A stretch of DNA of 63,946 nucleotides, counting the filler, from Reticulomyxa filosa (Eukaryota > Protista > Foraminifera), in assembly GCA_000512085.1 (NCBI GenBank). It is 19 parts of 19 records of this genome, joined end to end, with 100 filler letters (N's around TTAATTAATTAA, not from the genome) between each part and the next. Parts side by side here need not be neighbours in the genome. Positions count along the whole stretch, not along the records: positions 1 to 10,322 come from ASPP01046645.1; 18 more parts are not named here. One strand, written 5' to 3'. This document shows positions 1-63,946 of the stretch, one piece after another. A program made the position numbers and the translations under genes. The notes beneath the pieces were generated by a model that saw nothing but the letters and a program-made list of their open reading frames with translations, searched no databases and was not told the origin of the DNA. Position 1 is the first letter of the stretch, and each line of letters begins with the position of its first letter.

Positions 1-547
1 CACTTGTGTCACTTTTACTCAAATTTTGTGTATTAAGACTACCCCCATAAGATTACTTTTTCAGTTTTTGAAAAGCATAACATTTAATAGTACTGGAAAA
101 AATATGAAGTTTGGTTAACACAATCATGGAAGATGTCAATGTTAGATTTATCGCTGAAAGAAACAAATTTAGCACTGGAAAAACTCTTTGAAATACGAAA
201 AACCCAATATTGTTAGTTTTTGAAGGGTAGTACCTTTGAAAACACAAAAAAAAACTATCTACTGTCGATATCAAATTTGTTAACTGAAGTTGTTTGTTGG
301 AAAGGACGTTTATCTGATAAAGATACATCAATATCTGCTTAGATTTAAAGTTCATTTGAAAATCTTTTTTGGAGAAACGATGCAAAGCAAAAGTCTGTTA
401 CCAAAGATAATTGCATAGTCGAAAGAAAGTCTTATCAAAAAATTAAGCAATTAGTTTCCAATTGACTAGGCAACATTGCAAAATTTGTCTAGTTCAAGTC
501 AATTTCTTGCTAAATGGAAAGAAAAAAGTCAATAGCAATTTCTACAC

Positions 548-3133
548 TTGTCTTCTGCTAGTAATGAAATAAATTGGAAACATAAACCAATTAATGCAGA
601 TATAGTCAATCGATGTGAAAACTCAAGAGATGTTAAAAGCAAAATTAGTAATGTCAAGAATCACTACTACATACAACTCATTCACAAAAGACCAAATCTA
701 TTTCATAATGAAGATATTGGAGATCAAAACACAACAAAAACCTGGAAACAAGTAGAAAAAAAATGAAATTATAAGATCAAGTATTGCATGTACAAGATTA
801 TTTGACATCTAAAAATACACAAACATTGGCAAATAGACTGTAAGAATAGATAAATAATATTCAACAGTGCTGTCAATGACAAACATCAATTGAATGTTGC
901 ATTGTAACAATTGACAGGTTGTATCATTGGTCCTGCAAAGATTAATATTGGAACTATGTCAGTGTAGAGGAAATAAGTCGTTGTAGAATGATTCGTTGTA
1001 CAAGAAGCGCAAGAAAGTGCATAAATTAAAAAGGGGTTCCAATCATGGCACAATACATATGGGTTATTGTTGCAAATGACAAAATCGATAAATGCAATAT
1101 TTGAACAAATCAGTTGACTATCTGTTGGATATTTCTTCGACTTATGACATAGCGTCGATAGATGGATTGAGATATAGAATGATGAAAGATTTTTTATTAA
1201 GATGGAGGATGTACTGGTGGCTAGAAAGCATCCGCAAAGACATAGTGGAACAGTTGTGCTGAATGGAATAAGATCCAGTGAACAATATTCGAAACATGAT
1301 TACCACAATGATCATCACTGTCGACTGTTATTCGTGTTGTAAATCAACAATATCACACAAGCAGTCCAGCATCCGATTCAGTTAGGTATTTTTGCATATA
1401 ATGTGGCATTGTGGACATCCATTTACACGAGTGATGAAAAAAGATATAGTTGCAGTTGGATCAGTTGCAGCATAGTTTGGACAGCGTACCTACTTAGGCA
1501 TCCAAATGGAAGATGTTGTTGGCTAAAGATAAGACACAGTTGATTAAGTTCAAGATTAAGAACAAGATGAAATATCTAATAACGAAATTACTGCTCAATA
1601 GAATATACATCCAAGAAGCATATTATGTCAAATATTTGGAGTTGATCATGGACTACAAGATGACATAATGGCAGCATGTCAATTTAGTCTATGGAAAGGT
1701 ATATATGAAATTGGTATATTTAACATTTATCTACTCCTACAAGTGCATTCGACATAGCTTATCAGTGTACAAATTGTTATACACAGCAACCATTAGTCCA
1801 TCATTGGAGTATGCATGCGCAATCTGGAACGAGTAGCTGAATCGCACAAACAACGGCTAAACAGGATCCAAAGAATTTCAATGTGCAAGATTCTTGGTGT
1901 GATGAATTCGACAACATACAACACTGTAAATTTGATATCACAATTGCCTCAATTGAAACTAAAAAAGCAACAAGAAGAAGTGAAGATGCTCCAGAAATGT
2001 GTTAGATGGAGCAACGAGTTCACTAGTACAAACTGACAATTACATACTAATTGATGATATTCGTTTGTAGTGGAAAATTATATAATTTATACATAGAATA
2101 AACCAACATGTCAGAAATCGTGATGCCAAGGTTAAATCACGATGATATAATATATTATAACAAGCTTCCAAATCAAATTTCTAGACTTCCACGCTCCAGC
2201 AAGTCACCATTTGAAAAATGGAGCAAGCCAATACAAGAGCAGATATTAGCATCACTGGACGACAAGACTATTGTAATATTCGCAGATTTGAGCATCAAGT
2301 CAGACGAAGTGGCAAAGATTGCAAGGTTTAAAGCAAAAATGGAAAAATTGGAGTTACTCAGAAGGCCAGACAAGCAATCTACGTTCACTAATGTCTATGT
2401 ACTTAATATATTCTTCACGGAAAATTGGAACATGCATTGTGCGAATGAAGGGAACAACATGGAACTGCACAAGCACCCGAAACAATTCTTGTGCAGCCTG
2501 ATTGAAGCAAAGTCATTTGAAAAGATTGTGCTCCACAAGTTGGAAGCTCACGAGAGCAAATTTATTTGCAGAATCATCACTGTCAAAGTTTAACTTAATG
2601 GTTACTTGTTCAAGATCAAACAAGATTACACACCAGATTGCAAGTGGTGCGAAGGATAAGAAGAAACAGTGTAGCACTTCCTGATGGAGTTCTCACATTA
2701 TGGAGGACTTAGAGATGCATGGCAAGCAGCAATCAAGCATTATTGACGCATTTGCAATTCGAGAAATCGAACTTACTGAGTTTGGTGGTCGGCGACAAAT
2801 TATTAGGCCTGATACCAGAATTAAAGTTGTCAAAGAACTTGCAAAGTTCATTGTGACAACGTGAAGAAAGATTTAAATTCAACTTAAAATTTATTTTCTG
2901 ACAACTACTCAATTTCCTTTATAATATTAACAACTTTGTTTATTTTTGTTTTGTAAACCTTTTGTTTTCTTTTAAGTGGTACTATGACATATTTTGGTCA
3001 ATGTGCTTAAACTTGCTTTTGTTTGTATTTTGGGGAATAGCGGGGCTCAAAATCAGTGTAGTGTGAAAGATGAAGCTTGGAGTATCATGACACCTTCACA
3101 GCCCGACCAGTGCAAAAAAAAGAAAAAGAAAAC
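548..3133 (+). mobile_element. Decayed non-LTR retrotransposon (I-group-like LINE: RT, RNase H remnant, C-terminal CCHC knuckle, A-rich tail)
   Basis: Degenerate RT motifs occur in order: GFQSWHNT (~1035), LLDISSTYD (~1122), LPQ*SSLS..LLFVL*IN (~1300-1350), GIFAYNVALW (FADD-like, ~1385), WKMLLAKDKT (~1507) and VKYLELIMDYKMT*W (~1627). They are followed by QRLNRIQRISMCKILGVMNSTT, the RNase H start IVIFADLS (~2270), PDCKWCEG*EETV*HFL (~2633-2683) and an A-rich tract at ~3114-3133. Many stops and frameshifts. Confidence 0.88.
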
Positions 3134-4260
3134 ACTATTGTTATATAAACTTGGAACTACTGTTTGTTGCTTAGTTTGTTGACTATTTACAACGTCCATA
3201 CTGAACAGCGACGAGAAATAATAAAACAAAAAAAAAGAAAGTTTTTGTTCAAGGGGACTTTTTTAATTTTAAGAATCCAGCAGAATTAACACTTGCAATC
3301 TCAAAAACAAAATTGATGTTTAACATTTTAAATGTTTAAAAAATAATTTTACAAGTTTCAATTAAATGTGCTCCTTATCCAAATGTCGAAATTTTAATGG
3401 TATGTTTTTACTTTGTTCGTGAACAGAAATATGTTTGTTCTTCAATCCAATTTTATATTTAAAGAATTCTGTTTTTTCTTATTTGTTTCAAAAGTTGGAA
3501 TTACAGTTGATCATTAATTCAATTGGTACGCATAAAGATAACAGAGTACTTTATTAAATATTTACCTCGTTTTTTTTCTCTTACTTAATTTTTTGTAAAA
3601 TCAATTGAAGGATTTAGACTTTAATTCATTGCTTATTTGCAATAGATCAAAATAAAAAACAACATCTTTTTTGAGTGACTTTTAAAAAACTTGAAGAGCA
3701 ATAGAACTGTTAGGGATTGATATCTCCATTGATATCGCAAGAGTTCTTCAAGAGCTTTAATATCAGCACGAAGATCTGCTCATATAAAAGATATCAGTAC
3801 ATCTCTAGATTAATTCAATTATTGGTGTGTACGTCATTGCTCTTTTCACCTCCGTGCGTATCACCTCCACGTCGAACGTATACACGTATTAAATGTAGCA
3901 TTTTTATGCTATCAAAACCATTCAATCTGGCTCATTCTGTTAGATTTGTGGTCAAGAGTATTCACACATTGAGTTATCACGTTTACACAATTTTGTAATT
4001 CATGCAATCCTTTGTACTTGACCGTTGAAATTGTAGAGAAATCCTCACATATATATGGGTCAGAGCGTGGTCCTGCTTGGCTCAAAAACTCTCATGCACG
4101 TCATTTACTTTTTTTTGTTCTTTAATTTAACAAATCACGCTTCCTGTAGGGAAATAGAGTCTAAATTGTAACTCGAAAACGTAAAGCTAAATTAAAAAAT
4201 AAAAGAGTTGAGAAGAAATTATTATTACATTAAAATGATAGAGTCAATTATGACTCCGTA

Positions 4261-7200
4261 TCACGTAGTGCGTTGTACTACACTCCTTTGGGCAAAGGTT
4301 TTCTCAAGCATCCTTTCAGAATAGGAATCCTTTGGATTAACAAGCCAAAAAAAATCACAAAAGTATTTGTGCACAACATTTGCAATTTTTTTGTTTGAAA
4401 AAGAAAAAAAGAAACTAAAGGATGAGTTCAATAGTGTTTGAATAATTGAAGCAAATGATGTATACGCATCCGCATTGGCTTTGTAGTGTTCAATAAAATA
4501 TTGTTTCATTTTCAGATAAGCTTCCATTTCATTGTTTGTGTTGTCATTTACAGCAACTTGTGACGTATTTATTTTGTTGCTTTGATACACAAGTTTTTTA
4601 TAACTTTTGAATACTTGACTAAAAAAATTATAAGTTACAAATTTTTTTTGGAATTGTATTGTGAAAACTGCATTTCTTTATATAGAAAATGTTAACATTT
4701 ACAACAAGAAAAAAATAAGCTTAATTCGCGTTCCCAAAATAAGCAAAACGTTATCATTGTCAGTATTTTGTGATTGTTGGTTCTGCTGCTCTTCGATATA
4801 CTTTATCTCATCGGTCTCATTATCGAACGTATCCAAAATTTGAGCAAACAACAGCCCAGTTGCAAACCAGACCATGCCAATCATGAAGAAGACAAAAAAA
4901 AAGGTCAGATAATAATTGGTCGATAATACACTATCATCTAAGAAAACATCAATATTTGATAAAACAAGGTTTGATTGAGGAATGAAAAGATTATGTATAA
5001 ATAAAAAAAAATGTGAAAGATACGTAACACATAATATCGCTCCATCCATTTTGAAAAGACATTTGAGTCAAGGTTCTTATCGCATTTAAGTTTGTGTCAA
5101 AGTTAATGTTAGGATCATTTCCGTCGATTACCTCCATAAGGTTCGATTTTCCAGCAAACAATGCAACTCCCAGCCTCATAAACGAAAACATAAAAATAAC
5201 AATTAAAGCAAACAACGAACAATATTTTGTGAGAGCTGAATACAATGGCATTATTATCCGTTGTGAAGATGGAAGTATCGTAAAAATACGGGTTAAAGAC
5301 ATCACGAGCATTGTTAGTTGTAAGGTTTCATAGCCCATAAAACAAGAATAAATAATCGCAACTATTGCGCCACTGAACAAAAGGAATTCCACCAAGTTCA
5401 CCACATTCCATATTTTCCTATCCATTCGAGACCTTTTTAAAATAAAAAGACAATTGTTGTTATCATTTCATTTATACATTTTTTGTTTTAATGACATGAA
5501 AAATACCAGTAAACAACGTTGGATTGCTCTTCATCATTATTATTTACTTCTGTATGATTTACTTCTGATGATTTACTTTGTAGATTTATTTCTTTATGAT
5601 TTACTTTTGTATTCTTTACTTCTTTATGATTTACTCCTTCGTGATCCTTAAATCCTAGTTATTTTTTTATGTTTGCTAGTGTTCTTTAAAGGTTTTGTGC
5701 ACATATATAAATAAAGAAATGTTAAATGTTTACCAATGACGTCAAAAAATCGACAAAAACCAAAAGCGAACCAACGTAAAAATATCTCGATTGCGTTGAA
5801 GATAAAACAAGTAATTAAAACACCTTTGGTCGCAGTAATATCGGGCCCATCCAACTGCAGTAGACAACTTGCAATTAGAGCAGGAGCGATTCCGACAATG
5901 ATAATAACGTGACGACGCCATTTTTGCTGGAAAACTTTTCAAACAAAACAAATCATCAAATCTGAATCTCAAAATTATGTGTATTACAATGAATACATCA
6001 ATGCACACTAGGAGTATACGTTTACTTGTCACTACAAAACTATTTCGTTCCAAACATTTTTGTGTGCATGAAATGTATTTATCACTTGTGCATGAAGTGC
6101 ATTTATCACATTTACGTTCCAGGAAAATTTTACGTGCTTGAGAAAAGGTAATATTCCAAGGGATAATTAATTCCTTAAACATGTCCTTAAAATTTTGCTC
6201 TTGATCCTCATTCATTGTATTTTGTTGTTTCTGTGGCTTTATTATACGTGTGAGTGAAACTCACGTTATTTAGTCATTATTTGTTTTTAAAAAAAGATAT
6301 TAAAAAAAAAAAAAAAAGAAAAGTAAAAGTAATATTAGTCGAAATGATAAACTAACTTTATCAGCAAGATACTCACACATATTCATAAGCTCCTTGACAC
6401 GATTTGCCTTTTCGGCAAAGTAATATGCACAATGCAATGCATCGTCCTTTCGCTTTTTTTTTGCCAATTCATCGGCCACTCTACTTTCTTTGAAAGACTT
6501 TTGAAATCGACCAGCAAGAATTGGATTCAATATCAGTCCCGTAATAATTAATACGAGACAAAAGACAAAACTTGCCCAACCACGACTGTACGCTACATCC
6601 GTATAGTTTTCTCCCGTTGGCATGAGGACAAAAGTAGTTAGTAACGCTTGTGGAAAGCCATTAAAGTTATTTGTCAATTCGTTAGTATTTGAGTTACGAA
6701 AATACACTCCTCCTGTGAAATAGAGGAAAAAGGTTGAACAAAAAGGTGTTTTTTTTTTTTTTGGGTCAAATGAAAAATAAAGAGAGTAAGGGATAGAAAA
6801 TGAGCAGTATACGTTTTATGTGTATTGCTAACCAAAAGAAGCCGCCAGTAATATCATGCACATCCATACAAAAAAAATTTCTCGCGCATCAAAAATGGCT
6901 CGAATATAATTTCGAGAAAGTTCATAAAGATGGTCGATACTAATTACTACAAGCATCCCTTCCAATGGCACATATGACGTCAACGCGATCCCACTTGCTA
7001 GTCTCAGTATGCAAGCGATAGTGAAAAAAATCACTAGCAATACGTACAATATATCCCTCATATCTATCCTTTGGATAAGACACTCTCCGTTAATTTTTCC
7101 TTGGCTGCCATCATTGTTGTTTTGGTTGTGATTTTTTTGACAACGATATTGGCGTATCTTATCTTTCTTTTCTTTGGGCAGAAATTTTAAAATTATATCG

Positions 7201-7526
7201 ATAATCATGAAAAATAGTAGTATCAGTTTTACCCATTCACATTGCTTCGCATCCCAAGCACCTTTTTTTGTAACGTGGCCAGTTTCAAAAGACATTATTA
7301 TTATTTTTTTTTTTTAAAATGTTTTAACTTATTATTAGAAATACCACCTCGACTATTTTAATGAAATATTGCCATACTGTGCCCACCAAATAACGGTATT
7401 TGTTCAGGGTCCAGCTACTACACACTTCATACATCGACGAGGTGTGTAGTTTATCTTTTTCATTTAAAGCACGAATGGCCATATACAGCAACAAATCCTC
7501 TTTGTCCTCAAGTCCTTTAATCAACT
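4261..7526 (-). CDS. Two-pore channel (TPC)-like 2x6TM cation channel domain, multi-exon; probably the C-terminal part of the dCache gene upstream
   Basis: Repeat I: S2 KLILLFFMIIDIILKF, pore NFNGFPQALLTTFVLMPTGENYTDV, S6 LIITGLILNPILAGRFQKSF followed by KRKDDALHCAY. Repeat II: S2 IEIFLRWFAFGFCRFF, S3 WNVVNLVEF, S5 FSFMRLGVALFAGK, pore NFDTNLNAIRTLTQMSFQNGWSDIM, S6 FFFVFFMIGMVWFATGLLFAQILDTF. Exons join through phase-compatible GT..AG introns. The exact last exon is uncertain. Confidence 0.88.
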
Positions 7527-7619
7527 CTTTTTTTTTTATTGTTTGTAAACATACGTACACAAACATGATTGAACGTATTCATTTTGATTAGAGCCAGAAA
7601 CAAACAAGTAGAAACTTAC

Positions 7620-10268
7620 TATCGAGTACATTTGTGAGCTTTTCTGACTCTGATTGCTTTTGTTTGGAGTCTTCCGATTGACTTTTCTTTTTTTTTTTAC
7701 AACATAGGCCTAATATCGACTCAATAATCATTTCTGACTTTGATTGCTTTTGTTCTGAGTCTTCTGATTGCTTTTGTTCGGAGTCTTCTGATTGCCTTTT
7801 CTTTTCTTTTTTACAAAATAGGAACCCAATCATCACCAAAGCAGCGAAGATCAAGATAACAGCAAGCGTGTACATTAATCTTGGTTTTGGTTTAATATTC
7901 ATTCCAACAATTGCTATCCCTACAATCACAAATGAGGAAATGAACGGCAAAGAACATGTATCAGCTTGTTGTTTTAGTCGCTCCAACAAATATACAACAA
8001 CCACAATGACAACAATGTCAATAAACCAGGTTGCAATAATACTATCTCGGCTTCTATCGGTTAACCCGCTCATCGATACGGAAGTGACAATTATCCAACT
8101 GAGAGACTCATAGTTTAATTCACGCCCAGCATAGACTCTAGGGTAATCCAGAGGCATTCGAATTTGAGATGGAGTACTATCATTGCGTAATCTTTTCAGT
8201 TTGTACACTTCTAAAATTACTTTAGATATAATTTTAATGTGTTCATTTGTGTAATTTTTCACAGGAACGAGCATGGATCCCGAAGGTGTTGTTTGAATAT
8301 TCGTGTCTATTTCTCCTTGCACAGAACGTTGCGACTCCAATGTTGGACCTTTAGATGCAGCGAGAAGATAATAGTTTGGAGCCTCTTCAAAAATCCATGA
8401 TATCAGTTCGAATCCCCTTTTCAGGCTGTTGTCCCTATTTGCTGTCGAATTTAAATACTTGCTCAGCGTCTTTTTCGTCAGTTGTCGTCCCAATGATCAC
8501 AGCAGCAAAATAAATCGATCATTCAAATATTTTATTTTGAGTATACGTGTAGACGAGAGGAAAGAAATTAACATGACCAACAAGATTTTTCTTTTTTTTA
8601 CCTGGTAGTTGTAGTCAACAACGAAGACTGCCACCAACACTCCATCTTCATCTTGAATGACTGTAGATGCCTTTACGAATAACAAAAATAACAAATATAC
8701 AACCACTTCACATTTGCAACATTAAATAAATAAATAAACATTAAACTCCAAGACCCTCGCTTGATTCAGACGCAAAAAAAAATGTTGTCCATGTCATATT
8801 CCGTGATCGTGTTACAACAGTATATGTTCCTTGGGACGTGTTGAAAATGCTTTTGTAACTATCTCTTGCAGCCTTACAATCGGATGTTTCATAGGATAGG
8901 CGTTCACTGTTGTTCATTAAATCCTATATTCGAATGTTACAAAAAATACACTTTTGCAAATGCCATTGGATAAGTACAAACAAGATTGATGTTATTAACA
9001 TATATACACACCTCAAATGTTGACCCAGGAAATGCTTGTTCCAATGTGCCATTGAATGTATAAGTTATGGCATCAATATACCAAGGTCGACATCGAGGAT
9101 CGTAATTCTTCAAACTGACTCCAGAATCCTTTTTTTTAAAAAAAAAATTATTGGAGCCACTTTTTTGTGAGCAACAGAGAAAAGTGTTGAAAAGCTAACT
9201 TACATTTGCTTCCCTTTGTCCATTTTCATTTGCACGAAAGTATGTTAATTCTCCGTTTGTTTCGTTCGACACACCACCTACCCAAAAATCACTGCCGTTG
9301 ACCTCTGCTGAACTCATGTTACCATTTGGAAACCCTAACGCAATGCCACGTATTTCATACGGATTGTCAATATCTCGAAAAATTTTCATTATATCTGTCA
9401 AAAATTTGTCATAGTACCCTGTTTCATCTGGTTGCAAATCACCACGTTTCATGCGTTGCACTATAGTTTCGGCCATTCTCTGTGCATTTTTGTCGATATT
9501 TATTTTTTTTTTTTGTGAAAGCACAAGAAAGTACATGTGGTTGGTCCCAAAAAAATTTGACTCGTTCCGAATTTGTGTAGTATTCTTCCTCCATCATTCC
9601 ATCTTTCAACACTATTTTGACAGACACAAACACAAACGACACAATTTATTTGTGATATTCCCTATTTTCTTTTTTTAAGTAACCTGATTGGACGGATTTT
9701 GGTTCGCTGATGGCCCATATTAAGTACGTGCTTCCCAATAAAGCAATTAAAGTGCCTTGCATGCACGAGTTAAGTGTATCCCAAATTTTAGGAATACTCA
9801 GGTTTTTCTTGGAATCTGGTAAAAGAGGAACTTGATCTTTTTCAGACTTTCCAGATGGATTATTGAAAATTTTGTAAATTTTGTAACATTGGCAAATTGT
9901 TAGTGCAAATACTGGGCCAAGTATTACTCCTGTTACAATCCCTGATATTAACAGTGCATAATCGTAATTTTTAAAAAATTGTTGCTCGTCGAACAAAATG
10001 CCTATGGGGAAAAAAAAAGGGGTTAAAATACACTTTAAAAAAAGTAACAAAGGTAAAATAAAGGCTTACCAACTAGTGCGTATTGTTGTTGATCTACAAT
10101 GGTCTCGTTACCTTGCAATATCAAACTGGAGAATGTGATCGGGAACTTTGCAATACCTGCATTTTGACCATTTCCTACAGGTACGTTTAATGTATCGTTT
10201 CCGATTTGACTGGTATTATATTTACCGTTGAGTGATTCCAATGCCTCGTCGGAATTTTGTTCACACTC
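7620..10268 (-). CDS. dCache_1-type extracytoplasmic sensor domain flanked by TM helices, preceded by the probable tail of a second Cache domain; 5'-truncated at the contig edge
   Basis: Predicted spliced translation: ..YALVG|ILFDEQQFF, TM, loop, TM, then ..FFWDQPH|RMAETIVQRMKRGDL..IRGIALGFPNG..|DSGVSLKNYDPRCRPWYIDA..TWTTFFFASESSEGLG|ASTVIQDEDGVLVAVFVVDYNYQ|TLSKYLNS..ISWIFE..YLLAASKG..LSWIIVTSV, followed by 3 TM helices. This is the classic dCache_1 motif order. Confidence 0.85.
7644..7823 (-). repeat. Coding tandem repeat (SEDSEQKQ, 24-nt units) within a larger internal duplication in the cytosolic linker
   Basis: FLFCKKEKKRQSEDSEQKQSEDSEQKQSKSE is repeated as GLCCKKKKKSQSEDSKQKQSESE. Confidence 0.85.
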
Positions 10269-10322
10269 CTTCACAATATAGAATTTACAAAAAATACATG
10301 TATATACTTTGTCTTTTTTTTT

Positions 10323-10422
10323 NNNNNNNNNNNNNNNNNNNNNNNNNNNNNNNNNNNNNNNNNNNNTTAATTAATTAANNNNNNNNNNNNNNNNNNNNNN
10401 NNNNNNNNNNNNNNNNNNNNNN
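10323..10422. other. Artificial contig spacer N44-TTAATTAATTAA-N44 (first of 18)
   Basis: Identical spacers occur at 18195-18294, 20336-20435, 25563-25662, 27939-28038, 29457-29556, 38248-38347, 39598-39697, 42230-42329, 44463-44562, 48235-48334, 49395-49494, 50999-51098, 52520-52619, 53812-53911, 54944-55043, 60046-60145 and 62291-62390. The 12-mer puts stop codons in all six frames. Confidence 0.99.
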
Positions 10423-10689
10423 GAACTGAATAAAACAGTCTAGCTTTTGAGTGTAGTGCTGAGTTTCATTAGTTTCTAACAACTTACCAGTATATAAATT
10501 GCATTATTTTAACACGTCCTTTTTAGCTTTTCTTGAAAAATTAAAAAGTAAATTCAAAATTTTTTGCCTAGTGTCATGTGCAATATACAAATGTTTCGAT
10601 TTAAAACAAAAGACTGGTAGTTATGCTAAAAAAAGGAGAAAAGACAAAAGAAACCTTTTTGTTTTTTTAGTTATATTGAATAAAATAGA

Positions 10690-11226
10690 ATGGGCTCTGG
10701 CTGTCTGAGCGCTGGTCCAGTAGAGGAAAATAATGGAAAAATCAAAGGCATTAATGACGGGAAACCGTTGATGTCTCCAGTCTCACCTTCAGGATCGATT
10801 ACAAGTGACAGCAGATCAGCGAGAAACATCAAGACGAATTCATTTTCGACGTCAACAACTGGAGAGGGTGGTATTTCTCCTTGTGGAACGCCATTGGGTT
10901 GGAACGCAAAATTGGACCAACTATGGATGTTACGTGCAAGCAGCGAACGCAAAATAGAATGTTATCAAGGAAAAATCAAAGCACTGTCGACACACGATTA
11001 CACAATGGAAGCAGATGTGTCACGACAGCGAATAAAATCGTACCAGATAGCTACTGTCTTTTATCAACAACAGTTAGTGGAAATCGATAAATTAATTGCA
11101 TGTATTCGCAATCCTGGTTCCGCCTCAGACGGAATGATCACGAACCAATATCAACAAATTACTCAGGGTATCAAAGATCAAGAGAAGAGGCTTCATTCAG
11201 AGCTCATCACTCTTAAAAAAAAATAA
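10690..11226 (+). CDS. Hypothetical protein (Ser-rich N-terminus, helical/coiled-coil C-terminus)
   Basis: 178-aa ATG-initiated ORF with protein-like composition. The MGSGC start could be acylated. No family recognised. Confidence 0.55.
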   Translation: MGSGCLSAGPVEENNGKIKGINDGKPLMSPVSPSGSITSDSRSARNIKTNSFSTSTTGEGGISPCGTPLGWNAKLDQLWMLRASSERKIECYQGKIKALSTHDYTMEADVSRQRIKSYQIATVFYQQQLVEIDKLIACIRNPGSASDGMITNQYQQITQGIKDQEKRLHSELITLKKK

Positions 11227-11618
11227 TATATTTGATTGCTTATGTTTTATATTGCTTCTTTCATGCTTTCAAAATCGCTTGCATGCTTTCAATTAATATA
11301 AAAAGCCAAAAAATCATAAACAGTTTCTTTAGGACAACATATATTCAAATTTAATTTGTGTAATTATAATTTACGTTTTTCTTTGTTTATCAACTTGACG
11401 ACAGAGCAAGAACTTAACTTATTCTAAACGAACCTGTCCCTTTTTTTGACTCCTTCCTGTGAGTTTTATCAGTGTATTGACACTATTTCCAATTGACTGG
11501 TAGTATACCTTTCTTTTTTCCGTCTATCATTCATATGAGCATTTTTATAATTTCAAACTGCTGGAAGCCCCTTTTTAGTAAGTACTTCGTTACGTTTAGA
11601 GTGTAAAACTGACAGTAA

Positions 11619-11691
11619 AAAAAGATCCTCTCAAAATGAATCCCTATAAACTTGCAAATGTTTATAGGGGTTTATTTTAGGGTGTCTTTTT
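11619..11691. repeat. Imperfect inverted repeat / hairpin
   Basis: CCCTATAAAC-ttgcaaat-GTTTATAGGG is a perfect 10-bp core. It extends with G-T pairs and a few mismatches to AAAAAG..CTTTTT. Confidence 0.7.
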
Positions 11692-13954
11692 GTGGTCGAT
11701 TGTACGTATCTCAAAGGTAATTTTGTCTTTTTTTTTTAATCAATAAAGCTTAATATGTGTACGGCTATCAACAACCCACACCAAGACGATACAAAACAAC
11801 TTTGGCTTTTTTACAAAATGATTTTGTCAGTTTTTTTTTTTTTCGGAAGCAAAGCTACAATATTTGATATTGACTTTCGACCTGCATATCTCCATTGAAT
11901 CGTATTTTATTCAATGATAAATAAAGTCTACCAGTTGTAGGAATAGTGAGACTACTAAATGTAATACGAAAGGAACTTAGTTCCAAAAAGCAACTTTAGT
12001 AAAAGGAAATTAAATTAACAAAAATAATTTCAATACAAGAAAGGAAAACAAGTAAAGAAAACAAAAAGTGAGTTGTGTTGTGAAGAGGATTTTAACCCAC
12101 TGGGGGTCCCACCGTTCCACTAGTATTTGAGACTTACCCTATACAGTTGTCTCTAATTGCAGAAATTGTACGGCAATAAGTTTTTCAACTTTTTTTTATT
12201 ACCTCTTTGCAGGAAACAAGTATTATGCTAATGTGGATACTGTTTCAAGATTTGTGCAGCTTTTTTTCTCTCGATTCTGACCGATCAGATGAACCGATAG
12301 TAGAAAAAAGTTGATAGTTTGTTTCTTTTTTGATATTAATTTTTTAAATAACTTTGTTCAAAGTTATCACATTATTCAGATACAAAATCGTGATCGTAAA
12401 TGAGGTATAAATTACATTGAAGTACGTAACGGTAAGACATCCTTTGAAAAACAATGGATTAACTAAGCGATGCAGTATGCTGCAGAAAAGACTAGACACA
12501 TAAAATGCCATCTTATGAAGATTATCCGTTTTTCCAAAGACTCAAATTCAATTTTTATGTTTATTTTTTTTTTGTGTTTTTTCTGTAACCTAGTGTAGTT
12601 AATCAATTTTCATATGAAAAATAAAGGTTTCAAGACAACAGAACGAATAATGCATGTTATTTGGCTGTTATCAAAGACAATATTTGTATATGGAGACCAG
12701 ATACCGTTGTAAACTGTCACATTAATAATTTTCAGATCACAATCATACCTTAAAAATCCACGTTTTTTCTCAATTTCTATACGATATACATGATATTAAA
12801 ATTTATTTTTGTCAATTTTTTTTTTTATGTCGTCGTCCAATATTTTTTTTATATCGACGTCAGTGCTTTTTTTTTATTCTACACTTACTACCAATTGGCA
12901 CCACTTTCAATACTCCAAACTTAGACTTCTCACAATTAAGCAATTTTTACAAAATTTTGTGCCTAAACGGCAACTACCCCTATTATATGCTCCATTTCCC
13001 AATCTTGAACTACCTCTAATCACGCTCTTTCGTATGTTAACTTCGATTTGAAGTTATCGGATCTGGATTTTTTGGAAAAAGGGACATGTGTTCTTTATGC
13101 AGCTGCATGGACTCCTTTTTTTTTAGCGATGGAGGTACATGTTTTCTTCGCAGCTGTGCATGAAGTGCTTTTTTTGGAGCGCGTGAATCACTTCTCTGGA
13201 GATTAGATATTGCATTTCGCTACTATCATGGAAACTGATTGTACAATGTTGCATTATATGTTTTTTAAGTTTTCATCCTTAAATGTTGAAGTTTTTTTCG
13301 TCCTCTGGACAAACGCCTGAACTCCATAAGCAAAACAGTAAACTTACCTAAAAACAAGGCAGCGTAGGTTGGATACCACCATGCCACGAGTACAATTGAA
13401 TATAATGACGAGCATAACACAATAACACAACCCAAGAACACGAATTTAAGAAACGGTTTGTTTCTGTTCAAAGGGCTTTTTTATTTTCGAGAACGTCTAC
13501 AGCTTTTTTCTCGCCTAACAGTTAGGAATACTTATTATAGACCATTTCAATTGCTGCTGTGTATTAAAAGAAAAGGCAATTCTGAAAACTTGCTAAATTA
13601 AAGAAAATCAAAAGTTGAGTGTTTTGATTATAACAATCTGAGAAAAGTACAAGTGTAGTATGAGTGATTGCCCTTTTGACTTTGTAACTTACCTGAAACA
13701 AAAGCAGGACTCACTTGTATACTGTTTTAGAGGTATTTGCCCTTGGCTCAACTGAATACAGTGATTAGAAATAAAAAGCAAATTGTTCAAGGGATGTTTT
13801 TCAATTCGAAATAACAAAGACAGACTCCATAATAGAATTCATTGGTGGAAAACTAGAATTCAAATACTAAAAAGATATATTAAATTATCAGTGAAGATTG
13901 TTATTGATTTGAATTATTGATTGTCACGCCATATTTTGAAGAAACTTCGGAAAG

Positions 13955-16900
13955 ATGTTGGCACAATTTAACGAGCAGAAAAAAGTAGCTGATCAAAAAA
14001 AGACAAAAAAAAAAGTGCAACGACTACCCCAAGCAGCATTAAATCCTCAGCTCTTATCTACTTTTGTTCCTGAGACCGTGAAATATATTTTGGGTAAGGG
14101 TCAAGGAGTGGTCCCACATTAGTTGAGTGCAAATGTGTTTGGTGGTTTAATCAAGTATAGTAGGAGATTGTTTTTGGACAATATATATATGTATATGTAT
14201 GTACATATACATATACATATATAAATATATTTTTTCCCCCTCTTTTTCTCCGAATAACGATCAAAAAAACAAACATAAATCAGTACCCAATTCTATTCCG
14301 TAGCATTATTTGCAGATGTAAGCGGATTTACAGATATGACACGAGCAATGTCAAAAAAAGGGCGCTATGGGACAGAATTTTTGGCATCGTCGATCAACGC
14401 ATATCTGGCACAAATTGTGAAAGAAGTTTTGGGTGGCGGAGGAGATGTGATTAAATTTGCAGGTGTGATATGTGATTAAATCTACTATGAATATGCACAT
14501 ATAACAAACAAACAAAAAAAAACTATATATGTATATGTATACATGTATATTTTATGTGGACGTATAACTATGACAAACAACAACAACAACAACAACAACA
14601 AAATGGACCAGGAGATGCGTTGGTGTGCATGTGGCCACCACCGGACAATATAATATCCGATGAAGAGGAACAAAGAAAGCCCGAGCGGATTGAGGAGACT
14701 TTGCAACGCGTGATCCAATGCGCATTGGATATCCAAGAGAAATTTGGTGAAGTGCAATTGGAAGGTGCAGCTACACGCGATAGGAACCCTAATGAAAGCA
14801 ACAATGCCGAGAATGGTCCACAACCGCTTCGTGTTAAATTGGGGATTGGCGTAGGTAATTTTTTTTTTTTTTTTTTTTATGTTCCCCTCCCTCTCCCTTG
14901 CTCTTATCTCTCTTCTTCATAAGGATTGATAAGAGAGAGAGAGAGAGAGGAGAATGGTTGTGAAATGACTCACAAATAAAAAAGGCACTTGTGGTGTGCT
15001 GGTCGTGGGCGGAGTGAAGAATCGATGCGAGTACTTGGTGACAGGCGAGGCGTTTGCACAGGCCTTTCAATGTGAGGCCGACTGTCTGCCCAAGCAAGTG
15101 GTCGTGTCGTCCAAAGCGGCTCAACTTATGCAAAACAAATTCAAAATGGAACCCGTTGGAAAAAATGGGAACCAATTGATTATCAAAAGATCAGCTGACA
15201 AGATTTCCAAAAACCAAATTGTTCAAAAGTCAAGTTTTTTTTTTTTTTTTAAAAAAAAAAAAAATATATATATATATATTTTTTAAATTACATAAAATTT
15301 CTGAACGATGTGTATATATACTTTGACAGGACGATGGATGCACAGTTGGTCGACGTGTTGAAAAGTTACATTCCCAGCGCAGTGGTGCCGCATTTACTGA
15401 TGCCGTCGCTGTTGTGGGCGGCCGAGTTGCGACAAGTGACGATAATGTTTCTGTCGCTGCCATTCAATTCGAAAAAGCTGCAAGTGTTGGACAACATGCT
15501 CGTGAACCATGTGAACATGACCATTCGTGCATTGCAAGAGAAGGTGTACTTGTATCAAGGGTCGCTCAACAAATTCCTGGTGGACGACAAAGGGTCCACG
15601 GTCATGGCCATCTTTGGACTGCCCCCTGTCGCGCACGTCAATGATCCCGAACGGGCTGTCCTCACCGCCATGGAACTGCAAACCGAACTCAGTCAACTCT
15701 TCACTGCGCATTACAAGGAGGACATGCTCAAATACGAAGAAGACCTCAAGCTCTACGAAAAGCATCCCGTCGGCGAACCGCCTATCAAGCCTTTGTATAA
15801 AACCCAAGCCGCCATTGGTTAAGTCACCATGCATGTCGCAAAAAAAAAAATCCACAGTCAAATGGCAGCAATGTCATAGCGCAAAGTTCACATCTCAATA
15901 TAATTTGCTTGTCTATGTGTGACTATGAATGAAAATGAAAAAGGCATAACCAGCGGAGTCGTTTTCTTAGGATTGGTCGGGAATGCAGGAAGTCGTCGTG
16001 AATACACGGTGTTGGGAGACAAAGTGAATTTGGCTGCACGTTTGATGGGTACCGCCAAGAAACAGTCCGACGTCTATGGAGGTTAAAAAAAAAAAAAATA
16101 TTCCACTTATTATAAAAAAAAATTTTTTTAATGCCCCTTTTTTTTTTTTTTGTAGATGTGTTATGTGACGAATCGATTCGTGACAGCTGCTTAAGTAGTC
16201 CATACCTAATGTTCATCGACCGTGGAACAGTGGAACTGAAAGGATTTGAACAGCCCGTGCCATGCTTCAATCCGAAGCAGAAAGTGGCGGAGATCAAGCC
16301 CATCACCGAGTTGTCGGAAGACTTGCTGGAATCGGGCGACTCGCACTTGGTCAGCACGTTGATATCTGCCGTGGAGCAAATGCACAAACAAGGCATTGGC
16401 AAAATCGTATTTGTGGAGGGAGAGGCAGGAATGGGCAAGTCGTCGTTGCTGATTCGTGCGGCGAAGCAAACCGAAGCGAGAGCATGGTTCCTTTGGGGAA
16501 AAGGCAACTTTTATCACGAAACCCAAATCTTGTTGAATCGCATGGCCTTCCCAGTCTGGAAGCAAATCCTAAAAGGATTTCAGCTCAAATTCTCAGTTGG
16601 GTTCGAGCAAACTTTGAGTTTATATATATATATATATATATGCATATACATAATACATATATGTATGTGTAAATATATATATGTATATAGATGAAAAATC
16701 CTTCTCAACGAAATAGCTTTGCGCAATACGTGGCGAAAAGACGACCCGATCTATCGTATTGGCTCTTTCTACTTAACGACTTGATGGGTTATATTCTATC
16801 TTTTGCTTTGTTGGAAGAAAGAATTGTTGTTACTCAAATAAAAAGAAAAATATTAATATATATACATATATATATATATACATACATATATGTATATGTA

Positions 16901-18194
16901 TGTGTGGAAAAGATCTTGGAGCTTCTGAACAATTGCAAGGGTCCCCGTTTTGCCTGAGTCTTAAAAGTCGATTGGCCGAAGCCAAGTTGAAAACGCGCTT
17001 CGCGCTGTACGATCTCGTGCTGTGCCTGTTGGAATGGGCCGCGCCGAGATATCGTCCGATAGTGATCGCGGTGGATCAGTTCCAGTGGCTGCGCGAGGAC
17101 GACTGGGATCTGACGCGTCGCTTGTGCGGACACGTGCGCGAGGGAATATTGCAACAAGTGAGCGTGTTCATCAGCTCGCAACCAATGGACAACGCCAGAT
17201 ACAAGCCGCATTTCATATCGGACCACCTGGTCGAAGAGTACCAAAAGCTGCGCTCCGATTACGCCAAAGAAAACAAGCTCGTCCCACATTCTTGGGGAGA
17301 GCAAAAGACGAAAGCCTTTATCAAAACCCAATTCGATTCTGTTCGTGATGTGTCTTCCTCGTTAGTCGAATTAGTCCATGGGCAGTGTGGAGGTTATATA
17401 CGTATAATTCCTATTTTTTTTTTTTTTTTAAAAAAAAATATATATATGTATACATACATATATATAATAATAATAATAATAATAGGAAGACCTGGATTTA
17501 ACAAATGCTTCGTGGAGTTACTAAAAGAGAATTCCAATTATTTCTTAGACTTTGAGGAGATGCGAGAAAAAGGGGAAAAACGCTTGAAATTGAAAAACTG
17601 GATCGAAAATACCACGCATCCGCATATGCTGCGATTCCCAATTCCCTCGGAAGTTCTGGGAGTGACGCTGCGCCAATTGGATGTGCTGTCCCCGGAGCAG
17701 TCGTTATGTTTGAAGACTTGCGCGTCGTTGTGCGTTGCGGAGGGCTATCAATGTCTGACGGTGCGTGAAAGCGTCGTCAGGGCTGTGCACCCCGTGGAAA
17801 TCTTCCGAGATGTGGAGCGTGTGCGAAGTACTTTAAAGACATTGTGCATGATGAAATTCATCCATTTGGAAGAAGACGACAACGCTCCTGGAGCGACCAG
17901 CGCGACGGTGACCCAAGCAGACGCCAAAGCCGCCCACACTCCAAATCCACAAATCGGAGTCACTCCCTCCGCCTCCTCCGCCATCGCCGCTAATGCCAAT
18001 GCCAATGCCAATGCGGCTATCTTCCCACGACGCTGTTATGGAGGGTATCGAGCCTCCATTTTTGTTCATGGAACTCCCGGTGTCACCGTACCCAAGCATC
18101 GAAGATACGAGTCCACGACCTCTGCCAAGAGTAATCATACATATACTGGTAATGTGCATAATACACTTTTTGAAAAACAATAAAATAAGTGTTA
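13955..18194 (+). CDS. ADCY10: Soluble adenylyl cyclase (ADCY10/sAC-like): tandem class III cyclase domains plus P-loop NTPase (AAA_16-like); multi-exon, 3'-truncated
   Basis: N-terminal LSTFVP. C1: LFADVSGFTDMT, GGDVIKFAG|DAL, VKLGIG|..LVVGG..EYLVTGEA. C2: ELRQVTIMF, YQGSLNKFLVDDKGS..FGLPP..HVNDPERA, IG|ITSG..GLVG..RREYTVLGDKVNLAARLM. Then ELKGFEQPVPCF, Walker A VEGEAGMGKSSL and Walker B-like IVIAVDQFQW. Confidence 0.93.
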
Positions 18195-19446
18195 NNNNNN
18201 NNNNNNNNNNNNNNNNNNNNNNNNNNNNNNNNNNNNNNTTAATTAATTAANNNNNNNNNNNNNNNNNNNNNNNNNNNNNNNNNNNNNNNNNNNNTTATCT
18301 CAGTCAATTTTCGGGATTTGTCTAATGATCTGTTCACGCAATGTTTGATTCCAGTAAAGCTTAATACAACAGCGGTCATACATAATCCGACGGTTCTGAA
18401 GGTAGTGATTCATAATACTTCTACTTTTGGCTGTGCCTGAGCATTTTAGTTACTTTCGCTGTACCTTTCTTTTATTCCAAAAAAAATTTTTAAAAAAGGG
18501 GTGACTGAGAGCAGTAAGAGTGGAAAGTGATGAAAAGAAGAATCAGGATCATTTGTCACGAGATATAAATATGTCTTTGCTATATCGAGCAGTAATTGAG
18601 AGTTTTTTAAAATGTACCAAATTTAAAGCATCCAATCTCAAACGGGACATAACATCAATACCTTTCTAAAAAGGATATCAATATATACCTTTTTCTTATA
18701 GATTTAATCTCTTAAATTTTTCAATGAGTTGTGTGGCTGATCACAACAAAAATGGAATAACAATTTATTTTTTTAATCAAAAAACATTCCTTATAAATAA
18801 TTTAAATGTTTTGAATCTTTAATTTGTCCCTTAAAAATTGCTTGTGGATCATCATTTAATACTTTGCTATCAGTCTATACTTTTTCTCAAATGAAAGGAT
18901 TGAAAGCCTCCCAACAGTAGGTTCTCAAATATGAGTTACAACAAGCAGTATCGTTCACAAAACTACATTATCAAATACATAGAGAACTCCTACATCCAAA
19001 AAATTTTAAATATCGAACCACAAAAGCGCGTTTAGTTTTTTGGTGGAAAGTGGGTGTCCCTGTTGGGATCGTGTTTGGAGCTGGCACAGAGTATCTCAAA
19101 TACAAAAACCCGAAATGTACTATCCAATTTGTGTTTAAACTTGATATTGCATTTGTTTTCAATAGAAGTAAACATAACAAACGTTCTTCTAGATAGAGCC
19201 TCGCAAATGGGTACTAGACTGACAAAGCAACAATCTCAGTCTTAGTTAATAGATAACAATGTTTAACAAATATTATTTTTTCATCGAAAGTTCTCAATAT
19301 AATAATTCAACTTTTATACATTTTAATATTTTAATTTTCATTGTTCAACTAAATAAAAAATGCTAATGTAAAATATTTTTGTTTTCTCAAAAAGGGTTAG
19401 GCCACAGCCTTTTTTTTAAAAAAAAAACTTTCTAAACATTAACAGC

Positions 19447-20335
19447 ATGGGCAATCGAACTACAGCACAAAACTCTTCTGAAAGGAAAACTAAACGAAGT
19501 CAACAGATTACTACCCACTTTCAAACTTTGAAGAAGTTGCCCATTCCACTGATGAAATATGTAAGTGTTTGGAGTGATGACAAAAATAATAATGATGAAA
19601 ATGGAAATGAAAAGAATAAATCAAAACAATTAAATCAATTGAACAAATTCAACAAATCAAAAAATTACAATCAATGGATTCCTTTTATAGGCAATTACAA
19701 TCGTCCAATTAACATTAGAAGCGATCCTTATAATTATGAAGGAGCGCGTGCATTGATTGGTGGAAGAAACAATCATTTGTTATTTATCACTTATCCTGTT
19801 AATAATATTAGTGTGTTTGATTTAAATATATTCCAATTTATTAAACATGATACTTTACCAACTAATGACTGGATATGGTATCATTGCTTTGTATCAAAAT
19901 CAGAATATGGACAAGTACAAGAAATGATGAAAACAAATCAAAAATATAAACAAAATTATCAAATGTTGTTGTTTTGTGGAAGACAGGATTATCAATTGAA
20001 TATAATGAAGATAACAAAACTTTTCAATTTCATCAACTACCTGTCTGTGATGATATTGTAACACTCTATCGATATGCGTACGTGTGTATCAATGATGTCA
20101 TCTTGTTCTTTAGTGGAGGTGGTTGGAATTATGGTAAATACGTTTTTTCAAAATCAGTGTACAAGTATTCAATTCGAGAAAAAAAATGGATGATATTTCA
20201 AAACGCTTTACCCAGTCCAGTATGTAATTGTGTTGCAATATTGAGTGAAGAAGACAATGATATACACATTATTGGAGGATTAAATAATAAACATATAAAA
20301 ATATCAACACACATTAAAACGAAAGTACGTGTATG
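19447..20335 (+). pseudogene. Kelch-like beta-propeller family member (lineage-expanded), frameshifted, apparently internally deleted, cut by the contig end
   Basis: FQTLKKLPIPL, GARALIGGRNNHLLFITY, YHCFV, YAYVCINDVILFFSGGGW, YKYSIREKKW and IHIIGG are Kelch-type blades. There is a frameshift near 19975 between the two ORFs. Confidence 0.75.
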
Positions 20336-21112
20336 NNNNNNNNNNNNNNNNNNNNNNNNNNNNNNNNNNNNNNNNNNNNTTAATTAATTAANNNNNNNNN
20401 NNNNNNNNNNNNNNNNNNNNNNNNNNNNNNNNNNNCAACATTCTCTTTCAATCAAAAGGATTTTTACATTCCTTTTTTTTATAACATAAATCATTCATAC
20501 ATTGTTGTATTATGTCATATTTTCTTCTTTTATTCAAAACAACAATTTTTTCAATAATTTTTTTTTAAATGGTCACAAAGGAATCAGCAGGTTATATGAT
20601 TTCTATGAATTTTTTAAAATAATGTTACAATGGCCACATTAGGGTATATCGCATTCACCTTATTTGTAGACATATTTTAAAAAAAATTATCATCTCTTCT
20701 ACAATTTGAGATAATTGCATTTCTTTACTGTTAAATTCCATTAACATTGGATTAGGAGCTTGAATCTTTATTCAAGATTGGCCATTTTAAGCGATCACAT
20801 AAATGTTGCTTCAGTGAGCAAAAAGAACTGGAATTGATAGCTGATATCATTTTTTGACCTCCTGTGCAAACAGATGGATGACTGTTTGTAGTGAAGTTGA
20901 TGTAGTAGTTCGCAAGTAATCATTTGGTTCTAGCTAATGGTATCTATTTTTATTTTCTATTTCAAAGATGTAGGATGAGATTAAGCGAAGTTCCAAGTGA
21001 ACCCCCCCCAGTATACTGAATTCTTTTACAAGTTTCCTGATTTTGTTTTAAAATCCGCTCAAAAGAGCTATTTTTATTGCATTACACTCCCTGACGCAAA
21101 GTAGCTGTATTA

Positions 21113-21422
21113 TCATCTCAATGTAAGGCCTTAGTGCTTTTATATTGAGAAATGATGAAAGGTATCATCATTCCTCAATATAAGCCCTAAGGCTTTCCTA
21201 AAAAGCCTTAATGCCTTACATTGAGAATGATGATACCTTTCATCATTCTCAATATAAGAGCATTAATGCTTTTATAAAAACCTTAAGGTCTGACTTTGAC
21301 ATGACGATAACTTTCATCATTATCAAAGTCAAAGCCTTAAGGCTTTTAGAATAGCAGTAAAGGCCTAATCATTAAGATGAAGATAACTTTCTTCATTCTT
21401 AATGAAAGGCCATTATTACTAT
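21113..21422. repeat. Tandem array of four related ~72-nt palindromic hairpins plus a half unit
   Basis: Hairpins at ~21125-21196, 21200-21273, 21276-21347 and 21351-21422. Each has ~30-bp arms and a related apex (ATGAnGA-TAmCTT-TCATCATT in units 2-3, a variant in unit 4, reverse-complemented in unit 1). Confidence 0.9.
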
Positions 21423-24378
21423 ATGGCAATCGATCCCTTTTTTTTTATATAGATTTTTTTTTATAAGAAATTGAAAATAAAATTTTCCATTTTTGGACTT
21501 ATTTTAGTACATGTAATTGTTTTATTCGTAATAACAAAAATTTTCATAAAATAAAATTTATTGAAATTATATCTATAAAAATTATTTAAAAAAAATATAG
21601 TCAATATTTAAAACATAATGACACTTGTAAATATGCATATACGTATACGTTTTCAGTAAATATTTGTTTTTCGTTGAGAGGTTAACATCAAAAAAAGAAA
21701 AAATTTTTGTTTTTGTTTTTTTTATGATATAATGGCACAATCAAATGCTGACATTGTCTATTGTGAGCAAATTAAAACACTTATTCATAGATGTGGTAAG
21801 CAACACCTGATTGAGCTCTTATAGCTTTAAATGCTATATATACTATTAAGGCATACCAATTAACAAAAGAATTTATGATCCAGACTCAGATAATGGAAAG
21901 AATACAAATAATTATTAATTGAATATTTGAAATTGGGGAATGTTGATACACGCCTAGAAAAAGTTCGTAAGACATTAGCCGACGAAATTTGGAAAAGGCA
22001 TTACGAATGATATCTAAAATGGCCAAAACCAGGTGGCAGTCAAACAGATATAGTTGCAATTGATTGCAAAGGTATTGTCTATCAATTATCCAAACAAAGT
22101 CATTATGATTTTGGTCTAAAAGCTGTATTAACAATTATTGGTAATCTTGAAGAGAAAAAAAACAATATGATTAAAAACTTAATGATGTTATCGTATGTAT
22201 GTCTGCAGAAATAGAAGAAAGTATTTAAGTATTTTAATACACTATTCAATGATAAATTTTTATTTGGTGGTTTATTAGGATCTGTTTCCTGATGCTAATG
22301 TAGAAGGTACTAAAGAAGAAGAAAAATATTACGATGATTAACTAAATGACTTAATTTCATATTATATAAGCTATCAATTGAACCGATATAAACGTCACTG
22401 GATAGAATATAGTATTTGATGATATTTAAAGTTGAAATTTTTGTATCAAAAAATAGGACAATTTTTTGTGATTAGCTATAAAAAGTTTTTATTTTCATAA
22501 AAATAAGGCAAGTATATGAAATTGAAATAAGCAGTAAACAACAAATTGAATTAAATTTGTGCATGTCAATTCAAGTGTTTCTTTTCATTTTCTTTATTTG
22601 CCTTTTCAGATTCAAAAGTTTTAGTATGAATATCCATGCAATAAAAGAAGATAGAAGAATTTGTAAGCTGTTAAGATGCTCATAAATATGTCTGAGTCAA
22701 TCCATACAAAATGCCATACGGTTGATGTGGCGTAAAAAATGTGGCGCTACTTTTTTTTAAGCTTATCGTGTAGAAAAAAAAGAAAGCATTTTATTCTATT
22801 GTTGTATTCCTTTCCCTCATAAAGGTTTGCTTATATAAAATTATTGAAGTAAATTGCATATAAAGAGAGTTATACATCCAATGTAATCAAGATTGATGAA
22901 AATTATTCAGTATTTGTTGCCAAAATAAACAAAATAAATGTCGTTTTTATTAACAAAAGAAATTTCAGTGTCAAAAACGAATTGATTTTTGTGATGATCC
23001 CACGACAAAAAAAAATTCTCGTTTCATTTATATTCATAAATAAAAGGCTAAAACTTTGTTAATACCGTAAAGTTAGTATATTTTCTTTTTTGTGTAGAAG
23101 AAAACATGTTTGAAACGGTAAATGGACGTGTTTTTTTTTTAGAGTTGCGAATTCACGAAGATGTTAATTAAATTGAGAATTTGTTTCTCTTTACAAAAGT
23201 TGATATTGGATCAACACGTTCTCTTGATTAACTCATATCATTGCAACAAATTTTTTATTTGTTAAAAAAAAATTGATTACTTGCGAAATTTTTATTTTCG
23301 CATTTTGCTTGTGTCTTTCTTTGGAAGGACGAAAATATATACTTTTTCTAATTATACGAGTTCACGGCAGAAAGATTTTGTTTACATTGGCGTCAGAGTA
23401 TCGAATATCTTCATTGCCTTTCAAACCAAACTTTCAGCATCTGTGAGTCTTTTGGAAGGATTTATGATGTTCAACATATCTTTCAAAGACTGCATGAACA
23501 CTGCTTAAACTTTGCTCATATTTGCTAATAATTAGTGGTATGTGCAGAAAAAGTAACAAAAAGAATATACTATTGTTATTCATCTTTTAAAAAAACAACG
23601 AAACATAGTTGTAGAACGCACAAACAAACAACAAATTAGATTTTTTATTTTTTGGATTATTAAAAACCAAAATAAAATATATCCAACTTTATTATTTGCA
23701 ATAGAGTTAATAAGGATTTCATCTCTTTATTTAAATCACTTTACATGCTGTCTTTGTAATGATTAACATAACTTGCATTTGCTGATGGAGTGAAGATCAG
23801 CAGTAAAGAACTTGCAATTCAGTAATCGTTAAAATAATTATATTTTCTTAGAAGTTTGAAATAGCTTATCATATTTAATTGCTGGCAAATAAGAATGATA
23901 AATAGGTTCATTAAAAAAGTAATATTTGATTGGAAATGAAAAATAAAACAAGTGCAAATCCTCCCATATGCAGCAATCATTAATGTTGCTATGCTAACAT
24001 ATTATCCAAAACACATACATTTAGTGTTTTTTTTATTCAAATTAAAATAACCAAAAAAGGAAAAAGCGAAAAAGAAAAATTTAAATGATGCGGCGCCTTC
24101 AGACGCCACATTAACTAAACTTTATTTTTTGGTTTTGTCTTTTTTGGTTAATTTTTTGCATTTGATAAAAAAAAGAAAAAGATAAACTTATTTTATGTAT
24201 AAAGCATATATCATATAACAGTGAGTAGTATTTTAACAATAACACTGGCGAGCCAAATTAATAATGAACCCAATATCATTAATAATACTGAACAGTCTTC
24301 GATCCAGCCACGAACAATCATTCCATCGCCTGATGTGCGTTCGACAAGCCGAGCAACGCTCCCATCCAGTGACAGGAA

Positions 24379-25345
24379 ATGGAGGTCTGCCAACAAGTTC
24401 GATCTACAATTGAGCACATACCATCGCAACACCTGTGTTCTCTCCAGCCCGAGTTGCAGGGCAGAAAGGAAGATACACATCCGGACTCCTTCGCCAATGT
24501 AAGCCAGCAATTGAAAAATCATACCAAAGCTAACACTTGCCAAGAACAGCAGAAGGGCGTCGAATTGGAGATCTCGAGTAACAAACAATCCTCAGCCCAA
24601 GAACGCAATGAAGCAGCGGCACCCGACACCCGCGATGACCAACGTGGCGCTTACCATGGATCATTTGAACAGGATGAATTGTTTACTATAATCCCCATCC
24701 AATCTTCTGGTCCACCTCCACCGCCAAGGGGTGTGCAACCAAATGTGCACAACGGATTTCAATATCCAGTCCATGGAGGCCCCTCTTTTCTCAAATCGGA
24801 AGCGGGCACGCATATCCATGTCAACACTCAAATGGCCGACGAATCAAACGCTCGAATCCCCCAGTCATACTTTCAGGCTTTCGAAAGGATTATATGCTAT
24901 CATTGCAGGCGCATTTTACCAATTTCCGTTGCAGTCGATAACATGCACAAGAACTGTCATGATGATATGATCAAACAACAAAAGGCCTTTCGTGATGCCG
25001 TTCCAGATTGCAGTCAACTGAGCAAAAATATCAAGAGACAACCATGGTGTGGCAATTGCCGGCTATAATTGATATCATCAACAAGCCCGGAAAAAATCAT
25101 TGAGCGTGTCCCCAAGGCTGTGAGAAGCTCCTTTGCATCCATCGCAGCATGGGCCCTCCGTGACGTGGCATCCAATAATGATACTATATCGTGGACCAAG
25201 TGGTTATTATTAACAAAACTCATTTTATGGGATCCAGGAAGGGAAGGTGTTAAACACTCCAATGCGGTATCCAAAGTCATTACAAACAGAATCAAACTGT
25301 GAAAAGAGGACAATCTCCAGAAGCTTTGGGACGACTTTTGCGAGC
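24379..25345 (+). mobile_element. 5' fragment of a CRE-like (RLE-type) non-LTR retrotransposon, decayed and truncated before the RT
   Basis: Degenerate C2H2 finger FQYPVHGGP..KSEAGTHIHVN, then IC-YH-C..MHKNC. The pre-RT block VPKAVRSSFA..NNDTISWTKWLLLTKLILWDPGREGVK..ITNRIKL*KEDNLQKLW is typical of CRE-clade ORFs. In-frame stops at 25066 and 25300. Confidence 0.65.
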
Positions 25346-25662
25346 ACTCCACTTCATTACTTTGTGGTTCAATGGACTCACTTTGTTTCGAATTCCAATG
25401 CTAATAGACTTTTCATATTTATAAAAAATAAAAAGTATTTTCTAGTGCAATTTTTCATGGAGAATCCGAATATAAAAGAAAACATCCATTTTGGAATCTC
25501 TATAATCAATAAAAATCAGTTTTTTCATTAACCTTACTTTTTACATTCGGATAGGTTGCGATNNNNNNNNNNNNNNNNNNNNNNNNNNNNNNNNNNNNNN
25601 NNNNNNTTAATTAATTAANNNNNNNNNNNNNNNNNNNNNNNNNNNNNNNNNNNNNNNNNNNN

Positions 25663-27938
25663 GATTGTTTTCCCATGCTACTCACCACTCGAATTTTGCC
25701 TTGCCATGAGTTGATTAGTGCATCATAGCCTCCAAATCGAATGCATTCAACAAATTTACTGTTTGTAGTGCAACGTGCATAACGTGCTTGATCATTTTCA
25801 CCATTGTGAAGTAATACAAAATCTCCCCCAGAGGCTCTAGCAATTTGCATTGGAAATTGCATAATCACTTGTCTTATGAAATCAACTCCGCTTCTAGAAG
25901 GACGATGGTTGATTACTAATTTCAAAACATCTTTCAGATCAATTTGTTTGTTTGTGCCATCAATTGCAATGGGTGTGCATTTCCAGTCCAAGTGCGTAAA
26001 TATCTTTTTAGTGTCGCGATTTACCTTATCGCATGCATGCAACACCAGTTCAGATGCTTGTGTAAGTCTTTCCTTTGAAATCCATGATGATGATTTGTTT
26101 TCATTTGCATCCAAGAGAACAGACAAATGAAGAGTTAATTTGGATTGTGAATAAAATTCTGGCTTGGATCCAAATTTGTCCAAACTGTATTCAATATAAT
26201 CCAATTTGCTTGGTTTTTTTGTTTGACTTGATTCTTCACCATTAGTCAAATCTCCATACATGGATGTTAATTCGACATGCAATTGTGATTTTTTCAATGA
26301 CACTTGCAATGGCAAGCAATGAAGGATAAACTGGTTATCCAAAGAGACGACATAAATCTCTTTTTGAAGGATCAGTTTGAATCGAATATCATTTATTTCA
26401 TTTGGCATAAATTCCTTTGGTAACACGAAGCTACGCACAAGTTCTTTGGAGTCGTCAAGTACATAAAAATCGCATTGCACAAAACCGGTTGGTGTGCGTC
26501 TCACTGGAGGAACAGCTGCAATATTGGCGGTACTAATGATAGTGGTCAATTCAGGCTCAAGAGGTTGCGTCTCCCCTTCTTTTGTATCTACGTTTTCACT
26601 TCCAGGTTCGCCATTCTCTCCAGGTGTTTCACCAGATGTTTGTATATTTCCTTCGGTGACTATATCGTCGTCATGGTCTGGTTGCATCTGTGATTGTTGC
26701 TCTTGCTGGTTTTTTTCTGTCTCTGTTTCTTTTTCTTCTTCTTGTTCATGAGGTTTTATTCCAACAATATATCCTCCTTCCAATGTCACCATTACTTTGG
26801 AATACCGTTCTTTGCAAACAATTTCTCGTTCATTATTGAAAAGGCCAGTGTCCAAGGCAATACAATAAATCGTGTTTGTGTTATCCAAAATGTATAAATT
26901 GTCGTCTTTGTTATCGAAACACATGCTTGTGACATAAAAGCCATCGGGTAATACACGTTCGCGCAAATTGATGGTTTTGTTTTTTAACTTTTGCAAAGAG
27001 TCTGCAATTCGCTCATTCCATTTATATACATGAATGAGTTGTTTTGCACGTTCATACAACACCATGGAATGTTTTTGCTCACTCAAAGCGGCCAATGTCA
27101 TTTTGCCTCCCAAGTCTTCCGTTTTTTTTTTTTTATTTAGTGTCTGTCTTGAGGACAAGAAAATTTTGGTGATGCAATTTTGATTGTATCGCTCACTCCA
27201 CATATCTTGTTTATCTTCAGTTTTGTCATCATCACTGTATTTTTCCTCTTTGTTGATTTCTTCTTCCACTGGTAAGGAATCGGACACATTTCTGTCAATG
27301 GAAACCACCAACACCACTTCATTGTTGGCCAATCCATAAGCGAATACCAACTCTTCATTACCACGAATATCAAATTCATTGTTTTTTTGGACTGCTTGTT
27401 TCAATTCCAAATGGTCTGGTCTCGATTCTTGGGTGGTGAAATCACCAAATGAAAACATCAAGCGTCGAATTGGCTTTAGTGTTGTGTCGATATTTCCTTT
27501 CAATTCGTTGCTATGACATTTTTTTATAACGCAGAACAATGGATTATCGTTGTTCATTCTTTCATCCAATGTTTTCAAAAATGTTTCGTTCAAATCCAAT
27601 TCTCGCTTCGATCTATCGCTACTATACTTTTTCTTCAATTCTTCTTCTTGAGAGGAGACAGATTTGACTGAATTAATGTTAAAGAATATTTGCTTGTACT
27701 GTTCATAAATTTGACCAAATCCTGCTATCAATTGTATTTGCAATGATGAATAGTCATAGCGGGCAAGTCTGTTTTCAATTTCTTGTCTGTCTTCTTCCGT
27801 CAGCTGCGCTTCACCGCTTAACCAATCATAAGCATCTTTGAAGAAGGAAATGAAAGCGTTTGATCTGCCTTGTGAATCCTTGGATGTTGGCTTATTTTTG
27901 CTCTTTTTTTTTTTTTTTTTCTCTTCTGATTTTGTTTT
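25663..27938 (-). CDS. Internal fragment of a very large GTPase (VLIG/GBP-like G-domain protein)
   Basis: Long open frame of more than 700 aa ending in QFPMQIARA..FVLLHNG..IRFGGYDALI..KIRVVSSMGKQ. This is the start of the G1 motif (VVSSMGxQSxGKS) of VLIG-type GTPases of fungi and protists. The frame is cut by the spacer. Confidence 0.72.
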
Positions 27939-28038
27939 NNNNNNNNNNNNNNNNNNNNNNNNNNNNNNNNNNNNNNNNNNNNTTAATTAATTAANNNNNN
28001 NNNNNNNNNNNNNNNNNNNNNNNNNNNNNNNNNNNNNN

Positions 28039-29398
28039 GACAATGACAATGACAATGATAACAATAGTAACACTAACACTAACACTAACATTAATGATGA
28101 TATTAATAGTAATGACAATGATATAAACAACGAGGACACAGACACAAGGAAGCAACGAAGAAGCAAAAGCAGCAGCATAGCGGTGTTGAAAGAGACAGTG
28201 CGGGGCTTGAAGTTTGAACTGCGTAACACGAAGAAGCAGTTGCGCGCGTGCCAGTCGAAGCTGTGCATGTCAGAGCGAGATCTGTATTTATCGAAGGCAA
28301 AGGCTGTGACATATCAGAAGCGGCTGGACACCATTGCACAGCAGTGGCAGCACGAGCGCGCCAAGTTGGCACAAGAGCAGCGCGCATGGTCTCAGCAGCT
28401 ACAAAAGCTGCATCAGCAAAATGATTGGTTGAAAGAGCAGTTGGTCCGCGCCAGATATATTTTATCACAACTTCTGCCGCACATGGAGCGTCTTCAACAA
28501 TCATCATCGTCATCGTCATCTTTTGCTTCTTCAGCATTCACAATGGCCGAAGAACAACTACAATCACAACCACACATACAAACACAAATGCAAACACACT
28601 CTTCTTCTTCTCCTCCTCCTCCTCCTCCTCCTCCTCCTCTTACAATCGCAATCGCAATCGCAAGATGGACATGCTCGACATCGCTCTCACTCGCACTTAC
28701 TGGACGAAATGCAGCAACAGGACCGCGACTTGCGCGTGCTGGAACTGCAGTCTCGATCGGCGCGGGAACGCGACCACTTGTACGACGATGATAATCCTGA
28801 TTGTCACGTGCGCAAAAACAACACGACACAAAAGTTTATGACTGCCCGCAGTCGACTACGATCCACGTGGACCAAAAAGCTTGGCTCAAAGCACGAGCCG
28901 ACTGTCAAGATCAGCTTGCACCAGTTGTGGGCACCAAAGCCTGCACATGTCGAATATTATGATGATACACTTGACGGTAATGGTAACAATAATGGTAATA
29001 ACAATGACAATTGCAATGACAATTGCAATGACAATGACAATGACAATGACAATGACAATGACAATTGCAATAGCAATAGCAACGACTATGTCGTTGATGA
29101 TTGCTCCATGCAAATGTGCTGGCTTAAACATCAGCTTGAACGACAATACAAACCATTTGCAAGTGCTTCTCGCAAAGCTCGTATGCTAGCTATATCCATG
29201 AGGTTCATGCAAGACACCGTCTCGCGGTACTTGACCCACGAACAACAACGGGCTCTTATCTCCGATGCCAAATTCAAATCTTTATTTGACCACTTGTGGA
29301 AAGGCGTTGAAGATGGATTATATAAGATGCTTGAAGTTAACAAGAACACCCCAATGTTGAAATCACACACTACTAACTTAAATTTATCACAACAATAA
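28039..29398 (+). CDS. Low-complexity coiled-coil protein (3' part), with an apparent frameshift in the microsatellite region ~28600-28660
   Basis: The coiled-coil ORF 28183-28791 overlaps ORF 28523-29398. The protein-like portions join across the (TCT)n(CCT)n(CAATCG)n tract. DN-rich repeats are present. Confidence 0.6.
28976..29085 (+). repeat. Coding (GACAAT)n-type microsatellite (Asn/Asp-rich)
   Basis: Directly visible gacaat/ggtaat/agcaat units. Confidence 0.9.
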
Positions 29399-30179
29399 CA
29401 ATTCTTTTTTTAAAAAAAAAAAAAAAAACAAAACAAACAAACAAACAAAAAAAAAANNNNNNNNNNNNNNNNNNNNNNNNNNNNNNNNNNNNNNNNNNNN
29501 TTAATTAATTAANNNNNNNNNNNNNNNNNNNNNNNNNNNNNNNNNNNNNNNNNNNNAAAATTTTGAAATATCAATTAAAAATATCAACAATAAAGAAAAT
29601 ATGCAAAAAAAAAAATTTAATATTTAAAAACTACAATATTAGTATATATTTTTTCTAAAAAAATTAGGTTTAAATCTTTATTTTTCATGGAGAAAATCGA
29701 TTCTCTTTATATAGTGCCATTCAGGTATGTCAGTTTTTTTTGCAATCTACTGTAGTTTTGACAAAGCCACCAAGAGTATTGTTTGCGGAGATTACTAAAT
29801 ATTTGTGTGCAATATTTCTTCAGAAGAATTGCGTCTCCAGTTTTATTGGTACTGTTTTTATTTTAACTCCGCAGAAGCTTACAATACTAGGGCCAATGTT
29901 CTAATAGCATGTTTTCAAAAGTTTTCTTATTCTAATGAGTAATTAGCTTCCTTTCATCTGTTTTCATAGAAATCAGTTCTTCTCCACTTTGATTTGATTC
30001 ATTTAAATTGAATTTTACTGATCGAACAGGCAGTGGCATTTGCTTCAACATATTTGTAAATGCCTTTGTTCCATCATTTCAATGCTCATTCTGGTTCTTG
30101 TCACTCTAGATAAAAAACAACAAATTAATTTAAATTACTTGGAAAGAAAAATAAAATAATAAATGATTTTTAACTTCAA

Positions 30180-32290
30180 TGATGTCAAGAAAGTCTTGTA
30201 TTGATCAATTTTGAGATTAATCAAATATATTACAATTTTCATATTTTTCATCAAGCCAACGCTAATGTCATACATTCATATGTCGAGCATCGCTCATGTT
30301 GACTGTACCACCAACTTATTTTATTTCACTTGTTGATAACAATACGTTGTATTGCACCAAGTGTCGAGTTGTCAAAATATGTCGAAGTTCCACTGACAAT
30401 TACACATTTATCACATTCTCATCGCCAATCACAAATAATTTCTCAGCCCAAATATTTGTTGGAAGGAGTAATTGTGCTTTGTTGTATTGGACTTGACCAT
30501 TTGACGCGCAGTTCCACTTGGACATTGATACAACGAATCGTCATTTAAAAGATATAGGTTCTCGAAACCTAATTTATATCGAATGATTGTGTTGCCTTAT
30601 AAGTTTTTAATTGCATTGCAAGACAGATCAGTTACATTTTTTTCCTCCAGACGCCGACTGGAAAATATACAATACTGTCCAAACACGTGTATGGTTTCAG
30701 CTCCAAGTGCTTATTGTATATATATTGCAAACAAGTGTCTTGATAACAATTTTTTATTTTTGTTTCAATTTGTTTTTTTAATTTTTCCAAATTCAAAACC
30801 AAGATATGTCAATACGTTTTGTCTCAGGAACAGTAACTACATTCATCACAATATCTTACGGAACACTTTTTTTCTTTTTTTATACTTCTTTTTTTTTATC
30901 TTTTTTTTCATTTATTATTATTTTTTATTATTATTTCTTTTTTTTCTTCAAATCCATTTTTTATCCTTTTTTATCATTATAATTTCCTTTTTTACTTTTT
31001 CTTTCCACTCAACATTCTACAACTTCTTTTTTAAAAATAAAATACATTTGCATTTTCTTTGTTATGTGACATCTATATACACATAGACAAAGTTATGTTA
31101 TATATTTTTAAAGACAACGTAAAAAAATATATGTACATATTATTGTATATCTCAATCTCCAATTCAACTTCCTTTTCCTGGCACAAATGAAAATTTTTTT
31201 TTAATTTGTTTATGTATTGATTTACAAAAAAAATACGAATGTTTTTCTTTGATTGGAGAATACAAAAATAAAATCACATTATTTAACAAAAGAAAAATAT
31301 AAACGTATAACATAACAAATTATTAATTATTTTTCTTCGACTGTGAGTCTTTCGACTCAGATTTTTTTTTTTTGTGAATGCAGAAAGGTATGGGACGGTG
31401 GATCATATGTACAAAATATACAATATGTGAATATGTTTTTAAAAATAAAATAAGACAAACAAACTGTTTTTAATCCTTTCTGATACGTGATTTGCTTCTG
31501 CCACTATTTTGCTTGTTCTCGTGTTGTCATTATCATATGTAAAATTTTTTTCAAAATATACACAACGTAGACAAAATTATAATGATAAATTTGTTTGTGA
31601 ATTATTTTAAAATGATAATACAAAAAAAAGGATATACATATATAAATATATGTATTGTCAAGTAAATTATTTATATATACCAATTTGTCGTGTCATAATT
31701 GAGCGCAATATCCTGGCCATTTACGTTGTTGCGCGTTGTATTTAGCATGTTATGTGTCATATGCCAAGTGCTAGACATTATGTGCTACGACGCGACTGCA
31801 CATTGTCTTGCATGAAGACAATTACACATCCAAATTAGGCTCGTCTTGAGCAAATGCGTTATATGACTCTTGAAAAGATTATAATAACTCTTTCCACTTG
31901 TCACAATGCCAGCAGTGCAAACAATTTCATCCTTGTGCGTGGAATGTTGCTTTTATCTGCATTGTTGTTGTCGTGCAAATAGCTATTGCGGTCTTGCCTT
32001 GAGTACAGCATTAGTGCGAGAAGTCCTAGCATGCTATCTATTGCACATTTATATATATACTTACATAATTGAATACATTCTTTGATTGTGCTTATTTCTT
32101 CATATGTATCATTTACTTTGTGGAGCAATGACGGCCAGATGCAGGACTACTTTGTTGAATAACTTCGTCTTGGAGCAACTCGCGAATAATATCTAATTTG
32201 ACTGTAACATCTCGGATATCATTTGGAACTGTAGATTGAAACGGCGAGTAAATATGTAACGCCAACCTAAAGAACCGGAACGTCAAAAAA
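30180..32290 (-). pseudogene. Decayed coding segments of an unassigned large-protein family
   Basis: Protein-like stretches interrupted by stops and frameshifts, e.g. DIRDVTVKLDIIRELLQDEVIQ, CDKWKELL*SFQESYNAFAQDEPNL and LLLPTNIWAEKLFV. Confidence 0.3.
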
Positions 32291-32504
32291 AGGAAAACGA
32301 TTTTTACGATTGTCCAGCTGCATAGCTTATAAAAGAAATTTGCAATTTTTAATTTGATTTATCAAATAACTTGCTTTTAACAATGCATTTTTAGCAAGAT
32401 AAATTTTCACCCCTTTTACGGTAACAGGGAAAAAAGTTCTCGACTAAAAAAAGTTTTTTTTAAGTAATATCTGAAGCTCTCAACATTTTGACAAGACCTT
32501 CACA

Positions 32505-33107
32505 ATGAAAAATAGTAACGCGTTATTGATCCTTGCCATCTGTAGCTTTATAATTTTTGTTAAGTTTTGGCTTACAACGTTGTTGCAAGGAAAACACCGT
32601 ACAAGAGCTCCAGAAGTTAAGTTTGAATTGTTCAACCTCTCTTTTTGCTGATGTGAAATAAATGGCACAAAAAAAATCAAAGGATGGATTTCAAAATGAG
32701 ACACAATATATTGCAGAAACGAGCACTGAGTCCACAGGTACAATAACTTGTTAATATCAAAGAGAAGAAGATCATATCCATTTTATTTGTATTTTGTTTT
32801 AACAGCGAACTTTGACGATGAAAAACGATGGCAAAGGATTGTACTAAATGATTTGGAAAATATTCCAGTGGGACTGTTGATGTTATGGATTGCATACTTT
32901 GTGAATATTAACAGTAACACATCTAATGATGGAACTGTTGCCCTTGCAATCATTTTCACCACTGGACGGATGGCACACTCCTTTTGCTATATATACGAGC
33001 TTATGCCCTGGCGCACCATCGCTTACTTCTTAGCTGTTTTGGCGACTTTCGGGCAAACAATCAACATTTTAGTTGGTGCAGGAAATGCCTACAAGGATGA
33101 TAATTAA
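32505..33107 (+). CDS. MAPEG family membrane protein (microsomal glutathione S-transferase-like), 3 exons
   Basis: MKNSNALLILAICSFIIFVKFWLTTLLQGKHRTRAPE|DG..|..DEKRWQRIVLNDLENIP..IFTTGRMAHSFCY..PWRTIAY. The RAPED, NDLENIP and RxxH motifs of MAPEG are present. Confidence 0.9.
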
Positions 33108-35028
33108 AAAAAGGTTGAGCGAAAGGGATACCCTTTTTTGTAGTCCCTATAATTTTGTTATGAATACTAGCAAACTTGTTTCACAATGTGTATGAAGAAT
33201 TTTTACTAAATTATAAATTTAATCTTCAAATGTCTCTTTGTATTAGGAATTTTGTATTTAAATTTTTTGTAAGTGAGCAACGTATTTAATTGTTCACAAC
33301 GTAGAATTCTGTTGGATTCAACAAGAAATTACTTAACAATGAAAAACACTAAAACATAATTGACTTAGGAAAAGAACTTATAATAGTTAGTATTTCTTTC
33401 TCTGTTGTTATTGATTTGTGTTGAAACACACCTGAAGATAGTTAGTTATTCACCGATTTTGTGTAATTGGTACAAGTTTCCTTATTTTAATGCTTTAAAA
33501 TTAAATATATCAAATCATGTAAGAATTAAAACATTGTTGAACGAAATATTGCAAAAAAGGAAGATGCGTTTTGTAAGATGAATTGCTTCGGTGCGATGTT
33601 GAAATATCGTTGATCAACTTAAAAAAAACTCTACAAAAAAAAACTTGGATGATTCAAAAAAACATCTTTATTTTTCAACTTACAGTTGGACTGTATCTCA
33701 CCTTGATAGCCTTTACACACACGTGGTCTCAATGAACTGTTACGCATAGTGACAGTCATATGGAATTTTCCGCAGTGGAGCGACGTCTTCACGCAAATTG
33801 CACACTCTTTGAGCCTTCTTGTGCCTGCCAACGTACTTTCTTGTGACGATCTGTAGCTGCTTTGAGCATATTGGAGTATATTGGAGCATATCAATCTCAA
33901 AGCACAAGTCAAAGTCCATGCAATTGTGAAAACACAAGCTGCGTGTTGCACTGGTGCCATCAAAAGTAAAAACGTAATATATGACTCATGAATATTTACA
34001 AAGAAGAAAATACAAAAAATAATGTTGTAATTTTTGAAATATTTGACACTTTAAACAAAACAACTTAATGAAAAGCGAACATTGTAAGTAACAAATTGTT
34101 AGAATTCCCTTTTACGGAAAAAGTTCTACATATTAAAATATATACATGTACGGCGAATGCATTGAGCAACGTGGTATGGCTGAATCTGTCAATCTCTTAG
34201 TTTTTTTACATTCAAAAAATAAAAAAGAATTAAAAAATGAACATTGTGACGTGCAAACAAATTTTGTATAAAAAAAGATGGAACATTTTGTATCAGTGAT
34301 TTGTCCTTTGGATTATTGTTGCCAAGACTATATCTGTTTATATATGTGTCACATCGAGATGGCGCAATCATAACGTACGGTGAATGCAAGGAAGGGCAGC
34401 GAAACAGTTGGAGCGGGCATATACCGATATGAATTTTTGCTTTGGTGGTATGGATACTATAAAGCACGCCGTTGCGAAAGGAGCAGCAAAGACCAGACAA
34501 GGCTTCAACATTTTTGTACATGTCTTTATTCTGTTCTCCTTCACTTGTAGTTTCATCACTGGCCTTAGTGTATTCTAGTTCTTGTAACTATATTGAAAAA
34601 AAGAATGATTGATGATTAATTATTATTACAATTTGTAGTTTAGTGCATAAATGTAAGCATGTTTTGTGGACAACTTTATATTTTAAATTAAACATCAAAT
34701 GTGTCTTCGTGAAGCCAGTAAAGTTTGTTTTATTTTTTTCTTGGGATTGATTGTTTTTTTTTCACTCTTGGCCAATTTCCTTTGTTTGTGGATAGCTTTG
34801 AGCATTTTACATTTTCAAATGTACTTGATTAAAATGATCATAGAGGGTATAATTGACAAAAAAGGATATGACATATTTTATGCAGAGTATTTTCTGAAAC
34901 TTGCCTAATAAAAAGCAAATTTCAATTTTAAACATTCTTTTTCAGAAAATGCAATATAATTAACAAAGCATTGGTCATCATTAAAATGCTATTTACTAAA
35001 AAAATTGTTTGTTGTTGAAAAAAAGATA

Positions 35029-36437
35029 TTATCCCCAAATGCAAATGTGACCATTACATGAACCATAACATATATTAATGCTACAATCGCGATCATCGTG
35101 ACTTTTACCTTTCTTTTCTTTCTTTTTTAATTTGAGAAATTTAAGACACATTATCCCGTCATATCCTTCATCTCCTTTTATCATATATAGTTTTTTATTT
35201 GATCGAATATCCCAAAAAAGAATTTTGCTATCCTTTGATCCAGAGCATATCACATTTGAACTACCACCAATTTCCACATTATTTACTACAAATGGTGAAT
35301 ATTCAACAGCACTCACAAAATTAGTATGTCCATTGAACAATTGAATTTGTTTAGCAGATCGAATATCCCACAAACGAATACTGCAATCATCTGATCCAGA
35401 TAATATTGTATTTGAACCACCAATATTCCCTAATTCATTTGATCCATATTTTACACTCCTAATCCAATCCGTATGTCCTTTGAATATAGATATTTGTTTG
35501 GTTGTTTCGATGTCCCATATGCGAATGTTACTATCTAATGACCCTGAACAAACGGTATATCCATTGCCACCAATCATGCCAATACTATTACGTTTGTTAT
35601 CATTATCATTGTAGTTATTGCTTTGTAATGGTGAAAAATCAACACACCAAACACCATTTGTATGTCCATTAAAGACATGTAATAATTTGTATGTTTCAAT
35701 ATCCCATAAGCGAATAGCATTATCAAATGCTCCAGAACATAAATATCTACCATTGTTAAATGGTGAGAATTCCATTCCGCCAACCCATCCAGTGTATTCA
35801 TTAAATATTTGTAATTGTTGTTTATGTTTAAAATCCCAAAATCTGATGGTATTATCAAGTGATGAAGAACAAATAACATGACAACTATTATTACGATAAT
35901 GATACGGTGAAAATTTCACACAAATTACAGAACCTAAATGCCCATTGAATAATTGAGTTTGTCTTTTGGTTTTTATATCCCATACACGAATTGTGTTATC
36001 TGATGATCCAGAACAAATTAATTGATCATCACTAAACGTTAAATAATCAATACTATTCACACAATTTGTGCGTCCTTTGAATATTTTTAGTAGTTTAGAT
36101 GACGAACAAAATGTTTCGAGCATGAAAACAGCAGTTATCTATATCAAACAGCAAATATCTAATATATTTAAATTTCAATTGAATAAAAACAAAATAAAAA
36201 AATCTAACATAGTTGAAAATAATTTTGCCAAGGTCATATGTCCATCCTAATTTTATGCCTGATATTTGGATCCAATGTTGAATAACCATTTGAATTTTTT
36301 CTTCAGACTGATTTAATCATAAGTTACACAGTAAGTACAATAAAAAATCTAAACGTAACTAACCTCCCTAAAGCTCGAAACAGCTTACCAATGATATATG
36401 CGTTGAAGTTTGTCTTTTTTTAAAAAGAGTAAACATC
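35029..36437 (-). CDS. WD40-repeat (G-beta-like) protein of a lineage-expanded family
   Basis: Repeated GH..V..V.FSP..ICSGS.D.TIR.WD units. An upstream exon encodes IQMVIQHWIQISGIKLGWTYDL. The exact start is uncertain. Confidence 0.93.
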
Positions 36438-37130
36438 CTTTGTTTTCAATTGAGATCGTTTCAGATGATTAAGATGAAAATATTTGAATTTTTTCCTTAA
36501 GATCATAAAGGGCTGCCAAAAGTACTTTGACAGCGTAAAACTAGAGTTGAACAATGCTTAAATAAATAAAATAAAAGTTCTTCCTTAAATTTGTTGTTAA
36601 GTGTACTGACCTCTTTTAAAATAAGACCGTTATTGAACACGTTTGTTTCATAATTGAACATTGACTTGTCTTATTGTTTTATCTTGTTGATATTTCATTA
36701 TTTAATAGTACAGTCATGTCAAAAGCGTTTTTTTTAGGTTACTATCATCTACTTTGAACTATAATCTGAATATTACTATGACATGGAATAAGAAAACACC
36801 TTGGAAGGCCAAGCCACGAGAAATGTAGAAGAAGGACAAAAAAGAAGAGAATAAATTTAGACAGTCTACGCCAAAACGGAGTTATAATGACTCCAGTATT
36901 GATTTTTTCTTCTTTTAATTAATTTAAAAATCTCTTCTTTATTCAAACAACATTTACTTTTCCGCTCTCGATTTCCTATACCATACTAAAATATTATGTC
37001 ATAATAATGATTGATCTTGCAATAACGAGAAATATTTCGTTTTTATTGTATAGAGACGCTAAAATTGTCCAAAAAATATTTTAGAGTTAGACGACTTCCC
37101 TTTCAATATGTTTTTTTGTTAAAAATTTGA

Positions 37131-38247
37131 ATGAGCATAAAATACGAGTCAAAGCAACCTCAATTAAATTTTCCTGAGATTGATGAAGAAATTATTTCAC
37201 GAGCATGGAATTGTTGTGACGAAGACATGAACAAAACAAGTGAAGTGTTGCATTTTATCCACGATAATAGGTTGGTCGTTAAAATCCATGCATCCAATTA
37301 TCTTTTCTGAAGCATATCAACTATTTTTGTTTAATAAATAGTACACGTCTCGAACATCAACAATACTTGTTATTGTTATGGGAAGACTTTGGCAATCGAG
37401 TGGACAAAACTATCATTTTAAATATATGGAAACAATGTAATGAAATTTATTATGAAACAAGACTCAAATTGGAAGAAATTTGTTCCTCTTGTTACGTCAA
37501 CAGGTTTGATTATTTATTTATAATTTTTTATTGAAAGAACAAAAAATATTGAAATTAACAATGATAGATTGAAAGAAAAGAGAGAAGTAGCGATTATCAG
37601 ATCAATATCTCTTCATATATTATGGAACATACTAACTAATCCCAAAAAAAAAAATATCGTCAAATTAGTTGTTGCACGTTGCGTGAACATATGCAACGCA
37701 AATGCAAGCAATTAAGTGCAAATTTTCATCAAACTATAGGTAATGCAGAATATAATTTGCAAAATTTTGGTTTTGAAAAAGTAAACAATAAAGATTGGTA
37801 TTACCTACGAGATATTCAAATATTGTATTTGTGGAATTGTTATCGCAAATGGATTAACACACAGCTCATGTAATTTTTTTTTGTTATAAATCAATATTGA
37901 ATATTTACTCCAAAATGTATTTTATTAAAACAGATACAAGACAAAATTAAATATTCCAGAAAAAATATTTATGTTGAGGAATGGAAAATGGAAAGAATAT
38001 GAGATTGCATTTGATTATGAATATCGAAGAATCGTGCTATTTGATAATGTAAAATTGAAAGTGAAGTCGTTACAAGTTGGAAATCCAAAGAAATTATCTT
38101 TGGAATTCAATGTCCACATTCAATGGTATAATGATCTTTCTGATGTTGAAAATACTTGTTCAAAGAGATTTTGTCTCATTCTCAATCATACTTGGCACTT
38201 TCGTTCATTTGATAGCGAAGAAAGAGAAAAATTATCAGACTGTTGCT
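37131..38247 (+). CDS. CUE-like/PUB-like domain protein of a lineage-expanded family; multi-exon, possible homopolymer frameshift, 3'-truncated
   Basis: FPEIDEEIISRAW (CUE-like) and LHILWNILTNP(K)KYRQI..LQNFGFEK (PUB-like). The 11-A run at ~37644 breaks the frame. Confidence 0.6.
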
Positions 38248-38347
38248 NNNNNNNNNNNNNNNNNNNNNNNNNNNNNNNNNNNNNNNNNNNNTTAATTAAT
38301 TAANNNNNNNNNNNNNNNNNNNNNNNNNNNNNNNNNNNNNNNNNNNN

Positions 38348-39503
38348 TTTTTTAATGTTGCCTGCATTTCTACATATACTCTGTGTTCCGGGACATATAA
38401 TTTAATATTGTGAAATCGGTGATGTGTCTTGGATTGCTTATTAAAAAAATCTTTATCTTCAGATACAATCAATTTGAATTGCTCTGCTTTTTTAATTACT
38501 GCCACTGCTGTCTGCAATTTGTTTGCATTTTCACATAATATTGTAAATCTTCCAATATCAAATACCTGATTGAAATCACCTTTATAATCTGCTTGAATTT
38601 TTTCCAATAATCTATCATTCCCTTTTAGACTTTGTGGTTTTACAACTGTAATGTCATATTTTTGTAATTCTGTGATCAAATTTGCCATTTCATTGCTGTT
38701 CATAGCATTCTCACTTCTGTCTCTCAAATCTTCAATACTTGTGGCAAGTTGTCTAATTTTCTGGGCTTTTAATTCGTAGGAAAGTCCAGCATCAATTGTA
38801 TATGTACATTGATAGTTATTCGACTCCACTGTTTTTAAATCTCCAATCGCATGAATGGAATGCTCTGAATTGTAAAACATTGCCTTGATGACTGTCGTTA
38901 CTGTTTTTTCCAAACAGTTTGGACATTCCAATTTGGTCTTGTCTGGAATGAAGGAAATTTCAATAAATTCAAGATTAACCCATACAAGCAGTTTTCCTTT
39001 TGAAGCCAAGCATTTTTCATTGTTACAATATCCTTGCAAATTAATTCCTGGTTTTATTTCTCCTACTTTTTCATGCTCTTCTTCTTTTTTCACTTTTTCT
39101 GATTTCTTTGTTTTTTTCCATTTCTTTGCTTTTTTCCATTTCTTTGCTTTTTTCCTTTTCTTCACTCTCTTTGGCCTATTTTTTTAATTTTTCATTACAA
39201 AACAAAACATATTCAATGTTTACACTACCTGCCCGCTTGTGTTAAAAATGTAAAGTGTACATCTATATTCATCAATTTCGAGGTCAGCTTTTCAATCACT
39301 AGAGCTACATTGCCATTATTCTCTTCGAGATGTTCTTTTAATTCACGTTCGTCAATTGCATCACCAAATAGCACCATTAGCGCTTTTATTTCTTTCGTAT
39401 ACTTGCTTTGTCCTGCTTTATGTTGCATTCCTCCCAAGAGATGTTTGCTTTCCTCATTTATGAATCTCTCTTGCTTTGCATCGTCGTGTGCAAATACGCA
39501 CAT
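38348..39503 (-). CDS. Fragment of a CUE-like + Cys-rich Zn-ribbon + RelA/SpoT-like nucleotidyltransferase domain protein
   Basis: LMVLFGDAIDERELKEHLEENNGNVALVIEKL (CUE-like); GINLQGYCNNEKC..CPNC (Zn ribbon); LKGNDRLLEKIQADYKGD..DIGRFTI..KTHHRFHNIKL..VEMQATL (Rel/Spo synthetase motif order). Truncated by the spacer. Confidence 0.7.
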
Positions 39504-40682
39504 ATTAATTCCCTCTTTGGTCTTGTGTCAAACATAGACGATGTTATTATTATTTTTTTTTTTTGTTTACATGATGGAGACAATTTGGAGGAAAAAANNN
39601 NNNNNNNNNNNNNNNNNNNNNNNNNNNNNNNNNNNNNNNNNTTAATTAATTAANNNNNNNNNNNNNNNNNNNNNNNNNNNNNNNNNNNNNNNNNNNNTTT
39701 TTTTTCTTTCTTTTTTTCTTCTTCTTTTCTTGGTTCATCATTCGTTTTAGTCATCGACACATAAGATCGCTTTAACTGAAATTCCATGTTTGTGGAATTA
39801 ATTAACACTCTTGTAAAATTCTCAGGTTTTTTTTTTTGGTTAGAGAGCAGAGCAAAATACCGTGAACTCCGAAAGAGTGGAAATGAAGGCAATGACTTCA
39901 TCAAATTCAGTAGTAACAGAATTTCGTTTATGAGGATAATATTTTCCAACGTTCATCTTTTTTAGAAAAATCTAAACAAAAATCCCAAGATTACAATCTT
40001 TTCCTTTTTTCATTCCATTATTGTTATCGATTGGATTAATTATTTATTTTTCTTCATCGTATATTATGAATTTAACATTCTCTGACAAATCATCAACCAA
40101 AAATCTGTTTTTCAGCAAGAAATTTTTATTTATACATGTGAAATACAATTTACAATTTGGAAATATTTCCAAAACATCCATTCTTTGAATGTTGTGATCA
40201 GATGATCAATTGAACAATCCTGTTTCAGAAAATATATTCAATTTGGCTATGAGAAAATACAAGTATGTATAGTTTTTTTGGCTGATTCACCTTCTTTTGT
40301 ACGTGCTTGTCAGTTTCTTGCTATTTTTGAGCGTGACATTTGAAAGAAGTAGAACTCAAAAAGTTTGTTTTTTGAGGGGGTATTTATTCCTTTCTCGAAG
40401 TGCTATCATGCGATCTAATAGCGATCATTCTGGCAATGTATGTTTTGTTTTGCTTTTTTTTTAGCATATTTTCCTAATCAACTTGTTTCAGTTTCTCATT
40501 GTTGTATCTTTTTGGGAAGTTTTTATTTCAAGTGGGCCTAGAAAAAAAGGAATCTTGAGTCCCCAACTCAAAGCAGAGGAATTGAGATCAATTGGTTCAC
40601 TCTTTTTTTTTATTCCCTCCTTCCTCTTTTCTGGATTGGATGTTTGTTGTATACGGTGTAGCAGTTTATAGCTGGATTTTAC

Positions 40683-42229
40683 ATGGACCCAAATGCTGCA
40701 AATAACGTGAGCCCGGACAACGAAGAAAATAGTCAATTTAGAAACAAAACCAGCAAAGACCTACCTCTCACAATGGAAGTAAATTATTTTGCCCAAGGTG
40801 ATATGTCCGACGATATTCTGCCAATTGGCCAGCATAACACTCCACCACTTGCAGAGAATATCAATAGGCAAATTTTTTTTAATTTTTTTTTGAGAAAGGA
40901 GGGGGGGAGGGAACCTTTGCACCTTTTTTATATATAAATAAGATAGCTTCTTTTGTATTGGGAATATATGTAATGTTGATTTGATAACAAACAAACAAAT
41001 AAACAAATAAATGAAATGCATACAAGAGAGTACAAAGGATCATCACTTTTCATGTCATTCTCAACACCTGGCTACTCCCAGCATGCCCAACTGCAGGGGT
41101 ATCCCCCTTACAACTCCGATCAATTCCTAAATTTTGATGAAAACTATGATAACTTCCAGTTTAGATTGTCTACCAATGTGTTCAAAACCAAGCTTAAATT
41201 TTTAGATTTTGGACCTCTCTTATCAATTTATATTGCATACATTATATACATATGTGTATGTGTATAAAATAGCAAACACACAAAAAAAAAAAAAAAAGAG
41301 AGTATGATGTAATGACACACGGAGAGTTTGTAATACCAGAGCAAGACGAGTGGGATGGCATTAACGGATATCCAATGGACTATCTCAACGACGGTTCTGC
41401 TTCGCCGCTTTCGACTGAAGTTTTCTCGACACCAAAAACAAAAAAAATGAACAAATGAGTGAACGAATAAACAGCAAAATAAATATAATAAATAAAAGCT
41501 TTGCCACAATGAATGTTGCTTTGCACAACAACAACAATAACAATTACACATAGGACTTTTATCAAACGGCATCTTTGATGCAAGCCAGATCAACTCCGTT
41601 ACAGGTATGTGTGTGTGTTATTTTCTTTGTGGCCTCCAACTCTAAACAATAGACCAAGGCACTGCGAGAGGAGCGAGAAGACGGGCATGTTTTTTTTTTT
41701 TTGTTTGTTTTTTTTTTTTTTTATGAAAACCTTGCGAAGGTTGAATATGGATTGACTTCATATCTCCATTTTTTTTTTTTTTTTTTGGAAGAGAAAAGAG
41801 AGTCCCGAGTGAACCCCTTCTTCCCCTCTCCACTTGTGTGCCCTCTTTGAAAGATTGGGTGCGAGTTGGATGGAACGACACGAACCCATGCACCAAAAAC
41901 AAGGAAAAAAACAAAAAACAAACAAAAAACAGTATTGGATATGCACATGTGTAGATGTTTGACCCAAATCTGATTAATGGACCCTCTTCTATGTTCGAGA
42001 TTCAGGTTCGTTTTGCATTGCAAATATTGGACAAAACATTGGGCAAACAATGGGAATGGTGTGTGATGAAACGGGGGTGAGGGGTGGGGGGAAAAGAGTG
42101 CAGAGGAGGAGAAAGAGCGTAACGAACAGTTACAAAAGGTCAACGAACAAATTGCCAACTTGACAAAATCATTGCAAGAAGAAGAAAAAAAAAAAGTTTT
42201 GTTTTCGATTGTGAACAGTTTTTTTTTTG
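40683..42229 (+). CDS. Hypothetical multi-exon protein, 3'-truncated
   Basis: ATG-initiated polar N-terminus (MDPNAANNVSPDNEENSQF..), short protein-like exons between homopolymer-rich introns, and a coiled-coil end EEKERNEQLQKVNEQIANLTKSLQEE. Confidence 0.45.
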
Positions 42230-43268
42230 NNNNNNNNNNNNNNNNNNNNNNNNNNNNNNNNNNNNNNNNNNNNTTAATTAATTAANNNNNNNNNNNNNNN
42301 NNNNNNNNNNNNNNNNNNNNNNNNNNNNNCCATAAGCGTTCAGCCATGCGTGATAAGGGCTTGTCCTACAATGCTGTCACCTTTGACTGGAAGACATAAA
42401 AAAATACATCTTCAGATATTACAAGGAACAAGCGAGTTTCAGCTTGATTGCCACTTCAGCTATTTTTAATCACAAAAACGCAATTTCTTTTATTCAATCC
42501 CAAGCAAAAAAAAAAAATTATAAAAACTCAGACTGTCTAGTTATATCACAACTATATGTTTGGTTCATAATATTGTCGATTAAAAACGATCATCATTTAA
42601 AAGACAGTTTCAATATCTCAAATTTGGAAAAAGATGAAAAATAATAGTCGTCTTAAAACGCGAAACACCGCTAAAGATGCAAAAAAAGAGTTTGCTGTCG
42701 CTTTTGACGGAAGCCATAAAAAACAGCTTCAAACATTACAATGTACAAGCGCTCAACAAAATTAAAAAAACAAAAAGCTTTTTTCAAAAAACTTATTCCC
42801 CCAACTTCGAAGTTCCAGACTAGTCCTTCCTTTATTCAAAAATTTTTTTTGGGTCAATGTCGTTTGGTCTGAGAGAATGAGACGTAAATTTTGTAAACAA
42901 TGAAAATTTTTTTTGTTTGGAAATATAATTCATATGATAATTTTCAATAACCTAAAAACGAATTTTTTGGGTTTATTATTTTCAATTATCCAGTTTGTAT
43001 CTCTGTGTTTGAAATCAAAAATGGAGAAAAAATTATGTGATCATAGTCCTTTAGCAAAGCTAAACATTTAGAGTTTAGCTGCTGGTATAAGTGATCTCTT
43101 TATTCGTTGATAACAGAGAACAATATACTTGACAAAACACCAGCTTTTGGTTTATGTTGACGTTGATAAAAAAACAATTTAAAAGCAAGCCTCTTTCATA
43201 CTCGCGGATCAAAGGAAAAGCAAATCGAAAACTCAAACCAACACTTTACTTGAAAAAAAATTTTGAAT

Positions 43269-44247
43269 TTAGGGAAGGAACACTTGATTAACCTTTTCGA
43301 TTTGAACTCGACAAACAGGACACTCGGACAACTCTTGAGAGCATCCTTGGCACAGGCAAAAATGGCCGCAAGGCAATAAAATATGTGTGCGTTTCTCATC
43401 AAAGCATACGATACATAACGAGTCATCATTGTTTTTACTATTATCATTGTTATCATTATTTCCATTGTCAATATTGACATCATTGGCAAGCTCTTCTTCC
43501 TTTTTTTTTTCTGGGACAAGTTGAGAGGATTTTTCCTCAACAACTCTTCGAATGGCTCGTTTCTTCTTTGTTTTTGTATTTTCTTGAACAGCTTCAGTTG
43601 AATTTTTTTTTACAATGGTATACGCTCTTCTACCTATCATATACGTCATTGATTCACTGTCCTTCAGTCTGTCAATATCCACGCATGTCTCTACAGGAAA
43701 ATCTTGCCATACTTTTCCATTTCCTAAGAATTGCCATTTTCCAGCTTCATCACTATCTAGTTTTTTATTGAAAAAAAACTTGTTCAAAAAAAATAAACAA
43801 AAAAACAAATCAATTATAACTTTTGTTTGTGCGTCTTACTGCACGTCTGCATTTAGTTTTGGCATTAACTTGTAATCCTGTGTTCATTGATCTACGTGTA
43901 ATTTGATATGTTCGCGAAAGTACGTTAATCTCTATCTATGAACAACATATCCATTTGAGGTTTAATAAGCATCATATCATTTTCACGTGTAATAAGAGGT
44001 CTTTCAAAGATATCAATAATTTATATTAGTACATTCATGTTGTTGTCATCGTCTGTTAACTGAATTATCATTCTCCAATTTCTCAAGCATTCCACAAGTC
44101 TCCGGATCATACGAACGCCAAACACCTCCGGTGTCTTTCCATTCCCAGACTACCTGTTGTAGCAAAAGTCAGTATGCGAACAAAATTCATAACATTTTTC
44201 ATATTTATTTGTGGATTTTTTACCGCTGTTTCCGGAACTGAGGCCAT
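43269..44247 (-). CDS. Tandem WWE-domain RING-HC (C3HC4, IAP/MGRN-type) E3 ubiquitin ligase, 4 exons
   Basis: WWE1: VVWEWKDTGGVWRSYDPETC..|..RTYQI..GLQVNAKTKCRRAVRR. WWE2: KWQFLGNGKVWQDFPVETC..RAYTI..VQENTKTKKKRAIRR. RING: CIVC..ILLPCGHFCLCQGC..CPVCR. Confidence 0.88.
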
Positions 44248-46659
44248 ATCTAATGAAAAAATATTTAGAAGATCAAAAAAACTTTTAAGAACACCTGTTC
44301 GGGATACGTTGTCTTTTCCATCATATTGCCTTTAACTTTAGAACAAGGGGATAAAAAGAATAGATTTTCGCCAAATTTATTATTTTTACCGTTTATCTCT
44401 ATTTAATAAGTATTTTTTCAAGTTTCTTGTCACTTGGTTAGTACCATACATAAATTCCAGTTNNNNNNNNNNNNNNNNNNNNNNNNNNNNNNNNNNNNNN
44501 NNNNNNTTAATTAATTAANNNNNNNNNNNNNNNNNNNNNNNNNNNNNNNNNNNNNNNNNNNNATCATTAAATATAATTCGACTTTTTTGGCAGCAAAGTC
44601 TTTTTCGAATAAGGAAAAGGATGCTAATCAACAAAACTAAATGCTGTAATTATGAAAAAATGCATCTTGCAATGTGAAAAAAAGATAAAATTGCATAATT
44701 TCAGGAATAGAGAATATATGATAAAAAGGCTACAAAGCCTTGAAAGTACAAATAACACGAGAAGATCTAAGTTTCGGTGCCATTTCACGAAGCAAAAAGT
44801 AAATTAAATTTCGGTTTCCAGTAAACCTGTTCAATCAAAAGAATTGTGTTTTTTGGCCGAAAAAGAAACCTTGAATACATTGTGGTCCCATTTATTGGTC
44901 GAAGAAGCATGAAGTTCTTTTTTGTTGATATTTTACATATAATACATTCACAATTCAATATTGCCTCTTTCCGCTCTTAAAAAAAAAATAGTGATAAAAA
45001 AAGAAAGACCTCATGCAAAACTGATTGAGAAAAATTCATGGACGAAGATGACAGCGACAAAAAAGAATTAGATATGAACAACAACGAGGATTGGAAAAAC
45101 CTGAAACCAAGACCAACACCAAAATAATGGGAAGAGCATAGCGACTATGACGATATTTATGTTTTCCCAGATAAAGAAATGAAAATGAAGATAAAAAAGA
45201 AGACAAATATGGCTCCCAATGAAAGCGGCAAGGAACAAGAAGCAAGTTTGCTACAACAGAAATGAAAAATCTCACCCCAACAAATCAGTGAAGAAAAATA
45301 CGAAAACCTTATCAAATAAATTTTTTTGTTTCTTTTATTTTGATTATCTTCAAATCCAGACAGACATGCGTTTGTCGATGATAAGTAGTATCTCGCTCAA
45401 AGAACAAAAAAATCTTTTCTGTACTTTATCTGATGACGCCAAATGCTTTTTGTATGATAAAACACAAGACAAAGCCCAAGTAATAAACTTTAATTTTTTT
45501 CTCTCGTTGGAAAAAAAAAACAAAAGATATGGCACAATTTAAATTCGATAAACTTTGACGTTGAAAAAAAAAAGGTCAATCTCTTGATCATGATGAATGT
45601 GGGTAAGAAAATAAAGCACCAGCTGCTCTCGATCCAGTGTCCTCAAAAAAAATGTGCAAAGGCCTAAAGAAATGTGTGGCTAGCAAATGCGACGAATATG
45701 AGATTAGACAAAAGGAAGCACACTGCAACTGAAGCAGCAAATAAGAAGACAAACAAAGATATCAACAAAAAGACAGAGCAACGACAATATGTGAAAAGAC
45801 TGAGAGGACAAACGAGTTCACTGATGCGAGCGGAAGATAGAGGAGCAGAGAAGAAAGCGCTACGACTGCAAACAAAGCAGCTGCAAATAGCAGGAAATGA
45901 GCCGAACATCAACGCCATAATATATTGTATAGACAAAAATATGGAAATGACATTTTTTTACATTTTTTGTGTGGGTCTCATTTGTTCATTCTTTTTTTTT
46001 TTACTAATGTTTTTCAATCAGTTGGATCACATTAAAGAATAGCTCATATTTCGCTTTTTTGTTATTTTTTAAAAAAAAGAATTTTTCAAGTAATATTATT
46101 CATCGCAAAAGTTTAGTGAAATTGAAAAACTAATGCACAAACGAACTCTCCAAGGAAGAAACACTCGAAGATGAGATGTTTTGGAATGCAGAATGCAAGA
46201 AAGGATTGATTCAGCTTTATTTGGGTTGTTTATTTCAATCAACTAGTTCAGACATTGACGTGAATAAAGAATGGCAAAAGAATATATCAAAAAAATAACA
46301 ACAATTAGATTAAACACATTCGATCACAGTAATGACAACAAAATACACAAGACTAAAAAGAAAAAAAAAAAATAAGGATGAGTCAATGTGTTTTTATTGT
46401 AACGTATTTCATTATCGAGTGGATTGAACGGACAACATTGTACAATTTTGTATATTGTGTCAGTGTTGTTTTTCATTTCCACGTGCTTGTACATATTCCG
46501 AGTCCGTGTATTTGCTTTGTTTCGACTGGTGCAGCAACAGCACGCTTTGCAATGCGTTGTATCATCATCACTATCATTGAGACTCAATCGAAAGCGTCTT
46601 TGGCAGCGGCCAATGCAAGAGGCGAAGAAGAAAAAAGAGGAGATATGTTGATACAACTG

Positions 46660-48230
46660 TGACCCCAAGATTAGACCATGATATCAACGTCCATCTCAAG
46701 TGCCAATGACGAAACGGAGCCAATAGCAATGACAATGGAAATGGCAGCCGATTGAAAAGCAGTATTCGTGACCGTGTTCTTATTCACATTTAATACAATG
46801 CTTTGATCATTGTTTAATGTGTTAAGATGTCACTTTGTTTCTGGATATGAATCAAGGCAAGACGCGGAAAATGGGGTCGTGTTCATATTCACAATAGCAG
46901 GATTGCTCATGTATTTGGCGAAATGAAGTGACCCTTGAGAACGCAGGTATTAATACAAGGATGTGATATTGAGAGTTTGTGCATTGCGACAAGGATGGCC
47001 ATTACTTTCTTGACTAATGTCGTCTTGGAAAAGATCCACCAATTTGTTTTTGAGTGAGTGGAAATGGTACTCCCGATATTGTGGATGAACCAATATTGTT
47101 TCCCGATCCAATCTCTTCATGTGTCTTTTCCATTGATATTATTTGTTGTTGGTGTTGTTTATCATGAAAGAATCACTATACTATTATCATTTTCTGGATA
47201 TCAAATTTTCTTTGTTTTTGTGATGCTTCCGTTCTCACCGAGACAGCAGTATTTGCTTCAGCATTCTCTTCCTTTTCATTTGCGGTTCCACCACATATGC
47301 TTCCGTGGACTTAGTACATTCCAGTTGTTTGTAACAACAAAAACAATAAACAACAAATTCATTCAAATTGCTTAGAAAGACAAAAATAATCTTTTTTTTA
47401 AAAAAAACTTCAATCTTCTTTCAAATGCATTCGTACCAATCTTACTTGACGAACGGTATACTACGATTAAATATTTTCCACCAAATCAACACGAAGACCA
47501 TACTAATTGTATCTTGGAAATGTCTTAATGTATCTTTGATGTGTTGATATCGGGGGGATCACAAATACATGTAAAGAGCGACGCATGATATTTGATCAAA
47601 TTCTGTGCATTGATGAGTTGGAGTGCATTGAATGAAAGTAGTGCATGATCGCAAGCACATAGCATTTCATTGTTATTTGCGCTTCGTTTCAATAATATCA
47701 TCCATAATCATTCATAATCTTTGGTTAACACACATGTCAGCGTCTTTTAGGGATTGCATTGTGTCTATCCTTTTCATTCACATTTATCTCCTTTCTTCTC
47801 TCAATAGTTTTACATTTCTTATACGATTCATCACCGCTTGTCATATTCCTTGACATAATTCATACATCACTGATACTATTCGTCGATATTTTTTTCTTTT
47901 CTCCTTTCCTTAAGCTAATCTTTTTCTTCTTCTTCTTCCTCCTTCTCTTGCTTTCATTCCAAATCTAAAGTATACCATTCTACAAGGAAATGGTCCATGT
48001 TCACATTGGTTTGATTAAAACATTATTACACGACTGAAAATATGATACAAATAACATATACCTTGAAATATAGCACGTTATCTTGTAACCTTCTGTGACC
48101 ACTCGTGGTAAGGTTATATTTTAATGTCGATAATGTAATTATGGATGTGCCAATAGAAAAAATTTGTGAAGCCGATCCAAAGATTGTTGAGCGCGATCCG
48201 AATTTTTTTTGTTTTCTGGACGTTATTAAA
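46660..48230 (-). pseudogene. Decayed coding sequence, family unassigned
   Basis: Protein-like stretches with all three stop types, e.g. ACDHALLSFNALQLINAQNLIKYHASLFTCICD and YQHIKDTLRHFQDT. Confidence 0.3.
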
Positions 48231-48360
48231 TGCANNNNNNNNNNNNNNNNNNNNNNNNNNNNNNNNNNNNNNNNNNNNTTAATTAATTAANNNNNNNNNN
48301 NNNNNNNNNNNNNNNNNNNNNNNNNNNNNNNNNNTAATAATAATAATATTAATAATGTAG

Positions 48361-48956
48361 ATAGAAAGCCTTCCAGTCCTGTTGAATTGAGACAATCGGA
48401 AACTGTCCTTGCATCGACACCTGCGGACTCGCCTCCTTCCAATTCCAATCCTTCTGGAAATGGATTGATGAATCAAGATGCTTCGGATATTGACATTGAA
48501 ACGGACGTAGAGAGTAATAATAGACTCCCTCATTCGCGATCACTCCACTTTTCGCGCTCTAATTCCAATTTCCGAGGACTCAATCAACATCAACGTGCAG
48601 GCTCTAATTCCAGTGGCAGGTTTAAAAGCGCAAGCGAAATTGTAGTTCGGCCTCCTGTTCCTGCTTATAACCCCCCACCCATCCCTTTGCAAACACCGGC
48701 GAGACATATCCCAAATCAAGACTCTGAACAAAGTGAAAGCGATCAAGACACCGTCGTTCCCCTTCTAAATCCGATATCTTCTCAGTCCGATATCAAGAAG
48801 AAATTTGTTCAACTCTTTGGGCCTGTCAGGGATGGCTCTCTTCCTACGGCAACGCAAATTGTTGTGCAAGAGTCAGTCAATTCAACAAAAGTAGAACCAT
48901 CACAAGTAACTACAACCGAACAACCGTCATCAAACAATGAAAGCAAATTGGAATAA
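48361..48956 (+). CDS. Terminal exon of a Ser/Pro-rich, probably disordered protein
   Basis: Open frame of ~190 aa following an AT-rich intron-like stretch ending in TAG. The 5' end is cut by the spacer. Confidence 0.6.
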
Positions 48957-51900
48957 TACAGTATTTCAAGCAAATAATTTTCATAATATTATACTCCAAA
49001 AATATAGCATACTTTTCACAAGGCACCTTTTTTACTTGTGTCACTTAGTTTTTTTTTTGTTTTTTTTTTGTACCATTTTCACCACGTTCTTTTTTGTAAC
49101 GATATTTTTCCACGTGAAGCAAAATTAAAAAGTAATACGGTCTTTTTTTTTTATGGTTCGTAATGATAATGTGTGAATAGTTTGAAACAATAATTGGGAT
49201 TAGTAAAACGACATTTTATTTGGATAAGATTGTCACAAAATAATAAAAAAAAAGTTTAAATTGATTGTCTTTTTTTTTTTTTAATCTTCAATTAAAATAA
49301 TAAAAGAAAATGATTAATTTAACTTTATCTGCAATAAATTATATTATTTCTTTAAAAAAAAATGAAAAAAGAAAGGCAGCATTGTTGTCACATTNNNNNN
49401 NNNNNNNNNNNNNNNNNNNNNNNNNNNNNNNNNNNNNNTTAATTAATTAANNNNNNNNNNNNNNNNNNNNNNNNNNNNNNNNNNNNNNNNNNNNCTTCTT
49501 TCAATCATCAATAAATAATTGATCATGAATAAATGGAATCTATTATTGGACTTGTTGTTTAATATTTTTGTTCAATAGATCGTAGATCAGTGATATCGAA
49601 CGACAAAACTGTAACAAACTGCACACTTGTAATAAACATATTGTTATTAAATATTTTCTGATTTCATTTTGTATGAAAATGACATTTTTGCAACGAGACG
49701 CTTTTTTTTAGAAGTAATCCTCAAGAATAGTTTTTGTTTAATGTTTTTTTTGAAGATTGCAGAAAAAAAACTTTTACCAAAGCGGAACCCTTACACAAAG
49801 TTCTTTGACTTAAAAGCAAATAATGTGCCAAAGTTTCTTCTTAAAAAAAAATAAGTTTTTTTTTCCCTGCTCCTTGCAAAAAATGTGAAAAACTAAAAAA
49901 AAAGTTGGTAGTCAGCTCAAACTAAAAACCATGCAAACTACTCCCTGGCTTTTGCACTGGAAAAGCTTTGCTTGTTGTCTATGTGATCATCTACCAATTT
50001 TTTTAAATTTCCATTTACATGCTATTGCGAACATTGGCAATTGGTCGAAAATTCAATTAAATTTTTCCATTTGACAGCAACTCAGAAACAAACACTTTTG
50101 CGCCTTTTTTTTTGTTAATACGAAAATTAAAAAACTAGTTTGTGCGAGAAAAAATATAAAAAACAAATCAGAAAAAGTTTCTTGATTGGTTGATTTTTGT
50201 TTAAATTAACAAGAGACAACTTTATTTGACAAGTTTTATTTGGAAGAAGTAGCTCAATGTCTCCTTGATCGATTCTTTTTTGCAATTAGTAATTCGATTT
50301 AAGTTTGTTTTTAATTTGTGCCAAACTCACAAGCAATTTGCGTGAAGATTGGGGAGATCGTTTAATCCCAATTCTTTTCGTGCAATTTCTTGTCTTTCAA
50401 AATTGAAAGAATTGAAATTATCAACAACCAATAAAATACTCACCCGCATTCCAAAAATACTCTTGAAAAAATTTTGCCACTCGCTGTTCTTGTGAGCTGT
50501 GTATAGAGTAGGATCATTTGCGAACGAGTGTTGTAATGAAAAGTGCCATTATTGCAATGTTTCAATTCCATTTTTAACTCATTTTGGTCAATCATCTCTG
50601 GAGTTTTAGTTGTCATGCCTTCGCTTGTCGGCGATTGTATACTGCTTGATGCTATCAAAGGGTATACACAAGTACAAGAGTTGCTGTTGTTGCAGGCAAA
50701 CAACCGTTCCATAAACAGTGCTGAGCGTAAGAAGTTTGCAAAATACACATACATTTTTGTAATCGTCTTTGTACAAGGAATCTCTCTTCAAGCGAAGTCC
50801 TAATGTCGTCAATCGACTGTCTACTTCCATGATTTACTTCTAATACTCTTCCTCTTTTCTTTTCTGCGAGCAAAGGTCGCTGAAGTTGTATTCTTTGTTG
50901 TCAAAAAAAGAAGCATTACATAAACCAGCATAAAAAAACTTGAACTACATCCCACCCATCCAACACTTTTGGAAATTTTTTTTTTTGAAAAAAGTGCTNN
51001 NNNNNNNNNNNNNNNNNNNNNNNNNNNNNNNNNNNNNNNNNNTTAATTAATTAANNNNNNNNNNNNNNNNNNNNNNNNNNNNNNNNNNNNNNNNNNNNCC
51101 AGCAATGTAAAACTTGTAAAATGTGGAATAAGGCGGATCTAAGAAACTGTCGAGCATGCTTCTATTTGCTCCCACAACAAAGTTATTATGTAATTCTTTT
51201 TTTTTTCCTCTTTTTTTTGTTTTGGCTCAAAACGAGATAACACTGGAAAGGTGCTTTTAAGCCTCTATGCTGTCGTCTTGTTTCAAGACGGAGTTGACGC
51301 AAAGTCACACTACGAATGTATTGAATTTTTCAATGTAAAGAAGGAGCTAGAAAAAAAAGTCTGCCAGAGTTAGGAGTAATCGTCGCTGACGAAATTAGAA
51401 AAATTGGATTAGCAAAAATATCATTATTGTTATAAAATACATACACATGCATACTTATGGTATAACCTAAATAATCCGTAAATCCATATGCTCTCCATTA
51501 TCGCTCCATGATATATCCATGTCACGTTCCGTAGGATATCACAGGTTCAATGTTTTTTTCTTGTTTGAGTTTCATCGCCCATGTATAAGCTTTTTTTGTG
51601 TCATTCATCTTCTCTTGATCTTTCAATAATATTTGGAAGCAGAAATCGTGGTCCTGAGGATTCATCACTAAAATAATTTTAGTAAGCTTTTTCATTATCT
51701 ACGAAAACTGCTTTTTCTTTTTTAAAATCTTCTGTCTGTACTTGCATTGCTGTGGTCAAGTTTGATGGTTTTTTCTAAGTTTTTTTGTTCTTTTGAACAC
51801 GTTAGTCTGAAATAACTACAATTCACACAGTTACGCATGTAGTTGTAACATTGTTAGACTGTTCCTAAGGAATGAAGAAAGTATAATCAGGATAATGTGC

Positions 51901-52046
51901 ATTGATTTTTTTTGTTCATTACATAAAAAAATAATTTTTTGCATAGTCAAATAATTAAAAGTTGCCTAAAATAGCAAAAGTAATTAAAAAAAGATCAATC
52001 ACCTGCAAAAAAACACAACTGCGACAACATCAAGTTTTCTATTTTA

Positions 52047-52460
52047 TTATTTATTTTTTTCTTCGAGTTGATTTTCGATTTTAGTTATTCGTTTGCTTAA
52101 ATCATCAATTCTTTTATCGATGTTTTGGAGTAAATGTAAGATTTCATCTAATTTATTATTAGTGAAATCTTCAATTGGCTTTTCTTCAGCCTTTTTTCCC
52201 AATAAGTTTTTTTCATCTTTAGCCAATCTGATTCTTTTGCTTGGAATCACTTCAGTTGTATCATCACCAATATCACTTTTTTTTCTCTTTTGCGGATTTT
52301 TCATTGATGTTTCGACGTCTGAACATATAGTTTTAAACCAGTTTTGCGTTAATGTTAATTGTAATGGATCTTTGCGTTCATAAGAATTGCATAAGTCACG
52401 GACTTTTCTAAAAAATGATCCACCATTCCACTGGTTCATTCCTTTGGCCAACTTCCACAA
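52047..52460 (-). CDS. Hypothetical protein C-terminus with basic NLS-like motifs and a terminal coiled coil
   Basis: 137-aa open frame containing PQKRKK and PSKRIR, and the heptad end LDEILHLLQNIDKRIDDLSKRITKIENQL. Confidence 0.5.
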   Translation of the reverse strand: MWKLAKGMNQWNGGSFFRKVRDLCNSYERKDPLQLTLTQNWFKTICSDVETSMKNPQKRKKSDIGDDTTEVIPSKRIRLAKDEKNLLGKKAEEKPIEDFTNNKLDEILHLLQNIDKRIDDLSKRITKIENQLEEKNK

Positions 52461-52619
52461 ATTAGGATAAATATTTTTTAAGTCATTCTATCTTTCAAAA
52501 CTTGCAAGTTTTCTTTGAANNNNNNNNNNNNNNNNNNNNNNNNNNNNNNNNNNNNNNNNNNNNTTAATTAATTAANNNNNNNNNNNNNNNNNNNNNNNNN
52601 NNNNNNNNNNNNNNNNNNN

Positions 52620-53484
52620 AAAAAGTTGTAAACACATGTGATCAATACCACTGGACAATATACAACAGCTTTGTGTTGAAAGTAATAAATTCGTCGAAAA
52701 AACCTTTGACGGTGAACAATATTGGGCTATTCATGAAATACATCCACGTTGCAAACATGTTTTGGAAGCAGAAGATTGAAATGGAGCCAGAAAAAGTCAT
52801 GGCGGAGTTGCACGAGCAAACCATCGATGTGTTGGGTCGTACTGCGAAACATAAACAAGCGTCGTTGGAGCTCAATCGCATTTACGGAGAACACTCCATT
52901 TCCATTAACTTTGTTCACATGTTTGGCCAGTTTTTTCGAATTCTGCGAGAGTTTATCATTGAACCACGTGCCGATACCATACGAGGCGTACTTGACAATA
53001 GCACTTTGTCGACCACCAAAGGCACACATCGACGATCACAAACTGTCAAAACCCAAATTCGTGATGTCAAAGTTTTGATTTTCCCCCCTCCACTCTTGTA
53101 CCTTCTTGTGTACATACTTACTCTTGCAAAAAAAAAAAGGGAGAAACGGAGTTCAAAAAATTTGTACTGAAAATGCATGAAATTGGCAAAATTCACAAGA
53201 AATTTCATTTGACTGAAAGCTTGTTTCATGCCATAATTGTCAGCTTTTTGAAAGTGCTAAGCACACATTATGCGGGCGAGTTCACAGAACGGGAAAAATC
53301 TGCAATGTTTGTAGTATTGAAGTTGGCTGTGAAATGCATGCTGGATGATCATTCTGCTTCCTCAAGAGATTCCAATGACATCGATGAACTACACTTATTC
53401 CGTCTTATCTCCGCCCTTCCTTCAAAATTCAACCCCATATGCAAAGACTGTGAATACGCTAATCCCGACTCAGTAAAAAAATAA
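52620..53484 (+). CDS. Globin-like domain protein (3' fragment, one intron ~53071-53140)
   Basis: MHEIGKIHKKFHLTESLFHAIIVSFLKVLSTHYAGEFTEREKSAMFVVLKLAVKCML matches globin F-G-H helices with proximal His F8. The upstream exon gives A-E-like helices. Confidence 0.6.
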
Positions 53485-53949
53485 AAAAAGTAAAGATACA
53501 ATTGCAAATGGCCTTTCAACAATATCTTTAGTTAAAAAGATCGAGATTGAATACAATTCGCGGTGCTACGCATTTCTTGAATATGAGGATCAGCGGAGTA
53601 CGGTACTTGCAGTGGACAATATGAATGGTGCACAGGTCGAACATTGTCCGATTAAAGCAAAAAAATAATAACAATAAAATAATTGAAATTGTTTTGAATA
53701 CCATTTTTTATAAATAATTGTTGCATATAAAAAAGAAAAAGAAGTTGGGGATACACATTCCAAAATCAAATGGAAATGGAACAAAAATTGACGTAAAGAA
53801 AAATGAAAAGGNNNNNNNNNNNNNNNNNNNNNNNNNNNNNNNNNNNNNNNNNNNNTTAATTAATTAANNNNNNNNNNNNNNNNNNNNNNNNNNNNNNNNN
53901 NNNNNNNNNNNCTTTTTTAAAAAGAAAAAAAAAAAAAAGAGGAAAAAAA

Positions 53950-54461
53950 TTAATCTGGAGTTGAAATGATCATTTGGATATCCCATGTCCTACATGTACA
54001 TTTCAAAGCCCTTTCTTTCCATGAGAAATCTCTGCGAAACTCAAAGTTTGACTTGTTATCATCTTTGATTTCAACAACTCCTTCCTCATGTTCAAAAGTA
54101 CCTCTCCAGATCCAACCCACAGCAGAGGGTCCTTGTGATTCCGGTGCCATTTCGTGATAAGTATCGTTATCATTGTCAGTGTTATTATTGCTGTTGTTGG
54201 ATTTTTTGGCGTTCGTTTTTATATCTTCGCGCCCCTCATCGTTATAACTTTCAAAACTCTCACCCTTCAAAGAGCCAGTCAAAGAAGGAGTGCATCTATC
54301 TAAATGCAATCGGAGGTCACTTCGACTGACCTGAACGGTATCCCCTTGATCTTTTTTTTCTTCTTCGCCTTCGATTTCAGGGGCTCGCTTTCTAATAAAA
54401 GACGCCTTTTTGCAAAAAGAGGAAAAAAAAAAAAATAAAAATTAACTAAATAGAATGCACC

Positions 54462-54492
<31 letters not shown>

Positions 54493-54895
54493 TATTTTTA
54501 AAAAATTCACACACGTAACAGTAAGTTCCATTTCGGTATCGTTCCAAGGGCCACACAAAACGGCGGACTGGAGTTTGTCCTTTCCATCAGGAACTTGGAC
54601 CCAGCAGCAAGGATATTGAGCCAAACACCCGTACACAAACAGCAGTCGAGATAGACTCTCGACGAATTTGGGCTGTGCAGTTTCGATTTGCTTTTGCAAC
54701 TCCTCGTGTCGTTTGCTGTCGATGCTAAAGGCGAATTTCAGCAGCGTCACGCAGTCCAAAATTTGCCATTCTGTAAACTTCAATGGCGGTGACAAGCGAG
54801 GATCAAACCAGTTCGAATATCTCTCGACATTGAAATACACCTGAGTAAAGTTAGCTGATTGGCTGGGCAATCTCAGTGCAATGTAATCAATTACC
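53950..54895 (-). CDS. Hypothetical protein fragment (at least 2 exons)
   Basis: Protein-like ORFs 54442-54870 and 53950-54309 are separated by an A/T homopolymer intron. No family recognised. Confidence 0.5.
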
Positions 54896-55535
54896 TAACA
54901 ATCACAACTTATCTTTTCCAATAATACATATATATATATATATNNNNNNNNNNNNNNNNNNNNNNNNNNNNNNNNNNNNNNNNNNNNTTAATTAATTAAN
55001 NNNNNNNNNNNNNNNNNNNNNNNNNNNNNNNNNNNNNNNNNNNGCTGCTTTTTTTAAAGCGACCAACACCACAAAAAGCTATCAACAATGGACAAGGCAA
55101 GAAGAAAATATTGATAGTTGTTTGCAAGCATTAAGTAAGAATTCCAGGTGGACAATTCTACTTCGATCCTTTTGGAATTGTCATTTACCAATTTCATTTC
55201 TTTTCAAATGTCTGGTTTGTGTATACTAATCAATGAAACATGATCACTCTTTCGATAATCAGTGAAAGAAAAATAATTTGAATCATAATTAGAAATTACT
55301 AACGTAATGTCTATATTTCCATGCATCAATGCCCAAAGAATAAAGTTCGTTTTTTATCATTTGAGACTCGCACAGAAAACATATTTTAATTCATTTCAAA
55401 AAGTTTTGAACGAACAAAAGGAAAGAAAGCTGATATTACAAAATATAGTTATTTGTTCGGACAATTTTTAGAAATGTTAGAACTTATTGATGTTGAGCTG
55501 ATTGAAAGGCAAACAGTGTTCTAACAAAACAGAAT

Positions 55536-56679
55536 TTAATTGACAACAGTAGTGTCTGGAGGATCTCGGTGCATAAATATTGGATGACCTCCAGGTACTT
55601 GATCGGGTTTTTGAGATGCATGAGAAGAATCGAGATTTGAACCACTAATGTTTTGTTGAGGTTGGGATGGATCGTTGATTTTTTCTTGCACTTGCCATCT
55701 TTTCAAGAAATGTTCCTTGAACCAATCTTGACAACAGCCAATAAACACAGCCACCAAAGCTAATCCCAAGTATATAAAGACATTTGCTAATCCTGGAGCC
55801 TCTCCAATTACAGAAGATGGTTCAATGTCTCCATATCCAATAGTAGAAATAGACACCTTTACAATTTCATAACATATAATATAATTTTTATAATGCTTAA
55901 ATATAAACATCATATGTATAAGACAAAATATATAATATATATACATATATATATATATGTATATGTATATATAATAATTTATTAATTACCCACATAAAAT
56001 ACATGCCAGTGCCAATACTCCATCCTTCCTTGGAGTGCAAGGATATTGCACCAATGAACATAAAAACAACGATGACAAGGAATAAAATCAACATCCTCCT
56101 TGCTTCAAACGAACAACGTTCACGAATGAAACGAAAGGATCTTTGCCTTTTATCTTTATTTTGTATTCGTTTGTCGGTCAGAGTTACCATAACAGTGCCA
56201 ATATTATAAAATGCTAATCCATAGATTATTATCGCCGGCAAACCATAAAGAAATACACACAACCGACCGATAGTGGTTTTGGGTGCTGTAAAACCATAAC
56301 CTATTGTACTTGCTGTTGTAAATGTAAAAAACGCTGCGCGTTTTATTCTCCAACGGTTATCTGAGTTATCATCTGGAACTGAAGATAGTGACAACAAGAA
56401 ATCCAACTGCCCACGCATAGTTTCGTTCAGGGAAGTTGTAATATTCTCATATAGCTGTTTTTTCAACTTTATTTGGTTCTTTTCGTGCCAATATTCACAA
56501 TAAGAAAATATTACCCCACCTATTTCTGCAACAACAAACAATACTAATGTCCAAATTACAAATTTTGAAATGAGCGGGTGTCTTTGGCGAAATTTTTTCA
56601 AGCTACAACATGAATTATTTGGTTGTGCAGAAAGAATAGAAGAAGGCTCGTCGATCAAAGGGGAAGAATTTGCTTCCAT
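55536..56679 (-). CDS. Two-pore-domain (K2P/KCNK-like, 4TM-2P) potassium channel, 2 exons (56679-55990, 55856-55536)
   Basis: M1 IGGVIFSYCE; P1 W..KRAAFFTFTTASTIGYGFTAPKTTIGRL..YGLP; P2 EGWSIGTGMYFMW|VSISTIGYGDIEP; M4 FIYLGLALVA. Confidence 0.95.
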
Positions 56680-56950
56680 ATATATATTATGACTTTAGGC
56701 CAATCAACAATTGTCCCCCTTAAGAAAATTTTTTTTTATTACAACAAAGAAACATTGCTTTTCTTTTGGCCATTTTCGAATTAAATTTGTAAAAGAATGC
56801 TATGTTATCCAATATTCAATTTTTGATTAAGATAGTCATAATGTATAGTTCAAAAAGATTTCCAGGCAGAAATAGTCAAACAAAATTAAGACAAGACAGA
56901 ATTCTAAAATGTTTGATATTCACCAATTGAAAGTTGATTCGTAATTGTCA

Positions 56951-58398
56951 CTAGTCTTTGACAACATAAGAAATTTTTTTTATTAACACAGCAATATTTT
57001 CACGACCGTGTAGATTTTTACTTTTTTCTCTATTCTTCCACTGAAGTGTCGGACTAAACAAGTACTGAATAATAAGATTACTGACCAAATTTTCAAATCG
57101 TTCATTCACGTATTGTACAATTAAATAGTCATAACACAACTCCTCAAGTTCGACTAAATAATCATGCTCATTAAAATTCAAATAAAATCTGTTATTGCCC
57201 AACATTGAAGTGCTAGCTTGTTTTTCCAAAATGTGCAACTCATTGCTCCATCCAAGAGATTGTTGAATTTTTAAAAATACGCATTTGAAATGCAGATGAA
57301 TTGTTGCAGCCGAAACAAGTAAGATCAATACATGACTGATAATGATGCACATAAAAATGATATTGGATTGATCTTTTGTCTTCCATGTTGCACTGTTTGC
57401 AATCAAATGATAGGGATCAAAGACACTCCAAAAGATTATCAGTTGAATGGATACTGTGATTGCTAAAAGAGCCAAATATAAACGGATGGAATATTTCCAT
57501 TGTCTAGGCAATATCGACAATAAATCTTTTTCTTCCAATCCATGAATACAGTTTGCTGGTTTTTTAGTCGGATTGAACACAAAATCAACTGAATGAAGCA
57601 TTGGAGAGCAAATAGTGAGATTATATGTTTGAGCATTCAGCTTGCATATAGCCAAATATTTTGCCAGCGATTGAAATAAGCTCGATATTATATTAAGTTT
57701 ATTTCGAATTCTTGCACGGTCATCAGAATGAGTTTGCATTTTGACTGTAAATTCATATTGTACACGATTTGTATAAACAGCGTATTGTAATGTTTGTGAT
57801 GATGAAAATAGACTATCGCAGGCAATGAATATCTTACTTGTAACACCCAGATTAGGCCAATATAATGCAACAACACCGGACACAAACAAAATGTGCAAGC
57901 TAATAATAAAATAACTCCCATAAATGCTGCTGGAAGCAAGCACCCTTTAACAAACAATAAATTTTGAAACACTACAAAGTTAATTATGTCAATTTTAAAA
58001 CTTCACTTTTTTTAACCTGCGGCCAAAAGAAGAACCATAAGTCCATCCATATTAGCCGAATCATTGTCAGAACCAGCAACCATAAAATAAATTACGAGCG
58101 AAATGCACGCGCATACACACAAAAGTAAAAGAATACCCGCCATGAAAAACAAAATATAAACAAGTATTACGTTGGTGCCCAAAAATGGGTTTTGTAAGCC
58201 CGCAGAATATGCAAATAAAGGAAAATAATTTTCGCACAAAAAATTGATAACGACAAAGTTGAACAACAAAATTGATATCAACAATGCATGACAACCCCTG
58301 ACAACGTAGTCTAGGGAAGAGACGGACAATCCCCAATCGAAATATTTTGCAGAGCTAATTTTTTCAATTGCATCTAACTCATCTGAAATAAGCCTCAT
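56951..58398 (-). CDS. Multi-pass membrane hypothetical protein, 2 exons
   Basis: ORFs 58012-58398 and 56951-57943 contain several hydrophobic helices and are joined by a short GT..AG intron. Confidence 0.6.
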
Positions 58399-59280
58399 TT
58401 TTTTAAAAAAAAGGTCCCTTTCCTTTTAAACACAAGACATACCGCAGCTTAAGCTGAGCAGAAAATGAACAAGCTCTTGAATTAGCAGTTTTTAATATTA
58501 CAAGCTCAAACGAAAAAGATTTTGCAAGCAATATTTGTTTAAAAGGAAGTCAAACAAAAAATTGACAGCCAAATAGGTAAAAAAAAAGGGATAAACACGC
58601 ACACTCCAAAACAATGTAGTTGTGTTTTGGTATTAATATGACAGAATCGTGTACCAAATGAAAACAAGGATTTAAAAGCATTAAAAAAAATAATAAAGGA
58701 AACAGAGAAAAAATAAACTAAACACAAACCATCCTGACACTTCATATACAACATCTAACAATGATAACAAACAACATAATCCTTTTTTTTTTTTGGTTCT
58801 TCCATTACGTTGTTGTTTGCCTTTATCTCTTTTTAATATATCGAAGGAATTAAATCAATATGTGCCTCAACACAAAAGTGAACTAGACAAAACCAAATCC
58901 AAACAAGACGACGCAAACAAAAAAAAGAGAGGCGAATCCATCAAAAAAGCAAAGTCAAAAAGTAAAGTAAAAAAAAAAGACAAATTAAAAAAAAAAATTT
59001 CTATAAACACACTTTCCAGCTTCAAAATCTTCTTCATTTCGCCTGGAGAAAAAAACTAGAACGAAGAAATTACAAAAATTGGTCAACTACTGAATAATGC
59101 ACCATCAACTCTTTGTCGCAAGCAAACAAAATCTTTTTTTTTAGACTCTTTTTTTTTTTGCAACAACAAAGCTATGTTTAAAAAAAAAATGAAGGAGGAA
59201 GAGAAAAAAAAAGACTATGTAAAAAAGATGGATTCAAAACGTGAACAAAGGAACAAAAACAAACAAACAAATAAAATTAG

Positions 59281-60003
59281 TTAAAAATGATTCTGGATGA
59301 AAGGGTTATGAAATGCGGCCGAAGAGGTTTCAAACTTTGGAGTTTGTGACTTTTCAAAGGTTTTGCATCTGGGACTGGGCTCCAAAATGGGAATAATGGC
59401 AGTCGCACTGGAATGCAGAAAGGCCTGATGGCGCTCTTGTCCGGCGCAGCTTTGTCTTCGAATGCGACACCTGCGATTGCCCGAAATTGAAGTCATTCCG
59501 TCCCTTATGTAGATCTCTTTTTGCTCAAAGAGTGGCTCCATCTCATTCACTTTCTTTCTTCTTTCCATTTCTTTTTCATTCGTATTTATTTTACTTTCTT
59601 TTTCTTTTTCTTTTTCCTTTTCTTTGGGCTTTTTAATAGCTTGAATGGGTTGAGGTGGTTGTCTTGGCTGTTTAATTTGGGACGCACTGTTATTGACAGT
59701 CATGTCTTGAAGCTGGTTATCGTACCAAGTCTCTCCTTCTTTGGGAAGACTATTGTTATTGCTATTTATTGTTTTTGCGTGGGGAGCGATGCTGTGATGC
59801 GACATAGACCGACTCTTTCGACTACTTGTGTAATTTGAAGAATGGGGTGTTTTGTCCTTGGAAGGCTTTTCCTTGGTCAATTGGAACCCATTGGTTTGCA
59901 AGTACTTGTGGTCGTCCAATGAATGCTGCATCACAAACTGACCCATGCTCGAGTCCACCAGCGCATCACTTGGCTTTAGTGTTTTACTTTGAGGCGAGAG
60001 CAA
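59281..60003 (-). CDS. C-terminal part of a low-complexity (S/K/E/Q-rich) protein
   Basis: 240-aa open frame with a KEKEKE tract. The 5' end is cut by the spacer. Confidence 0.55.
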   Translation of the reverse strand: MLSPQSKTLKPSDALVDSSMGQFVMQHSLDDHKYLQTNGFQLTKEKPSKDKTPHSSNYTSSRKSRSMSHHSIAPHAKTINSNNNSLPKEGETWYDNQLQDMTVNNSASQIKQPRQPPQPIQAIKKPKEKEKEKEKESKINTNEKEMERRKKVNEMEPLFEQKEIYIRDGMTSISGNRRCRIRRQSCAGQERHQAFLHSSATAIIPILEPSPRCKTFEKSQTPKFETSSAAFHNPFIQNHF

Positions 60004-60145
60004 TGCTATTGATTGCTGATTCCAATTCTATTTCATTTATTTTTTNNNNNNNNNNNNNNNNNNNNNNNNNNNNNNNNNNNNNNNNNNNNTTAATTAATTA
60101 ANNNNNNNNNNNNNNNNNNNNNNNNNNNNNNNNNNNNNNNNNNNN

Positions 60146-60690
60146 AATGAAAATTTCACACAATATACACCAGATGAATGTCCATCTGATGATTGAATTT
60201 GTTTGTTGTTATCAATATCCCATACACAAACTGTTTTATCATCTGATCCAGAACAAATGAATTGACAATCATCAAATGCTGAATGATCAATACTCCAAAC
60301 CCAACCAGTATGTCCAGTGAATGTATTGATTAATTTGGATGATGAACGAAATGTGTCAAACATAAAGAATATAGTTGCCTGTGTTAACAACGATGATAAA
60401 AAACAACAAATATATTTGTTATTTTTATTTAAATTGAATGAAAGACAAAATAAAAAAACGTAACATAATTGACAACTAATTTATCGAAATCATTTATCCA
60501 TCCAAATTTAATGTGTAATATTCTAACCCAATGCTGAATAATGATTTGGATTTCTTTTTTTTCTGGCTGATTCATCACAAGCATACGCAATAAATAAAAA
60601 CTTGAAGACAATTAACTTTTATAAATTTTGAATAAAACTTACTACTACTAGTTGATGTAAAGTTTGTTCATGATTGATAAGAGCTGTCAT
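60146..60690 (-). CDS. WD40-repeat family gene, 5' part (3'-truncated)
   Basis: MTALINHEQTLHQL|..EIQIIIQHWVRILHIKFGWINDFDKLVVNY|..TFTGHTGWVWSID..ICSGSDDKTVCVWD. Paralogous to 35029-36437. Confidence 0.85.
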
Positions 60691-61229
60691 TTTGCAACTC
60701 CGTTTGTTTTTTTGCTTGTATCGTCTTCAATGATGTAAAATGGAAAATTTTACCTTTTTTTTTCAAGTTCAATGAAGTGATTTCAAAAAAGAGTTTTGTA
60801 ATATCTGTGTTTTTTCTTAATGAAGAAAAAAAAAGAAAATGAATTATAACTTTTTATAATTATATTAAGAACAATAAATTATCTTTTTTTACTTATGCAG
60901 TATATCTAATAATATAATGCTTATGGTTAAAATGAAAATGCAAATATTTTATTATAAAATTGTTAGACCATACAAAATTGAATTATGTGCGCAAACAAAA
61001 AAAATTTATTATAATCCAATGAACTAATTACCTTGAACGAAGCAAACAAATACAAAGACAAAGAAAAAAAAACATAAATAAAAACAAAGATTTGTTGAAA
61101 CTAAAGTAGCTCCAGTTCTTTTTGGTTAACAATGTTTTGACAGAAATTGGATGTTGCAATTGAACACTCCAGAACAAATTAGCCATTTTATTAGTTTAAT
61201 TTGCAATCAAGTTGCAAACAGTTCAGCTG

Positions 61230-61919
61230 ACCTTTTCTTTTTTTTCTTAAATGACAAAAATTCACTTTACTTTCTTTTCAATGATATAAATTTAAAATAT
61301 CTTATTTCATTGTCTCCTTTGATCACATACAATTCATTCTTATTTGATTGAATATCCCAAAAACGAATTGTTTTGATAATGATATGGATTAATTTGGATG
61401 ATGGACGATACATAAAATTGATAGTTGACAATAAAATAGAAAACTCATGATATTATTTTTTATTTTCTTTTTTTTGTTTGTGTTAAAGATTTAATTTTTG
61501 AAGTAATTATTGATAATCTTAAGTCAATTTAAAATTTCTTTCTTTCAATGATTTGATTATTGTTTTTCTTTATCATTAAAACTTTTTATTATTATTTCAA
61601 TATCTGCTTGGTCTTGTTGAAAATCTCTTTCTATTTGTTTCATTAGATTATTTTTCAATTCAATTTCTTGTCTCATGGATTGTAATAATTGAGTTACTAA
61701 ATCAAAAGGTAATTTCATTGTTGAAATGTGATGACCATTTAAATTGTGGTTGAAGCGGATATGATTGCGATCAATTAAATTCAAATTGCATTCATTGATT
61801 AAATGATTATTTAAATCTTTTAATTTTCCTCTAAAATCACATTTAATGTCATGTGATTGAATTGGACAAGAATTGTTATTGTTTTTAAGAAACAATTTTA
61901 GACAATGTGCTTGCTTCAT
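61230..61919 (-). pseudogene. TRAF-type zinc finger/coiled-coil/WD40 family pseudogene with large deletions
   Basis: CLKLFLKNNNNSCPIQSHD is joined directly to IKCDFRGKLKDLNNHLINEC. A coiled coil follows, then only WD40 remnants (KTIRFWDIQSNKNELYVIKGD). Confidence 0.65.
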
Positions 61920-62390
61920 TTTTTTTTGTTTTATTAATAATAGGCACTAGAAACTTCAAACAAAAATTTTTGGAGTTGAAGCTGTTAAAAAAAATTTCTC
62001 TTTTTTACAAAAATGGAGATGTAGTTCTATTTTATGAAGATTTTCTATTTAAAAACAATGCGAGTTCACAAAAATCAATTACAATTATTTCCTGCTCTTT
62101 TTCATCTGTGTGGAGCTTGATGTAATTCTTCCTTCTAGAATATTAAAATTAATAGTTAAAATAGATATTAAAAAAAGTCCTACTGACGTCTGAGTAGTAA
62201 AAATTGTGCCTTGAAAATTTCATAGCTGAATTACTCTGTTGACAATAATTGCTTATTCCTGTAATTTTGTTAAAAACAATTAAAAAAGAANNNNNNNNNN
62301 NNNNNNNNNNNNNNNNNNNNNNNNNNNNNNNNNNTTAATTAATTAANNNNNNNNNNNNNNNNNNNNNNNNNNNNNNNNNNNNNNNNNNNN

Positions 62391-63840
62391 ATCAATGAAC
62401 AATTCTATCAGCTACGTGTAGAATTGATAACATGAAGACGTGCGCAATATTCACAAGTCAATGGCCTGACAATCATATCGTTGGTGCAAATTTCCAATAA
62501 GGAACCAATACCATCAAAGGACGAAAGTATACGTATACTTCGGAACAAGCTACCGATTAATCCAAAGAAGTCCAATAAGAGTCCAAATACCAAAATGCTT
62601 TTCATAAATATATTCAAGTCTACATCGACAATATCCGCAATGTTTTATAAATTGGCATTCAGGTAAATAACAGTGAGCAAAAGATCAAATGTGAAAAAAA
62701 AAAGTGTACGTTTACGTATATCAGAGATAATAAGGGGAGTATAGGTTGCACACATAAGGAATTTGATTCAAAATGATTTAAAAAAAAAATAATAACAAAA
62801 ATAATAGTGCACTTACGAATGACGAAGTGGAAGTGTTGATGACACTACTATCGAATGAAATATGCAGACAGTGCCAATAATCACGAATGGGCAGGACATT
62901 CAAGGCACTGTTTTGCAATCAATTGCCCCAGGTACCACATCGACACAAGCGCAGAACTTAGCTGCAAACACTGTATATAGTCGCAGCAAATTTGTCATTC
63001 CAACTTCTCGCTGCCCAATTCTTATCGTCGACTTGCACAACTTCGCCGGCTATGTTGCAAGTGTTATATAATTCTACAATGTTAAGTTGTTTTTTTTTAT
63101 ATATTTTTTTAAAAAAAGGAAACAAAAAATTGTATATACCATACAGATCGTCAAGATATACGTAATAATGTGATTGTGTTGCAAATTGAGTCATTGACAG
63201 ATGGTGATGACTGTTCCAATGTATGGTTCGACCAGCAACTGCTGGTACAAGTCGTAAATGAAAATCGATCCCCATTGTCTGATTGCCAATTGTATGCCCT
63301 TAAGGAGATTGAAGCGCTATTTGCTCAAATAAGGAAAATGAGCATAACGCAACCGACCAGCAATTCTATTGCAAGTCGGCCGTGATGCTTATATTCTTTT
63401 TGTGCAAAGAGACGCTGATTTCTCCAATAAGTGGCGTCCAGTGGCATCTGTGCTGTCAATGCAACATCCGCATGACTTTATGCACCAACCGATTCTCTTG
63501 ACTTCACACATTGCTCCAGCTCCGATACGACAATTATACTTACATATTCGCGATCAATAATACTGCGAATGTCTGCAAGCAATTCCATTGATATCAAATC
63601 CACGTCGACTATGTCCTGCTGCCAAGTTATCTTCATTTTCTTTTTTTTGTCTCTGCAGTATAGACATATCTCTTGACTTTGATTTGTGTATAGTATACTT
63701 GTGGAGCTTGGAGATTTAAACAAAGCGGCACAAATAATTGTATAAATTGGAGAAGCCGCAAATGATGATCGAATTCAACCACTTATCGTTGTGGCCACAT
63801 AATGCGAGATTTTGATTGCAGTATTGTGCGCCAGAGAAGG
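62391..63840 (+). pseudogene. Decayed multi-exon coding sequence, unassigned
   Basis: Several protein-like ORF pieces (62862-63071, 63170-63385, 63369-63560) with frameshifts and stops. Confidence 0.3.
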
Positions 63841-63946
63841 TAAAATCTTTTTTTTTTTGTTTATCTGCAATCTGTAACTATATGTTGTGTGTTTGTCACA
63901 ATAGAATCCCCCCCAACTGTGATTAGAAAAAAAAAGAAGAATAAGG

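Follow-up and report, generated by a model that had tools for sequence, protein, structure and literature searches.

The question raised by this locus of Reticulomyxa filosa is whether a small-molecule sensor and an ion channel are encoded there as one polypeptide, and if so how such a protein might work. The locus lies in the first part (positions 1 to 10,322, ASPP01046645.1) of the window, the whole stretch of 63,946 nucleotides, filler included, that was analysed. An initial annotation had proposed a dCache sensor fused to a two-pore channel (TPC), encoded on the minus strand.

Gene structure and the sensor-channel junction

The locus holds the 3′ 1417 codons of a single R. filosa gene. The 5′ end is missing; the reading frame at exon 1 is open up to 10322 and the gene runs past the contig end. 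By homology and GT/AG sites we placed 16 exons on the minus strand, from 10268 to 4699 (Table 1). All 15 introns (55–132 nt each) are GT..AG, the running phase obtained from summed exon lengths is consistent across 4254 nt of coding sequence, and exon-by-exon translation in the implied frames gave zero stops before the terminator TAA (4701..4699). The proposal that phase-compatible introns yield one continuous frame was therefore upheld. Exon 14 is the least certain, because it has no homology to the channel-family profile; it is required for frame continuity from exon 13 to exon 15. The earlier 3′ limit of 4261 fared less well. It depends on a 27-nt 'intron' in the public model, half as long as the shortest intron placed here, and the ORF therefore more likely ends at 4699. 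The extra 3′ exon entered through this 'intron' had no match in a Pfam search and is doubtful as coding sequence.

Hydropathy gives two transmembrane (TM) helices in exon 2 and three in exon 8, so placed that the second ectodomain (ECD2) is TM-flanked on both sides (9756..9706 before, 8043..7993 after), as in relatives. Three helices follow the sensor in the window copy and one does in most relatives; since the number is odd in either case, the channel N-terminus falls on the cytosolic side and the sensor on the opposite one, extracellular or lumenal, in agreement with the topology first predicted. The domain order given at the outset stood for the TM pair, the dCache-like ectodomain, the three TM helices and the two Ion_trans repeats, but not for a Cache tail in exon 1. 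That exon matched neither the ECD1 family profile (E about 1) nor anything in a paralog search, and its assignment to a Cache domain is putative, from position only.

The phase-1 intron between the sensor and channel halves was found on re-examination of its splice sites exactly as first described (donor GAT A/GTAAGT, acceptor ...AAAAAG/AG TTG). Were it retained, translation would stop at TAA 7590..7588; in unspliced DNA one ORF ends at 7588 and the next begins at 7566, and the gap, earlier put at ~21 bp, computes to 21 bp. The junction is no new prediction, since the GenBank model RFI_39045 (P0052; ETN98453.1, "hypothetical protein") already splices 7619..7527 (..NVLD-K-LIKG..). That model halves the Cache domain because it leaves out the upstream exons. 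JGI has automatically labelled a metagenomic relative as 'Ion transport protein/MCP-like first PDC sensor domain'.

Table 1. Features placed at the locus, from 5′ to 3′ of the gene (splice points marked by a slash).
Feature	Position	Strand	Content and evidence
Exon 1	10070..10268	-	66 codons, ectodomain-like, 5′ of TM helix; acceptor ..gtgaag/GAG, donor G/gtaagc
Exon 2	9684..10001	-	TM helix 9957..9907, ~50-aa loop, TM helix 9756..9706; hydropathy and splice sites; layout matched by Nonionella P0013 867-956
ECD2, dCache-like ectodomain	8044..9611	-	Exons 3-7 and first 142 codons of exon 8
Exon 3	9611..9535	-	Part of ECD2
Exon 4	9479..9204	-	ECD2; A1 profile HMM 58-151, E 3.6e-13
Exon 5	9128..9012	-	ECD2; A1 profile HMM 162-192, E 4.3e-17
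YDPRCRPWY	9078..9104	-	N-terminal half (YxxxxRxWY) of dCache_1 amino-acid-binding motif
Exon 6	8923..8747	-	ECD2; A1 profile HMM 198-262, E 8e-8
Exon 7	8670..8602	-	ECD2; A1 profile HMM 264-285, E 9e-5
Exon 8, first 142 codons	8469..8044	-	ECD2; A1 profile HMM 289-460, E 8.7e-28
Exon 8, TM part	7816..8043	-	TM helices 8043..7993, 7956..7906, 7866..7816, then Lys-rich segment
Exon 8 end, cytosolic linker	7620..7815	-	Charged, low-complexity, KKEKKRQSEDSEQKQ...; 24-nt in-frame tandem repeat at 7741..7800
Sensor-channel intron	7527..7619	-	93 nt, phase 1, gtaagt...aaaaag; joins sensor half to channel half
Exon 9	7329..7526	-	Pre-S1 segment (cytosolic), then helix IS1 (7380..7330); profile match weak (E 0.1), position as expected
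Exon 10	6833..7261	-	Repeat I S2-S5; channel profile without self, HMM 82-218, E 6e-20
Exon 11	6357..6712	-	Pore loop I, filter TGENY (6617..6603), IS6, start of inter-repeat linker; Pfam Ion_trans E 2.9e-6; channel profile HMM 227-320, E 1.5e-18
Exon 12	6041..6236	-	Inter-repeat linker, at site of relatives' EF-hand pair
Exon 13	5734..5934	-	Repeat II S1-S2; channel profile HMM 407-470, E 2e-14
Exon 14	5507..5654	-	Low-complexity IIS2-IIS3 loop; 15-nt in-frame tandem repeat 5538..5635
Exon 15	5029..5432	-	Repeat II S3-S5 and pore helix, filter QNGW (5053..5042); Pfam Ion_trans E 4.9e-11; channel profile HMM 482-619, E 6e-24
Exon 16	4699..4937	-	IIS6 and short C-terminus; channel profile HMM 622-681, E 8e-6
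Extra 3′ exon (public model only), doubtful	4264..4674	-	Entered via 27-nt GT..AG 'intron' 4702..4676

The ectodomain and the channel

Exons 4 to 8 of the window copy are colinear on the family profile for ECD2 (A1, HMM 58-460). This profile matches dCache structures (6mni, 7.9e-5; 7k5n, 1.1e-4; PctA; Mlp37), with a value of 0.11 for CACHD1, and the ECD1 profile also matches dCache structures (7k5n, 2e-8; 7w0w, 8e-8). For fold prediction, a Nonionella homolog (P0006:990-1445) stood in for the window protein. In the AF2 model (pLDDT 85, pTM 0.80) a long N-terminal helix is combined with two tandem PAS-like (PDC) alpha/beta modules, as in dCache domains. The best 50 Foldseek matches of this model were dCache ligand-binding domains in 50 of 50 cases, and VIA-align 2 against dCache sensors gave Z 15-18 with nearly whole targets covered, for example 232 of the 236 residues of Mlp24. 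A dCache fold is thus predicted for the ectodomain, and the Cache fold previously placed at 8050-9700 is supported by the profile, the homolog model and the colinearity of exons 4 to 8.

The gathering score of Pfam dCache_1 (PF02743) is 45 bits. No match to it was found in the window exons, the paralog ORFs or the scanned public R. filosa models; the best score among relatives was 33.6 bits against the 45-bit cut-off, and Paulinella P0035 exceeded the MCP-like_PDC_1 (PF22673) cut-off (33.4 vs 27 bits). The family is therefore a divergent member of the Cache superfamily and not a Pfam-threshold dCache_1. Where dCache_1 and two Ion_trans domains had been expected, both Ion_trans were recovered and dCache_1 stayed below threshold, with the exons searched singly.

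The distal module of amino-acid-binding dCache_1 domains (dCache_1AA) carries the motif Y-x4-R-x-W-Y ... Y ... D (PMC8915833). In addition to the first half (Table 1), the window copy has the later Asp in exon 7 (VVD), with Phe in place of the third Tyr. The strict first half occurs in 7 of 24 family members, residue equivalence being taken from alignments only. Most members retain R, W, the third Y and D; the R. filosa paralogs P0001 and P0003 are among those in which motif residues are lost. Directly after RxWY, ECD2 has a helical, Cys-containing insertion of ~65 residues.

Both Ion_trans repeats were recognized by Pfam and are colinear with the channel-family profile. Family profile A2 (141-689) aligns in a single stretch with Arabidopsis TPC1 (153-700, E about 1e-55), and the neighbours found in the ESM Atlas are clusters of TPCs. 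The window channel half alone matches Cav3 domain II (nearest) and bacterial Nav (NavAb-type), and no TPCs. What holds of the TPC assignment is hence a two-repeat, TPC-like design, the end-to-end alignment with TPC1 coming from the family profile only. The S4 helices are charge-poor, with hardly any basic residues in that of repeat I. The pore motifs of the family are Cav-like (TGENY / GEGW); against this consensus, filter II of the window copy has Asn for Glu (QNGW) and is non-acidic. Neither Pfam nor the family profile detected an EF-hand in the exon 12 linker of the window copy; EF-hands are present between the channel repeats in paralogs and homologs. In view of the Phe at the third Tyr, the Asn in filter II and the undetected EF-hand, the window copy may differ functionally from the family norm.

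A family across Rhizaria

The window gene is not unique; it is one paralog in a family of very large membrane proteins that extends across Rhizaria. In the paralog contig C3195 an uninterrupted frame of 666 codons comprises the C-terminal half of a Cache domain, a TM helix, the linker, repeat I (Ion_trans, E 6.8e-8) and an EF-hand. Contigs C10616 (582-codon frame) and C8945 are equally continuous from sensor to channel, and C10616 shares the three-helix post-sensor segment by sequence. Residues 18-650 of the C3195 frame align continuously with Nonionella stella and Bolivina argentea proteins (2100-2500 aa), and the frame also matches Paulinella micropora proteins of 2400-2600 aa. These proteins (2100-2600 aa) have an identical domain order, so that the search among foraminiferan and other rhizarian relatives suggested earlier did recover the same architecture. 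The data for the two foraminiferans are mRNA-derived (PMC8153729).

Full-length relatives consist of a cytosolic N-terminus, a TM helix, dCache ectodomain 1, a TM helix, a loop, a TM helix and dCache ectodomain 2, followed by one or three TM helices, a cytosolic linker and a cation channel of 2 x 6 TM helices. The two ectodomains are homologous to each other (hhalign 98.7%, E 3e-16). Given the uninterrupted paralog frame, the fusion stands independently of intron 7619..7527, and the single fused gene first proposed is borne out by the paralog frames and the full-length relatives. A dCache sensor and a two-repeat cation channel are thus almost certainly joined in one polypeptide.

Relation to known systems and proposed working

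Plant-type TPC1 (Arabidopsis TPC1, PDB 5e1j/5tua) likewise has two 6-TM Ion_trans repeats per chain, an inter-repeat EF-hand pair (found in most family members) and a charge-poor S4 in repeat I. The family differs in an N-terminal extension of ~1200-1900 residues, which holds two dCache ectodomains flanked by TM helices, and in its acidic, Cav-like pore; the window copy differs further in having no detectable EF-hand and, taken alone, in matching no TPC structures. With bacterial dCache_1 sensors (PctA/B/C, Tlp3, Mlp24/37, TlpQ, PscC) the ectodomain shares the long N-terminal helix and two PAS-like modules, the TM flanks, structural similarity across almost entire bacterial domains and largely retained Y....R.WY ... 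Y ... D columns. The output, however, is an ion channel instead of a kinase-control, GGDEF or kinase module, and the insertion in ECD2 and the sub-threshold Pfam score also set the family apart. Ionotropic glutamate receptors offer a parallel, being ligand-gated channels in which a bacterial-type periplasmic small-molecule sensor sits on a tetrameric-type cation pore, but their sensor is of the PBP/Venus-flytrap type rather than Cache, and their inverted 2TM-type pore comes without voltage-sensor-like domains.

In Cav alpha2delta and CACHD1, too, a eukaryotic dCache is tied functionally to a voltage-gated-type cation channel and has an insertion at the same site, from RxWY to the third motif Tyr (PMC8915833). 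There the Cache belongs to a separate subunit with a VWA insertion and a four-repeat Cav partner, whereas in the family it is covalently fused to a two-repeat channel, and Pfam searches (E <= 0.01) of nine full-length or near-full-length relatives detected no VWA domain. All eukaryotic dCache_1 proteins are described as carrying the VWA insertion (PMC8915833), and the family therefore looks like an exception. Prokaryotic Cys-loop channels with MCP-N and Cache (Tasneem et al. 2005, PMC549065) are a precedent for the covalent fusion of Cache and ion channel; unlike the family, they belong to a prokaryotic, pentameric superfamily in which the Cache is an extra, the channel already having its own ligand-binding domain. 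As in the initial annotation, we found no published description of the Cache-sensor/two-repeat-channel architecture in the literature searched.

We infer, tentatively, that gating may be under ligand control. A small molecule would bind the dCache domain in its membrane-distal pocket; since most of YxxxxRxWY...Y...D is kept, amino acids and related amines or carboxylates are candidate ligands. Binding might then shift the helix that exits the domain across the membrane, as in bacterial chemoreceptors, and the shift could pass via the linker to S1 of the charge-poor voltage-sensor-like domain and so modulate opening of a dimeric Ca2+/cation pore. The architecture itself is real and conserved across Rhizaria; it possibly represents a novel type of channel under ligand control, its function being inferred only. 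A fused family protein working in this ligand-modulated way is, by a modest measure, the probable explanation overall.

Rather unlikely, but the most serious alternative, is that in the same fusion the Cache ectodomains serve, like a built-in alpha2delta, in folding, trafficking, anchoring at the surface or tonic modulation, while Ca2+/EF-hands, voltage or lipids gate the channel and acute ligand gating is absent. Animal Cache-bearing alpha2delta and CACHD1 do modulate Cav trafficking and function without gating the pore (PMC8915833), and such a role would suit both the EF-hands at the TPC1 position in relatives and the decay of the ligand motif in several R. filosa paralogs (P0001, P0003). 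The motif residues kept in most members nevertheless speak against this alternative, as does the sensor exit helix, which runs on in one covalent chain to the channel in the arrangement of a transmembrane-signalling receptor; the charge-poor S4 helices argue against strong voltage gating.

It is improbable that the window copy is in decay, or has neofunctionalised, and no longer works as a sensor-channel. Its QNGW filter, undetectable EF-hand and Phe at the third motif Tyr would fit, as would the two in-frame tandem repeats within loops and a listing of RNA runs that came back empty, but ~1417 codons in 16 exons have zero stops or frameshifts, splice sites are intact in 15 of 15 introns, and the conserved blocks still match the family profiles at E 1e-13 to 1e-28.

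That two adjacent genes are present, a Cache receptor terminated by the TAA at 7590..7588 and a channel starting from the ATG at 7566, with the 93-nt interval intergenic or a retained intron, is very improbable: 21 bp is too small for a terminator and promoter, the donor (canonical gtaagt) and the A-rich acceptor (..aaaaag) of the interval are like those of the other introns, and relatives' uninterrupted frames and single transcripts cross the junction. Public annotation does divide one paralog locus into RFI_17432 and RFI_17433; this split is an annotation artefact, because the split point is contiguous in C3195 (..LPLDFPQLTASRIRYYD..).

Evidence for a single sensor-channel gene

The strongest case that the Cache-like sensor and the two-repeat channel form one gene is comparative and independent of the 93-nt intron joining the two halves in the window. 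The R. filosa genome (101.9 Mb, 50,809 contigs) was searched with exon 8, and three paralogous loci were found. Contig C3195 carries a 666-codon stop-free frame in which the second Cache-like half is followed by a single TM helix, a linker on the cytosolic side, a whole Ion_trans repeat (Pfam E 6.8e-8) and finally an EF-hand; a 312-codon frame directly before it holds a TM helix plus the first sensor half. C10616 is 35% identical to the window, resembles it by sequence in the three-helix segment, and keeps a 582-codon frame open from the sensor into S5. C8945 has the same sensor-channel continuity.

With the 666-aa frame of C3195 as query, an exhaustive HMMER search returned 209 proteins at E <= 0.001. 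Many of these are 2100-2600 aa long and align as one continuous stretch (query residues ~18-650); their sources are two foraminifera in EukProt, Nonionella stella and Bolivina argentea, as well as the cercozoan Paulinella micropora and environmental contigs. The public data for Nonionella stella and Bolivina argentea are mRNA-derived transcriptomes (PMC8153729), which we infer to be the origin of the EukProt sets. Starting from the channel-adjoining ectodomain (ECD2) of Nonionella, a word-based search for homologs gave only 3 proteins, too few for mapping the distribution. The initial annotation had proposed a one-gene fusion and a search for it in foraminiferan and other rhizarian data. The fusion is supported by the paralog frames and the long rhizarian relatives, which span the sensor-channel junction. 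We are nearly certain that the Cache-channel architecture is real, and judging from these sequences it is conserved across Rhizaria, from Foraminifera to Paulinella. In R. filosa it forms a multigene family spread over many short contigs (C3195, C13277, C10616, C8945, C16511, C18180, C8156, C10679, C3062 and C22151). On C13277 the public annotation has a sensor model, RFI_17432 (377 aa), next to a channel model, RFI_17433 (1025 aa), with the boundary between them in a conserved stretch of the sensor that runs uninterrupted in C3195. The split is therefore an annotation artefact, and the two together form one Cache-channel gene.

The AT-rich window contig, C46645 (10,322 bp; GC 0.29-0.40), belongs to the freshwater foraminiferan Reticulomyxa filosa, as shown by protein matches that are exact or nearly so. 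Its exons were placed by homology to relatives and by GT/AG sites. They were translated and analysed singly, and stored public proteins and uninterrupted paralog ORFs stood in for the whole protein. The minus-strand gene has 16 exons and 15 introns of 55-132 nt, all GT..AG, about half with an A-rich tract ahead of the AG. Every exon is stop-free in the frame that follows from the cumulative exon length (total 4254 nt). The phase-1 intron at the junction is exactly as first described (GAT A/gtaagt ... aaaaag/AG TTG), and so is the 21-bp gap that would separate the two ORFs if unspliced.

The gene is present in GenBank as ETN98453.1 / RFI_39045 ("hypothetical protein") and in UniRef as X6LAA3 ("Ion transport domain-containing protein", 1195 aa). 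Mapped back onto the window, this public protein splices at the same junction (..NVLD-K-LIKG..). It begins at an artificial start, reads through intronic sequence and omits exons E1-E6; it therefore holds the C-terminal half of the sensor only, and for this reason the architecture has probably been overlooked. Truncated gene models hid it, here by loss of half the sensor and in RFI_17432/RFI_17433 by the split. At the 3' end, the last exon of RFI_39045 is reached via a doubtful 27-nt "intron" and adds 137 codons without homology; no Pfam family was found in this 3' tail ORF. The model appears to be mis-annotated at both ends.

Two tandem repeats lie in frame within loops of the predicted coding sequence. 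One (x6.7) encodes 5-aa repeats in the IIS2-IIS3 loop exon and the other (x2.5) SEDSEQKQ repeats in the post-sensor linker. Several ORFs occur on the plus strand beyond the gene, the longest of 161 aa, none with a Pfam family or an assignable gene.

Coordinates of the gene, its public model and neighbouring features in the window, and placement of sensor exons on the ECD2 family profile (A1)
Feature	Window position	Profile position
Exons E1-E16, minus strand	10268..4699	
Junction intron	7619..7527	
Stop of upstream ORF, unspliced	7588	
Next ATG, unspliced	7566	
TAA ending the ORF	4701..4699	
RFI_39045, artificial start	8741	
RFI_39045, intronic read-through	8658..8500	
RFI_39045, last exon	4674..4264	
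RFI_39045, apparently mis-annotated ends	8500-8741 and 4264-4702	
3' tail ORF	4264-4677	
15-nt tandem repeat	5538-5635	
24-nt tandem repeat	7741-7800	
Plus-strand region with several ORFs	1-4200	
Plus-strand ORFs without Pfam family	548-3179	
Longest plus-strand ORF	2108..2593	
E4		HMM 58-151
E5		HMM 162-192
E6		HMM 198-262
E7		HMM 264-285
E8		HMM 289-460

The channel-adjoining ectodomain and the channel half

Pfam gave no Cache match on single window exons, paralog ORFs or public R. filosa models. We therefore used a family profile and a structure model for ECD2. The A1 profile, from an alignment of this ectodomain in 24 relatives, matched dCache sensors of known structure and had no other noteworthy match: PscC (6mni, 7.9e-5) and a diguanylate-cyclase sensor (7k5n, 1.1e-4), followed by PctA, Mlp37/24, PctC, CACHD1 (0.11) and CitA. 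The alignments span the hallmark yDpRxRpWY and GVvxiD blocks. Window exons E4-E8 fall in order on this profile (E 9e-5 to 9e-28). An AlphaFold2 model of the Nonionella relative (P0006:990-1445), computed with the A1 alignment, reached pLDDT 85 and pTM 0.80; a single-sequence model of RFI_17432 (pLDDT 33) was discarded. Each of the top 50 Foldseek matches to the Nonionella model (prob 1.00) was the dCache ligand-binding domain of a chemoreceptor or sensor kinase, and VIA-align 2 against bacterial domains gave Z 15-18 at near-complete coverage. Sub-threshold Pfam dCache_1 matches occur in 6 of the 24 ectodomains (best 2e-9), and the Paulinella relative P0035 passes the cut-off of the related model MCP-like_PDC_1. 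The dCache assignment of the initial annotation thus stands as to fold, by family profile and homolog model, but not as a Pfam dCache_1 match on the window exons.

Directly after RxWY, ECD2 contains a helical insertion of ~65 residues with conserved Cys (RCR..., C..A...Y), at residues ~165-240 of the Nonionella model; it is absent from the upstream ectodomain (ECD1) of full-length relatives. All eukaryotic dCache_1 proteins have been said to carry a VWA insertion between RxWY and the third Tyr (PMC8915833). Pfam detected no VWA in nine Cache-channel relatives of full or nearly full length (E <= 0.01), and ECD2 differs from alpha2delta and CACHD1 in having this helical insertion at the VWA site. 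The family thus looks like a counter-example to the published rule.

The two Ion_trans repeats expected in the window channel half were both found, by Pfam and as S1-S6 twice by hydropathy, and exons E10, E11, E13, E15 and E16 align in order with a family channel profile from which the protein of the window had been left out. No EF-hand was detectable in window exon E12. The assignment to the TPC type held in part. The window channel sequence alone matched Cav3 domain II (1.2e-11) and bacterial Nav channels, with TPCs not among the matches. The 27-member family profile, however, aligns with Arabidopsis TPC1 in a single stretch (141-689 / residues 153-700, ~190 bits, E ~1e-55) that covers the inter-repeat region, and four-repeat Cav/Nav channels outscore TPC1 only via the sum of 4-6 stretches. 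The language-model neighbours are TPC clusters, and the automatic name of one JGI relative is "two pore calcium channel protein, plant".

The family filter motifs are TGENY in repeat I and GEGW in repeat II. In a dimer these would form an acidic ring resembling the Cav EEEE locus, and Ca2+ permeability is predicted from what is established for Cav and Nav channels. S4 carries one or no basic residue in repeat I and two or three in repeat II; strong voltage gating therefore seems unlikely. ECD2 is followed by three helices in C10616 and the window and by a single one in almost every other relative; the count is always odd, and a Lys-rich segment comes next. Such a layout is compatible with a sensor that lies outside or in the lumen and a channel whose N-terminus is cytosolic, and hydropathy of the window and its relatives agrees with the topology first argued.

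Putative ligand site and function

No extracellular sensor is commoner in bacteria than the Cache domain. Its eukaryotic occurrences are known chiefly from alpha2delta and CACHD1, and there is still debate over the natural ligands of these proteins and their role in signalling. In these animal systems the Cache domains are in separate proteins, whereas in the rhizarian family they lie in series with a Cav/TPC-like pore. To our knowledge, characterised TPCs have no extracytoplasmic ligand-binding domain. A precedent for Cache-channel fusion exists in prokaryotic pentameric ligand-gated channels (PMC549065). Consistent with the initial annotation, the literature searched yielded no description of Cache fused to a TPC, Ion_trans or voltage-gated-type channel, and automatic database labels only were found.

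The motif of amino-acid-sensing dCache_1 domains is Y-x4-R-x-W-Y ... Y ... D (PMC8915833). The window has YDPRCRPWY in exon 5 and the Asp in exon 7; the third Tyr is Phe. The R, W, third Y and D are kept in most family members, and because the motif residues are largely kept an amino-acid-like ligand is a reasonable guess. The protein may be a ligand-modulated Ca2+/cation channel, although we give this slightly less than an even chance. It is rather unlikely, though possible, that Rhizaria possess an undescribed class of ionotropic chemoreceptor in which a dCache domain binds amino-acid-type ligands and directly gates a Ca2+-permeable, TPC1-like two-repeat pore on the same polypeptide. Ligand-motif residues are lost in two R. 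filosa paralogs; that the Cache ectodomains are instead a built-in alpha2delta-like module without acute gating is a somewhat less likely alternative. The window copy departs from the family norm in filter II (QNGW) and in having no detectable EF-hand, and it retains open exons throughout, and it is improbable that it is a degenerate paralog.

If ligand gating were true, this would be the first voltage-gated-superfamily channel with an extracytoplasmic ligand-binding domain, and it would unite in cis what alpha2delta and Cav do as partners in animals. Were it placed, as TPCs are, on food vacuoles or lysosomes, it would be a luminal channel gated by nutrients. The family offers an experiment of nature on the question whether a voltage-gated-type channel can be controlled through ligand binding to Cache. 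It is a candidate for the molecular machinery by which amoeboid Rhizaria sense chemicals, or nutrients in their food vacuoles, and may point to a modular design for engineering Ca2+ channels that respond to ligands.

The upstream ectodomain and N-terminus

In full-length relatives ECD1 lies upstream with TM helices on both flanks. Its profile matches dCache structures at 2e-8, and hhalign shows its homology with ECD2 (98.7%, E 3e-16). In C3195 and C13277, too, ECD2 is preceded on its strand by an ECD1-like region. The window has ~75 residues ahead of its first TM helix. Exon 1 had been taken for the tail of a probable Cache domain; these residues matched neither the ECD1 profile nor any paralog, which leaves the claim without support from either, although by position it is plausible. 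ECD1-like exons were seen on the orphan contigs C8156, C10679, C3062 and C22151, one of which could carry the 5' part that the window gene lacks. In full-length relatives from Bolivina (P0010, residues 291-334) and Nonionella (P0011, residues 408-451), the long N-terminal cytosolic part gave weak Pfam matches to SAM_PNT (Pointed/SAM; E 0.002-0.003), a hint that a domain for oligomerisation or scaffolding precedes the first sensor.
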